Source: an uncultured Gammaproteobacteria bacterium (lineage in GTDB: Bacteria > Pseudomonadota > Gammaproteobacteria > Magnimaribacterales > D2472). From it: a stretch of 51,467 nt of DNA. Made by a program: the position numbers and the translations under genes. Position 1 is the stretch's first letter. Every line of letters begins with the position of its first letter. Positions 1 to 51,467 of this stretch are shown one piece after another. The stretch is from contig CAYUHD010000004.1 in the NCBI GenBank assembly GCA_964444385.1, positions 1 to 51,467 of the forward strand, given 5' to 3'. Under the pieces are notes generated by a model. That model was not told the DNA's origin and did no database searches. It was given only the letters and a program-made list of their open reading frames with translations.

Positions 1-300
1 GCACAAACAGGGAAAATTAGGTCTATTCCTTTAATGCTTGTACCTTTTGAAAAGGGTGTAGTGTTAGTAGCCTCTTTAGGAGGAGCAGATAATCATCCAG
101 CATGGTATTGGAATTTAAAGGCTAACCCAGAGATAATTGCATATGTGGGTTCCAAGAAATTATCTTTAGTTGCTAAACAAGTGGGCAATAAGAAAAAAGC
201 TGAGCTTTGGCCGCTTATTTGTTCCTGCTACGCTGATTACGACAAATACCAAAAACGAACCAAGAGAAACATACCTGTTTTTAATTGTCAGCCCAGATAA
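1..300 (+). CDS. Deazaflavin (F420)-dependent nitroreductase (DDN/FDOR-A) family protein, 5' truncated by window edge
   Basis: Frame is open from base 1 (AQTGKIRSIPLM...). Motifs VASLGGADNHPAWYWNLKANP and YQKRTKRNIPV match the DDN pattern VASxGG..HPxWYxNL.A.P / YQ.RT.R.IP. Confidence 0.85.
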   Translation, partial: AQTGKIRSIPLMLVPFEKGVVLVASLGGADNHPAWYWNLKANPEIIAYVGSKKLSLVAKQVGNKKKAELWPLICSCYADYDKYQKRTKRNIPVFNCQPR

Positions 301-403
301 AAGAGAGTTATGAATGCCATTGGCAATAATTGATTAGGAAATTCCTAAAATTGATGCCAAAAAATACATCACCAATTAGGATTAAAATTAATCTCATTCT
401 TCT

Positions 404-430
404 CTTGAATTTTTTATAAAAATACATAAA
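404..430 (+). promoter_or_regulatory. Putative sigma-32 (RpoH) heat-shock promoter
   Basis: CTTGAA at 404-409 followed by ATACATAA (imperfect CCCCATnT-like -10), directly upstream of an hsp20 gene. Confidence 0.5.
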
Positions 431-434
431 TAAG

Positions 435-526
435 ACATGTGGATGCCATTAGGGTCCATGTATTTTAACCGCACATGCCAAAAAGGATGTGCATATTTAG
501 TCGCTACTAAGGAGGACTATATTATG
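435..526 (+). promoter_or_regulatory. ROSE-like RNA thermometer 5' UTR with three hairpins
   Basis: Hairpins at 437-461, 471-492 and 498-519. The last pairs UCGCU with the AGGA of the Shine-Dalgarno and leaves G503 bulged, which is the ROSE signature. Confidence 0.7.
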
Positions 527-976
527 GTACTTAATTTTACCGATCCGTTCCTAACAACTCGTGTGTTAGGGTTTGAAAGCCTGTTTGATAGATTGCAGAG
601 ATTTTCTGAAACCACAGAAAGATCTTCAAGCTATCCTCCATATAACATCAGGAGAGATCAAAATAAGATCTTTATTGATGTCGCTGTTGCCGGTCTTGCT
701 AAAGAAGATCTCAACATCGAATTGGCAGAAGGCGTATTAACCATTGAGCATAAAGGCCCAAAAGCTGAGTTGCTTAATGGAGAAAATGAAGTTGTCTATC
801 AAGGCATAGCTCAAAGAGCATTCAAGCAACAATTTACTTTAGCAGAGAATGTTGAAGTTCATGGAGCTGAATTAGTAAATGGAATGTTAACTCTTGAATT
901 AGAAAAAATTATTCCAGATGCTCAAAAGCCACGCATGATTGATATTTCAGCTCCTAAGATTTTAGGCAGCAAATAA
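524..976 (+). CDS. ibpA: Small heat shock protein, Hsp20/IbpA family
   Basis: YPPYNI, AVAG, YQGIAQRAF, NGMLTLEL and C-terminal IDI motifs. The strong RBS AAGGAGG at 509-515 places the start at ATG 524 rather than 437. Confidence 0.93.
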   Translation: MVLNFTDPFLTTRVLGFESLFDRLQRFSETTERSSSYPPYNIRRDQNKIFIDVAVAGLAKEDLNIELAEGVLTIEHKGPKAELLNGENEVVYQGIAQRAFKQQFTLAENVEVHGAELVNGMLTLELEKIIPDAQKPRMIDISAPKILGSK

Positions 977-995
977 CTCATTCATAATGAGATCG

Positions 996-1020
996 GGGGA
1001 GCTTATGCTCCCCTTTTTTT
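996..1020 (+). terminator. Rho-independent terminator after hsp20
   Basis: GGGGAGC-TTAT-GCTCCCC followed by T7. Confidence 0.9.
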
Positions 1021-1036
1021 ATTACAATGGTTTAAC

Positions 1037-2986
1037 ATGAGCATCATGAAAAAAATCTTTTTAGTCTGTAGCTTCTTTTTGAGCTCGTTTCTTCTCGCTA
1101 ATCCTATGGAAACAAGTCATGCAAAGGCGAGCTTGATTACCAATCTTCAAAGTTCAACTCAAGAATCTTTTTATATTGGTGTGCGTTTACAAATGCAAGA
1201 AGGATGGCATACCTATTGGGAAAATCCAGGAGATTCTGGCAGCCCCTTTGAAGCTAAATGGAGTGCTGATGCTGGAGTTATAGTAGAAAATGTTCAATGG
1301 CCTACTCCTAAAACCATTCCTTACCCGCCCCTCATGACCTATGGTTATGAAGACGATGTTATTTTCCCATTTCAAGTATTTCGTTCTCTTGATTCTAAAT
1401 TAACTAAAATAAGTTTAGATTTTGATTTCTTAATTTGCGCAGATATATGCATTCCTGAAAAAGTATCTCTATCTATAGATCTGTTATCAGCTTCACCGAG
1501 CAGTCTCTTAGATGAAGCAATAGATAACCTTCCAACCAAAATTTTACTAACCAAAAGTAATGTTGTTGGGAACAATCTGAAAGTAACCTTTCAAGCTTCT
1601 CAAGACTTCTCAAAGGCATACTTATTTCCTCGTGAGGATAATTTATTTGTATATACACCCAAGCAAACAATTTCGCAGCTTAATGACAATACTTATGAAA
1701 TGACTCTGCCTTTAATAAAAGATGAAATAGAATCTTTTTCTGGAATTATTAGCTTAGATGGTCAAGGATTTCAATTTGAAGAACAAATATTCACTGCTGG
1801 CGGTATGTCATTATGGCAAGCAATACTGTTTGCTTTGATTGGTGGATTAATTCTTAATCTCATGCCTTGTGTTTTTCCAGTGATCTCTTTAAAAGTTCTC
1901 AGTTTCGTCTCCATGGGTGGTGATGATCATACAAAAATTAGAAATCATGCCCTAGCTTTTGTTGGTGGAGTTATGTCTACATTTTTATCTATTGCAACTG
2001 CGCTAATAATTATCAGATCGACTGGGCCCATGATTGGATGGGGTTATCAACTTCAATCTCCTATAGTTGTAGGGGTATTAACTTTAATTATGTTGGGCAT
2101 AGGCTTGATTCTTCTTACCAATATCAATGTAGCTTCAGGCCTAACGAATCTGGGCTCTACTGTGCAAAGTAGAAACAATTACTTAGGCTCATTTTTTACT
2201 GGCGTATTGGCAGTTGTTGTAGCCTCACCTTGCACGGCTCCATTTATGGGGGCTGCAGTTGGTTATGCTCTTTTGCAACCATCTTTTGCAACTTTGCCTA
2301 TCTTTCTATCTTTGGGACTGGGTTTTGCTGGTCCTTATCTTATGCTTACTATTAAACCGCAATGGATCAGCTCTCTTCCAAAACCAGGGCCCTGGATGGA
2401 AACTTTAAAACAGTTTTTTGCTTTTCCAATGATTGCAACGGCTTTATGGTTAATGTGGGTGTTCATGGTGCAAACATCGGGAGATGCTTTAATTCAACTC
2501 TTAATTTTAGGCTTGTGTCTTGGCATTGCCATTTGGATGATTGTTACCTTTAAAGGTCGATGGAAGTGGATTGGGTTAATGCTCACATTCATTGCATCAA
2601 TCCAAATTTTTAATAATTTACCAAATCATATTAATGAGCCGACAAGGACAGTAGATGCAGACAGCTGGAATCTATCAATTGAATCTGATCTTCAGGCTAA
2701 GAATCAAGCCTACCTAATTAACTTCACTGCAGCCTGGTGTATTACCTGTCAGACAAATGAAAAAACAGCCTTAGCAAGAACCAGAGTGCAAGATTATTTG
2801 GTTGAACAAAATATAAAATATATCAAAGCTGATTGGACTAATAGAAACGAAGATATTGCAATTGGTCTTGCTAAATATGAGCGAACAGGAATTCCTTTAT
2901 ATATTTTTTGGCAGCCTGGAATGCATGGTTCAAAAATCCTGCCAGCCGTTTTAACTGAAGACTTATTAATTAGGAGCATGCAATGA
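1037..2986 (+). CDS. dsbD: Thiol:disulfide interchange protein, DsbD/ScsB family
   Basis: Signal peptide; N-terminal domain with GWHTYWENPGDSG and ICADIC; TM domain with LMPCVFP and SPCTAP; C-terminal thioredoxin domain with WCITC. Confidence 0.88.
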   Translation: MSIMKKIFLVCSFFLSSFLLANPMETSHAKASLITNLQSSTQESFYIGVRLQMQEGWHTYWENPGDSGSPFEAKWSADAGVIVENVQWPTPKTIPYPPLMTYGYEDDVIFPFQVFRSLDSKLTKISLDFDFLICADICIPEKVSLSIDLLSASPSSLLDEAIDNLPTKILLTKSNVVGNNLKVTFQASQDFSKAYLFPREDNLFVYTPKQTISQLNDNTYEMTLPLIKDEIESFSGIISLDGQGFQFEEQIFTAGGMSLWQAILFALIGGLILNLMPCVFPVISLKVLSFVSMGGDDHTKIRNHALAFVGGVMSTFLSIATALIIIRSTGPMIGWGYQLQSPIVVGVLTLIMLGIGLILLTNINVASGLTNLGSTVQSRNNYLGSFFTGVLAVVVASPCTAPFMGAAVGYALLQPSFATLPIFLSLGLGFAGPYLMLTIKPQWISSLPKPGPWMETLKQFFAFPMIATALWLMWVFMVQTSGDALIQLLILGLCLGIAIWMIVTFKGRWKWIGLMLTFIASIQIFNNLPNHINEPTRTVDADSWNLSIESDLQAKNQAYLINFTAAWCITCQTNEKTALARTRVQDYLVEQNIKYIKADWTNRNEDIAIGLAKYERTGIPLYIFWQPGMHGSKILPAVLTEDLLIRSMQ

Positions 2987-3615
2987 AATTAATTTTCAGC
3001 ATTATCATTCTATTTGCTTTTACAACTAATCTTGTTGGCGCTGAAATCATCTTAAAAAATCCGGAGGTGAATGAAAAAGCTCCAAATTTTTCTGCAATTG
3101 ATTCTTACGGAAAAAAAATTAATTTATCAGACTTTAAAGGAAAACCGGTAATTCTTGAATGGTCCAATCATGAATGCCCATATGTTGCCAGACATTATGA
3201 AGAAAATAATATGCAAAGAGTTCAAAAAATAGCCCAAGGCGAAGATTTTATTTGGCTAACTATTATCTCCTCTACCCCAGGAGAACAAGGTCATGTAAGT
3301 CCAACTCAAGCCAATGAACTAACCAAAACAAGAAATGCCTACCCAAGTCATGTTTTGTTGGATGAATCAGGTGAAATTGGTATGCAATATGGAGCTAAAA
3401 CCACCCCCCACATGTTTATGATCGATAGTAAAGGTTTTCTTCGCTACAAAGGAGCTATTGACGATATTGGGAGAGGAATGAAATTTTTCTCAGCTTCTTT
3501 TGCTAAGGCAAGAAACTATGTTGCTACACAGCTTTTGGATGTAAAGCAAAAAAATATGCTAGATATTACTAGCACTGTGGCTTATGGTTGCAGCGTGAAA
3601 TATAACTACGATTGA
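2983..3615 (+). CDS. Exported peroxiredoxin-like redoxin (AhpC/TSA, PrxL-like)
   Basis: Signal peptide, APNFSAIDSYGK, NHECPY, YGAKTTPHMF, YKGAIDD, YGCSVKY. ATGA overlap with dsbD. Confidence 0.8.
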   Translation: MKLIFSIIILFAFTTNLVGAEIILKNPEVNEKAPNFSAIDSYGKKINLSDFKGKPVILEWSNHECPYVARHYEENNMQRVQKIAQGEDFIWLTIISSTPGEQGHVSPTQANELTKTRNAYPSHVLLDESGEIGMQYGAKTTPHMFMIDSKGFLRYKGAIDDIGRGMKFFSASFAKARNYVATQLLDVKQKNMLDITSTVAYGCSVKYNYD

Positions 3616-4124
3616 AAAATATATTTATCCCATTCTCTATCAGGAAAATTATTTTTATCAATTTGATGACCTCGAATTAAATGACTAAGCGAAGGCTTGC
3701 TAGGCTCAACCTTTGGTCGAATATTCCTATCGCCTTTTTTTAAATTGCAAGTTATGCAAGCTGTAACTACATTATCCCATGTTGAGCTACCCTTCTTGCT
3801 CTTAGGCACAATGTGGTCCATGGTGAGATTTTTCTTTTCAAAAATATCAAAACAATATTGACATGTGTAAAGGTCTCTAAGAAATATATTGGTTCTAGAA
3901 AATTTAACGTAACTATGAAAAGGATGATAGCTTTGCAACATCAAAATGCTTGGAACTTTCATTTCAATAGATGGAGATCGCACAACCCAGTCCTTGTGCT
4001 CTTTAATCACTATGACGCTTCTGGTAATGGTGAGCTTGATGGCTGTTTTCCATGTTATTACTGATAAAGGCAAGTAGCTTATCGGCCGGCCGTTTCCATT
4101 TAACAATAAACAATCTTCTGACAT
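3606..4124 (-). CDS. HNH endonuclease (McrA/COG1403-like)
   Basis: FSRTNIFLRD.YTCQYC, TMDHIVPKSKKG, WDNVVTACITCNLKKG. Confidence 0.9.
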   Translation of the reverse strand: MSEDCLLLNGNGRPISYLPLSVITWKTAIKLTITRSVIVIKEHKDWVVRSPSIEMKVPSILMLQSYHPFHSYVKFSRTNIFLRDLYTCQYCFDIFEKKNLTMDHIVPKSKKGSSTWDNVVTACITCNLKKGDRNIRPKVEPSKPSLSHLIRGHQIDKNNFPDREWDKYIFQS

Positions 4125-4276
4125 AAAATTAAATTTTCTTTGATCTTTTAAAAAATATTACATGAATATTTATAAATAAGAAGCCTCATAAGATAACATT
4201 TATGTGACAAAAATTTTCAAAGATATATTTTTCTAAAAGTCTGATATAACATGGGTCAAAAATTGATTTAATTAAA

Positions 4277-4993
4277 ATGGCTTATCCAGCATTTGAAGTA
4301 TTTGGAAGTCAGCATCTAGTTTCTTTGCTGATCTGTGCTGCTGTGATTTATGGATACCCCAAGTACTTTGAAAACAAAAACGAATCAAAAAAAATCTTAG
4401 GCGGAAAAATAATTGCCGGCTTAATGATTTTACACATGCTTACTCAGCCTTTTTATGATGTTTTTTTATTTGATTTGCCCTGGCAAGGTGAATTTCCGAT
4501 GCACATGTGTGACTTTTCAATGATGATAATGATTTTTTACCTTTTGAATCAAAATGCACCAAAGATTCTTTTTCATTGCGCCTATTTTTGGGGCATATGT
4601 GGGGCAACCATGGCCTTGGCAACTCCAGATCTTATATATGGATTTCCTCATGGAGAATACTCACCATTTTTCTGGGGTCACAGCTTAATTCTATTAGCGG
4701 TTTTTTATGTATTGATTGTTAACAAAGAAAGGCCTTTTTTAAGTGATATTCCTAAAGTTATTGGGGTGACTCTTGGATTGTTGGTTTTCGTGTATTTTGC
4801 GAATCTTTTGATTGGTTCGCCAGCTAATTATTGGTATTTGGTGGATAGGCCTGTTGAAGGCACTCTAATGGACTACTTTCCTGACCCACCCTTGCACCTG
4901 ATCGGTACGATTCCATTAGCTGTGCTTCTTTTTTATATTGCCTACCTACCCCTTCAGATTAAAGATGCTCTGCGAGGTAAAGTGGCCAAATGA
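4277..4993 (+). CDS. YwaF/TIGR02206-type integral membrane protein
   Basis: FGSQHL, PMHMCD, ALATPDL, FFWGH and NYWYL motifs; multiple TM segments. Confidence 0.75.
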   Translation: MAYPAFEVFGSQHLVSLLICAAVIYGYPKYFENKNESKKILGGKIIAGLMILHMLTQPFYDVFLFDLPWQGEFPMHMCDFSMMIMIFYLLNQNAPKILFHCAYFWGICGATMALATPDLIYGFPHGEYSPFFWGHSLILLAVFYVLIVNKERPFLSDIPKVIGVTLGLLVFVYFANLLIGSPANYWYLVDRPVEGTLMDYFPDPPLHLIGTIPLAVLLFYIAYLPLQIKDALRGKVAK

Positions 4994-5973
4994 AACTCGA
5001 ACCAATTGTTTGGTTTGAGGAAGTAGTTAAAACCCATCAAACCATTTCACCCTACATTCATCACACACAGGTGGTGACTTGCCCCGATCTAGATGAGGAG
5101 CTGGGTGGAAAATATCTATTTAAACCAGAATCACTTCAAATTACTGGATCTTTTAAAGTTAGGGGCGCCCTATCAGCTATCTCAAGATTATCAGAGAATC
5201 AATTAAAACAAGGGGTCATAGCCTTTTCTTCAGGTAACCATGCGCAAGGTGTTGCTTATGCTGCAAAAATTTTTAATACTCCTGCATTGGTGTTAATGCC
5301 TAAGGATGCGCCAGTAAAAAAAATTACCACTGCTCAAGAGCTAGGCGCTGAAGTAATATTTTTTGATAGAAAGACTGATAACAGAGAAAAGATGGCTCAA
5401 GAAATTGCGGAGAAAAAAAATCTTACTCTTATCAAACCTTATGATTCCTTGTATACAATTTTTGGTCAAGCAACTGCTGCATATGAGGTTGTCCAAGACA
5501 ATAATGAGATAATTGATAATGCGATTATTTGCGCTGGCGGAGGCGGACTAACCGCTGGTTCATGCATATCTTTAAAGCATGCCAATCCCGATTGCAATAT
5601 TTTTACTGCCGAACCAAAAGATTGGAATGATCATGAGCAATCATTCAAAGAATCTCAAAGGGTTTGTTTGGATGTAAATCGACCTGGCCTTTGTGATGGA
5701 CTCTTAGCGCCAATGCCAGGGGAGATTACATTTCCAATTAACCAGCAATATGGAGTAAGTGGTTTATCTACATCAGATAAAAAAGTATGTGAAGCCATGA
5801 GTTTTGCTTTTCATCGATTAAATTTAACTCTTGAGCCAAGTGGAGCTATTGCGTTGGCATGTTTTTTAGACAATAAGGAAAAGTTTAAAAACTCTAGAAC
5901 ATTAATAATGTTATCGGGGGGTAATGTGGATGAAGAAACGTTTGCTGTATGTCTAAAAAGGGTTATTCAGTAG
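4990..5973 (+). CDS. PLP-dependent threonine/serine dehydratase (no ACT domain)
   Basis: KPESLQITGSFKVRGA, SSGNHAQG, GGGGL, EPSGA, SGGNVD. Confidence 0.88.
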   Translation: MKLEPIVWFEEVVKTHQTISPYIHHTQVVTCPDLDEELGGKYLFKPESLQITGSFKVRGALSAISRLSENQLKQGVIAFSSGNHAQGVAYAAKIFNTPALVLMPKDAPVKKITTAQELGAEVIFFDRKTDNREKMAQEIAEKKNLTLIKPYDSLYTIFGQATAAYEVVQDNNEIIDNAIICAGGGGLTAGSCISLKHANPDCNIFTAEPKDWNDHEQSFKESQRVCLDVNRPGLCDGLLAPMPGEITFPINQQYGVSGLSTSDKKVCEAMSFAFHRLNLTLEPSGAIALACFLDNKEKFKNSRTLIMLSGGNVDEETFAVCLKRVIQ

Positions 5974-6694
5974 ATTTATCTTCATCTTTAAAAGCGTCAA
6001 TAACTGTACCGCCAGTCATGACATCCACAATGACGCCAATCACCATGTTTAATAAAATTACTGCATTGATAATGATAAAAGAGACAAAGAAGATCCATGC
6101 ATAAGGATAAACTTCAATTACCTGCCCCATAATGGCCGCCCAATCATCGTAAGTTGCAACTTGCACAAGGGTGATTAAAGCTAAGCCGATGTTGCCCCAG
6201 TTCTCTGGATCCACTGCTCCAAAAAACATAGTTCCAATTGCGCCCCACACATACATAAAGATAAACATTAATAAGGCAATAAAACCAACTCTAGGAATAC
6301 TTCTAACCAAAGAGTCAATAATATGACGAAAAGCTGGAACTACAGTAATAATTCTTAGCACTCGGATAATTCTAAGAAGTCTGGCAACAAATATACTTTC
6401 TACATTATTAATAGGTATTAGTGAAATAGTAACAATTAGAAAATCAAAGACGTTCCAACCATCTTTAAAAAATTTTATCAATGAGCGTTCAGAAATCATC
6501 CTAATTACTATCTCAATTACAAAAAATAATGTGATTGCATAGTCGAATAAATCTAAGTAAATATTATATTGTGGGGAAATATCATACGAAATAACTCCAG
6601 CATAGATAGCAGAAGCTACAATCACAGCGATAACAATACCGCTAAAAAAATTACTATTTCTGATACTTAGAAAAAACTCTACAAAACTATTCAT
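5963..6694 (-). CDS. Voltage-gated cation channel (BacNav-like, 6TM)
   Basis: WNVFDF in S3, S4 RLLRIIRVLR, pore helix and filter TLVQVATYDDWAA, S6 LNMVIGVIVD. Confidence 0.9.
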   Translation of the reverse strand: MNSFVEFFLSIRNSNFFSGIVIAVIVASAIYAGVISYDISPQYNIYLDLFDYAITLFFVIEIVIRMISERSLIKFFKDGWNVFDFLIVTISLIPINNVESIFVARLLRIIRVLRIITVVPAFRHIIDSLVRSIPRVGFIALLMFIFMYVWGAIGTMFFGAVDPENWGNIGLALITLVQVATYDDWAAIMGQVIEVYPYAWIFFVSFIIINAVILLNMVIGVIVDVMTGGTVIDAFKDEDKSTE

Positions 6695-6802
6695 ACTGGA
6701 CCAATCATAAAGAGAAGTGTTTTATTTACAAGCATATTTAACTCAGGAAGATAATTCATTAACTCTGTACTACAATTACATAAAAATTTATATTTAATAG
6801 AT

Positions 6803-7966
6803 ATGGAAGGACTAACTGAAATTATTTCAAATGTTTGGAACCAGGGCTTATTAGGCATTGGCGTAACTGAAATTATAGTTTCAATAATAATTTTTATTAT
6901 TGGGGCTATAACTAGAGTTTTTTTTATTGGAAGTGTATTAAAGCGACTAGAACTTCTAACTGCTAATACAAAATCAGAGATTGATGATGTTTTACTGGAA
7001 TCTTTAAAGAAGCCTTTAGGATACATTCCGCTAACTATTGCTATTTACTTTATAGCTGTTTATTTGCCTCTCTCGGGAATAGCAGAAATGTTTGCAACAA
7101 ATCTGATTAAAGCTATGATTGCCTTCACAATATTTAGCGCTTTAGCAAATAGTGTTGCTCCAATATTTCAAACATTTACTTCTTCAACTGTTCTAACTGA
7201 ATCAATGACTAAATGGCTTGAAAGAGCTGCTCGGGTAATTATTTGGGTAGTGGGTATTGGGATTATTTTTGATATTTTTGGAATTCAAATTGGCCCCTTG
7301 GTTGCCGGTTTAGGATTATTTTCTGTTGCTGTAGCATTAGGTGCCCAAGATTTCTTTAAAAACCTAATATCAGGTTTGCTCATCATTGGTGAAAATAGAT
7401 TCCAACCTGGTGATAGGATAGAGGTTCCAGGTCAACTCCATGGGATTGTTGAGGATATTGGTTTTAGATCGACTCTTATAAGGATGTTTGATACTGCTCC
7501 AATGCTTGTTCCCAATAAAGATCTTTCAGATGTTAGTGTGATTAATCATGGTGGCATGATATATAGAAGAATTAGCTGGACAATAAACTTAACTTACTCA
7601 ACGACACAAAAGCAGTTATTAACAATTTGTAATGAAATTACTAAATATATTTCATCTAGTGATCAATTTATTACTAACCCAGATCAAGAATCTTTTGCTA
7701 GAACCGAGGAGCTAGCTGCAAGTTCAATAGATTTGAGAGTTCTATGTTATTCAAATCCTGTAGGATTGACAGATTTTTCTAAAATTAAACAAAATCTAAT
7801 ATTTGAAATAATAAAAATTGTTAGAAGCAATGGTTCTGAATTTGCCTATCCATCTAGATCTATTTATATAGAAAATACTGAAGACTTAGATGTAAGCAAA
7901 TATTTAAATGATGATCTATCAGAAAAAATTTCCAATGACTCAAACCCTCAGCAGGGAGAGGATTAG
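6803..7966 (+). CDS. Small-conductance mechanosensitive channel, MscS family
   Basis: AGLGLFSVAVALGAQD, FQPGDRI, GIVEDIGFRST, VPN, EFAYPS. Confidence 0.92.
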   Translation: MEGLTEIISNVWNQGLLGIGVTEIIVSIIIFIIGAITRVFFIGSVLKRLELLTANTKSEIDDVLLESLKKPLGYIPLTIAIYFIAVYLPLSGIAEMFATNLIKAMIAFTIFSALANSVAPIFQTFTSSTVLTESMTKWLERAARVIIWVVGIGIIFDIFGIQIGPLVAGLGLFSVAVALGAQDFFKNLISGLLIIGENRFQPGDRIEVPGQLHGIVEDIGFRSTLIRMFDTAPMLVPNKDLSDVSVINHGGMIYRRISWTINLTYSTTQKQLLTICNEITKYISSSDQFITNPDQESFARTEELAASSIDLRVLCYSNPVGLTDFSKIKQNLIFEIIKIVRSNGSEFAYPSRSIYIENTEDLDVSKYLNDDLSEKISNDSNPQQGED

Positions 7967-7993
7967 TAGAGCTAATCAACTACTAAAATAGGT

Positions 7994-9760
7994 ATGTCTG
8001 AGCAAGAAATTTTAGTAATCACATTAATTACCTTAATGGGGTTACTTATCTGGGGTAAATGGCGCTATGACGGTGTGACACTTCTCTGTTTAGCGGCATT
8101 GGTATTGTTTGGCGTAGTTCCTGCTGAAAATGCTTTTACTGGTTTTGGTCATCCTGCTGTTATTACTGTTGCTCTAGTTCTACTAATTAGCAGAGGATTG
8201 CAAGAAGCTGGAATGGTCAGTTTAGCTGGAAACTTAATTTCTCGACTCACCTTAAGTGAAAATCAATACCTCATCATCATAATGATAGTGGCGGCATTTT
8301 TATCGTCTTTTATGAACAATATTGGAGCTATGGCTTTATTGCTACCAATAACTTTATCGCTGTGTCAAAAGATGCAATGGAATCCTTCTAAATTTTTAAT
8401 GCCTCTAGCTTTTGCAAGTATTCTTGGCGGTATGAATACTGTAATAGGAACGCCTCCAAACATTATCATTGCTCAATATAGACAAGAATATACAGGTATT
8501 GCCTTTAATTTCTTTGACTATTCATTTGTTGGTCTTGCTGTCAGCATCCTAGGCGTTTTATTTATTGCATTTATTGGGTTCAGGTTTGTAAAAGTTCGGG
8601 ATACTGGCGCTGAAACAACTAGGCTAATCGATTTAAAAAATTATCTTTTTGAAGTGACTGTGAAAGAAGACAGCAAAGCTATAGGTATGCGACTATCTGA
8701 AATTAAAAAAATCTCTGGTCCTGAAACTGAAGTGTTAGGTGTGGTTAATGAAACAGGAGGAGTTTCTAGAGTTTCTATGGGAAAGAAAATCCAACCTGGG
8801 CAAATACTAGTCATTAAAACTTCCCCTGATGATATTTCTTCTATTCAGGAAGCTCTAGGTTTTAAGATAGCGGAAGAGCTTAATACCATTCAAGAATCAG
8901 ATTTAGCTGAAATTGAAGTTATGGTAACTGCAGGTTCTAGATTAGTTGGGCGCAAACATAATTTCTTAAAAAGACTTGCTTCAGAAGATCTAGCTTTGCT
9001 CGGTTTATGGAGACAAGGAGCAAGATTTAGAACAAGACTTGCAAGAGAAGCATTTAAAGTTGGTGATGTTTTACTTTTAGGAGTTAGGACTATTGATGAT
9101 GAAGGTGTGAAAGAGCGCATCAAGCATTTAGGATTAATGCCATTAATGCAAAGAGATCTTCAAACTATCCCTAGTCGAAGTCGATTACTTAAAAGCTTAA
9201 TCTTTTTTGGTCTAGCGATAGGCCTGACTGCCTTTAATGTAATAGATATTGTGGTTGCATTTTTATTGTGCGTTATAGCTTTCATTTCAATTAAAGTTTT
9301 AAATGGAAATTTATACAGAAATATTGAATGGCCAGTTGTGGTCATGCTTGCCGCTATGATTCCGGTAGGACAGGCGCTCGAAACATCTGGAATATCCTTA
9401 AACATTGCTAACTTTATATCCTCTTCAACCGCGGGCATGACTTTGCCTTGGTTAATCTTGATGGTTTTAGTTATTACAATGTTTGTTTCAGATATTGTAA
9501 ATAATGCAGCGACTGCTGTTATTATGGCGCCTATTGCAGCCAATCTGGCTCTTCAAGTTGGGCAACCCGTTGAGCCTTTCCTCATGGCTGTAGCAGTAGG
9601 AGCTAGTTGCGCTTTTTTATCTCCTATTGGTCACCAGTGTAATACCTTGGTAATGGCTCCTGGAAACTATAAATTTGGGGATTATTGGCGCCTTGGTCTA
9701 CCGCTTGAATGTGTTATCGTGGCGATCTCAATCCCAATGATTTTATTTGTATGGACTTAA
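7994..9760 (+). CDS. SLC13/DASS family permease with TrkA-C domains
   Basis: SSFMNN, GGMNTVIGTPPN, NNAATA and SPIGHQCN motifs, with a central soluble RCK_C-like region. Confidence 0.88.
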   Translation: MSEQEILVITLITLMGLLIWGKWRYDGVTLLCLAALVLFGVVPAENAFTGFGHPAVITVALVLLISRGLQEAGMVSLAGNLISRLTLSENQYLIIIMIVAAFLSSFMNNIGAMALLLPITLSLCQKMQWNPSKFLMPLAFASILGGMNTVIGTPPNIIIAQYRQEYTGIAFNFFDYSFVGLAVSILGVLFIAFIGFRFVKVRDTGAETTRLIDLKNYLFEVTVKEDSKAIGMRLSEIKKISGPETEVLGVVNETGGVSRVSMGKKIQPGQILVIKTSPDDISSIQEALGFKIAEELNTIQESDLAEIEVMVTAGSRLVGRKHNFLKRLASEDLALLGLWRQGARFRTRLAREAFKVGDVLLLGVRTIDDEGVKERIKHLGLMPLMQRDLQTIPSRSRLLKSLIFFGLAIGLTAFNVIDIVVAFLLCVIAFISIKVLNGNLYRNIEWPVVVMLAAMIPVGQALETSGISLNIANFISSSTAGMTLPWLILMVLVITMFVSDIVNNAATAVIMAPIAANLALQVGQPVEPFLMAVAVGASCAFLSPIGHQCNTLVMAPGNYKFGDYWRLGLPLECVIVAISIPMILFVWT

Positions 9761-9773
9761 ATTTTTAAGCACA

Positions 9774-10502
9774 TTAAAAAAGCTTAGAAATTAACTTACT
9801 TAACTCATCAGGATCTTCAAAAAATGGGAAGTGCCCTACTTCATTCATTGTATAAGTTTTACTAGGAACTGCATCAGTAAACTTTTCTACAGCCTTCAAA
9901 TTAACCAACTTGTCTTTGCTACCTAAGATTATTGAAATGGGTATTCCTAAGCTTTTTAAATCATTTAAATCTAATTGATAATTATTACATGCTTCTAAAT
10001 CGTCTAGCATAATTAAATCTTCTTCTTCAGAAAAAGCATTTTTTATACCAAGAAGCCTCTTATAAAGACCATATTTAATAATAAAATCTGCAGCATGCCC
10101 ATTCCCTGCCTTAGCTTTAGCTAACAAAACCTCGGCTACTCTAGTTGGATAAATGCTGTTAACCAAAAGCAGTGATTGAGCTGAAAAATCATGATTCACT
10201 GCCATATCTAAAGCAACTAATCCCCCCATGCTATGACCACACAGGGCTAAATTTTTAAGATTAAAGTCTTCCAAAGAATCAACCAGAAACTTACTATAGG
10301 ATTCAATGCTATTGCTCGAAGATCCCTTTGAATCCCCATGTCCAGGCAAATCAATGATCAAGGGCTTATTGAATTCTGAATTAGGCAGTTTTAATGATCT
10401 AACCAATCTATGATCCATGCCTGCGCCAGCAATAAAAAGTATAGACTTTTTCTTCTTATCAATTAATTCAAAATTATGAAAATATGTTTGAGTATTTTTC
10501 AT
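9774..10502 (-). CDS. Alpha/beta fold hydrolase
   Basis: DLPGHG, nucleophile elbow GHSMGG, GSKDKLV, GHFPF. Confidence 0.85.
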   Translation of the reverse strand: MKNTQTYFHNFELIDKKKKSILFIAGAGMDHRLVRSLKLPNSEFNKPLIIDLPGHGDSKGSSSNSIESYSKFLVDSLEDFNLKNLALCGHSMGGLVALDMAVNHDFSAQSLLLVNSIYPTRVAEVLLAKAKAGNGHAADFIIKYGLYKRLLGIKNAFSEEEDLIMLDDLEACNNYQLDLNDLKSLGIPISIILGSKDKLVNLKAVEKFTDAVPSKTYTMNEVGHFPFFEDPDELSKLISKLF

Positions 10503-10563
10503 TGGCTAAATGTATTTTAATCTATCTTGATGTTCCCTTACATCAAAAAGACTCTCCAAAAAA

Positions 10564-10642
10564 TGGTAGACCCGAATGGACTTGAACCATCGACCTTCGC
10601 AATGTCAATGCGACGCTCTAACCAAAACTGAGCTACGGGTCT
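10564..10642 (-). tRNA. tRNA-Val (GAC)
   Basis: Reverse complement folds as a cloverleaf: acceptor AGACCCG/CGGGTCT, anticodon arm TCGCA-TTGACAT-TGCGA, T-loop TTCAAGT, encoded CCA. Confidence 0.95.
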
Positions 10643-10703
10643 AAATATGAAGATATTATACAATCAGTAAGTGCTTCTACGTCTATTTTAATAGTCCTAT
10701 AAA

Positions 10704-12107
10704 TTAACTAATAGTATTTGCTCGTTGAACTAAAAAAGTTTGGGTTTCTTCTAAAATAGTTTGAGTTTCTGAAGAATTATCTTTCTCTAAAAGTTTTTCT
10801 AGATCAGTCATGACCTTGCTCATTGAACCCCATGGTCCCTCTTCATTAAGACGTTGAGTGATTAGGGATTGATAGCGATTCATCATATCTTCTGGCGCAT
10901 CTTGGGGATAAAACTGACAGATTAGTCTTTCTGCAAATAGCCTGTGTCGCTCATCGCTAATATTGCGACAGATTTTAATTCTTTCTTCAGCAGAATCAAT
11001 GCGATGAAAATCAGCCATTAGATCTTTATCTTCCTTTGAAGGAAAACCACCTGCATAAATCTTCTGCTCTATATGATCATATTCATTGTTCCAATTATTA
11101 ATCTTATCTGCCATGGCTTGACTAACAAGTGACTGAAAATCAATATTTTCTCTCACCTGCTTAGCTCTCCCTTCTAAAATTGCAAAATCCATATCAAAGG
11201 CGTCTTTATTGCCGATCATTTCACTTGGGCAAATAGGTATTGTTTTATTAATTCCGTACTTTTTAAAAGGGCCTGATTTACCAGGTTTTTGAACCATTGA
11301 ATAAATTTCTTGGGTATCAAGATCAAAGATTTCTTCAGGGTCAAAACTTAAATCAAAGAACATTAAATCATTGGGGGCTTTACTACCACATGGCACAACT
11401 GGGTACCTAAATACCTCGCGTTTAAATACCTCTCCGAGCCCTAAAAATCCAGGTTTTTGAACAGCCTCTTGAACTCCTACTTTAGAAGAAATACTTAGGA
11501 AAAAATCTACCAGCTCAGGTTTTTTTTCATTCATTTGCTCTAAAAGAGATATCATCAGTTTGCAATCGGCAATTGCATCATGAGCATCACCTATCTCGAT
11601 TCCATTGGCCTGAGCCAAGTCTGTTTGCTTCAAGCTGATTGCTGGACCTCCTTCATAAAGAGGAATGTTTAATAGATCAGGAGAGAAAGCTGCAATGTTA
11701 TTCATCATCAGAAGTAGATCAAGGCGACTATTTCCATTGGTATTTGTTAGATAAGACTCAAAAAGGTTCCAGTAAAACTGCCTTCTAATGAGCTCCTCAT
11801 CATAGGCCATACCATTAAACGTTATAAAGACAGCTGGCTCATCTATGGTCCATTGTCGCCATTGACGGTTTAAATCTCTCATCATTTCATAATGCGAAAC
11901 ATTAGAGTGAAAAAGATGGGTTTTCTTATTAGTGACCATCGCCATAGGATGAGGTATAGCCCATGGCAAAGGAGCGCATCCTAAGTTCTGCTCATCTTGA
12001 ATTTCTAAATTACGATTTGCTTGAATAGATCCACACTGAAGTATCTGGGCAAAATCCTTGATTAGTCCAGTTGTTTCGGTATCGTAAAAAATTAGGTTAT
12101 TGCTCAA
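10704..12107 (-). CDS. sbcB: Exodeoxyribonuclease I (DEDDh family)
   Basis: YDTETTG, FNGMAYDEELIR, NGNSRLD, AHDAIAD; TTG start. Confidence 0.85.
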   Translation of the reverse strand: MSNNLIFYDTETTGLIKDFAQILQCGSIQANRNLEIQDEQNLGCAPLPWAIPHPMAMVTNKKTHLFHSNVSHYEMMRDLNRQWRQWTIDEPAVFITFNGMAYDEELIRRQFYWNLFESYLTNTNGNSRLDLLLMMNNIAAFSPDLLNIPLYEGGPAISLKQTDLAQANGIEIGDAHDAIADCKLMISLLEQMNEKKPELVDFFLSISSKVGVQEAVQKPGFLGLGEVFKREVFRYPVVPCGSKAPNDLMFFDLSFDPEEIFDLDTQEIYSMVQKPGKSGPFKKYGINKTIPICPSEMIGNKDAFDMDFAILEGRAKQVRENIDFQSLVSQAMADKINNWNNEYDHIEQKIYAGGFPSKEDKDLMADFHRIDSAEERIKICRNISDERHRLFAERLICQFYPQDAPEDMMNRYQSLITQRLNEEGPWGSMSKVMTDLEKLLEKDNSSETQTILEETQTFLVQRANTIS

Positions 12108-12115
12108 CTAGTATT

Positions 12116-13372
12116 CTATGATCTGCTGATATTAGAAGACTCTACCTTTGACTTATCATATTCAGCATACTTACCAAGTTCATACCTGGCAACTGATCTT
12201 CTATGCACTTCATCAGGTCCATCGGCAAGTCTTAAAGTTCTCATCCCAGCATACATTCTTGCTAACGGAAAAACTTGAGAGACACCTGCTCCACCATGAA
12301 TTTGAATAGCACGATCGATTACATCGCAGACAATATTTGGGACAATAACTTTAATTTGAGCTATCTCACTTGCAGCAACTTTATTCCCGACTGTATCCAT
12401 CATGTGAGCTGCTTGCAGTGTTAAGAGTCTTGCCATGTTTAATTCAATCCTTGAATTAGCAATGATATCCATATTACCGCCAAGTTGAGATAATGGTTTA
12501 CCAAAAGCAACTCTGCTTTGCGATCTCTCACACATCATCTGCAAAGCTCTTTCCCCCAAGCCAACCGCTCTCATGCAATGGTGAATTCTTCCAGGACCAA
12601 GACGACCTTGAGCAATTTCAAAACCTCTTCCTTCACCAAGAATCATATTGCTCTTAGGTACTCTAACATTTGTAAATTTAAGATGAGCATGTCCATGAGG
12701 GGCATCATCCCAACCAAAAACCTGCATCATTTTTCTTACTTCTATGCCCTCAGAATCCATTGGCACAAGAATTTGGGAATGTCTTTTATGTCTTGGAGAT
12801 TCAGGATCTTGATCGGTCACACACATAAAGACAATGATCTTGCAACGCGGATCACCAGCACCAGATGTCCACCACTTCTCTCCATTGATGACATATTCAT
12901 CTCCATCAAGGACTGCAGTGGCAGCCATATTGGTTGCATCAGAAGAAGCAACCCCTGGCTCTGTCATACCAAAAGCAGATCTAATTTCTCCAGCTAAAAG
13001 AGGTTTTAGCCATGTTTCTTTTTGCTCCTCTGAGCCATACCTCTCTAACACTTCCATGTTGCCAGTATCTGGAGCTGAGCAATTAAAAACCTCAGATGCA
13101 ATTCCAGTGGTTCCCATTTTTTCTGCAAGATGTGAATATTCAAAATTACTTAAGCCTGTTCCAAATTCACCTTCGTAACCAGGCAAGAAAAAATTCCATA
13201 GGCCTTCAGCTTTAGCTTTCGCTTTCATCTCCTCCATAATTGGCGGCACACACCAACGACCACCCTCTTCAACTTGCTCAGCATATTTTGCTTCATTGGG
13301 TTTAATCTCAGTTTCTATAAAAGCTGAAACTCTATCAAGAAATGCTTGAACCTCTGGTCTTAAATCTCTCAT
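12116..13372 (-). CDS. Acyl-CoA dehydrogenase (ACAD10/11-like clade)
   Basis: [51 protein letters not shown]. Confidence 0.92.
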
Positions 13373-13406
13373 TATTTGCCTCTTATTAATGGATGTTATT
13401 TATAAT

Positions 13407-13470
13407 ATAAGTATTGTGAATGTTATGAAATAACTTTATTATTATTAATCAATTTATTCATAACCATAAT
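13407..13470. promoter_or_regulatory. Candidate LysR binding sites in the divergent acyl-CoA dehydrogenase/LysR intergenic region
   Basis: T-N11-A boxes ATAAGTATTGTGAAT (13407-13421) and ATTCATAACCATAAT (13456-13470), plus palindrome GTTAT-GAA-ATAAC (13422-13434). The AT-rich background lowers specificity. Confidence 0.4.
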
Positions 13471-13509
13471 AACTGCAAGCAACATGCAAAGCTATAGAAT
13501 GAGACAAAA

Positions 13510-14421
13510 ATGAAAATAAGCTCCTTTGACTTAAATCTATTCGTTATTATGAACTCCATATATACCGAAGGCAGCCTTACAAAAGCTGCCGAAGTAGTTG
13601 GTATTACTCAGCCTGCTGTATCCAATGCACTATCTCGATTAAGAGAAAAATTTGATGACGAACTTTTTGTGAGAACTGGTGGCGGTATGGTACCTACTCA
13701 AAAGACAGAAAACATCATTAAGGATATTCAGAATGCTCTGCAGTTAATGCAAAAGAGCGTTAACGAACCAGATGAATTTGACCCAGCTACCAGTCAGAAA
13801 ACTTTTAGAATATCTCTTGGTGATATTAATGAAGGTCGAATTCTGGCGATCTTAATTGGCAAAATTGAAAAACAAGCGCCGAACATAAAGCTTGAGTGCT
13901 ACTATTCTGCAAGAGATAAAGTCCCTCATGCTTTAGCAACGAATGAATTAAACTTCGCTGTAGATCCTTTTATACCCAACTCCAAAGATACAAATGCGAT
14001 GAAAGTCTTCTCTGATCAATTTGTTATAGCTCATCGTGCTAATCATCCAGTCAGTAAAGTTACTGCTTTAACTTTAGAGGAAGTCCTCAAATTGAAATAT
14101 ATAAATATTTCTAATAGAAAAAGAGGTGCCTCTGTTGTAGAAATGGAAATGCAAAAAATGCAATTGCAACCAGAAATGTCTCTTAGAGCTCAACATTACT
14201 TAGTAACACCTGAAATCGTGAGATCAACAGATCTTTGTTTGCTTTGCGCTGAGACCTTCGCAAAAAAACATGGGCTTAGTTACATTGAACTTCCTTTCGA
14301 TGTCCCTCCCCTTGAACAATATCTAATTTGGCATAGCAGTGATGATAACGATGGATCCCATATCTGGATGAGAGATCTAATTGCAGAGTCTTTTAAAGAA
14401 GTCAGTTCAATCAAGTTTTAA
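13510..14421 (+). CDS. LysR family transcriptional regulator (NodD/NahR-like)
   Basis: N-terminal HTH DLNLF...SLTKAA...TQPAVSNALSRLR...DELFVR; divergent from the acyl-CoA dehydrogenase. Confidence 0.93.
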   Translation: MKISSFDLNLFVIMNSIYTEGSLTKAAEVVGITQPAVSNALSRLREKFDDELFVRTGGGMVPTQKTENIIKDIQNALQLMQKSVNEPDEFDPATSQKTFRISLGDINEGRILAILIGKIEKQAPNIKLECYYSARDKVPHALATNELNFAVDPFIPNSKDTNAMKVFSDQFVIAHRANHPVSKVTALTLEEVLKLKYINISNRKRGASVVEMEMQKMQLQPEMSLRAQHYLVTPEIVRSTDLCLLCAETFAKKHGLSYIELPFDVPPLEQYLIWHSSDDNDGSHIWMRDLIAESFKEVSSIKF

Positions 14422-15028
14422 GGGCTTCCCCATAATACTGAAAAGCAGCTATCTTTGGTCCCTTAATATATTTCTTTTTTAAATCTTTAAATTTAAATCC
14501 ACCTGACAGGATCTGTTCTTCAATATCTCTATCAAGGTTGCAACCACCTGCGATTTTTCTCCAACCAGGTGTTATTCGATGTTGCCATTTTTGAATATTA
14601 GGCTCAGGAGCTAAGCCATGCTCCATAAAAAATAATGAGCCATCTGGTTTCAAAAGCCTACGAGCTTCTGATAAGGCTTTAAGAGGGTCTGGAATAGTGC
14701 AAAGACTGTAACCTATTACCACACTGTCGAAAGTTAAAGATTCTAGGTCAATAACTTCTGCGCTAGCCTCAATAAAGGAAATTTTAGAATTAAATTTTGC
14801 TGCTCTAGATTTTGCCATAGCAACTGAGCTCACTGCTGGATCTACACCAACAACTTCTGTTACTTTATCAAAGTTGTAATAATCAAAATTTAAACCTGAC
14901 CCAATTCCAATCTCTAGGACTTTTCCAAAAGCCATTGGTACAACTTGCGATCTTTTATTCTGAAATCCTTCCATCCCACAACAGAAATCTAACAGCTTTG
15001 GCAAAAAATATTTTTCATAAATACTCAT
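14411..15028 (-). CDS. Class I SAM-dependent methyltransferase
   Basis: VLEIGIGSGLN, YSLCTIPDP, RLLKPDG, EHG, GGCNLDRD. Confidence 0.88.
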   Translation of the reverse strand: MSIYEKYFLPKLLDFCCGMEGFQNKRSQVVPMAFGKVLEIGIGSGLNFDYYNFDKVTEVVGVDPAVSSVAMAKSRAAKFNSKISFIEASAEVIDLESLTFDSVVIGYSLCTIPDPLKALSEARRLLKPDGSLFFMEHGLAPEPNIQKWQHRITPGWRKIAGGCNLDRDIEEQILSGGFKFKDLKKKYIKGPKIAAFQYYGEALKT

Positions 15029-15030
15029 AA

Positions 15031-15828
15031 TTAACTTAAATCATGTCCTGCTGTTCCAACCAAACCTCCATCTGAGGGAATGATGGCTCCAACAGTATAT
15101 GCTCCGGCTCGAGAACATAAGAATATTACAAGTCCTGCTATATCCTCGGGTGAACCAATTCTTTTTCTAGGATTTCTTGATTCTATAAATGAGTAATCAT
15201 GATTAACAGCAGCACCTAGCATCATGGACTTGTAAGGACCAGGCGCAATGGCATTAACTAAAATATTTTCTCCAACAAGTCTTTTGGCTAAAATTCGTGT
15301 TAAATGGTGAACTGCTGCTTTAGAAGTCCCGTATGCATAAGCTTCAATGATAGGAACATTCAATCCATCTACAGACCCTATATTTACTACTCTTGATGGG
15401 ATTTCTAATGAGGAATTCGCAGAAAGCATTGGGGTAAGTTTTTGAGTTAAATAAAAAATACTTTTTACATTTAAATCCATTACCTTATCCCACCCTTTTT
15501 CAGAATATTCTGTATAGGGCTCTCCCCATGATGCGCCTGCGTTATTTATCAAAAAATCAATATGATTTTCTTTTGATCCGATGAAATTAACAAATGCGTC
15601 CATTCCATCCATGGTACTAAGATCACAAGGAACTGGAATACACTCACCATCATACATTTCAGATAATTCCTTAGCCTTTTCAATTAAAGCAGCTTCTTTT
15701 CGTGCAGTTATATATACCTTAACTCCATTTGCTAAGAAGCCAGTGGCTATCATTTCACCAATTCCTCTTGAGCCTCCTGTAACAATTGCTACCTTTCCTG
15801 ACACATTAAACAGTTCCGTGATTTTCAT
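15031..15828 (-). CDS. Short-chain dehydrogenase/reductase (RhlG-like)
   Basis: TGGSRGIG, NNAG, YGTSK, VNAIAPG. Confidence 0.92.
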   Translation of the reverse strand: MKITELFNVSGKVAIVTGGSRGIGEMIATGFLANGVKVYITARKEAALIEKAKELSEMYDGECIPVPCDLSTMDGMDAFVNFIGSKENHIDFLINNAGASWGEPYTEYSEKGWDKVMDLNVKSIFYLTQKLTPMLSANSSLEIPSRVVNIGSVDGLNVPIIEAYAYGTSKAAVHHLTRILAKRLVGENILVNAIAPGPYKSMMLGAAVNHDYSFIESRNPRKRIGSPEDIAGLVIFLCSRAGAYTVGAIIPSDGGLVGTAGHDLS

Positions 15829-15909
15829 AATTACCCTTACATTTTTGTAAATGCTTATGTTCTCTTGAAATCATTATGAATTCAATAGCATTACATTTAG
15901 AATACTGTC

Positions 15910-16851
15910 ATGGCACTTATTTTTAATTTAACACTCTTACTTTTAGGAATTACAATTCTTGTCTGGGGTGCTAATAAATTTGTCGATCACGCATCAGTAA
16001 TTGCAAAACATTTAGGTGTTGGTGATTTGGTAATAGGGCTGACCCTAATAGCAGCTGGAACTTCTGCGCCGGAAGTATTTGTAGCTATTTCTGCGGTACT
16101 AAATGCAAATGAGGATATAGCTCTTGGTGCAGCTATAGGATCAAATATCTCAAATATAGCACTAATTTTTGGGGTGTCATGCTTATACTTTAATACTACT
16201 TCCAAAACTCATTTATGGAACTTAGTGCCTTTTGGTTTATCAGTCTTATTACTTGGATTAACCCTTGCAGATGGAACAGTTTCTTTTAATGAGAGCATGG
16301 GTTTTGTGGTTTTATTTATGTTGTTTATGTACATTCTCATGAAAACTGAAGGAATACCTGATGAAGAGGATTCTGAATCATCTGAATTTACAAAAAGTCT
16401 CTTTTTATCCATGGTGGGTCTTGTTGGTTTGATTGTAGGGGCCAATATGTCAGTCATGTATGCTGAGATGACTGCTTTATTATTGGGTATTCCAAAGCTA
16501 ATCATTGGCCTAACCATAATTGCTCTCGGCACCAGTCTGCCTGAATTAGCTGCTACAGTTGCAGCCCTCAAAAAGGGTAAACATCAAATGGTGGTAGGCA
16601 ATATTATTGGTTCTAATGTTTTAAATTTAGTCTTTGTCATCCCAATCATTGGATTTTTTGGATCAGTTCAACTAAGTCCAATTGTCATGCAAAGGGATTT
16701 TAATATCCTTGCACTTTTAAGTGTGGCTTTTATATTATTAACGTTTTCATTGACGAAATTCAAATTTATAAGAGGTCTTTTTGTAACAGCAGGAATAATC
16801 CTAATCAGTAGCTACATCCTCTACATTGGCATTCTTTCTGGGATTGTATAG
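15910..16851 (+). CDS. Calcium/sodium antiporter (YrbG family)
   Basis: Two alpha repeats: GTSAPE...GSNISN and GTSLPE...GNIIGSN. Confidence 0.92.
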   Translation: MALIFNLTLLLLGITILVWGANKFVDHASVIAKHLGVGDLVIGLTLIAAGTSAPEVFVAISAVLNANEDIALGAAIGSNISNIALIFGVSCLYFNTTSKTHLWNLVPFGLSVLLLGLTLADGTVSFNESMGFVVLFMLFMYILMKTEGIPDEEDSESSEFTKSLFLSMVGLVGLIVGANMSVMYAEMTALLLGIPKLIIGLTIIALGTSLPELAATVAALKKGKHQMVVGNIIGSNVLNLVFVIPIIGFFGSVQLSPIVMQRDFNILALLSVAFILLTFSLTKFKFIRGLFVTAGIILISSYILYIGILSGIV

Positions 16852-17262
16852 ATATTTCATATATAAGAAAAAAGATAGTGACAACACAAAAGTTGTTACC
16901 TCAAAAATAAAAAAAGTGTTGTAAAAAGTAGGGGTTGATGGAATTAATGCAAATAAATATCTGCCAAGGGCAATACTAAAAGTTAAAAAAGCTAACAATG
17001 AGAATGCATAGGTAGCAATACCTCTGCTAAACAAACCAAGTAGACACAATAACCCAATAATCATATTTATCCCGCCATATAAACCAGCAACTTCAGAATA
17101 ACCAATAACATCAGAAACCCTTAAGCCTACTGCATCCATAAATGATGGGATCTGATAGCTAATATCAAGAGCATCCTTAACAGGATCAATGATTGCCCAA
17201 GCTCCTATACCTAAATATAAAACTGCATAAACCAAAAGAAATATCCTTATTATCCAGATCAT
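16801..17262 (-). CDS. Small membrane protein, DUF4345-like
   Basis: About 4 TM segments; SEVAGLYGG and ALGR motifs resemble the DUF4345 pattern SE.R..YGG / .GR. Confidence 0.55.
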   Translation of the reverse strand: MIWIIRIFLLVYAVLYLGIGAWAIIDPVKDALDISYQIPSFMDAVGLRVSDVIGYSEVAGLYGGINMIIGLLCLLGLFSRGIATYAFSLLAFLTFSIALGRYLFALIPSTPTFYNTFFIFEVTTFVLSLSFFLYMKYLYNPRKNANVEDVATD

Positions 17263-17270
17263 AATGTTCC

Positions 17271-17684
17271 TTAAAAAATCTCGTTTTTCCTTTTATGATG
17301 TGCTTTTCTAGCAACAAAAAAGATAGCTAAAGTAACTAAAAACATTGCAATTGAGTCCTGAGCTAAAGGCAAAAATATTATGAATCCAATGATATGAGTA
17401 ATAAGCATAGCAATGCTTGAAACATATATTGGCCAGATAGCCGAAGTAGGATTTTTACCTGAAAGATATCTAGAAATAAAATAAATTAATGTAAGAAAGA
17501 AACCTGGTATGAGTACTCGAGCTCGATATTCATCCATCTGATCTTGGCTAAATTCAGTTGCAATAAATGCAATGGGCAATTGATCATAAAAAAACAAAGC
17601 AATTAATGTCCTCATTGCCAAATATAATGCAATTATAATTAAAAAATATTTAATTAATCTTCCCATAAGATCATTAGAATACAC
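17271..17684 (-). CDS. Hypothetical 4-TM membrane protein
   Basis: Hydrophobic ORF in an apparent operon; basic C-terminus AHHKRKNEIF. Confidence 0.6.
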   Translation of the reverse strand: MYSNDLMGRLIKYFLIIIALYLAMRTLIALFFYDQLPIAFIATEFSQDQMDEYRARVLIPGFFLTLIYFISRYLSGKNPTSAIWPIYVSSIAMLITHIIGFIIFLPLAQDSIAMFLVTLAIFFVARKAHHKRKNEIF

Positions 17685-17707
17685 TAATTCTTAATCTAGC
17701 AAAAAAA

Positions 17708-18481
17708 TTAATAACGAAAGTGTTTAATCTTATCTCTGCTATTTTTTAAATCGGTCATGGCGTCAATTCCAATGTCTAAATGTTGCTTAGCCCATTTAGA
17801 TGTAACTGCTTGGTCTGATTTCTCCGTCTTAACTCCATCAGGAGTAACAGGAACATCTGAAACTAAAAGCAAAGCACCTCGAGGAATTTCATTGTAATGC
17901 CCCACAATAAAAATAGTTGCAACTTCCATATCAATACCAATGGCCGTAGTATTCTTAAGTTTTTCTAAAAAGGTTTTATCATGCTCCCAAACTCTTCTAT
18001 TAGTGGTATAGATAACTCCTGTTCGATAGTCTGTTCCTGCGTCTAAGATTTTGTCAGAGACAAATTTGTGCAACTTAAAAGAAGGTAATGCTGGAACTTC
18101 TGGAGGAAAGTAATCATTAGAAGTTCCATCACCTCTGATAGCTGCAATAGGTAAAATGAGGTTCCCAATTTCAGACGAATCTTTTAATCCACCACATTTT
18201 CCAAGAAATAGTACCCCTTTCGGCTTCCTCGCAACTAGTAAATCCATAATTGTTGCAGCATTAGGCGAACCGATACCAAAATTAATAATGCTTAAGCCGG
18301 CATCATTCGTGCAGGAGGACATAGGCCTATTTTCACCTTGGACATTAGAATTATATCTATTGGCAAACTGCTCAACGTAATCCTGAAAATTTGTAAGTAG
18401 AATGTAGTCTCCAAAGTCATCTACAGGCATTCCTGTATATCTAGGGAGCCAATCTTTAGCTATATCGTATTTACTATCCAT
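17708..18481 (-). CDS. amn: AMP nucleosidase, short form
   Basis: WLPRYTG, YILLTNF, INFGIGSPNAATIMDLL, LGKCGG, IDME; PNP/UDP-type fold motifs. Confidence 0.85.
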   Translation of the reverse strand: MDSKYDIAKDWLPRYTGMPVDDFGDYILLTNFQDYVEQFANRYNSNVQGENRPMSSCTNDAGLSIINFGIGSPNAATIMDLLVARKPKGVLFLGKCGGLKDSSEIGNLILPIAAIRGDGTSNDYFPPEVPALPSFKLHKFVSDKILDAGTDYRTGVIYTTNRRVWEHDKTFLEKLKNTTAIGIDMEVATIFIVGHYNEIPRGALLLVSDVPVTPDGVKTEKSDQAVTSKWAKQHLDIGIDAMTDLKNSRDKIKHFRY

Positions 18482-18515
18482 GGATCATTATAAACCATGG
18501 TATCAAATGATGCTT

Positions 18516-20594
18516 TTATTGATCTGCTGAGCTTGCAACTCCAGTTAAAACTGCTTGATGTTTAATGTATTCATGAATTTGCTGGGTTTGTTCTATGTTT
18601 AATACATCCTTAAATGATGCCATGCCGCTTCCATGCACTCCACCAAGCACGCTTCCCAAGAATGAGGCATTACCTTGATCATCTAATATTCTTAAATCAG
18701 GAAGCACTCCTCCACCAATTGCCCCAGCTCCATGACAAAATTGACAATGCTCATGATACTCATACTCTCCGCGCGCAATAGTTAGAGCATTAAAATTTAA
18801 TTCAACAATTGTAGGGTTTAATTGAGCTATTGTTGCAACTGGTTCTTCTAGCTTCTCGCCCCCAAGTTTGAATACCATCATTCTGCCGTCTCTTGCTGGA
18901 TTTTCATTAGCTGCTTCAAATGCTCCCAACAAAGCATATGCTCCACCATATCCAACCTGAACAGCTATATATTGCTCGCCATCAATTTTGTATGTAATTG
19001 GAGGGGCAACAATTCCTTGACCAGTATCCATGCTCCATAACAGGTCACCCGAATCTGCTGCATAAGCTATAAATCTTCCATCAGATGTGCCCTGAAAAAC
19101 TAAGTTGCCGTCAGTTGACAAGACTCCGCCACTCCAAGGTCTTTTATATTGAGCTCTCCATACTTCCTGTTGTTTTTTTGGATCCCAGGCAAGCAAATAA
19201 CCTACTGTTGCCGAATCAACCATTGCAAGCTCATCTGGATCTTTTGGAAGATAAGTCATTTCTATTTGTTGAGCAGTATTCCAAGTGGCTGGGTTGTATT
19301 TAAATTTACTATCAGTTGAAAAAATAAATAAAGTTTCTTGAGCAGGAATGTAAACTAAGCCTGTCTTTGGACTATAGGACATTGGATGCCAATTGTGACC
19401 TCCAAGTGGGCCAGGTGTTGTTAAGGCAGGTTGGGATTCATGGTTGGTTTGCTGAATCTCTACAGGTCTTCCAGTTTCAGGGTCTACATGAGAAGCCCAA
19501 TTCATTGGAACAAAACTTTCAGCAGAAATAAATTCACCGTTAGTTCGATCTATCACATAAAAAAAGCCATTTTTAGGAGCTTGCATAATTACTTTTCTGG
19601 GCACGCCATCTAGCTCAATGTCAGCAAGTATCATATGTTGTGTGGCGGTATAATCCCAGGTATCTCCAGGTGTAGTCTGATAGTGCCAGACATACTCTCC
19701 ATTATCAGGATTAATCGCCACTATAGATGAAAGATAAAGATTATCTCCCCCTCCAGGGCTTCGCACATATCTATTCCAAGGAGAACCATTACCTGTTCCA
19801 ATATATAGAAGGTTAAGATCAGGATCATAAGCCATGGAATCCCACACAGTTCCTCCACCGCCCACTTCCCACCATTTCCCCCCAGACCAGGTTTCAGCTG
19901 CTTTTGCTAGAGCTTCTGATTCAAAAGGTTTATCAGGATTTCCTGGAACAGTAAAAAATCTCCATAACATGGATCCATCTTGAATTTCATAGGCAGAAAT
20001 GTAACCTCTTACACCATACTCGGCACCACCATTGCCAATAATAATTTTGCCATCAATAATTCTTGGGGCTCCTGTAATTGTATATGGCTTAGATTTGTCA
20101 ATAGTTAGAACATCCCAATTAACGCTTCCAGATTCTTTATCTAGTGAGATTAAGCGGCCATCAATGGTTGCAAAAATAACTTGGTCGTCCCAAACTGCAG
20201 CTCCTCTATTAACAACATCACAACAAGCATTTCTTGCCCATGCCTTATCAACTTCAGGATCAAATGACCATATCTCTTCACCAGTCTTTGCATCCAATGC
20301 AAACACAATGCTCCAAGGAGCGGTAATAAACATCATGCCATCAACTACAATCGGGGTTGTTTCATGGCCTCTATTTGTACCGGTTTCAAATGACCAAGAA
20401 AGTCCAAGTTCTCCAACATTTGAATCATTGATATCGTTTAATGGACTGAACCTAGATTCATCGTAGGTTCTTCCATGCAACAACCATGACTCATCTTCAG
20501 CGTCTGCATTTAATAATCTTTCAAAGTAAGCATCATTCTCAGAACAACCGAAAAGAAAAAAAATTACTAGAGGTGGCAATAGGTAATATTTCAT
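18516..20594 (-). CDS. PQQ-dependent quinohemoprotein alcohol dehydrogenase (type II, C-terminal cytochrome c)
   Basis: Lipobox FLFGC, vicinal cysteines ACCDVVNRG, GGGTVWD, TPGDTWDYTA, heme motif CQFCH, PDLR. Confidence 0.92.
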   Translation of the reverse strand: MKYYLLPPLVIFFLFGCSENDAYFERLLNADAEDESWLLHGRTYDESRFSPLNDINDSNVGELGLSWSFETGTNRGHETTPIVVDGMMFITAPWSIVFALDAKTGEEIWSFDPEVDKAWARNACCDVVNRGAAVWDDQVIFATIDGRLISLDKESGSVNWDVLTIDKSKPYTITGAPRIIDGKIIIGNGGAEYGVRGYISAYEIQDGSMLWRFFTVPGNPDKPFESEALAKAAETWSGGKWWEVGGGGTVWDSMAYDPDLNLLYIGTGNGSPWNRYVRSPGGGDNLYLSSIVAINPDNGEYVWHYQTTPGDTWDYTATQHMILADIELDGVPRKVIMQAPKNGFFYVIDRTNGEFISAESFVPMNWASHVDPETGRPVEIQQTNHESQPALTTPGPLGGHNWHPMSYSPKTGLVYIPAQETLFIFSTDSKFKYNPATWNTAQQIEMTYLPKDPDELAMVDSATVGYLLAWDPKKQQEVWRAQYKRPWSGGVLSTDGNLVFQGTSDGRFIAYAADSGDLLWSMDTGQGIVAPPITYKIDGEQYIAVQVGYGGAYALLGAFEAANENPARDGRMMVFKLGGEKLEEPVATIAQLNPTIVELNFNALTIARGEYEYHEHCQFCHGAGAIGGGVLPDLRILDDQGNASFLGSVLGGVHGSGMASFKDVLNIEQTQQIHEYIKHQAVLTGVASSADQ

Positions 20595-20658
20595 ATGGGT
20601 AATATAACAAAAGATTGAAAATATTCATCATTTAAAAGCACATAGAGTTCCAAAAATA

Positions 20659-21966
20659 TTAAATACCATAGAAACCAAAAGCAGGCGCAACAAATACACC
20701 AAACGATCCTGGCCAAGGAGAAAATTCTGGAGGTTGATTTTGTGACATAATCACTCCAACCAATCTAGTTTCAGGACTAACAAAAAAATTAGTGCCATAA
20801 AAGCCAGACCAAAAAAAATCTCTGTTTCTATCAACCTGAATTGATTTAGCTGAATTAATTACTACAGCGACTCCAAACCCAAAACCCATACCTTCAACTT
20901 GGTTTGCAATAACTCCAGATTCTATATGAGGGTAAGTCATCATAGAAATCGATTTTGAAGATAGAATCCTTTTTCCGTTGTATTCTCCACCATTCCAAAG
21001 CATTAATGCGAATCTCATATAATCTTCGGCGCTAGAGACTAAACCACTACTTCCTGGTGTCCAATCTAATGGGTTGCTTCTAGGAGTTTCTACAAGATTT
21101 AAATTGAATTTGCCATTTCTAGAATAGACCTTAGCTATTTCATTGTCATTATTTTCTTGACTTAAAAAATTAGTATTATTCATTTCGAGAGGTAAAAAAA
21201 TATTCTCATATAGAAATTGATCAAATTTCTTTCTGGATGCTACCTCAACAACTCTTGCCAAAATATCTGTTGACCAACCATAACGCCATATTTCACCTGG
21301 GTGCTCAAAAAAAGGAAGTTCGATTATTCTATTGACTCTTTCCTCCAAAGATCCAGTGCCTTTGAAAATATTATTTTTTGACCAAATTTTTGCAAGATTT
21401 GACTCCCCTTTATTATCAAGAGAGTCGCTATAACCTGCTCCTGAAGTAAATGTCAGTAAATCAAAAATCGTAATCGGTCTCTTTAAAGGCTCAGTAACTA
21501 ATCTATTATCAATTAATTGATTATCAGATACAGCAACCCTTATTTTTTTTGCAGAGGGTATAAATTTTTCAACTGGATCATCAAGATTTATAAAGCCATC
21601 TTCAATTAGAATTAAAATTGCGACTGCAGTTATTGGCTTTGTCATGGATGCAATTCTGAATCGAGTTTTAGTATTCATTGGAATACTATTATTTATATCA
21701 GACATACCTTTTGCTGTTGCGTGAATAAGTTGTCCATCCTTTGCAAAAAGAGCAACGTATCCTGAGTCAGCTTTTCTCCAAATATTAATATCAAAATAAA
21801 AATCAAGCGCTGCACGCGAAAACCAAGAGAGTTTTTGTGAAGTAATATCTTTGGAATTAGCTGGAGGAATGGATGGTAAACTCACTCCTGGATTAGAGTA
21901 AGAAATTGAAAAAATAATAAAAAATAAACTAGTGATAATAAATAGACCTAGAATACTTTTTTTCAT
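20659..21966 (-). CDS. Serine hydrolase, beta-lactamase/EstB family
   Basis: FRIASMTK (SxxK), LLTFTSG, PGEIWRYG, WSG. Start taken at MKKSIL (21966) because the longer ORF runs into the tRNA. Confidence 0.85.
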   Translation of the reverse strand: MKKSILGLFIITSLFFIIFSISYSNPGVSLPSIPPANSKDITSQKLSWFSRAALDFYFDINIWRKADSGYVALFAKDGQLIHATAKGMSDINNSIPMNTKTRFRIASMTKPITAVAILILIEDGFINLDDPVEKFIPSAKKIRVAVSDNQLIDNRLVTEPLKRPITIFDLLTFTSGAGYSDSLDNKGESNLAKIWSKNNIFKGTGSLEERVNRIIELPFFEHPGEIWRYGWSTDILARVVEVASRKKFDQFLYENIFLPLEMNNTNFLSQENNDNEIAKVYSRNGKFNLNLVETPRSNPLDWTPGSSGLVSSAEDYMRFALMLWNGGEYNGKRILSSKSISMMTYPHIESGVIANQVEGMGFGFGVAVVINSAKSIQVDRNRDFFWSGFYGTNFFVSPETRLVGVIMSQNQPPEFSPWPGSFGVFVAPAFGFYGI

Positions 21967-21979
21967 ATTTACATTATAT

Positions 21980-22064
21980 TGGTAGGGATGGAGGGAGTCG
22001 AACCCCCACACCTTTCGGCACTTGGTTCTAAGCCAAGCGTGTCTACCAGTTCCACCACATCCCC
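21980..22064 (-). tRNA. tRNA-Leu (TAG)
   Basis: Reverse complement GGGGATG...CTTGG-CTTAGAA-CCAAG, long variable arm GCC-GAAA-GGT, GGTTCGACTCC, CATCCCT-A-CCA. Confidence 0.95.
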
Positions 22065-22129
22065 AGAAAGAGAAAGAATTATATTACAGAATAAAGAAAT
22101 ATTAAGAAATTTTATTTATTCAGTTTGAA

Positions 22130-22516
22130 CTAGAAATATGGAATTTCATTTTTTCTTTTTCTATGCGCCATGATGAGAACAAAAATTAAAAATACTTCGC
22201 CAAAAAAAACAAAAAGACTAAATGAATTAAATCCCTCATAAAAAAAGCTGACTATGCGCCCCATTGCAATAAAACCCAATATGTAGGCAATACTAACGGC
22301 AATTGATATGGGGTTATAAGAATATGTAAAACGTATCAACAAATATGCATATGCAATGAATGAACCAGCAAACAATGATCTAAACTCAGAGGCAGTCTCT
22401 GGATTAGTTGCAACAACTGGAATAAATCCTAGATCACTCAAGTCAGGTTTGAACATTACATAACAGCCAATGGCAAATAGACATAAAGCTGAAAAAATAA
22501 TACAAGCTTTCAACAT
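22130..22516 (-). CDS. Small membrane protein, DUF4345-like
   Basis: SEFRSLFAG and MGRIVS motifs, 4 TM segments, C-terminus AHRKRKNEIPYF. Confidence 0.6.
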   Translation of the reverse strand: MLKACIIFSALCLFAIGCYVMFKPDLSDLGFIPVVATNPETASEFRSLFAGSFIAYAYLLIRFTYSYNPISIAVSIAYILGFIAMGRIVSFFYEGFNSFSLFVFFGEVFLIFVLIMAHRKRKNEIPYF

Positions 22517-22729
22517 TTATAAAACTCCCAATACAAATAATGCTAAGAAAAATGCAACCACGCCCATTGCTAACCAAAAATATAGCTCTTTAGTATTACC
22601 AAAACGATAGGCATTAATTGCAAGCCCCCAGCAATAAAGTGGAGCCAAAGTAATAATGATAGAGCTAATCAATATTGCGATCGGTATGAAAGCTAAGACT
22701 AAAAATAATTGCAACGCTAATTTATTCAT
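22517..22729 (-). CDS. Hypothetical small membrane protein (70 aa)
   Basis: Hydrophobic ORF abutting the downstream gene and filling the gap exactly. Confidence 0.55.
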   Translation of the reverse strand: MNKLALQLFLVLAFIPIAILISSIIITLAPLYCWGLAINAYRFGNTKELYFWLAMGVVAFFLALFVLGVL

Positions 22730-22769
22730 AACCTAATGGAACATAATTTTTCAGAGCGTGTCAAATATT

Positions 22770-24578
22770 CTAAGAATTTTCAAGCCATATTGGTGATGTC
22801 CATGCCCTTTCTTGAATGAACTTTGGCGCTGCTGAATCACTTTCTTCTTCACAGTAGGTAGAATTCTTTAAACACAGATCATGTGACCACCGACATGATT
22901 TATTTGCAACAACTCTAACGTAATAATATGCTTCATCGCCTTGATTAAAGTTTGGATCTTCCCAAACTGTGCACATTGACCGAACTCCAGTACCTATCAC
23001 TTGGCAAGAATTTAAATCTAACTGTATTGGATGATGAGTCTTAATGTCATGCACTGAAGTATCAATTTTACCATTATTAATTACGCCTTTTACCACTTGC
23101 AATTTTTCAATATACTGATGTTTCAGTGATGAATCTGCTAAAGCAGAAATAAAAAGTCTAGCTCTTGACATCAGATTGGACTGAGAAGTTGCGCCCATAG
23201 GCACTCCATTTTCATATGCATATGAGATAGCATCTGGGTGATTGCAAAGATCCTCATCCAAGGTCTCTCCTAAAAAAAATCTAACTAAAAATCGTGGTCC
23301 TGATGTCCCATAAACCTCCTTTCGCTTAAGAGCATTAAAAATAGAAGTTCTGCTATTTTCCTCAGCCCAAACGACTGCTAGACCACCAGGGTTAAATTCA
23401 ATATCATCTGGTAGACCCTCTGGAATAGATGTTCTAAATGACTTGCCCGCACCGCCGTGCCCCTGAAAAGCCTCCTCATCAACTGATCCAGGTGTTCCCA
23501 AATGGGTATCCGTGCTTCCAATAAATCCAAACTTAAAAGGATTAATTTTTTGTTCTTTTTGAATAAGCATTCCTTCATTCAAAGCATCACGAACAAAACT
23601 AGATTTCGGCCCCTGAGAAAAGTCTTTACTAAATTTTGATTTAAAATCTTTGTAAGGTAACTGCTCAAAACTACACAAAGGGTCTTGAGAATCTACCGCA
23701 CATTCTGAACTTCCTTTATGTTGAAAAATTTCAACCAATGGCTCTCTAATATTTTGAAGATATATTTCATCTTGATTCGGTTTTTCAAACATAAAGCCAT
23801 TGCTTAAATTTGAATTATGAGGGATCACCATATAATTGCAGTTCTTAGAGCATTCTTGGTCTAGTAGCTCCCATAACTCAGCCCTTGTCGGGGCCTCATA
23901 AAAGCTTACAGGCTGATAGGGAACGTTAGAACTTTCAAATATTATATTTCTATGAAGGTTATTTCCTGAGTATGCTGCTCCTGTCCATTCATAACCAACA
24001 AAGGTTGAAAATTTACAAGTCTCTGTTCTGTCATAATGTTCTTCAGCTGCTTGGATGATTTCCTGCCATGGTATCGTCGCAGCATCCAAACAAATCTCTC
24101 TTGAATTTCCACACATACCTAACGGTTTACCCAGGCTGGCTTTTGCATTCATATAAAAATATGAGAGCTTAGGAAAACTTCTATATACCAGGCATTGGAA
24201 ACCATTATATTTCGGGCTTTTAGGGTCTAAACAAAGTCTGACCTCTCCGAGAAGTTCAGCATGATCAGTGACTGCAGCAAAGTCTAACGGTTGTTTTAAT
24301 TTTGAAATTCTTGAGCTTATTCCATCTTCATTGTAAGGCTGCAAATAAAGCGACTGTCCTTTTGCATATCTATATGCATCATCTGGTGTATTTAAGGTTC
24401 CTTGAGTATTTGCATCAAGTGAGAGAGCAGTGTGAACATGTAAATCACCAAATAGAGGCATTCTATTCTGGACATGAACACTACAGGGCTCCCTGTCTTC
24501 ATTTAGATAGACTTGGTTATCATTTGCAAACAAAGAACTAGATGTTACGGCAAGGTATAAAAAAAATATTTTTTTCAT
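22770..24578 (-). CDS. DUF3604 family exported protein (PHP/amidohydrolase-like metal ligands)
   Basis: FGDLHVHT, VTDHAE, GYEWT, HRN, PHNSNLSNG, QHKGSSEC, GSTDTH, QERAWTSPIW. Confidence 0.85.
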   Translation of the reverse strand: MKKIFFLYLAVTSSSLFANDNQVYLNEDREPCSVHVQNRMPLFGDLHVHTALSLDANTQGTLNTPDDAYRYAKGQSLYLQPYNEDGISSRISKLKQPLDFAAVTDHAELLGEVRLCLDPKSPKYNGFQCLVYRSFPKLSYFYMNAKASLGKPLGMCGNSREICLDAATIPWQEIIQAAEEHYDRTETCKFSTFVGYEWTGAAYSGNNLHRNIIFESSNVPYQPVSFYEAPTRAELWELLDQECSKNCNYMVIPHNSNLSNGFMFEKPNQDEIYLQNIREPLVEIFQHKGSSECAVDSQDPLCSFEQLPYKDFKSKFSKDFSQGPKSSFVRDALNEGMLIQKEQKINPFKFGFIGSTDTHLGTPGSVDEEAFQGHGGAGKSFRTSIPEGLPDDIEFNPGGLAVVWAEENSRTSIFNALKRKEVYGTSGPRFLVRFFLGETLDEDLCNHPDAISYAYENGVPMGATSQSNLMSRARLFISALADSSLKHQYIEKLQVVKGVINNGKIDTSVHDIKTHHPIQLDLNSCQVIGTGVRSMCTVWEDPNFNQGDEAYYYVRVVANKSCRWSHDLCLKNSTYCEEESDSAAPKFIQERAWTSPIWLENS

Positions 24579-24592
24579 TGAAAGTTATCTCT

Positions 24593-24622
24593 AAAAAAAA
24601 CGGCAACCTAAGTTGCCGTTTT
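24593..24622 (-). terminator. Rho-independent terminator of the TonB receptor gene
   Basis: AAAACGGCAAC-CTAA-GTTGCCGTTTT with an A8 run on the + strand (U-tract on the minus strand), 25 bp past the receptor stop. Confidence 0.85.
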
Positions 24623-24647
24623 AAAAAAGTCCTATTAGATCAACTTC

Positions 24648-27179
24648 TTAGAAGTTATATACGAGCTGAGCTCCCAGTTGTCTTCCCATGTTGGTGTTAG
24701 CAGCATAAAACTTAGAAGGTAAGCTTCCGCCACCAGGTAAGTGATAGTCTGAGTAATAAGCTTGAATGTGAGAAAGATCAACATCATTTGTGATATTTTT
24801 TACAAAGAAACTTGCATCCCATACGCCATCTGATGATTTCCAACCCACAATTAAATTAGCTAAAACCAACTCTTTGATCTTAAGATCAGGATTAATAGCG
24901 CTAGTTCTTTCATCTCTCCAGCTAACGTTGTATCGAGTATATCTCTCACCACCCCAATATGCTGGAACTGTATGATCTAAATAAAAAGTCATAGATCTTT
25001 CAGCATCATCGTTAATTCTTTGTCCGCTAACATCTCTGGTTGCAGCCATCATTCCAGTATATAAAGGATTATTGGCATACCCAACAGAACCTGCTTCATA
25101 CTCACTATCAGTTGATGTATAGCTGCCACCTAGAATCAAGTCAGGATTAACAACATATACATACTCAACATCAACACCTGTAATTGAAGCATTGTTGTTA
25201 TTAAAGATTCCGCCCATGACCTGTTTAACAACATCTGGTCCAGCTGCTGTGTAGGTTCTAGCAGAAACGTTATCCCACTTGGTTTGATAGCCATCAATCG
25301 CATAATCATAGTAAGCAGCATTTAGCCTTAATCTACCATCCATGAAAGTACCTTTCATACCAAATTCAGTCATATCAGACTCTTCTTCAGCAAAAGGGAG
25401 TAATGCTGGATTGATTGCAGTAGGAGCAATGGTTGCACCTGGACTTCTAAAACCACTTTCTCTAGCTACATAGATCATGACATCATCAGATAAATAATAT
25501 CCCATCTTTAGGCTTCCAGTCGTTGAATCATTATTAGAATTTTGAAAAGCCAAAGGGATTCTAGGAATTGTCATTCCGCCACCACTCGCTGCTGTCACAA
25601 GAGCAGTAACAGGTAGATATAAATTTTGAGCTCTATATCCAACCATTTCTTGCTCTCTTAAACCTAATTGAATAAAAGCACTATCTGCTATGTTGTATTT
25701 AAAGTTTGCAAAATATGCTTCTGTTTTATTATTCACTGGGATACCCATACAAGTTGTTACAACTGGCTTTTGAGCAAACAAACCAGGGCTTGCTTTTTCA
25801 GCAAGACATGCTTGATTTGGTGTCTTGTATTCAAATCCAACTAGTGGCTTAAATATATGAGGTGCAACCTCATAGTTGTCCATTGAGACATCTAAATCTG
25901 CATCAGTAAATGTTTGTGAATCTCTAGAAAAGAATCCAATGGTGTATTCAAGCTTGTCACTGTCTTGATTAGAGATCCTCATCTCAATAGTCTCAATACC
26001 AGTGAGTGTTCTTACCTCTTGAGGGTAACCATAGGTGTAGGCTCCAGCATAATCTCTATCAATGAGCCCCATAGCATCGGTCTGACCATCTGACCATCTA
26101 ATAGCTAAAGCATGACTGCCCATATCATAATCAATCATTAAATTATGTACTTCAGCACTCGTGTTCTGCCTTGGATTTTGATAGTGTAAAGCAACGCCAT
26201 CTTCAGGTTTTAACCCCTCAGCAGGAATATCTGAATAGCTTGGTCTATGTAAAAATGCCAATTGGCCTGCAGCTGCAGGACCAGCTAAAGCACCAATCGT
26301 AGAAACCCATGCATTTGCTGCGCCAGCATAATCAACTGTTACAGGAGGGAACCATGGGTTTGAGAAGCCTGTTACGAATTTAAAAGCATCAAATGGAAAG
26401 GTTCCATTGCTACCTGCAACTGGTTGAGGATAAATAGAATTTACTTCCATGTTTTGATATTTAAATCTAACTGAAAGAGCATCTGTTGGCTCCCAAGAAA
26501 GACTTATACGACCTGAATCATAAGTATGAGACTCATTAACAGCGGTCCTAATATTTCTTACTTCTTTACCATCGTTATTATTCATGACGCCGGCAACTCT
26601 CATAGACAAAGTGTCGGAGAAATGAAGATCACTTGCAGCCTCTAGAATTGAAGTCATATTATCTGCCCATGTTGTTTTAACGTAGCCATTTCGCTCGTCA
26701 CTACCAACTTGTGCTGATCGCGTATAGATGTGAAGGGCGCCACCAGTGCTAACAACCCCCTGAAGAGTTCCCTGAGCGCCTTTAAGAATTTCTACACGTT
26801 CCGTATCATACATTTGAAGGAACATCTCTCCAGCTCGAAGAGGAACTTCATCAACATAACCTTGAATCGGTTGGTCGTTTCCACCATCAGGATCCATTTT
26901 TTGACCTCGCATGATAATGGTAGATCTTCTAGGATCAATTTGTGTAAACTCAACACCGGATACAACCTGCGCTAATTCACTTAAATCTCTGATTTGATAA
27001 TTATCCAGTGTGCTCCCTGAAACCGCATTAACGGTCTGAGCAATATCCTGAACATTTTCCTCTTTTTTCGTTGCCGTAACTACAACCTCTTCAAGCGCTA
27101 GCTCAGAATCTTGAGCAATAGAAATGCTAGGCGTAGCTACAAAAGCAGCAATTGTTAATATGCTTAATAGTCTCTTCAT
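24648..27179 (-). CDS. TonB-dependent outer-membrane receptor
   Basis: Signal peptide, TonB box LEEVVVTA, plug motif ERVEILKGAQGTL, C-terminal YNF. RBS GGAAGGGG before ATG 27179. Confidence 0.93.
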   Translation of the reverse strand: MKRLLSILTIAAFVATPSISIAQDSELALEEVVVTATKKEENVQDIAQTVNAVSGSTLDNYQIRDLSELAQVVSGVEFTQIDPRRSTIIMRGQKMDPDGGNDQPIQGYVDEVPLRAGEMFLQMYDTERVEILKGAQGTLQGVVSTGGALHIYTRSAQVGSDERNGYVKTTWADNMTSILEAASDLHFSDTLSMRVAGVMNNNDGKEVRNIRTAVNESHTYDSGRISLSWEPTDALSVRFKYQNMEVNSIYPQPVAGSNGTFPFDAFKFVTGFSNPWFPPVTVDYAGAANAWVSTIGALAGPAAAGQLAFLHRPSYSDIPAEGLKPEDGVALHYQNPRQNTSAEVHNLMIDYDMGSHALAIRWSDGQTDAMGLIDRDYAGAYTYGYPQEVRTLTGIETIEMRISNQDSDKLEYTIGFFSRDSQTFTDADLDVSMDNYEVAPHIFKPLVGFEYKTPNQACLAEKASPGLFAQKPVVTTCMGIPVNNKTEAYFANFKYNIADSAFIQLGLREQEMVGYRAQNLYLPVTALVTAASGGGMTIPRIPLAFQNSNNDSTTGSLKMGYYLSDDVMIYVARESGFRSPGATIAPTAINPALLPFAEEESDMTEFGMKGTFMDGRLRLNAAYYDYAIDGYQTKWDNVSARTYTAAGPDVVKQVMGGIFNNNNASITGVDVEYVYVVNPDLILGGSYTSTDSEYEAGSVGYANNPLYTGMMAATRDVSGQRINDDAERSMTFYLDHTVPAYWGGERYTRYNVSWRDERTSAINPDLKIKELVLANLIVGWKSSDGVWDASFFVKNITNDVDLSHIQAYYSDYHLPGGGSLPSKFYAANTNMGRQLGAQLVYNF

Positions 27180-27273
27180 GGTTTCCCCCTTCCAATGTGA
27201 AGAATGTATAGTTGAAAATATACCTGTTTTTTGGCTAAATCCCAAACTTTTTACTTAAAAGTAAAAATAAATT

Positions 27274-27906
27274 TTAAGGATTAGTTTGGGTTTTTATTCT
27301 TGAAATCTGTAATTGCATGTCTTGAAGCATCTCATTATTTTGTTTTCTATATGAATCAAATGCTTGAACGGTTTCCTCAAGCAATAAAACACTCTTATTT
27401 AATTCAGCTATTTTATTTAGAGTTACAAGATTTTTCTGATTTGCTTGTGAAAGCTCATCAAGCATAATTTTTAATTTTTTAGATTGATTTTTAATTGCAT
27501 TAATATTTTTTTGATCATTTGTTTGAGTCATCGCTATTTCTTTGAGAGCTATGGAATGTTTGCTAATGTCTTTTGTGAGCTTTGCAATATTTGCTTTATT
27601 TCGTTTATTGCTTAAATCCCATAATTTCCTTATCTCTTTATCAAGAAATTGAAGTTGAGAATTAATATCTGATAAAAAATCAGTAGAGGTTGAGTCAGCT
27701 AATTGAAGTTGCTCCTCTAAAATAGAGAGTCTTGATTCAACTTTAAAATTTATATCACTAGAAGCTTTAGATAGCTCACTTACCCACAAAGAGAGAGCAA
27801 GAATGCCAATCAATAAAAGAACAAAAACAACTCCTAGAAATAAACCGCTTGTGTTTTTACTAATATCAGAATCCTCTTCTTTTGTTGCTGAAATTTTCAT
27901 TGCCAT
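27274..27906 (-). CDS. Hypothetical single-TM coiled-coil protein
   Basis: One hydrophobic N-terminal helix followed by heptad-rich sequence containing DKEIRKLWD. Confidence 0.65.
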   Translation of the reverse strand: MAMKISATKEEDSDISKNTSGLFLGVVFVLLLIGILALSLWVSELSKASSDINFKVESRLSILEEQLQLADSTSTDFLSDINSQLQFLDKEIRKLWDLSNKRNKANIAKLTKDISKHSIALKEIAMTQTNDQKNINAIKNQSKKLKIMLDELSQANQKNLVTLNKIAELNKSVLLLEETVQAFDSYRKQNNEMLQDMQLQISRIKTQTNP

Positions 27907-28001
27907 AATTTGTGAGATTTGGTTTGTTAAATTGTATTTAATAATATGTTCTAATAAGGCATTAAATTATAAGCCTTAACTTAAAACTATATAACAATAT
28001 T

Positions 28002-29123
28002 ATGAATTTAGATTTCTCTGATGATCAAAAATATCTTCAAGATGAAGCCAGAAAGTTCTTTGATAAAGAAGGCGGTCTTTCAAATGCACGAAATGTTATG
28101 GACAACTCAACGGAAGCTGATTTAGAGCTCTGGCAGAAAATTATTGAGCTTGGCTGGACCGGTATTAGAGTTCCTGAAGCATACGAGGGCCTTGGCCTTG
28201 GTCATTTAGAGCTTTGTGTGATCGCTGAAGAACTTGGAAGATCTCTTGCACCTGTTCCCTTCTCCTCATCTGTTTATTTTTTCACTGAGGCCCTTATTAA
28301 GTATGCCGATGAAGAAATTAAGTCTGATTTACTGCCGAAATTAGTTACAGGAGAAATTGTAGGAACCTATGGAATTGCTGAAGATATGCATCAAGCAACT
28401 GAAGCAAATCTAAATGTTTCTGCTACACCTGACAAAGTCAACGGCATAAAAATTGCTGTTCCTGATGCTGGAATGGCTTCTCAAATGATTGTGGTAGTTA
28501 AATCCAGTGCGGGAACTGACCTGAGGTTGATTGATCTAAATGATCCGTCAGTCACTGTCACACCTCAAAAAAATCTTGATACCTCTAGAGCATTTTTTAA
28601 GGTTGAATTTAAGGATACTCCATCTAAGCTTCTTGGTAAATCTGGGGAGGGTTGGTTATATATTCAGCATCTGCTTGATCAAGCGGCTGTTTTATTTGCC
28701 TTCGAGCAAGTTGGAGGATCACAAGCTGCTCTTGACATGGCTAAAGCCTACTCTATGGAAAGATTTGCTTTTGGTAGACAGATAGGATCCTATCAAGCCA
28801 TTAAACATAAACTTGCTGACATGTATATTTCAGTAACACTTGCCAAATCAAATTGCTATTATGGAGCATGGGCATTATCTTCAGAATCCTCTGAACTTCC
28901 TCTTGCTGCTGCTACATCAAGGGTAAGTGCCACTAAAGCATTTCAACTATGCTCAAAAGAAAATATTCAAACTCATGGTGGTAACGGCTTCACATGGGAA
29001 TATGATTGTCATCTATTTTATAAACGTTCCAAAGTTCTTTCTGTCCTTCTTGGATCAGAAGCTACTTGGAAAGAAAGATTGGTCACTAGCTTAGAAAAAA
29101 CTAACACTTTAACAAAGGGATAA
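28002..29123 (+). CDS. Acyl-CoA dehydrogenase, small-subunit type
   Basis: EELGR, RFAFGRQIGSYQAIKHKLADM, QTHGGNGFTWE; the TEPxAGSD motif is degenerate. Confidence 0.88.
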   Translation: MNLDFSDDQKYLQDEARKFFDKEGGLSNARNVMDNSTEADLELWQKIIELGWTGIRVPEAYEGLGLGHLELCVIAEELGRSLAPVPFSSSVYFFTEALIKYADEEIKSDLLPKLVTGEIVGTYGIAEDMHQATEANLNVSATPDKVNGIKIAVPDAGMASQMIVVVKSSAGTDLRLIDLNDPSVTVTPQKNLDTSRAFFKVEFKDTPSKLLGKSGEGWLYIQHLLDQAAVLFAFEQVGGSQAALDMAKAYSMERFAFGRQIGSYQAIKHKLADMYISVTLAKSNCYYGAWALSSESSELPLAAATSRVSATKAFQLCSKENIQTHGGNGFTWEYDCHLFYKRSKVLSVLLGSEATWKERLVTSLEKTNTLTKG

Positions 29124-29126
29124 ATT

Positions 29127-30359
29127 ATGGATTTCAACGATACACCAGAACAAGCTAACTTTAGAGCTAGATGCAGAGAATGGCTAGAAGTTAATGCAGA
29201 GTTAAAAGAAAATAAAAGTGGCGGGTATGCTGATTCCTCCTTAGAAGATCATTTAAAAGTTGCAAAAACATGGCAGCAAAAAAAATATGAAGCTGGATGG
29301 GCAATGCTTCATTGGCCAAAAGAATATGGTGGCATTGAAGCATCTCCTATTGAAAGAATTATTTGGGGGCAAGAGGAGGCAAAATTTAATGTTCCTGGAG
29401 GAATTTTTGAAATTGGATTGGGAATGTGTGGCCCTGTCATGATGCAATATGGATCTGAAGAGCAAAAAGATAGATATTTAGCCCCAATGGCTGAAGGAAA
29501 AGAAATTTGGTGCCAGCTCTTCTCAGAGCCTGCGGCTGGCTCAGATGTTGCTGGTCTAAGAAGCAAAGCCGAAAGAGACGGCGATGACTGGATTATAAAT
29601 GGTCAAAAAGTTTGGACTTCTGGAGCTCACTATTCAGATTTTGGTATTTTAGTTGTTCGTCATGATCCAGATGTTGCAAAACATAAAGGATTAACTTTCT
29701 TTTTTGTTGATATGAAATCTCCGGGCATCACTGTAAAGCCAATTAAACAAATTACCGGGCAGGCTGGGAGTGGAGCTGGTTTTAATGAAGTTTACTTTGA
29801 CGATGTTCGCATTCCAGATTCACAAAGACTTGGAGAAATTGGAGATGGGTGGAAAGTAGCCATCACAACACTAATGAATGAAAGATTGGCTGTAGGGGAT
29901 GCAAGAGGTTCAGATATAGAAGAAGCTCTTATTCTTTCTAAAACTAAAGATGATGCTGGTGAAGCTTTGATTAAAAATAATTCTGTGCGAGAAAAACTCG
30001 CAGACTGGTTTTGCGAAGCTAACGGCCTTAAATATACAAAATTCAGAACAATCTCTGCCCTTTCAAAAGGTGAAGCTCCTGGGCCAGAAGCATCTATCAC
30101 CAAGATAGTTAGTGCAAATAAACTTCAAGCAATTGGAAACTTTGGAATTGATTCTGGTGACATGGCTGGCATGCTAATTGATGAGAACGAAGGAGTGAGC
30201 TCATTTCAAGGTGCTTGGCTAGGTGCTCCAGGGCTAAGGATAGCCGGTGGAACAGATGAGATTCTTAGAAACGTTATAGCTGAAAGAGTGCTAGGTTTAC
30301 CTCAAGACCCAAGAGCTGATAAAGGTATAGCATTTAAAGATATACCTACTAAGGCCTAA
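29127..30359 (+). CDS. Acyl-CoA dehydrogenase, large/catalytic-subunit type
   Basis: WCQLFSEPAAGSD, NGQKVWTS, FNEVYFD, MNER, IAGGTDEILRN. Confidence 0.9.
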   Translation: MDFNDTPEQANFRARCREWLEVNAELKENKSGGYADSSLEDHLKVAKTWQQKKYEAGWAMLHWPKEYGGIEASPIERIIWGQEEAKFNVPGGIFEIGLGMCGPVMMQYGSEEQKDRYLAPMAEGKEIWCQLFSEPAAGSDVAGLRSKAERDGDDWIINGQKVWTSGAHYSDFGILVVRHDPDVAKHKGLTFFFVDMKSPGITVKPIKQITGQAGSGAGFNEVYFDDVRIPDSQRLGEIGDGWKVAITTLMNERLAVGDARGSDIEEALILSKTKDDAGEALIKNNSVREKLADWFCEANGLKYTKFRTISALSKGEAPGPEASITKIVSANKLQAIGNFGIDSGDMAGMLIDENEGVSSFQGAWLGAPGLRIAGGTDEILRNVIAERVLGLPQDPRADKGIAFKDIPTKA

Positions 30360-32067
30360 AATTTGTCAATAATTTAAGGAACTGCACGCCCTTATCAACG
30401 ATTATGGTGCCATTAGCAATTTCCATTATTGGATTTTTTAATCCTGCTAGGACTTGTTTTAAAGTTTGCTCATCTGTTTGAATATTCATAGAGCATTTTA
30501 AAGGCAAGCTATCTTTAATTTGAGCTATCTGATTTCTTAAAATCATAGCTTTTGTCAAACCTGAAGAGAATTCAAAGCAGGCGGTAATTATCTTGGTTGC
30601 ATCAACTTTCTCTGGGTTGAGATTAACTTTTAAAACATCAAAGAACATATCCATAGGAATCTGATCAAGCATAGAGGCTTCCGGAGGGATAATATTTACT
30701 GCATCTTGGTTCCCTAAGAGTCTTTGAGCTTCACTTAGAAAATAATTTCTCTTGTTAGGGTTCGAAGCCATGGTTCCAAGGTAAAGAGCAGCTTCCGACC
30801 TATACTTGTTTACCTCTCTTGAACGATGATCCATTGCTAATAAAAGATCTGATAACTCTAAAGCCCACTGCATCTCCTCGTTTGTAATAGCATTTTCAAA
30901 CTCACTAAATAACTCCTCAGGACCACCAACCATATTGGAAATAAAATTAGCTCTTTTTAAGGTAGAAGTTGGGTCAAGTTCTGAAATATTTCCTGAAAAC
31001 CAGCCTAAATAACCATTAAAAATACTTTTAACTGACCAGCGCACAGTGCCATAAAATTCTTGCAAATAAGGTGAAGAAGCAATCGCCTCAGGCAACTCTA
31101 TATTTTCAATAATTTCTTCTGGATGCATGCCTTGATTCATAAGTCTTATCGTTTGATCATGGATAAATTGAATACCGTCACGATAATCCATCAATGTCTC
31201 AACAGCTGCATCACCAAAAAAAGGCAATGTATGACTTGGAAAAATATTTTTTGGCTCCAAAGCTACCATTTTATCAAGACTGTTTACCCATGCATTCACA
31301 TCTCTATGAGAGGTTCCCCTAATGGTATATAGATTAGGAAAAGTTTTATAAATATTGTCTCCTGGAAATAGTGCTTGATATTCAGGAAGCCAAACAAAAA
31401 TCTGATCATCGGTTTCTCCGGGTGCGTGAAAGAATTCAAATTTAATTCCAGCAATGTTTAACTTTAATTCATCTTCAAATGTAACGTTTGGCTTAATGTA
31501 GCCTGGAGCGCTCCTGCCAACGCTTAAATAAGGTCCAATTCCAACATTTACCACCTCATCTTCGGGAAGCGTAGTTCCAAACATTTTTGAAGAACGTGAA
31601 GAAATTATCGGGTTCAAAATACCAAAGATTTTCTCAACAGATTTTGCAGTTGAATCATGAGCTATAACTAACGGAGCATCCTCTTGCTGATCAGCAAAAT
31701 ACTTTGCCCCTAAGGTATGGTCACCATGATTATGGGTATAAATAATTGCAGCTATGGGATTTGAATTGATGGTATAAAACTTTTCATAAACTTTTTCAGC
31801 CTGAAAAACACTATCTGTTACATCAATGATGACATTGAATTTATCGCCTTCAATCAAATAGGAGTTAGCAATTCCATAACCTACTGCAGCATGAATACCA
31901 TCCTCATAAGAATATATATTTTGAACAAATTCCTCAGAGTGTTTAAAAAGCATTTCAACTTCTGAGGTTGTTTCAGTTTGAGGTATGGATATTGATTCAG
32001 TTTTAGAGCAACTAAAAAAAAGAATGCATATAATAGATAATTGTAGAAAGGTACTAATTTTTTTCAT
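30349..32067 (-). CDS. Alkyl/aryl sulfatase (SdsA1/BDS1-like metallo-beta-lactamase fold with dimerisation and SCP2-like domains)
   Basis: Lipobox FFSC, YTHNHGDH, APGETDD, FPNLYTIRG, PSH, YLGWFSGN. RBS AGGAG. Confidence 0.88.
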   Translation of the reverse strand: MKKISTFLQLSIICILFFSCSKTESISIPQTETTSEVEMLFKHSEEFVQNIYSYEDGIHAAVGYGIANSYLIEGDKFNVIIDVTDSVFQAEKVYEKFYTINSNPIAAIIYTHNHGDHTLGAKYFADQQEDAPLVIAHDSTAKSVEKIFGILNPIISSRSSKMFGTTLPEDEVVNVGIGPYLSVGRSAPGYIKPNVTFEDELKLNIAGIKFEFFHAPGETDDQIFVWLPEYQALFPGDNIYKTFPNLYTIRGTSHRDVNAWVNSLDKMVALEPKNIFPSHTLPFFGDAAVETLMDYRDGIQFIHDQTIRLMNQGMHPEEIIENIELPEAIASSPYLQEFYGTVRWSVKSIFNGYLGWFSGNISELDPTSTLKRANFISNMVGGPEELFSEFENAITNEEMQWALELSDLLLAMDHRSREVNKYRSEAALYLGTMASNPNKRNYFLSEAQRLLGNQDAVNIIPPEASMLDQIPMDMFFDVLKVNLNPEKVDATKIITACFEFSSGLTKAMILRNQIAQIKDSLPLKCSMNIQTDEQTLKQVLAGLKNPIMEIANGTIIVDKGVQFLKLLTNFRP

Positions 32068-32080
32068 AAGCTACTCCTAA

Positions 32081-33907
32081 ATGCCAATTCATCATAGCTG
32101 TTTTAAAAACCCATTTGAAGAAAAACGCCAACATGTTCAATGGGAAAATAATTCTCCTTACTCACATGAGTATCAAGATAGGTTTTTTCAGGAGGATGCC
32201 CTTGAAGAAATTAATAATATATTCATTAAACCTAATAAGCTCTTAGAAAGAATTAAAAACAGCTCTCAAATTCATATTTGTGAACTTGGATTTGGATTTG
32301 GTCTAAATTTTTTTGTTACTGCAAAATTTTGGATCGAAAATAATCAAGCTACAGAAATATATAACCTTGAGTATCTTTCTATCGACGAAGCTTTGCCTAC
32401 TAAAGAGCAACTGCTGAGGGTAATACAAAATTTTCCCGACCTTAAAGATATATGTGATTACTTTATAGAAAAATATAATCACAATCATAATGACATACAA
32501 AGGATCTATTTCCCTAAACTTAAAATCCGACTCACGCTTATTCAAAATGATGTTGAATCAGGATTAAAAAATTTACTGGGATTTAAAAATAACCAAATTG
32601 ATGCTTGGTATCTTGATGGATTTGACCCAAGTAAGAACAGCTCAATGTGGAGCAACTCTGTTTTTGAAAATATAGGATTCCTTTCTAGAAAAGATACAAC
32701 TTTTGGAACCTTTACTGCGGCAGGTTTTGTTAAAAGAGGATTATCAAAATTTGGTTTTGAGGTAAACAAAGTAAAAGGTTTTGGAAACAAACGTCATAAG
32801 CTTGTCGGAAAGAAATCATTGGATATTCTCAAAACTAACATCATCCCAAATAATAGAAAAAAAATAGGTGTTATTGGATGCGGGATATCAGCTAGCTCCA
32901 TAGCCTATGCAGCCGCTCAAAATGGCTATCAGGAAGAAATTTTTGAGTATGCTAATGAGATTGCAGCCGGCGCTTCAGGAATCCCTGTAGCTGCAATGTA
33001 TCCAAGGTTTTCAACAAATGATTCGCCATATTCTTTTTTAACTGCTCAGAGCTATTTCTTTGCAGAAAAAATATATTCACAGATGCCTAATGCCTACAAG
33101 AAAACTGGTCTGTTGTTTTCTCACTCAAATGATTATCAAGCTGATTGGATTAAAGATATGAAAGGCATGAATCGAGATGATCTCTTTCGGCTCCTAGATA
33201 AGAAAGAAATGAAAAAATTATATGGATTAAAGTCTAATGGTCTTTTGGTTAAACAAGGTGGTTATCTTTTTCCGAAATTAATTTGCCAAGAAATGATAAC
33301 TCACCCAAACATAAAAATTTTCTATAACCATTGTTTCGATAGTTGGCACAAAATCAAATCTAAGATTGCTATTGAATTTTTAAATCAAGAAAAAAAATGT
33401 GACTTTGATGATTTAGTTATTGCCAATGGCGCAGGATTGGGAAAATATTTACCTGGAGTTAAAATTTCAAAAGGTCAGCTAGTTGGTTTGAAAGGTGATC
33501 AAATATTAAACTTGGATCTTCCTCTAAATTCAGCTGGATACATCTTGCCTAAGATAAATGATATAACTTGGATTGGCTCTACTCATGAAAGGGAGTTTGA
33601 AAACATTGATATCTCTTATGAAGCTGGGCATGAACTTATTGCTAGAACCGAAAAGAATTTTAATATCGATCTTGTTGGCTCAGAGGATATGTTGATGGAA
33701 GCTCGCATTAGGGTAGGAAGCAAGGACAGATTGCCATTAGCAGGGAAAATTGAAGAGAATGTTTATGTAATAGGAGCACTTGGCTCTAGAGGTTTTAGTT
33801 TAGGTCCAATGCTAGGAGATTATATTGCTTCTTTAATCAACAATTCGCCAAATCCCTTATCCTCTGGAATTGCTTTGGCTATTGAGCCATTAAGGTTTAG
33901 AGATTAA
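32081..33907 (+). CDS. mnmC: Bifunctional tRNA mnm5s2U34 methyltransferase/FAD-dependent oxidoreductase
   Basis: ELGFGFGLNF, AWYLDGFDPSKN..MW, TFTAAGFVKRGL, GFGNKR, IGCGISA, GALGSRG. Confidence 0.92.
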   Translation: MPIHHSCFKNPFEEKRQHVQWENNSPYSHEYQDRFFQEDALEEINNIFIKPNKLLERIKNSSQIHICELGFGFGLNFFVTAKFWIENNQATEIYNLEYLSIDEALPTKEQLLRVIQNFPDLKDICDYFIEKYNHNHNDIQRIYFPKLKIRLTLIQNDVESGLKNLLGFKNNQIDAWYLDGFDPSKNSSMWSNSVFENIGFLSRKDTTFGTFTAAGFVKRGLSKFGFEVNKVKGFGNKRHKLVGKKSLDILKTNIIPNNRKKIGVIGCGISASSIAYAAAQNGYQEEIFEYANEIAAGASGIPVAAMYPRFSTNDSPYSFLTAQSYFFAEKIYSQMPNAYKKTGLLFSHSNDYQADWIKDMKGMNRDDLFRLLDKKEMKKLYGLKSNGLLVKQGGYLFPKLICQEMITHPNIKIFYNHCFDSWHKIKSKIAIEFLNQEKKCDFDDLVIANGAGLGKYLPGVKISKGQLVGLKGDQILNLDLPLNSAGYILPKINDITWIGSTHEREFENIDISYEAGHELIARTEKNFNIDLVGSEDMLMEARIRVGSKDRLPLAGKIEENVYVIGALGSRGFSLGPMLGDYIASLINNSPNPLSSGIALAIEPLRFRD

Positions 33908-34412
33908 TCAGCAAATTCTCTACCAACATCTCTGCTGATGGAAGATCGGCTGGAGCATAACTTGAACCTTTTCGCCATTTGGTTAATCCAGTCCAAAGAG
34001 TCTTATCTAATTCCTCATCTCTTACAGAGATGCGCAGAAAAAATTCAGGAACCGAATTAATTCTATCAGGCTCGTATAGATAACTTCTATACATTGGATA
34101 GCCATAGAAGCGAAAATCATCATATTTAATCTTCTCTTTGGTTGTAACGCTTACATCAATAATTAAAGAGGCATCTAGGGAATATTGATGCCCTACTCCA
34201 ACCAAATATTCCTTTGCTGCATCTCCCAGATTTTCAATTAAAATTGGGTCCATTTCTACCGGCAATAAGTCTTTATTCAATTGAATTTTAAAACTAGTCC
34301 CGTCTTCCAATTGAAAATTATTTCGACTATTTAACTCGGTAAATGGTGTGGAGGTACAGCTTGGTAGTAAAACTAAAAAACTAAATATAAAAAAGTGCTT
34401 TTTAAGTGTCAT
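33897..34412 (-). CDS. Lipoprotein, DUF4136-like
   Basis: Lipobox LLPSC after MTLKK, Tyr/Gly-rich loop, C-terminal LWTG motif. Start could be as far upstream as 34454. Confidence 0.6.
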   Translation of the reverse strand: MTLKKHFFIFSFLVLLPSCTSTPFTELNSRNNFQLEDGTSFKIQLNKDLLPVEMDPILIENLGDAAKEYLVGVGHQYSLDASLIIDVSVTTKEKIKYDDFRFYGYPMYRSYLYEPDRINSVPEFFLRISVRDEELDKTLWTGLTKWRKGSSYAPADLPSAEMLVENLLINL

Positions 34413-34472
34413 AGGTAATAGTAATCTCTCAGTAATATGACTAATATAATGCATTTATTGAATTTATAAACC

Positions 34473-37313
34473 ATGTTTGAACTAAAAGAATCTAAAAAAA
34501 TAGAATTATTAGATGTTAATGCTCAGATTTACAAGCATTCAAAATTTAACACTCAACATATACATTTAGATGCAGATAACGATGAAAAAGTTTTCATGGT
34601 TGCATTTCGAACTATTCCAGAGGATTCTACTGGAGTAGCACATATCTTAGAACATACATCCTTATGTGGTTCAAAGAAATATCCGGTGCGTGATCCTTTT
34701 TTTATGATGATCAGGCGTTCACTTAACTCTTTTATGAATGCATTTACTTCTAGTGATTGGACTGCTTACCCCTTTGCAACCCAAAATAATAAAGATTTTA
34801 GTAATTTATTAGATGTGTATGTTGATTCAGCATTCTTTCCAAGGCTAGATCCTCTTGATTTTTTACAGGAAGGGCATCGACTAGAAATTGATGGCGATAA
34901 TAAACTGGAAATTAAAGGGGTTGTCTTTAATGAGATGAAAGGGGCAATGAGCTCTCCAACAGATCAGCTATGGCACGGTATGTCCAAGCATCTATTTAAA
35001 GAAACAACTTATCATCACAATAGTGGTGGTGACCCAGAAAAAATTATTGATTTAACTCACTCTGATTTAGTTGCCTTTCATCAAAAGCATTATCATCCAA
35101 GCAATGCAACTTTTTTTACTTTTGGAAATGTGTCAATTGAAGAAGTCCACAGTCATTTAGAAGAAAATGTTTTTAAAAAATTTACTCCTTCTTCAAAACA
35201 ACTAACTATTAAACCAGCAAAAGTATTTTCAAGTCCACTTCAGGCTAGCGGAACATATCAACCACTTCCGGGAGATGAAAAAAATAATCATGTTGTCATA
35301 AGCTGGTTGTTAGGTGATAGCCATGACCCACTAAATTTATTAGAAAAGTATTTTTTATCAAATATTCTACTTGATAACTCAGCTTCACCTCTAAGGAAAG
35401 CTTTAGAGCTCTCAAAATTAGGTAAATCCCCTTCCCCATTTATGGGAATTGAGCCAAGTAATAAAGAAATTGTTTTTATGGCTGGCTTGGAGGGGGTTGG
35501 CCAAGATAAGGCATTAGAGGTCGAAGAGTTAATCCTAACCACGCTTGAGAGCCTTGTCTCTGATGGGGTATCAGAAGATTTGGTGACTGCTTCTCTTCAC
35601 CAATTGGAGATTGGCCAAAGAGAGGTCTCAGGCGGAGGAATGCCATATGGATTGCAATTAATGCTGGGATGCATGAATGCTTGTATACATCATGATAATC
35701 CTATTTCAATGTTAGATTTAGATGGAAACTTCACAAAACTAAAAAATTTAATATCTAAAAAGGGATATATAGAAGATTTAATATCAACTAGCTTGCTGCA
35801 GAATCAACATAGGCTTAACTATGAATTAAAGCCTGATACAAAATTTAATGAGAACTTAGAAAATTTCTTCTCATCAACCTTAAGAAGAAAAGGAGAGTCA
35901 CTGACTGACAGAGAAAAAGATGAAATAAATGACCTCGCAAAAGCTTTAAAAAATAGGCAAGAAGCTGTCGATGATGTTGAAATTCTTCCCAAAGTAACAA
36001 TTGAAGACATACCACTTAAACGTGAATATACCCATGAATCTTTTGCTAATAATAATAGATCAATTTATGAGGTAGGTACCAATGGTCTAATGTACTCAGA
36101 TTTTTTGTTTCCTTGCAAAAATCTTACCTCCCAAGAATTACTATTTTCATCTTTATATACATTTATCCTAACTGAAGTAGGTCTTCAAGAAAGTTCATAT
36201 GAAGAAATTCAAGCTCTTCAATCAAGTCTTACAGGCGGGATGAATGCTTCTTTCAAGCTACAAACAAATAATATTGATGAGCCAGGAAAATTATTCCTTA
36301 CTATCTCTTCAAAATCTTTAGAAGGAAATTTTGATGCGATGGAAAAACTAATTTGTAATACCTTGGAAAAGGCAAGATTTGATGAAAAAAATAGAATTTG
36401 GGATTTGTTTAATATTTTTATCGCTAGGAATGAAGAATCATTAAATAAAAATGGCCACCTTTTGGCTATGAGCTCAGCAGCCAGCAGCTTAAATAAATTT
36501 TCTGCAACATCCTTTCAAATGTCAGGGCTGGAAATGCTCCATCAATCCAAAGCAGCAATTGCAACAATCAAGGATGTAACCGATGCTAATGAGTTAATAC
36601 ATAAATTAAAAAATATTCATTTAAAAATTATAGCTAATCCATTTAAAATCTTTACCGCATGCTCTCCAAAGGCATTGAAAGATAAATCCGTAGAATTTAA
36701 AAAAATTGAATTTGATGGTAAGCAAAATCTCATAGAGCCAATTAATGATGAGATTGCCTGGATCACTGGATCACAGGTATGTTATTGCGCTGAAGCATTT
36801 CAAGGCGTTTCTAGGGAAGATCCTGATGCACCTGCTCTTTCTGTCTTAGCTGTTGTTTTAAGAAATGGTTTTTTGCATACAGCCATTCGCGAAAAAGGAG
36901 GAGCCTATGGCGCAGGCGCAACCAATGACACCTCTACCAATACTTTTAAACTCTTTTCTTATAGGGATCCTAAATGTACAGAAACATTTTCTGCATTTAA
37001 AGATGCTATTAAATGGTCTAAAACATCAATCACTGAACAGCATTTAGAAGAAGCAATCTTAGGTGTTGTATCATCCATTGATAAGCCTCTTTCACCTGTT
37101 GGTGAGGCTAAGAATGATTTTAATCTCAATCTTGAGGGTATCTCAACCAGCAAGCGACTGGAAATGAGGCAAGGGGTTATTAATTGCTCAATTGAAGACT
37201 TAATCAGGGTGAGTAAAAAATACCTAACGAAAAACTCTAAAAAATCTATCCTTGCCGGAGAAACATATAAAGAAGAAGCCATCAAACTTGGCCTGACTTT
37301 AAAAGAAGTTTAA
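34473..37313 (+). CDS. M16C zinc metallopeptidase (presequence protease PreP/Cym1-like)
   Basis: Inverted zinc motif HILEH, KYPVRDPFF, FMNAFT, GVVFNEMKG, IREKGGAYG, SYRDP. Confidence 0.92.
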   Translation: MFELKESKKIELLDVNAQIYKHSKFNTQHIHLDADNDEKVFMVAFRTIPEDSTGVAHILEHTSLCGSKKYPVRDPFFMMIRRSLNSFMNAFTSSDWTAYPFATQNNKDFSNLLDVYVDSAFFPRLDPLDFLQEGHRLEIDGDNKLEIKGVVFNEMKGAMSSPTDQLWHGMSKHLFKETTYHHNSGGDPEKIIDLTHSDLVAFHQKHYHPSNATFFTFGNVSIEEVHSHLEENVFKKFTPSSKQLTIKPAKVFSSPLQASGTYQPLPGDEKNNHVVISWLLGDSHDPLNLLEKYFLSNILLDNSASPLRKALELSKLGKSPSPFMGIEPSNKEIVFMAGLEGVGQDKALEVEELILTTLESLVSDGVSEDLVTASLHQLEIGQREVSGGGMPYGLQLMLGCMNACIHHDNPISMLDLDGNFTKLKNLISKKGYIEDLISTSLLQNQHRLNYELKPDTKFNENLENFFSSTLRRKGESLTDREKDEINDLAKALKNRQEAVDDVEILPKVTIEDIPLKREYTHESFANNNRSIYEVGTNGLMYSDFLFPCKNLTSQELLFSSLYTFILTEVGLQESSYEEIQALQSSLTGGMNASFKLQTNNIDEPGKLFLTISSKSLEGNFDAMEKLICNTLEKARFDEKNRIWDLFNIFIARNEESLNKNGHLLAMSSAASSLNKFSATSFQMSGLEMLHQSKAAIATIKDVTDANELIHKLKNIHLKIIANPFKIFTACSPKALKDKSVEFKKIEFDGKQNLIEPINDEIAWITGSQVCYCAEAFQGVSREDPDAPALSVLAVVLRNGFLHTAIREKGGAYGAGATNDTSTNTFKLFSYRDPKCTETFSAFKDAIKWSKTSITEQHLEEAILGVVSSIDKPLSPVGEAKNDFNLNLEGISTSKRLEMRQGVINCSIEDLIRVSKKYLTKNSKKSILAGETYKEEAIKLGLTLKEV

Positions 37314-37315
37314 TC

Positions 37316-40668
<3,353 letters not shown>

Positions 40669-40669
40669 C

Positions 40670-42868
40670 CTATGAAGCGGCTAATTTTAGCGCTTCTTTT
40701 ACACCAACTGATACGACTCTAGAAACACCTGCTTCCTGCATCGTGATTCCCATTAAATGATCGCTTTTTTCCATAGAAATTTTATTATGCGTAATAAATA
40801 TAAATTGAACCCTATCAGACATCTCCTCAACCATAGCCACAAACCTGGTAGCATTTATATCATCCAGTGGCGCATCAACCTCATCCAACATACAGAATGG
40901 AGCTGGATTCAATTCAAACAATGCAAATACTAGAGAAAGAGCAGTCAAAGCTTTCTCTCCACCAGATAGTTGATAGATTGTCGCATTTTTTTTGCCGGGA
41001 GGCTGGGCTGAAAGTGTAATTCCTGAATTTAAAGAATCTCCATCAATTAATTGCAAAGCAGCTTTACCACCACCAAAAAGCCTCGGAAAAATCTCATTTA
41101 TTTTTGAATTCACAGCATTGAAGCTTTCATCAAACTTCATCTTAGACTCAACATCTATTTTCTTGATTGCACTTTGGAGCTTGTCTAGAGCCTCATTTAA
41201 ATCTTCTAATTGGGAATCTAATTCATCTATACGTTTAGCCTCCTCAGCAATCTCATCTGGAGCTGCCAAATTAATTGCTCCTAAAGAAATAATAGAAGAT
41301 TGAATGTTTGCTAGAGAAGTTTCAAGATTCGAAAGATCCATTTCTTGGAAATCCTCTGATTTAAGATCAGAAATAGAAATTCCAGCCTTTTTTAAAGTTT
41401 CTGATGCATTATCTAAATTAACTTCAAATGTTCTAAGATCCAGCTTTAAATTATTTAATTGCTCTTCCAAAGAGCGAAGATCTAAAGCAGCAATAGATTT
41501 TTTATTCTCAACATCTTGTATAGATACATCCACAACGGATTGTTTATGGCGAATAGAATTTAATTCTGATTCTGCTGTTGAGCTCTTTTCAACTAATTCT
41601 GCAAGATCACTTTCAGCTTTAAGTTTATTTTCTTTAGCTTGATTTAGCTGCTCGGAAATTTCATTCTGTCTAACTAAATATTCATTAGTTATATTCTTAG
41701 ATTGGGCTGAGGTAATTTTTAAGATACTAATTAATAACTCTTTTAACTCAGATGCTTTGCTACGTATAAAATCTGCACTTGAACCAAAATCTTTTAGAGC
41801 CTCAGAAATTGCATCTAATAAATGCATAGCTTTTTCTTTAGGGCTTATATTCTCTATACTTGATTCATTATCCAATGCCTCTGCATATCTCTCCTTTGCT
41901 TTAAGCAAATCTTCTTCATATCGAAAAATTGCCTTATTAATGTTTTGTAAGTTTGTTTCCTGTCTGGCAATCTCAGAACCAATTGTATAAAAGTTCTTTT
42001 GAGCTTCCTCGAAAGCTGACAAAACAGATGCATGCTCTGTCTTAATTTGATCAATTGATGTCTGATGAGTATTAACCTCTGCTGACTTTACAATTACTTG
42101 ATTATTCAGCTGAGAGATTTTTGAACTAAGAGAATCTTTTTTAGCTTTAGCGCTTAAAGTATTTAAAATTGAAATGTTTAACTTGAATTCTTTTTCTTCA
42201 ATTTGTAATTTTTTATACTTTTCTGCAGCTTTGGCTTGATTCTGTAACCGATTAACTAGTCTCTGAATCTCATCTCTAATATCTTTTACCCTTGATAAAT
42301 TTTCTTTAGTTTTTTTAATCCTCTGCTCTGTCTCTTTTCTTCTCTCTTTGTACTTAGATATTCCTGCTGCCTCTTCAATAAAGACTCTCATTTCTTCAGG
42401 TTTAGCGCTCACTATCTTTGACACCATACCCTGCTCAATAATGGCGTAGCTTCTTGGCCCAAGACCTGTTCCTAAAAAGATATCTTGAACATCTTTTCGC
42501 CTGCATCTTGTATTATTCATAGAATAGTGAGACTGTCCGTCCCTAGTCATCATTCTTTTTATCGAAATTTCATTGTATTTGGCATACGTACCGCCCAATT
42601 TTCCCATAGAATTATCAAAAAGAAGCTCGATGCTACATTGACCAGATGGCTTTCTTAAATCTGAACCATTGAAAATAACGTCGGACATAGACTCACCACG
42701 CAAGTTCTTTGCAGATAATTCCCCAAGAACCCATCTCACAGCATCAATAACATTAGATTTACCGCACCCATTGGGGCCAACAACGGCAACCATATTTGTA
42801 GGGAAAGATATCCTCGTGGGGTCCACGAAACTTTTGAATCCAGCCAGTTTGATGTGTTTAAGCTGCAT
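40670..42868 (-). CDS. smc: Chromosome segregation protein SMC, unusually short (732 aa) and apparently hinge-less
   Basis: GFKSF, Walker A GPNGCGKSN, LRG, Q-loop IIEQG, EEAAGI, LGAINL, PPGKK, signature LSGGEK, Walker B/D-loop LDEVDAPLD, ITH. Confidence 0.92.
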   Translation of the reverse strand: MQLKHIKLAGFKSFVDPTRISFPTNMVAVVGPNGCGKSNVIDAVRWVLGELSAKNLRGESMSDVIFNGSDLRKPSGQCSIELLFDNSMGKLGGTYAKYNEISIKRMMTRDGQSHYSMNNTRCRRKDVQDIFLGTGLGPRSYAIIEQGMVSKIVSAKPEEMRVFIEEAAGISKYKERRKETEQRIKKTKENLSRVKDIRDEIQRLVNRLQNQAKAAEKYKKLQIEEKEFKLNISILNTLSAKAKKDSLSSKISQLNNQVIVKSAEVNTHQTSIDQIKTEHASVLSAFEEAQKNFYTIGSEIARQETNLQNINKAIFRYEEDLLKAKERYAEALDNESSIENISPKEKAMHLLDAISEALKDFGSSADFIRSKASELKELLISILKITSAQSKNITNEYLVRQNEISEQLNQAKENKLKAESDLAELVEKSSTAESELNSIRHKQSVVDVSIQDVENKKSIAALDLRSLEEQLNNLKLDLRTFEVNLDNASETLKKAGISISDLKSEDFQEMDLSNLETSLANIQSSIISLGAINLAAPDEIAEEAKRIDELDSQLEDLNEALDKLQSAIKKIDVESKMKFDESFNAVNSKINEIFPRLFGGGKAALQLIDGDSLNSGITLSAQPPGKKNATIYQLSGGEKALTALSLVFALFELNPAPFCMLDEVDAPLDDINATRFVAMVEEMSDRVQFIFITHNKISMEKSDHLMGITMQEAGVSRVVSVGVKEALKLAAS

Positions 42869-42893
42869 TAATTTATCCTTTACCCATTTTAAA

Positions 42894-43682
42894 CTATTGT
42901 TCCTTTTTTAACCATTCGTTGGCATAAAAAAATAGTTCCTCTTGGTTGTCTTTTGAATACTTTAAATCTAAAGATTTAAATGATTGGAAGGTCGTATTAG
43001 AGCAATTGGCTTGTGCTTCAACTTTAATAATTTCTTGTTGCAAAAAAGCTGATGTAATATCAAAACCCCTGACCAAAGAATTTGATTTGTCTAATGTAAA
43101 AGGCTTATTTATATCTGGGGACAAAATTTCTCTGGTTGCAATATCTAGCTCTGGACCATTAGGAATGGAAACAAAAAATTTCAATGATTGCAATTTGCAA
43201 TTATGTGGGCTCTCAATGTTTATTAAAACTTTTGAATTTCCAAGGTTTGGATATTTTGCATCTCTTAAATCTGCCAACAAGTTGAAGATTGGAACTTGAA
43301 AGTTATCTCCTAAAAACTTTAAATTCAATGCCTTTAGAATGCTCTCTGCAGAGTTAAATGATTTAAGTTCTAAAGATTTATAAAAAACTTGAACTCCAAG
43401 CAGAAAGGATTCATCTTCTGAGGTCGTATTTTCTAAATATTTATTTATTAAAAAGTCATCAAATTCTCTATCTTGAATGATAGTATTAAGAACAGAATCA
43501 GATTGAGTTGCCTTAACCCATGACCCAGTCAAAGAGTTGCTAGAAAGAAAATTTAAAACAAACCCACCGAAACACAAGAACGTAAATAAAAATATTAAAG
43601 ATTTTTGATTTGATAATGGTTGTAGTAAATAAGAAATTACAGGTAATAATAAAATTACTGAAAGGGAAATGATCAATAACAT
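42894..43682 (-). CDS. ccmI: Divergent cytochrome c biogenesis protein, CcmI/CycH-like
   Basis: Directly after ccmH (TAATG overlap at 43680-43684). Two N-terminal TMs; C-terminal PFTLDKSNSLVRGFDITS resembles the CcmI C-terminal domain. Confidence 0.55.
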   Translation of the reverse strand: MLLIISLSVILLLPVISYLLQPLSNQKSLIFLFTFLCFGGFVLNFLSSNSLTGSWVKATQSDSVLNTIIQDREFDDFLINKYLENTTSEDESFLLGVQVFYKSLELKSFNSAESILKALNLKFLGDNFQVPIFNLLADLRDAKYPNLGNSKVLINIESPHNCKLQSLKFFVSIPNGPELDIATREILSPDINKPFTLDKSNSLVRGFDITSAFLQQEIIKVEAQANCSNTTFQSFKSLDLKYSKDNQEELFFYANEWLKKEQ

Positions 43683-44065
43683 TAAATCCTGCGCTTTAGA
43701 AAAAACATTGCTAGCATTATTGAAAAAAATATAAATGGTCCAAACCATAAAAAATAATTCGTACCTTCTAATGCGGGTCTGTAATCTGAAAAATTACCAA
43801 ATCTTTCTGAAACATACGTTTTTATTTCTTCATTAGAAGAGCCAGCAAGAACTAGTTCATAGACCTTATTTTTTAGATCACGGGATACAGGTGCGTCAGA
43901 ACTAGCAATGCTACCACTAGTACATTTTGGGCATCTTATCTCTGAGATCAATGAGTAGAATCTTTTTTCCTGCAACGAATCTTCAAATTCATAAACTATC
44001 TCATTAAAAGCTGGTATCGATAAGATAAAAAAAGAAAAAATTATTATTAATTTTTTGATCATCAT
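43682..44065 (-). CDS. ccmH: Cytochrome c-type biogenesis protein CcmH
   Basis: IRCPKC (LRCxxC-type), SIASSDA, ERFGNF, LWFGP. Confidence 0.9.
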   Translation of the reverse strand: MMIKKLIIIFSFFILSIPAFNEIVYEFEDSLQEKRFYSLISEIRCPKCTSGSIASSDAPVSRDLKNKVYELVLAGSSNEEIKTYVSERFGNFSDYRPALEGTNYFLWFGPFIFFSIMLAMFFLKRRI

Positions 44066-44583
44066 GATCCCTGCCGAGCTTTCTTAATTAATGGAAGAAA
44101 AATGTTATCCCATTTTGTTTGATTCATTTCCCCTTGAATATAAGCTAAAACTTTATTATCAATAATTAAATAAGATTCAGGAGCCCCAGTAACACCAAGA
44201 TCAAAAGCTAAATCACCTCTTGGGTCATATATTGAGAATAAGTAAGGATTGCCATGCTTTCGAAGCCAAGCAATTGCCTTAGTATCTGAATCTTTATAGT
44301 TCAAACCTATAATTTGAATATTTTTATCTGATAATTCAGTTAAAAATGGGTGCTCAACAAGACAAGTAATACACCAACTTGCCCATACATTTATTAATTT
44401 TATTCCGTTTAATGACTTGGCTTGAATTGGATTTCCATTTAAATCATTTAATTGAAATTCAGGAAAACTCTTTGATTTAAAGTTTGAGAATTTAATATCC
44501 TCATCAACTAAAAGTACCCTAGCAAAAAAAACTAAAATAAGAATAGGAAGGAGCACTATTAAAAATCTTAAAAACTGATTCAT
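44062..44583 (-). CDS. ccmG: Thiol:disulfide interchange protein CcmG/DsbE
   Basis: NVWASWCITCLVEHP, GLNYKD, GNPY, GVTGAPE. Confidence 0.92.
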   Translation of the reverse strand: MNQFLRFLIVLLPILILVFFARVLLVDEDIKFSNFKSKSFPEFQLNDLNGNPIQAKSLNGIKLINVWASWCITCLVEHPFLTELSDKNIQIIGLNYKDSDTKAIAWLRKHGNPYLFSIYDPRGDLAFDLGVTGAPESYLIIDNKVLAYIQGEMNQTKWDNIFLPLIKKARQGS

Positions 44584-46478
44584 GACATTTTCTTTTTAAA
44601 AATTGTTAAAAGCATCCCCAAAACCATTAGAGCAGCTGAAAACCAAATCCATTTTATAAAATAATTAATTTTTAGTGAAAAAGTCCAGCTACCATTTTCT
44701 AACTGATCACCGATCGTTAGGTACGTGTCTTTCAATACAGAGGCATGAATTGCTGATTCAGAGGTAATCTGACCTCTTGTAGCATATTTTCTTTTTTGAG
44801 GATTAAGAAATAAACTTTTTTTATCCTGTAAGAGAAAAACTTCTGCTGAGATAACATCATGATTTGAAGCTTTTAAAACTTTAATATCCTTAAAAAAAAA
44901 TTCTGTAACTGATTCATTGACTGTAACAGACTGACCAGGAGCAAGATTTAAGTTTTTTTCATAACTAAGAATGCTATTCATAGAAACGGCAAAAAATAAT
45001 AAGCCTAAGCCGATATGCGCAATTGCACTTCCTTTGTTGATAAACCTTTTATTAAAAATATTATTGATAGTTCGTAATGAATAACTAAAAAGAATAATTA
45101 GTCCAGAAAAAATTCCTATGTATGCAAGAATTGAAAAAATATTAGTTGTGTACCAAATAATATAAACAAAAAAGAGAGATAGAATAGTCGGTAGCACTGT
45201 GACTATAGATAAAATTCTCAGAGGCATGGAGCGCTGCCATAAAGCATCTACCGAAATCATAATAAATATAGAAGCAATAAGAATTAGTGGCGAAAAAATT
45301 GTATTGTAATAAGGTGGGCCAATACTAACTTTCTCTCCAGTTATAGATTCAATAATGAGCGGATAAGTTATACCAAGAAAAATAGAAAAGATACTTGTAA
45401 TCATTAAAATATTATTCATGGAAATAAATGATTCCTTTGATCCAGTCACCACTAATTTTGAAGAATGTAGAGAAGGTAAGCGATATGCAAGAATTCCCAT
45501 TGCTAATAATGTGATCAGACCAGAAAAACTCAAAAGATAAAGTCCTCTCTCAGGGTCATTAGCAAATGAATGAACGCTATCAATAATTCCAGACCTAACA
45601 ATGAAAGCTCCAAATAAACTTAGAGCAAAAATTAAAATTCCTAAAAACATTGTCCAAGTTTTAAGTACATTTGACTTTGAAGATGCAAACATTGAATGCA
45701 TAAAAGCTGTTGCTGCGAGCCACGGCATGAGGGCAACATTTTCTACAGGATCCCAAAACCAATAACCCCCCCACCCTAATTCATAGTATGCCCACCAACT
45801 TCCAAGCGTTATACCAATGGTTAGAAAAATCCAAGCTACAAAAGACCAATTTTTTATATCTCGCTCCCACTGCAATTCAAAATTTCCATTGAACAAGTAT
45901 GCTGTAATAAAACTAAAAGCAATTACGAATCCTACATAACCCAGATAAAGCATAGGCGGATGAATGGCTAGTGCCGGATCTTGCAAAACTGGGTTTATAT
46001 CCGCTCCTTCAAGTGCTCCAAAAGGCAAAATTCTTTCAAAGGGATTGGATGTTAAAAGCAAAAATAATAAAAAACCTAAAATGATTGAACACAACATCAT
46101 TAATGTTAATTTTTTTAAGGGGTGATCTTTTTCAAGTGAGTTAATAAACAAAAAGCTCCAAACCGCTAAAAAGAGTATCCATAAAAACATTGAGCCCTCA
46201 TGAGCACTCCATATTGAAGTTATCTTGTAGAAAACAGGTAATTGTGAGTTAGAGTGACTTGCTATATATGCGATCGAGAAATCATCACTTATAGCAAGAT
46301 AAACATACATGCCAAAAGAAATAAACACTAGCCAACATGCTTGATTAAAAAGTCTCAAGGAAAGCGTTACCTGATTAGGGTAAGCCTTACTAAAAAAGAA
46401 GAAGAAATTGAAGATCAAGACAAGGCTTAATAATACGACAGCTGATAAAGATAGAAAATGTGAAATCTCACCTATCAT
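44580..46478 (-). CDS. ccmF: Heme lyase CcmF
   Basis: WSAHEGS, IHPPMLY, WAYYELGWGGYWFWDPVEN, SVHSFA. Confidence 0.96.
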   Translation of the reverse strand: MIGEISHFLSLSAVVLLSLVLIFNFFFFFSKAYPNQVTLSLRLFNQACWLVFISFGMYVYLAISDDFSIAYIASHSNSQLPVFYKITSIWSAHEGSMFLWILFLAVWSFLFINSLEKDHPLKKLTLMMLCSIILGFLLFLLLTSNPFERILPFGALEGADINPVLQDPALAIHPPMLYLGYVGFVIAFSFITAYLFNGNFELQWERDIKNWSFVAWIFLTIGITLGSWWAYYELGWGGYWFWDPVENVALMPWLAATAFMHSMFASSKSNVLKTWTMFLGILIFALSLFGAFIVRSGIIDSVHSFANDPERGLYLLSFSGLITLLAMGILAYRLPSLHSSKLVVTGSKESFISMNNILMITSIFSIFLGITYPLIIESITGEKVSIGPPYYNTIFSPLILIASIFIMISVDALWQRSMPLRILSIVTVLPTILSLFFVYIIWYTTNIFSILAYIGIFSGLIILFSYSLRTINNIFNKRFINKGSAIAHIGLGLLFFAVSMNSILSYEKNLNLAPGQSVTVNESVTEFFFKDIKVLKASNHDVISAEVFLLQDKKSLFLNPQKRKYATRGQITSESAIHASVLKDTYLTIGDQLENGSWTFSLKINYFIKWIWFSAALMVLGMLLTIFKKKMS

Positions 46479-46888
46479 ATTTTAGGTTCATCAATAGCTA
46501 ACTCAGGAGGCATATAGTTCTCGTCGTGTTTTGCAAAAATTTCTTCTGCTGCAAACATGCCATCTAGAAAATATCCAAGCATTACTACTCCGCTATTTTC
46601 TTTAAATAGATCTGGCGGCACACCGTCAAATGTTACTGGAACTTCATTTAAAAAATCTGTAACGAGAAAGTTAATCATGGTTCCATCTCTTTTTATAGAT
46701 CCGGTTTTTACCATCCCTCCCAACTTAATCCGATAACCAGGCTTGATATCTGCCTCCAGCATCTCAGATGGAGTATAGAAAAGGTCTAATTTTGAATTTA
46801 AAGAAAAAAGGATCAAAGAAATCCCTCCTGCGGATAAAATAAGAATGGTAAATAGCTTCCAAAGACGATTTTTTCTAACTTGAAGCAT
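46475..46888 (-). CDS. ccmE: Heme chaperone CcmE
   Basis: FYTPSE, LGGMV, PDLFKE, AKHDENYMPPE. Confidence 0.95.
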   Translation of the reverse strand: MLQVRKNRLWKLFTILILSAGGISLILFSLNSKLDLFYTPSEMLEADIKPGYRIKLGGMVKTGSIKRDGTMINFLVTDFLNEVPVTFDGVPPDLFKENSGVVMLGYFLDGMFAAEEIFAKHDENYMPPELAIDEPKI

Positions 46889-47051
46889 TTTTTATCTTTA
46901 TTTTATTTTGGATATTTTTAATTCTCCTTCTAACAATCACGAAACTAGCAATAATAATTGAGATACCGATTGAATAAACTAACCAAACATAAATGCCGTG
47001 ACCATTCATGTTTAAAATTGCATTAAAATTATCAAAAGCTAAATTAAACAT
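46875..47051 (-). CDS. ccmD: Heme exporter protein CcmD (58 aa, below the ORF-track cutoff)
   Basis: Hand translation MFNLAFDNFNAILNMNGHGIYVWLVYSIGISIIIASFVIVRRRIKNIQNKIKIKNASS shows the M.GHG.YVW..Y motif, a TM and a basic tail; lies between ccmC and ccmE. Confidence 0.9.
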   Translation of the reverse strand: MFNLAFDNFNAILNMNGHGIYVWLVYSIGISIIIASFVIVRRRIKNIQNKIKIKNASS

Positions 47052-47775
47052 GTTCTAAAACCCATCTTTTATTTTTTTCTCTTGTAAATATGTAAGAACG
47101 ACTGTTTAAAATACCAAGTGAAATTAATGCAAAACCTAAGCCAATTACTGAAATAAATAATGGATACAGCATGGAGGGATCAATTGAGCTACTCCCAGAA
47201 ACTGAGATTGATGCTGGCTGATGGAGTGTTGACCACCAATCAACAGACTTTTTAATTATGGGTATATTAACAACTCCAACAACTACTAGTATGGACATAA
47301 GTCGATCTGCTTTTTCTAAATTAGAAAAAGCCCCGTGTAAAGTTAAAATCCCAAGATACATAATAAATAATATTAAGGTTGAGGTAATTCGTGCATCCCA
47401 CTGCCACCAAGTTCCCCATGTAGGAATGCCCCAAATAGACCCTGAAAATATTGCTATAAATGTGATCATTGCACCTATTGGTGCTGCAGATTTAATCAAA
47501 TAAGCTGCTAACTTTACACGCCATACAAGATGCATTAAAGCGCAGACAGACATAAAATAATAAATCATTTGAGCAAAAATATTAGCTGGCACGTGGAGAA
47601 AAATAATGCGATATGAATTTCCTTGAACAGCATCCTCTGGAGCAAATAATAAACCCCATATCCATCCAACTATTAACATAGAAACCCCAATAATGATGAA
47701 AAATGGATACAGTTTTTCTGTAAGATTTACAAAACTCTTGGGAGAAGAAAATTTATGGATGAATGCTGTAATCAC
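47044..47775 (-). CDS. ccmC: Heme exporter protein CcmC
   Basis: YRIIFLHVP, WWD motif WGIPTWGTWWQWDAR, WWSTLHQ; GTG start. Confidence 0.95.
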   Translation of the reverse strand: MITAFIHKFSSPKSFVNLTEKLYPFFIIIGVSMLIVGWIWGLLFAPEDAVQGNSYRIIFLHVPANIFAQMIYYFMSVCALMHLVWRVKLAAYLIKSAAPIGAMITFIAIFSGSIWGIPTWGTWWQWDARITSTLILFIMYLGILTLHGAFSNLEKADRLMSILVVVGVVNIPIIKKSVDWWSTLHQPASISVSGSSSIDPSMLYPLFISVIGLGFALISLGILNSRSYIFTREKNKRWVLEHV

Positions 47776-47800
47776 AACAAGTATTATAAACCTAAGTTGA

Positions 47801-48451
47801 TTAATCTATATGTGTTTTTAAGGTTGCTGAGATAATTAAAGGCATGATGGCTGATACAACCAACCCTATACCTATCATTAATGTAATTATTGCTAAAAAG
47901 CCATCTCCATATTGAATGGTTCTTATCGCTCGACCTAACAAAATGATAACAGGCAATGCAAGCGGTAAAGATGAAAGAACTCCTAACATTGCTCCTTTGT
48001 TAATTGATAATGCATTGCCAAATGCAAACAAATTAAATAACAAAAGATTTGAAAGACTGAGCAATAAAAATACCTTAGGAAAACTACCGATAGCAACTCC
48101 ATTGGCAAATGAGAACAATGACGCAATAAAAGCAATTGGGATTCCAATAAAGCACACATATACAAGTATTTTAGAAAGCGTAACTTTATAAAAATCTTTT
48201 TCTATTAGAAATTCTTGCTCAAGAGATCCATCCTCAAAATCTTCTTCAAACATCCCTTCTGTTGCCACAAAAGCAGTCATTAGTAAAGAGACAACAATGA
48301 TAGAGAAATAAAATCTATTTAAGTCATACTGAGAAATATCTATGCTCAATGGAAAGGCTATCAGAACAAGTACCGTAATTAATAAAGGCCCCAACCAGGA
48401 CTTTAATTTATTAGACAGCTTAAAAGATTCAATCTTTATTAATCTAAACAT
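47801..48451 (-). CDS. ccmB: Heme exporter protein CcmB
   Basis: FEEDFEDGSLEQ motif, LPLALPVII, multiple TMs. Start at 48451 or 48463. Confidence 0.88.
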   Translation of the reverse strand: MFRLIKIESFKLSNKLKSWLGPLLITVLVLIAFPLSIDISQYDLNRFYFSIIVVSLLMTAFVATEGMFEEDFEDGSLEQEFLIEKDFYKVTLSKILVYVCFIGIPIAFIASLFSFANGVAIGSFPKVFLLLSLSNLLLFNLFAFGNALSINKGAMLGVLSSLPLALPVIILLGRAIRTIQYGDGFLAIITLMIGIGLVVSAIMPLIISATLKTHID

Positions 48452-49028
48452 TTTCTTTTCCAAGATCTAAAACTTTACACTCTATGGTTGGTTGAATATG
48501 AGATGTAAGAATAAGACCAACTCCTTCTGATAGCTTTTCAACAAGAAAATTATTAAGTAGATCGCTGGTTACTTTATCAAGGCCAACAAAAGGCTCATCA
48601 AGAACTATCATTTGTGGAGACTCAGCCAAAACCCTAATTAAAGCTAATTTTTTTTGCTGCCCAAAAGATAAATTAGCTGCAAGTTCATCTTGAACATTTG
48701 TTAATTCAAGTTTTTGAAGCCATTTGAAAGCATTGGTTAGTTTCGAGTTATTAAATAATAATTCTAAGTTCTGAATTGGAGTAAGATAATTCTTTATGGC
48801 ATTTTTATGACCCAAATAAGAAATGTCTAAATCTTCAGTTGAATATCTAATGGAGCCTTTAGACGGAGAGGTGATTCCCAAAATAATTCTAAGCAAAGTA
48901 CTTTTTCCAGAACCATTAGCTCCTTTTATATATAGCCCATCTTCAGAATTTGCTTCAAATGAAAGGTTATGAAAAAGTTTTTTTTCATTTATTGAATATG
49001 AAATATTTTGAGCTGAAACAAGCTTCAT
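48444..49028 (-). CDS. ccmA: Heme ABC exporter ATP-binding protein CcmA
   Basis: GANGSGKST, YLGHKN, LSFGQQKK, LDEPF, TSH. Confidence 0.92.
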   Translation of the reverse strand: MKLVSAQNISYSINEKKLFHNLSFEANSEDGLYIKGANGSGKSTLLRIILGITSPSKGSIRYSTEDLDISYLGHKNAIKNYLTPIQNLELLFNNSKLTNAFKWLQKLELTNVQDELAANLSFGQQKKLALIRVLAESPQMIVLDEPFVGLDKVTSDLLNNFLVEKLSEGVGLILTSHIQPTIECKVLDLGKENV

Positions 49029-49034
49029 AAAATT

Positions 49035-49550
49035 CTAATTTAAAAGAGATTTTGTCCTTATTGTAAGCGAAGGCAGTGGGTTTTGTGGATCTAATCGCAG
49101 GTAAAATCTTTTAGCTAGCTCAGCAAATGGATTGGCACCACTGTCTCCAAGACCGCCAACAGAAAAATATAATGATTTTGAAAAAAATATTCCCTGATCT
49201 AGTTGAGGTACTTTGTTTAGAAAAGTATTTAACTTTCCAATACTCTGAACAGTTCCCTTGAAATTGTTGCCGAAATGATACCAGCCCCAAAACTGGTATT
49301 CACTTCTGGAAAAATGAACAAGTTGTCTTCTAGCAATTTTTTTAGGGAAAGCTCCTGCGGGAATTATGGAAATAACCTTAGAATCTAATTCAGCAATTTT
49401 TGAATCTAGTAATGATGGCAACTCATCTAAGGATAGGAAGGGACAAAGTAAACACTCTACCCCTTCTTCGATTTTATAAGATTTAACCTTTGAAAGTCTT
49501 TCCTTAGAGCCAATAATTATATAACTGACATTAGGAAAATCTCTTAACAC
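49035..49550 (-). CDS. Degenerate GT2 glycosyltransferase-like protein (TIGR04283-like C-terminal region)
   Basis: DQGIFFSKSLYFSVGG resembles GDQGxFxxRxxFxxxGG; the canonical DxD and ED motifs are not visible. Confidence 0.5.
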   Translation of the reverse strand: MLRDFPNVSYIIIGSKERLSKVKSYKIEEGVECLLCPFLSLDELPSLLDSKIAELDSKVISIIPAGAFPKKIARRQLVHFSRSEYQFWGWYHFGNNFKGTVQSIGKLNTFLNKVPQLDQGIFFSKSLYFSVGGLGDSGANPFAELAKRFYLRLDPQNPLPSLTIRTKSLLN

Positions 49551-49556
49551 CCTGAC

Positions 49557-50855
49557 TTATTCAGCCTGTGCAAATGCTTGCTCAATATCCGCAATAATAT
49601 CATCAATGTGCTCAAGTCCAATTGACAATCTGACATACCCAGGACTTACCCCAGCTGATGTTAACTCATCTTCATTGAGCTGAGAGTGAGTAGTGCTTGC
49701 AGGATGAATCGCTAGACTCCTTGCATCACCAATATTAGCTACGTGATAGAGCATCTCTAGTGAATTGATAAACTTTTTGCCTGCCTCAAGACCTCCTTTA
49801 ATCTCAAAACCTAAAAGTCCTCCACAGCCATTTGATAGATATTTGCCTGCTCTTTCTTTAGCTAAACCAGAGGATATACCAGGGTAAGCAACTCTTTCAA
49901 CCATGGGATGCTTATTGAGATATTCTGCAACCTTTTGCCCATTTGAAGAATGCTCTTTCATTCTCAAATGCAATGTTTCCAGGCCCTGAATAAACAAGAA
50001 AGCATTAAAGGGACTCATCGCAGCCCCCATATCTCTTAAAAGAGTTGTTCTTGCTTTTAAGATATATGCTATTGGTCCCAATGCTTTAACTGCTTCAGTC
50101 CAGACAACTCCATCATAATTAGGATCAGGATTATTTAGCTTTGGCTGTCTTTCAGGATGTCCTTCCCAATCAAAATTACCACCATCAACAATGACTCCAC
50201 CAATAGAGGTGCCATGACCGCCAATATATTTTGTTGCAGAATGAACAATGATTGCTACTCCATGATCAAAAGGCCGGCAAATCAAAGGTGCTGCAGGATT
50301 ATCTACAATTAATGGAATGCCAAGGAGTCTTCCAATATCTGCTACCTCTTGCAATGGAAAAACTTCAAAGCTTGGATTAGGAAGAACTTCGCCATAATAA
50401 GCTCTAGTTCTTTCATCTGTGGCATCGGCAAAATTTTGGGGATCACCAGGATCAACAAATCTAACCTCTATTCCCATATCAGAAAATGGATTTTTAAATT
50501 GATTGTAAGTCCCTCCATAAAGATGTGAGGAAGCAACAAAATTATCGCCGTGACTGCATAAATTTTGAATTGCGTAGGCTGATGCTCCTTGCCCTGAAGC
50601 AAGTCCCAAAGCAGCAAACCCTCCTTCTAATGCCGCAATTCTGTCTTCAAACACTGCATTTGTAGGATTCATAATTCTCGAATAGATATTACCTAACTCG
50701 CCTAATGCAAATAAATTTGCTGCATGATCAGTGCTATCAAATTGATAGCTAGATGTCATATGTATTGGAACAGCTACTGAATTAGTTATTTCATCTTTTC
50801 TCCAACCAGTATGCAGTGCAATGGTTGCAGGATTTGTATATTTTTTCTCGCTCAT
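49557..50855 (-). CDS. metY: O-acetylhomoserine aminocarboxypropyltransferase (sulfhydrylase)
   Basis: GNIYSRIMNPT, LYGGT, PLP lysine motif HSATKYIGGHG, ANIGDA, HPASTTHSQL, RLSIGLE. Confidence 0.93.
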   Translation of the reverse strand: MSEKKYTNPATIALHTGWRKDEITNSVAVPIHMTSSYQFDSTDHAANLFALGELGNIYSRIMNPTNAVFEDRIAALEGGFAALGLASGQGASAYAIQNLCSHGDNFVASSHLYGGTYNQFKNPFSDMGIEVRFVDPGDPQNFADATDERTRAYYGEVLPNPSFEVFPLQEVADIGRLLGIPLIVDNPAAPLICRPFDHGVAIIVHSATKYIGGHGTSIGGVIVDGGNFDWEGHPERQPKLNNPDPNYDGVVWTEAVKALGPIAYILKARTTLLRDMGAAMSPFNAFLFIQGLETLHLRMKEHSSNGQKVAEYLNKHPMVERVAYPGISSGLAKERAGKYLSNGCGGLLGFEIKGGLEAGKKFINSLEMLYHVANIGDARSLAIHPASTTHSQLNEDELTSAGVSPGYVRLSIGLEHIDDIIADIEQAFAQAE

Positions 50856-50859
50856 TCTA

Positions 50860-50908
50860 TTTCTCCGCTAAAGCTATATAGCACTTGTAAGCCACTTAAA
50901 TATGCGCT
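50860..50908 (-). promoter_or_regulatory. Candidate SAM-II/SAM-V-like pseudoknot riboswitch in the metY leader
   Basis: Leader AGCGC-AUAUUUAAGUGGCUUACAA-GUGCU-AUAU-AGCUUUAG-CGGAG starts 6 nt after a TATAAT and ends at the RBS. P1 stem plus loop/3'-tail pairing; the 3' strand deviates from consensus. Confidence 0.45.
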
Positions 50909-50913
50909 GAGTC

Positions 50914-50919
50914 ATTATA
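50914..50919 (-). promoter_or_regulatory. Sigma-70 -10 element for metY
   Basis: Perfect TATAAT on the minus strand about 60 nt upstream of the metY ATG. Confidence 0.55.
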
Positions 50920-50965
50920 TAAATCTTTTTGAATTAATCCTATACAAAAGGTTGGAAGGTTTAGA

Positions 50966-51467
50966 TTACTTAGGATGAGCTGAGTCTTTCTCTAGCATCG
51001 AAACAGCTTCTTCAATCGAATAAGTATTAGTTTCATTTTCATGCAAATTTCGAATAGATACCGTGTTTGCTAACATTTCATCCTTGCCAATAACTGCCAT
51101 TAAAGGAACTTTAGCATTACTATGCTCTCTTATCTTATAGCCTATTTTTTCATTTCTTAGATCTAGCTCAACACGCAAATTAATCTTATCAAATTTTTCT
51201 TTCAGGCTTAAAGCGTATTCCTTGACCTCTTCAGTCACTGTTAAAATAGATAACTGCGTAGGTGCTAACCACAATGGTAATTTACCTGAATAGTTTTCAA
51301 TTAGAATTCCAATAAACCTTTCAAAAGAACCAAGAATTGCTCGATGCATCATTACCGGTATGTGCTTTGAACCATCTTCACCTATATATTCTGCTTCTAG
51401 CCTTTCAGGTAAATTGAAGTCTGCTTGAAAAGTTCCACATTGCCATTCTCTTCCAATTGCATCTGTT
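50966..51467 (-). CDS. thrS: Threonine--tRNA ligase, C-terminal part (5' truncated by window edge)
   Basis: Frame open to the window end: DAIGREWQCGTFQADFNLPERL...MHRAILGSFERFIGILIE...PLWLAP, EKIGYKIREH. Confidence 0.96.
   Translation of the reverse strand, partial: TDAIGREWQCGTFQADFNLPERLEAEYIGEDGSKHIPVMMHRAILGSFERFIGILIENYSGKLPLWLAPTQLSILTVTEEVKEYALSLKEKFDKINLRVELDLRNEKIGYKIREHSNAKVPLMAVIGKDEMLANTVSIRNLHENETNTYSIEEAVSMLEKDSAHPK

Follow-up and report, generated by a model that had tools for sequence, protein, structure and literature searches.

A hinge-less, short-armed Smc encoded at the smc–zipA–ligA locus of SAR86 marine bacteria

The hinge is the constitutive dimerization site of SMC proteins and has also been proposed as a DNA-binding site and as a gate; to our knowledge, it is regarded as essential and as common to all of these proteins. 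RecN combines an SMC-type head with a short antiparallel coiled coil that has no hinge, and it dimerizes at the tip of this coil. In Bacillus subtilis, an engineered Mini-Smc and a Smc–Rad50 zinc-hook chimera showed that function is possible with short arms and with an apex other than a hinge (Buermann et al. 2017, PMC5344682); the legend of Figure 5 in that paper names the chimera with the Rad50 zinc hook as functional. A cluster of abundant marine "hinge-less SMC" proteins, whose head and coiled coil are intact and which have neither a hinge nor a CxxC motif, has since been described from the ocean (Sussfeld et al. 2025, PMC12153180). As presented there, this cluster (cluster 9) is annotated as Actinomycetes and branches with actinobacterial seed sequences, and the main text mentions "SAR86" and "Gammaproteobacteria" zero times each. 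In the literature on SAR86 with SMC, hinge or condensin, we found no description of a hinge-less case from SAR86.

We analyzed a window of 51,467 nt (the whole stretch of DNA under study; contig CAYUHD010000004.1, assembly GCA_964444385.1) from an uncultured gammaproteobacterium of the order Magnimaribacterales. Its initial annotation had proposed an uninterrupted 732-aa SMC reading frame, with all head motifs intact, in a canonical smc–zipA–ligA locus. This reading frame is present on the minus strand and has no internal stop codons. The three genes are directly consecutive on the same strand, with the zipA-like gene starting 1 nt past the smc stop codon and overlapping ligA by 8 nt (Table 1). 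The zipA-like protein scored just 29 bits with TIGR02205, under the cut-off.

Table 1. The smc–zipA–ligA locus and the layout of the encoded Smc protein, in window coordinates
Feature	Residues	Coordinates	Strand	Basis
smc CDS	732 aa + stop codon (40670-40672)	40670..42868	(-)	TIGR02168 match
zipA-like gene	204 aa	40054..40668	(-)	ZipA_C, E 3e-14 (Pfam)
ligA	719 aa	37902..40061	(-)	NF005932, 812 bits; Pfam domains
Head, N-terminal half (Walker A 31-38, Q-loop Q146)	1-165	42374..42868	(-)	motifs, phmmer
Neck (head-proximal coiled coil), N-strand	166-236	42161..42373	(-)	AF2 helix 170-236
N-strand helix break at joint	237-243	42140..42160	(-)	AF2 DSSP
Upper arm, N-strand	244-339	41852..42139	(-)	AF2 helix 244-339
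Apex/tip module	340-395	41684..41851	(-)	family alignments; no Cys
Tip: break	N340-S342			
Tip: helix A	343-360			
Tip: variable FGSS loop	361-364			
Tip: helix B	365-386			
Tip: link	387-395			
Upper arm, C-strand	396-494	41387..41683	(-)	AF2 helix up to 494
Joint, C-strand (incl. LGAINL at 529)	495-535	41264..41386	(-)	AF2 loops + short helices; motif position
C-strand neck helix and head, C-terminal half	536-598 (neck helix)	40673..41263	(-)	LSGGE 634, DEVD (Walker B) 662, H-loop H694

The whole 732-aa protein scored 819.2 bits with TIGR02168 (SMC_prok_B), above the curated equivalog cut-off of 567.35. Its ABC-type head is complete, comprising Walker A, Q-loop, LSGGE signature, Walker B and H-loop, and each motif was found at the position first assigned to it: GPNGCGKS starts at residue 31, IEQG (Q-loop) at 144, EEAAGI at 165, LGAINL at 529, LSGGE at 634, DEVD at 662 and ITH at 692, with FGSS at 361. 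The ATPase residues were invariant in an alignment of 46 SMCs. Fold and sequence comparisons both gave Smc heads as the closest solved relatives; phmmer matched the B. subtilis-type Smc heads 5XG3/3ZGX (E 1e-106), and identity to gammaproteobacterial Smc heads was 50–55%. AlphaFold2 (AF2) modeled an antiparallel coiled-coil arm with a joint (helices 170–236, 244–339 and 343–494; joint loops 495–535). The only cysteines are at positions 35, 78, 122 and 659, leaving none between residues 123 and 658. A profile search found this Smc as the only SMC in its genome, and the MukB N-terminal domain (PF04310) had no match in either the protein or the genome. Since the TIGR02168 score, the Smc heads as best structural relatives, the gene order, the sole-SMC status and the lack of MukB all agree, we conclude that the protein is a true Smc ortholog, as the initial annotation had held.

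The canonical partners are also encoded. The scpA and scpB genes are adjacent on contig C18 of the window's genome and ParB is encoded on contig C25; across the order, both ScpA and ScpB were found in 58 of the 58 genomes searched. A second full-length smc or MukBEF was ruled out, none being found in the genome, although absences within this genome are weak given its 86% completeness, and the order-wide counts carry the argument. RecN (TIGR00634) was above its cut-off in none of the 58 genomes, its weak matches falling on smc or recF frames. This absence, and the likeness to RecN that a head with a short hinge-less antiparallel coil would have, might suggest that the protein has been repurposed, acting for the most part in DNA repair or tethering as a RecN-like ATPase and not as a condensin. 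We consider such repurposing very unlikely: the RecN model gave the window protein 31.9 bits against a cut-off of 407.85, ScpA, ScpB and ParB have been retained, and the smc–zipA–ligA cell-cycle gene order has been kept.

Pfam assigned SMC_N to residues 3–716 of the window Smc and found no SMC_hinge (PF06470) in the 732 aa. Residues 300–450 contain a single glycine and no GG. The window's own genome, translated in six frames and searched with the hinge model, gave no match at E<=1, and none of 151 genomes of the order, 55 of them of high quality, was matched; the same model detected the hinge in three of three outgroup gammaproteobacterial SMCs and in two short-armed SMCs. A split gene with a separate hinge reading frame was ruled out by the six-frame search and the 151 genomes. 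In the TIGR02168 alignment, profile positions 1–338 and 864–1179 were matched and positions 339–863 (about 525 positions), corresponding to the hinge and outer arms, were not; ~70–90 all-helical residues stand in their place. Between flanks alignable to full-length gammaproteobacterial SMCs, the window protein has 87 residues and four outgroup proteins have 524–530, so that ~440–460 aa are missing, in good agreement with the ~450 aa first estimated. The arms, at ~190 residues per strand as against about 340 in canonical Smc, are about half length. Because the hinge is lacking in the protein, the genome and the 151 genomes of the order, the window Smc is a derived variant and not a canonical member of bacterial Smc.

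Arm length varies within the order, with ~190 residues per strand here, ~235–240 in two other families and ~320 in the long form; the fit of these values to the 163-, 238- and 341-aa modes given in PMC5344682 was not clean. The nearest ESM Atlas clusters are other short SMC_N proteins, of 810 and 905 aa (Pseudomonadota), 872–919 aa (Spirochaetota) and 742 aa (Minisyncoccota), and serve as leads only.

The window comes from a fragmented assembly of 90 contigs, in which the middle of a normal smc could in principle have been removed by misassembly or misbinning, or the gene could be decaying. Either is extremely unlikely. The exact window protein was found on eight contigs and dozens of 732-aa relatives at 91–98% identity came from separate sources, and SAR86 single-cell genomes as well as one-contig genomes of the order also carry the hinge-less form. 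A 785-nt contig from an unrelated study covers positions 41472–42256 without gap, joint or indel. Contigs from an oligo-dT RNA library cover 41637–41917 with one to three differences, their presence in an RNA library being no proof of transcription. In 10 species of the genus, all Smc proteins are 732 aa with zero indels in smc, and dN/dS of smc is ~0.04 overall. Median values in these species were 0.018–0.021 for the heads, 0.043–0.072 for the arms and 0.137 for the tip, ratios that are approximate since dS is near saturation (about 1). By this measure, constraint on smc is weakest in the tip; the heads, neck and joint are the best-conserved parts of the protein. The hinge-less smc is not an assembly error. 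The suggestion that the loss had evolved and was not accidental was likewise substantiated, as the form is order-wide, its partners are retained and purifying selection is strong. A hinge match, full-length relatives in the order, a second smc and relaxed selection were all looked for and none was found.

In the tip, helix A begins with a conserved LSPxEKA and the link carries a conserved ILxIAxxQSK, together forming the family-wide motif LSPxEKA ... ILxIAxxQSK. Among 30 family sequences, conservation reaches at least 90% at S342, P343, E345, K346, A347, L375, L379, I382, L383, I385, Q389, K391, E396 and R400, and none of these 30 has a cysteine within residues 330–400. The family medians of hydrophobicity are 0.33 for helix A and 0.36 for helix B versus 0.25–0.27 for the arms. 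The motif also stays at the apex of 995-aa forms, in which the arms are longer by about 130 residues per strand. The tip differs among the four families of the order, spanning 87, about 96, 165 and 177–181 residues with different motifs. Searched against PDB sequences, the tip profile was uninformative, its matches (best E 4e-4) being confined to designed helical proteins and generic coiled coils.

The initial annotation had placed a turn at FGSS in the middle of a ~55-aa amphipathic segment (residues ~340–395), of which it quoted 46 aa (residues 341–386), and the evidence on this point is divided. The indel pattern and the B. subtilis coiled-coil register favor a loop at 361–364. AF2, run on the full-length protein and on fragment 290–450, broke the helix only at 340–342 and continued it unbroken through FGSS, giving a continuous helix 343–494 at the apex. 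Above the joint, this model has 96 residues in the N-strand and 152 in the C-strand, and since such unequal strands cannot close a two-stranded antiparallel coil, we did not trust its apex register. A hairpin of helices A and B with its loop at 361–364 is a putative arrangement that is based on the indels and the register argument.

We propose, with moderate confidence, that the protein is the functional sole Smc of a SAR86 Smc–ScpAB complex whose hinge and distal arms were lost in the ancestor of the order and whose tips have replaced the hinge as closure. According to this model, the common ancestor would have lost the hinge together with the outer stretch of each arm strand by deletion. The ABC head, neck and joint would have stayed, as would ~95 upper-arm residues in each strand, and each arm would now end in a small tip that is helical throughout (break, helix A, variable loop, helix B). 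Two Smc molecules would be bridged at their heads by ScpA/ScpB as usual, and the hydrophobic, motif-bearing tips may pack together as a helical bundle, like the RecN apex or the Rad50 zinc hook. This tip–tip contact would take over from the hinge in closing the ring at its second point. At roughly 190 residues, the arms of such a ring would be about 28 nm long, as estimated from helix length. The ring would presumably be loaded via ParB and act in chromosome organization. That a hinge is replaceable has a precedent in the functional B. subtilis Smc chimera with the Rad50 zinc hook (PMC5344682). A homodimer prediction for the tip (residues 290–450, two copies) scored 0.26 versus a mark of 0.42, a result that weighs neither for nor against binding.

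Several observations speak against closure by the tips. Such divergence of the tip between the four families is unexpected for an indispensable dimerization domain, the tip has the highest dN/dS in smc, and AF2 gave no helix A/B hairpin. These features would suit an open-armed Smc, in which the tip does not dimerize and nothing but ATP-dependent engagement of the heads, the ScpA bridge and perhaps lateral zipping of the arms keeps two Smc molecules together. Such a complex would have a kleisin compartment without a closed arm compartment, and would organize DNA by clamping or bridging and not as a hinge-closed ring. The wholly different tip sequences among the families, the plain helical end that AF2 gave as the apex, and the best conservation being in the heads, neck and joint, on which ScpA binding and ATP-driven DNA clamping depend, are all in its favor. 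We regard it as possible but doubtful, because a family-wide tip motif that is kept at the apex despite lengthening of the arms is hard to explain for an idle apex, a two-stranded coil would not require as many hydrophobic residues as helices A and B carry, and the B. subtilis hinge was, according to PMC5344682, replaceable only by another dimerization module. A broader proposal is that SAR86 Smc–ScpAB either lacks apical closure or has a minimal two-helix tip, and that arm length has toggled between ~730 and ~995 aa via an "arm cassette" of single origin, now in three separate branches of the family; we think this combination rather unlikely. If either a missing closure or a minimal tip proves true, bacterial chromosomes can be organized without an SMC ring closed by a hinge.

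The initial annotation had called this protein a new condensin architecture. The hinge-less, short-armed Smc is real, but its novelty was overstated, since hinge-less oceanic SMCs were published in 2025 and there assigned to Actinobacteria (PMC12153180). Given that marine actinobacterial report, our results suggest that the hinge has been lost more than once in ocean bacterioplankton. With SAR86, an entire order of marine bacteria that are very abundant and have streamlined genomes has given up the hinge and half of each arm, and in this order strong selection maintains the ATPase, the joint, ScpA, ScpB and ParB. The SAR86 Smc is thus a minimal Smc found in nature, ready for biochemical and single-molecule studies, and a natural test of the purpose of the hinge, serving the questions of whether apical closure is needed, how small a module can provide it and how free arm length is.

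Compared with known systems, the SAR86 Smc is closest to canonical Smc of the B. subtilis type (TIGR02168; 5XG3, 3ZGX), with which it shares the head, neck, joint, ATPase motifs, the ScpA/ScpB/ParB set and the locus; it differs from it in having no hinge and no counterpart of the unmatched central profile region, in its shorter arms and in its all-helical apex. MukB is distinguished by its N-terminal domain, which the SAR86 protein lacks. RecN has a comparable head and short hinge-less coil, but the SAR86 Smc scores below the RecN cut-off and has ScpAB partners. Rad50/SbcC likewise combines a head and coiled coil with a non-hinge apex; unlike it, the SAR86 Smc has no CxxC zinc hook and scored 42–52 bits with Rad50 models whose cut-offs are at least 700. 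The cluster of PMC12153180 is described as Actinomycetes, whereas the window Smc is gammaproteobacterial by its head identity, a separation that is drawn from the published description of the cluster. Finally, the SAR86 Smc and the Mini-Smc/zinc-hook chimera of PMC5344682 differ in that the former is natural, with an apex that has no cysteines and hence no zinc hook and whose dimerization is putative; both have shortened arms and a much smaller apex in place of the hinge.

We examined the smc gene of the window, for which an initial annotation made from sequence alone had proposed a hinge-less mini-SMC with a possible new dimerization apex. The 732-aa open reading frame was real, and the SMC motifs claimed for it were all present at the residues assigned to them. 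In Pfam searches, SMC_N covered residues 3–716 (residue numbers refer to this protein unless stated otherwise), and no match to SMC_hinge was found in the protein, as the initial annotation had held. The protein scored 819 bits against TIGR02168, the NCBIfam equivalog model of bacterial Smc (cut-off, 567), and its scores against RecN, Rad50, and other SMC-like NCBIfam models were far under their cut-offs. Positions 1–338 of TIGR02168 corresponded to residues 2–340 and positions 864–1179 to residues 409–721, while positions 339–863 had no counterpart. The central 150 residues contained one glycine, and the only cysteines were at positions 35, 78, 122, and 659.

An identical Smc was encoded on eight contigs, the longest of 300 kb, and dozens of 732-aa proteins with 91–98% identity were present in ENA, JGI, and NCBI sources. 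A scan of species-representative genomes yielded 24 loci, most of them titled SAR86 cluster bacterium and many from single-cell amplified genomes. When run contigs of other studies were aligned to smc, no joint appeared, the sole listed indel lying at 42869, outside the coding sequence, and a 785-nt contig from an unrelated study spanned 41472–42256, across the whole apex (residues 340–395). The identical copies, the single-cell genomes, and this apex-spanning contig ruled out an assembly artifact.

The absence of the hinge was then followed across the order Magnimaribacterales, which has four families. In a sample of 41 genomes (that of the window, 24 others of its genus, and 16 of the three other families), 36 contained smc, and completeness was 58–87% in the five that lacked it. 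The 16 genomes of other families, which included single contigs at 91–97% completeness, had smc open frames of 733–843 aa. Among 151 genomes of the order, including 55 that were at least 90% complete, none matched the hinge model, which gave nothing in the genome of the window even at E ≤ 1. The same model detected a hinge in all three SMCs examined from outgroup Gammaproteobacteria (E, 2e-7 to 1e-13). Seven of the best 150 proteins, out of 1.84 billion representatives, were shorter than about 1010 aa; five of these had no hinge, one of the five being a 639-aa fragment, and the other two, P0170 (990 aa) and P0182 (1003 aa), were short-armed SMCs that retained it (PF06470; E, 1e-5 and 5e-12). 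Shortening of the arms is thus separable from loss of the hinge, and the negative result is meaningful because the model finds the hinge in both outgroup and short-armed SMCs.

We also searched 121 genomes of the class, comprising that of the window and 120 others, one per family, and obtained an smc match at E ≤ 1e-30 in 111. The longest frames anywhere in the 41-genome sample were 1002 aa; outside the order, frames were at least 1154 aa for all matches listed, except in four genomes (G280, G182, G260, and G274) in which smc was cut or split by contig ends. Two unpublished genomes, G284 and G207, gave ordinary full-length rows, and the conclusion is independent of both. The hinge-less Smc is order-wide and, among the listed matches of the class sample, unique to the order. 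In the ESM Atlas, the nearest clusters by features were other short SMC_N proteins (905 aa, Pseudomonadota; 872–919 aa, Spirochaetota; 742 aa, Minisyncoccota), which may represent additional lineages whose SMCs are shortened or lack the hinge.

Ten species of the genus all had an Smc of exactly 732 aa with no indel. Median dN/dS values (Nei–Gojobori, over pairs of these species) were 0.018 for the N head, 0.043 for the N arm, 0.137 for the tip (341–395), 0.072 for the C arm, and 0.021 for the C head; these ratios are rough because dS was about 1, and they were far below 1 in every region, so that the relaxed selection considered in the initial annotation was not seen. In the genome of the window, which is 86% complete, scpA and scpB were adjacent on one contig (C18) and parB lay on another (C25), and searches for a second SMC or MukB found neither, the remaining SMC_N matches being RecF-, UvrA-, and ABC-type frames. 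All 58 genomes of the order that were searched for ScpA and ScpB had both proteins. RecN (TIGR00634) was above its cut-off in none of 58 genomes of the order, the window's genome included, with weak matches falling on smc or recF frames; thus, no long coiled-coil ATPase of the SMC family other than the hinge-less Smc was detected in them. The best-supported reading is a working Smc–ScpAB in which a small helical tip would replace the hinge, and we regard RecN-like repurposing of the protein, or its decay, as improbable.

The smc gene belongs to a tightly packed gene string on the minus strand (37316–42868), in which ligA and the next gene, encoding an SLT_4 transglycosylase, overlap by 23 nt. 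In the zipA-like protein, ZipA_C occupied its residues 69–186 and the full-length ZipA model scored 29 bits (cut-off, 119.65); most of the long linker that typical ZipA has appears to be missing. At the thresholds applied, the 284-aa frame upstream of smc matched neither Pfam nor NCBIfam models.

Features of the smc neighborhood in the window
Feature	Coordinates	Strand	Remarks
ligA		minus	downstream of the zipA-like gene, overlapping it by 8 nt
zipA-like gene	40054–40668	minus	204 aa, ZipA_C domain; directly downstream of smc, start 1 nt past the smc stop
smc	40670–42868	minus	732-aa ORF
284-aa ORF	42894–43748	minus	between ccmH and smc
ccmF, thiol:disulfide (redoxin-type) gene, ccmH			upstream of smc

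Alignment to full-length gammaproteobacterial SMCs was possible up to about residue 331 and again from about residue 417. Between these flanks lay 87 residues in the window Smc, about 96, 165, and 177–181 in the other three families, and 524–530 in four outgroup proteins; the hinge has therefore been lost together with the distal part of each arm strand. Families differed both in how much was lost and in the sequence of the new tip. Among loci of the other families (L018–L029), one family had an SP helix-start motif (e.g., GAMSPDF) common to the window's family, another had an EGxW tip motif, and the smallest forms (732–734 aa) had an aromatic, glycine-rich tip stretch (e.g., KKGFDFGKGKG).

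A long form of about 995 aa (protein P0039; loci L074–L081 and L005) also occurred. In pairwise comparison, its residues 1–345 matched window residues 1–345, its residues 658–995 matched 395–732 (79% identity), and the intervening stretch, about 327–673, matched 210–553 (44% identity) and held a second N-arm, the tip, and a further C-arm that has an INLAAPDE joint motif of its own; the arm hairpin is thus present in a second copy, nested at the apex. Of 41 genomes sampled from the family, 39 carried smc (short form, 22; long form, 17). The long form occurred in some members of the window's genus, in one of two genomes from genus g17, and in all those sampled of genera g12 (8) and g15 (5). At least three changes were required for the long form on a tree built from the first 335 residues, and the inner modules of all seven long forms analyzed made up one clade (support, 99/98). 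The phylogeny points to a single origin of the inner module, followed by losses or transfer between lineages.

The tip positions conserved in 30 short-form sequences from the family were S342, P343, E345, K346, and A347, forming LSPxEKA, together with L375, L379, I382, L383, I385, Q389, K391, E396, and R400; long forms carried the same motif at their tip. The FGSS segment (361–364) was variable, with a 4–5-residue deletion exactly there in three genera, a pattern that a loop would show. AlphaFold2 (pLDDT, 81.5 for the full length and 91.2 for residues 290–450) gave two models that were all-helical in the center, so no globular domain is present. Both had a single break at 340–342, which, taken literally, would set 96 residues (244–339) opposite 152 (343–494) above the joint. 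Truncation constructs of Bacillus subtilis Smc described in PMC5344682 (e.g., 1–438/733–1186 and 1–398/773–1186) give a register in which paired N- and C-residue numbers sum to 1171. Carried over via TIGR02168 coordinates, on the assumption that B. subtilis Smc is almost one-to-one with the profile, this register places the meeting point of the strands near residue 358 (± ~5), beside FGSS. The turn that the initial annotation placed at FGSS thus agrees with the indel pattern and the B. subtilis register but not with AlphaFold2, in which the helix runs unbroken through it. From the indels and the register, we infer, rather than model, a tip made of a break (340–342), helix A (343–360), a loop (361–364), and helix B (365–386), with the two conserved motifs predicted to lie opposite each other at its base. 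Strongly hydrophobic residues were more frequent in helices A and B (family medians, 0.33 and 0.36) than in the arms (0.25–0.27), which would fit an extra packing surface. We lean slightly toward putative dimerization of the tips, closing a shorter ring; an open-armed complex, with Smc molecules joined at their heads only, seems a distinctly weaker candidate.

An abundant cluster of "hinge-less" SMCs in ocean metagenomes, with AlphaFold models, was described by Sussfeld et al. 2025 (PMC12153180) and assigned to Actinomycetes. The main text of that paper makes no mention of SAR86 or Gammaproteobacteria, the sequences sitting in its supplements, and our search of the literature on SAR86 together with SMC, hinge, or condensin returned nothing relevant. 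Engineered B. subtilis Smc is described as tolerating replacement of the hinge by a Rad50 zinc hook, as well as short arms of particular lengths (PMC5344682), and a non-hinge apex is therefore plausible.
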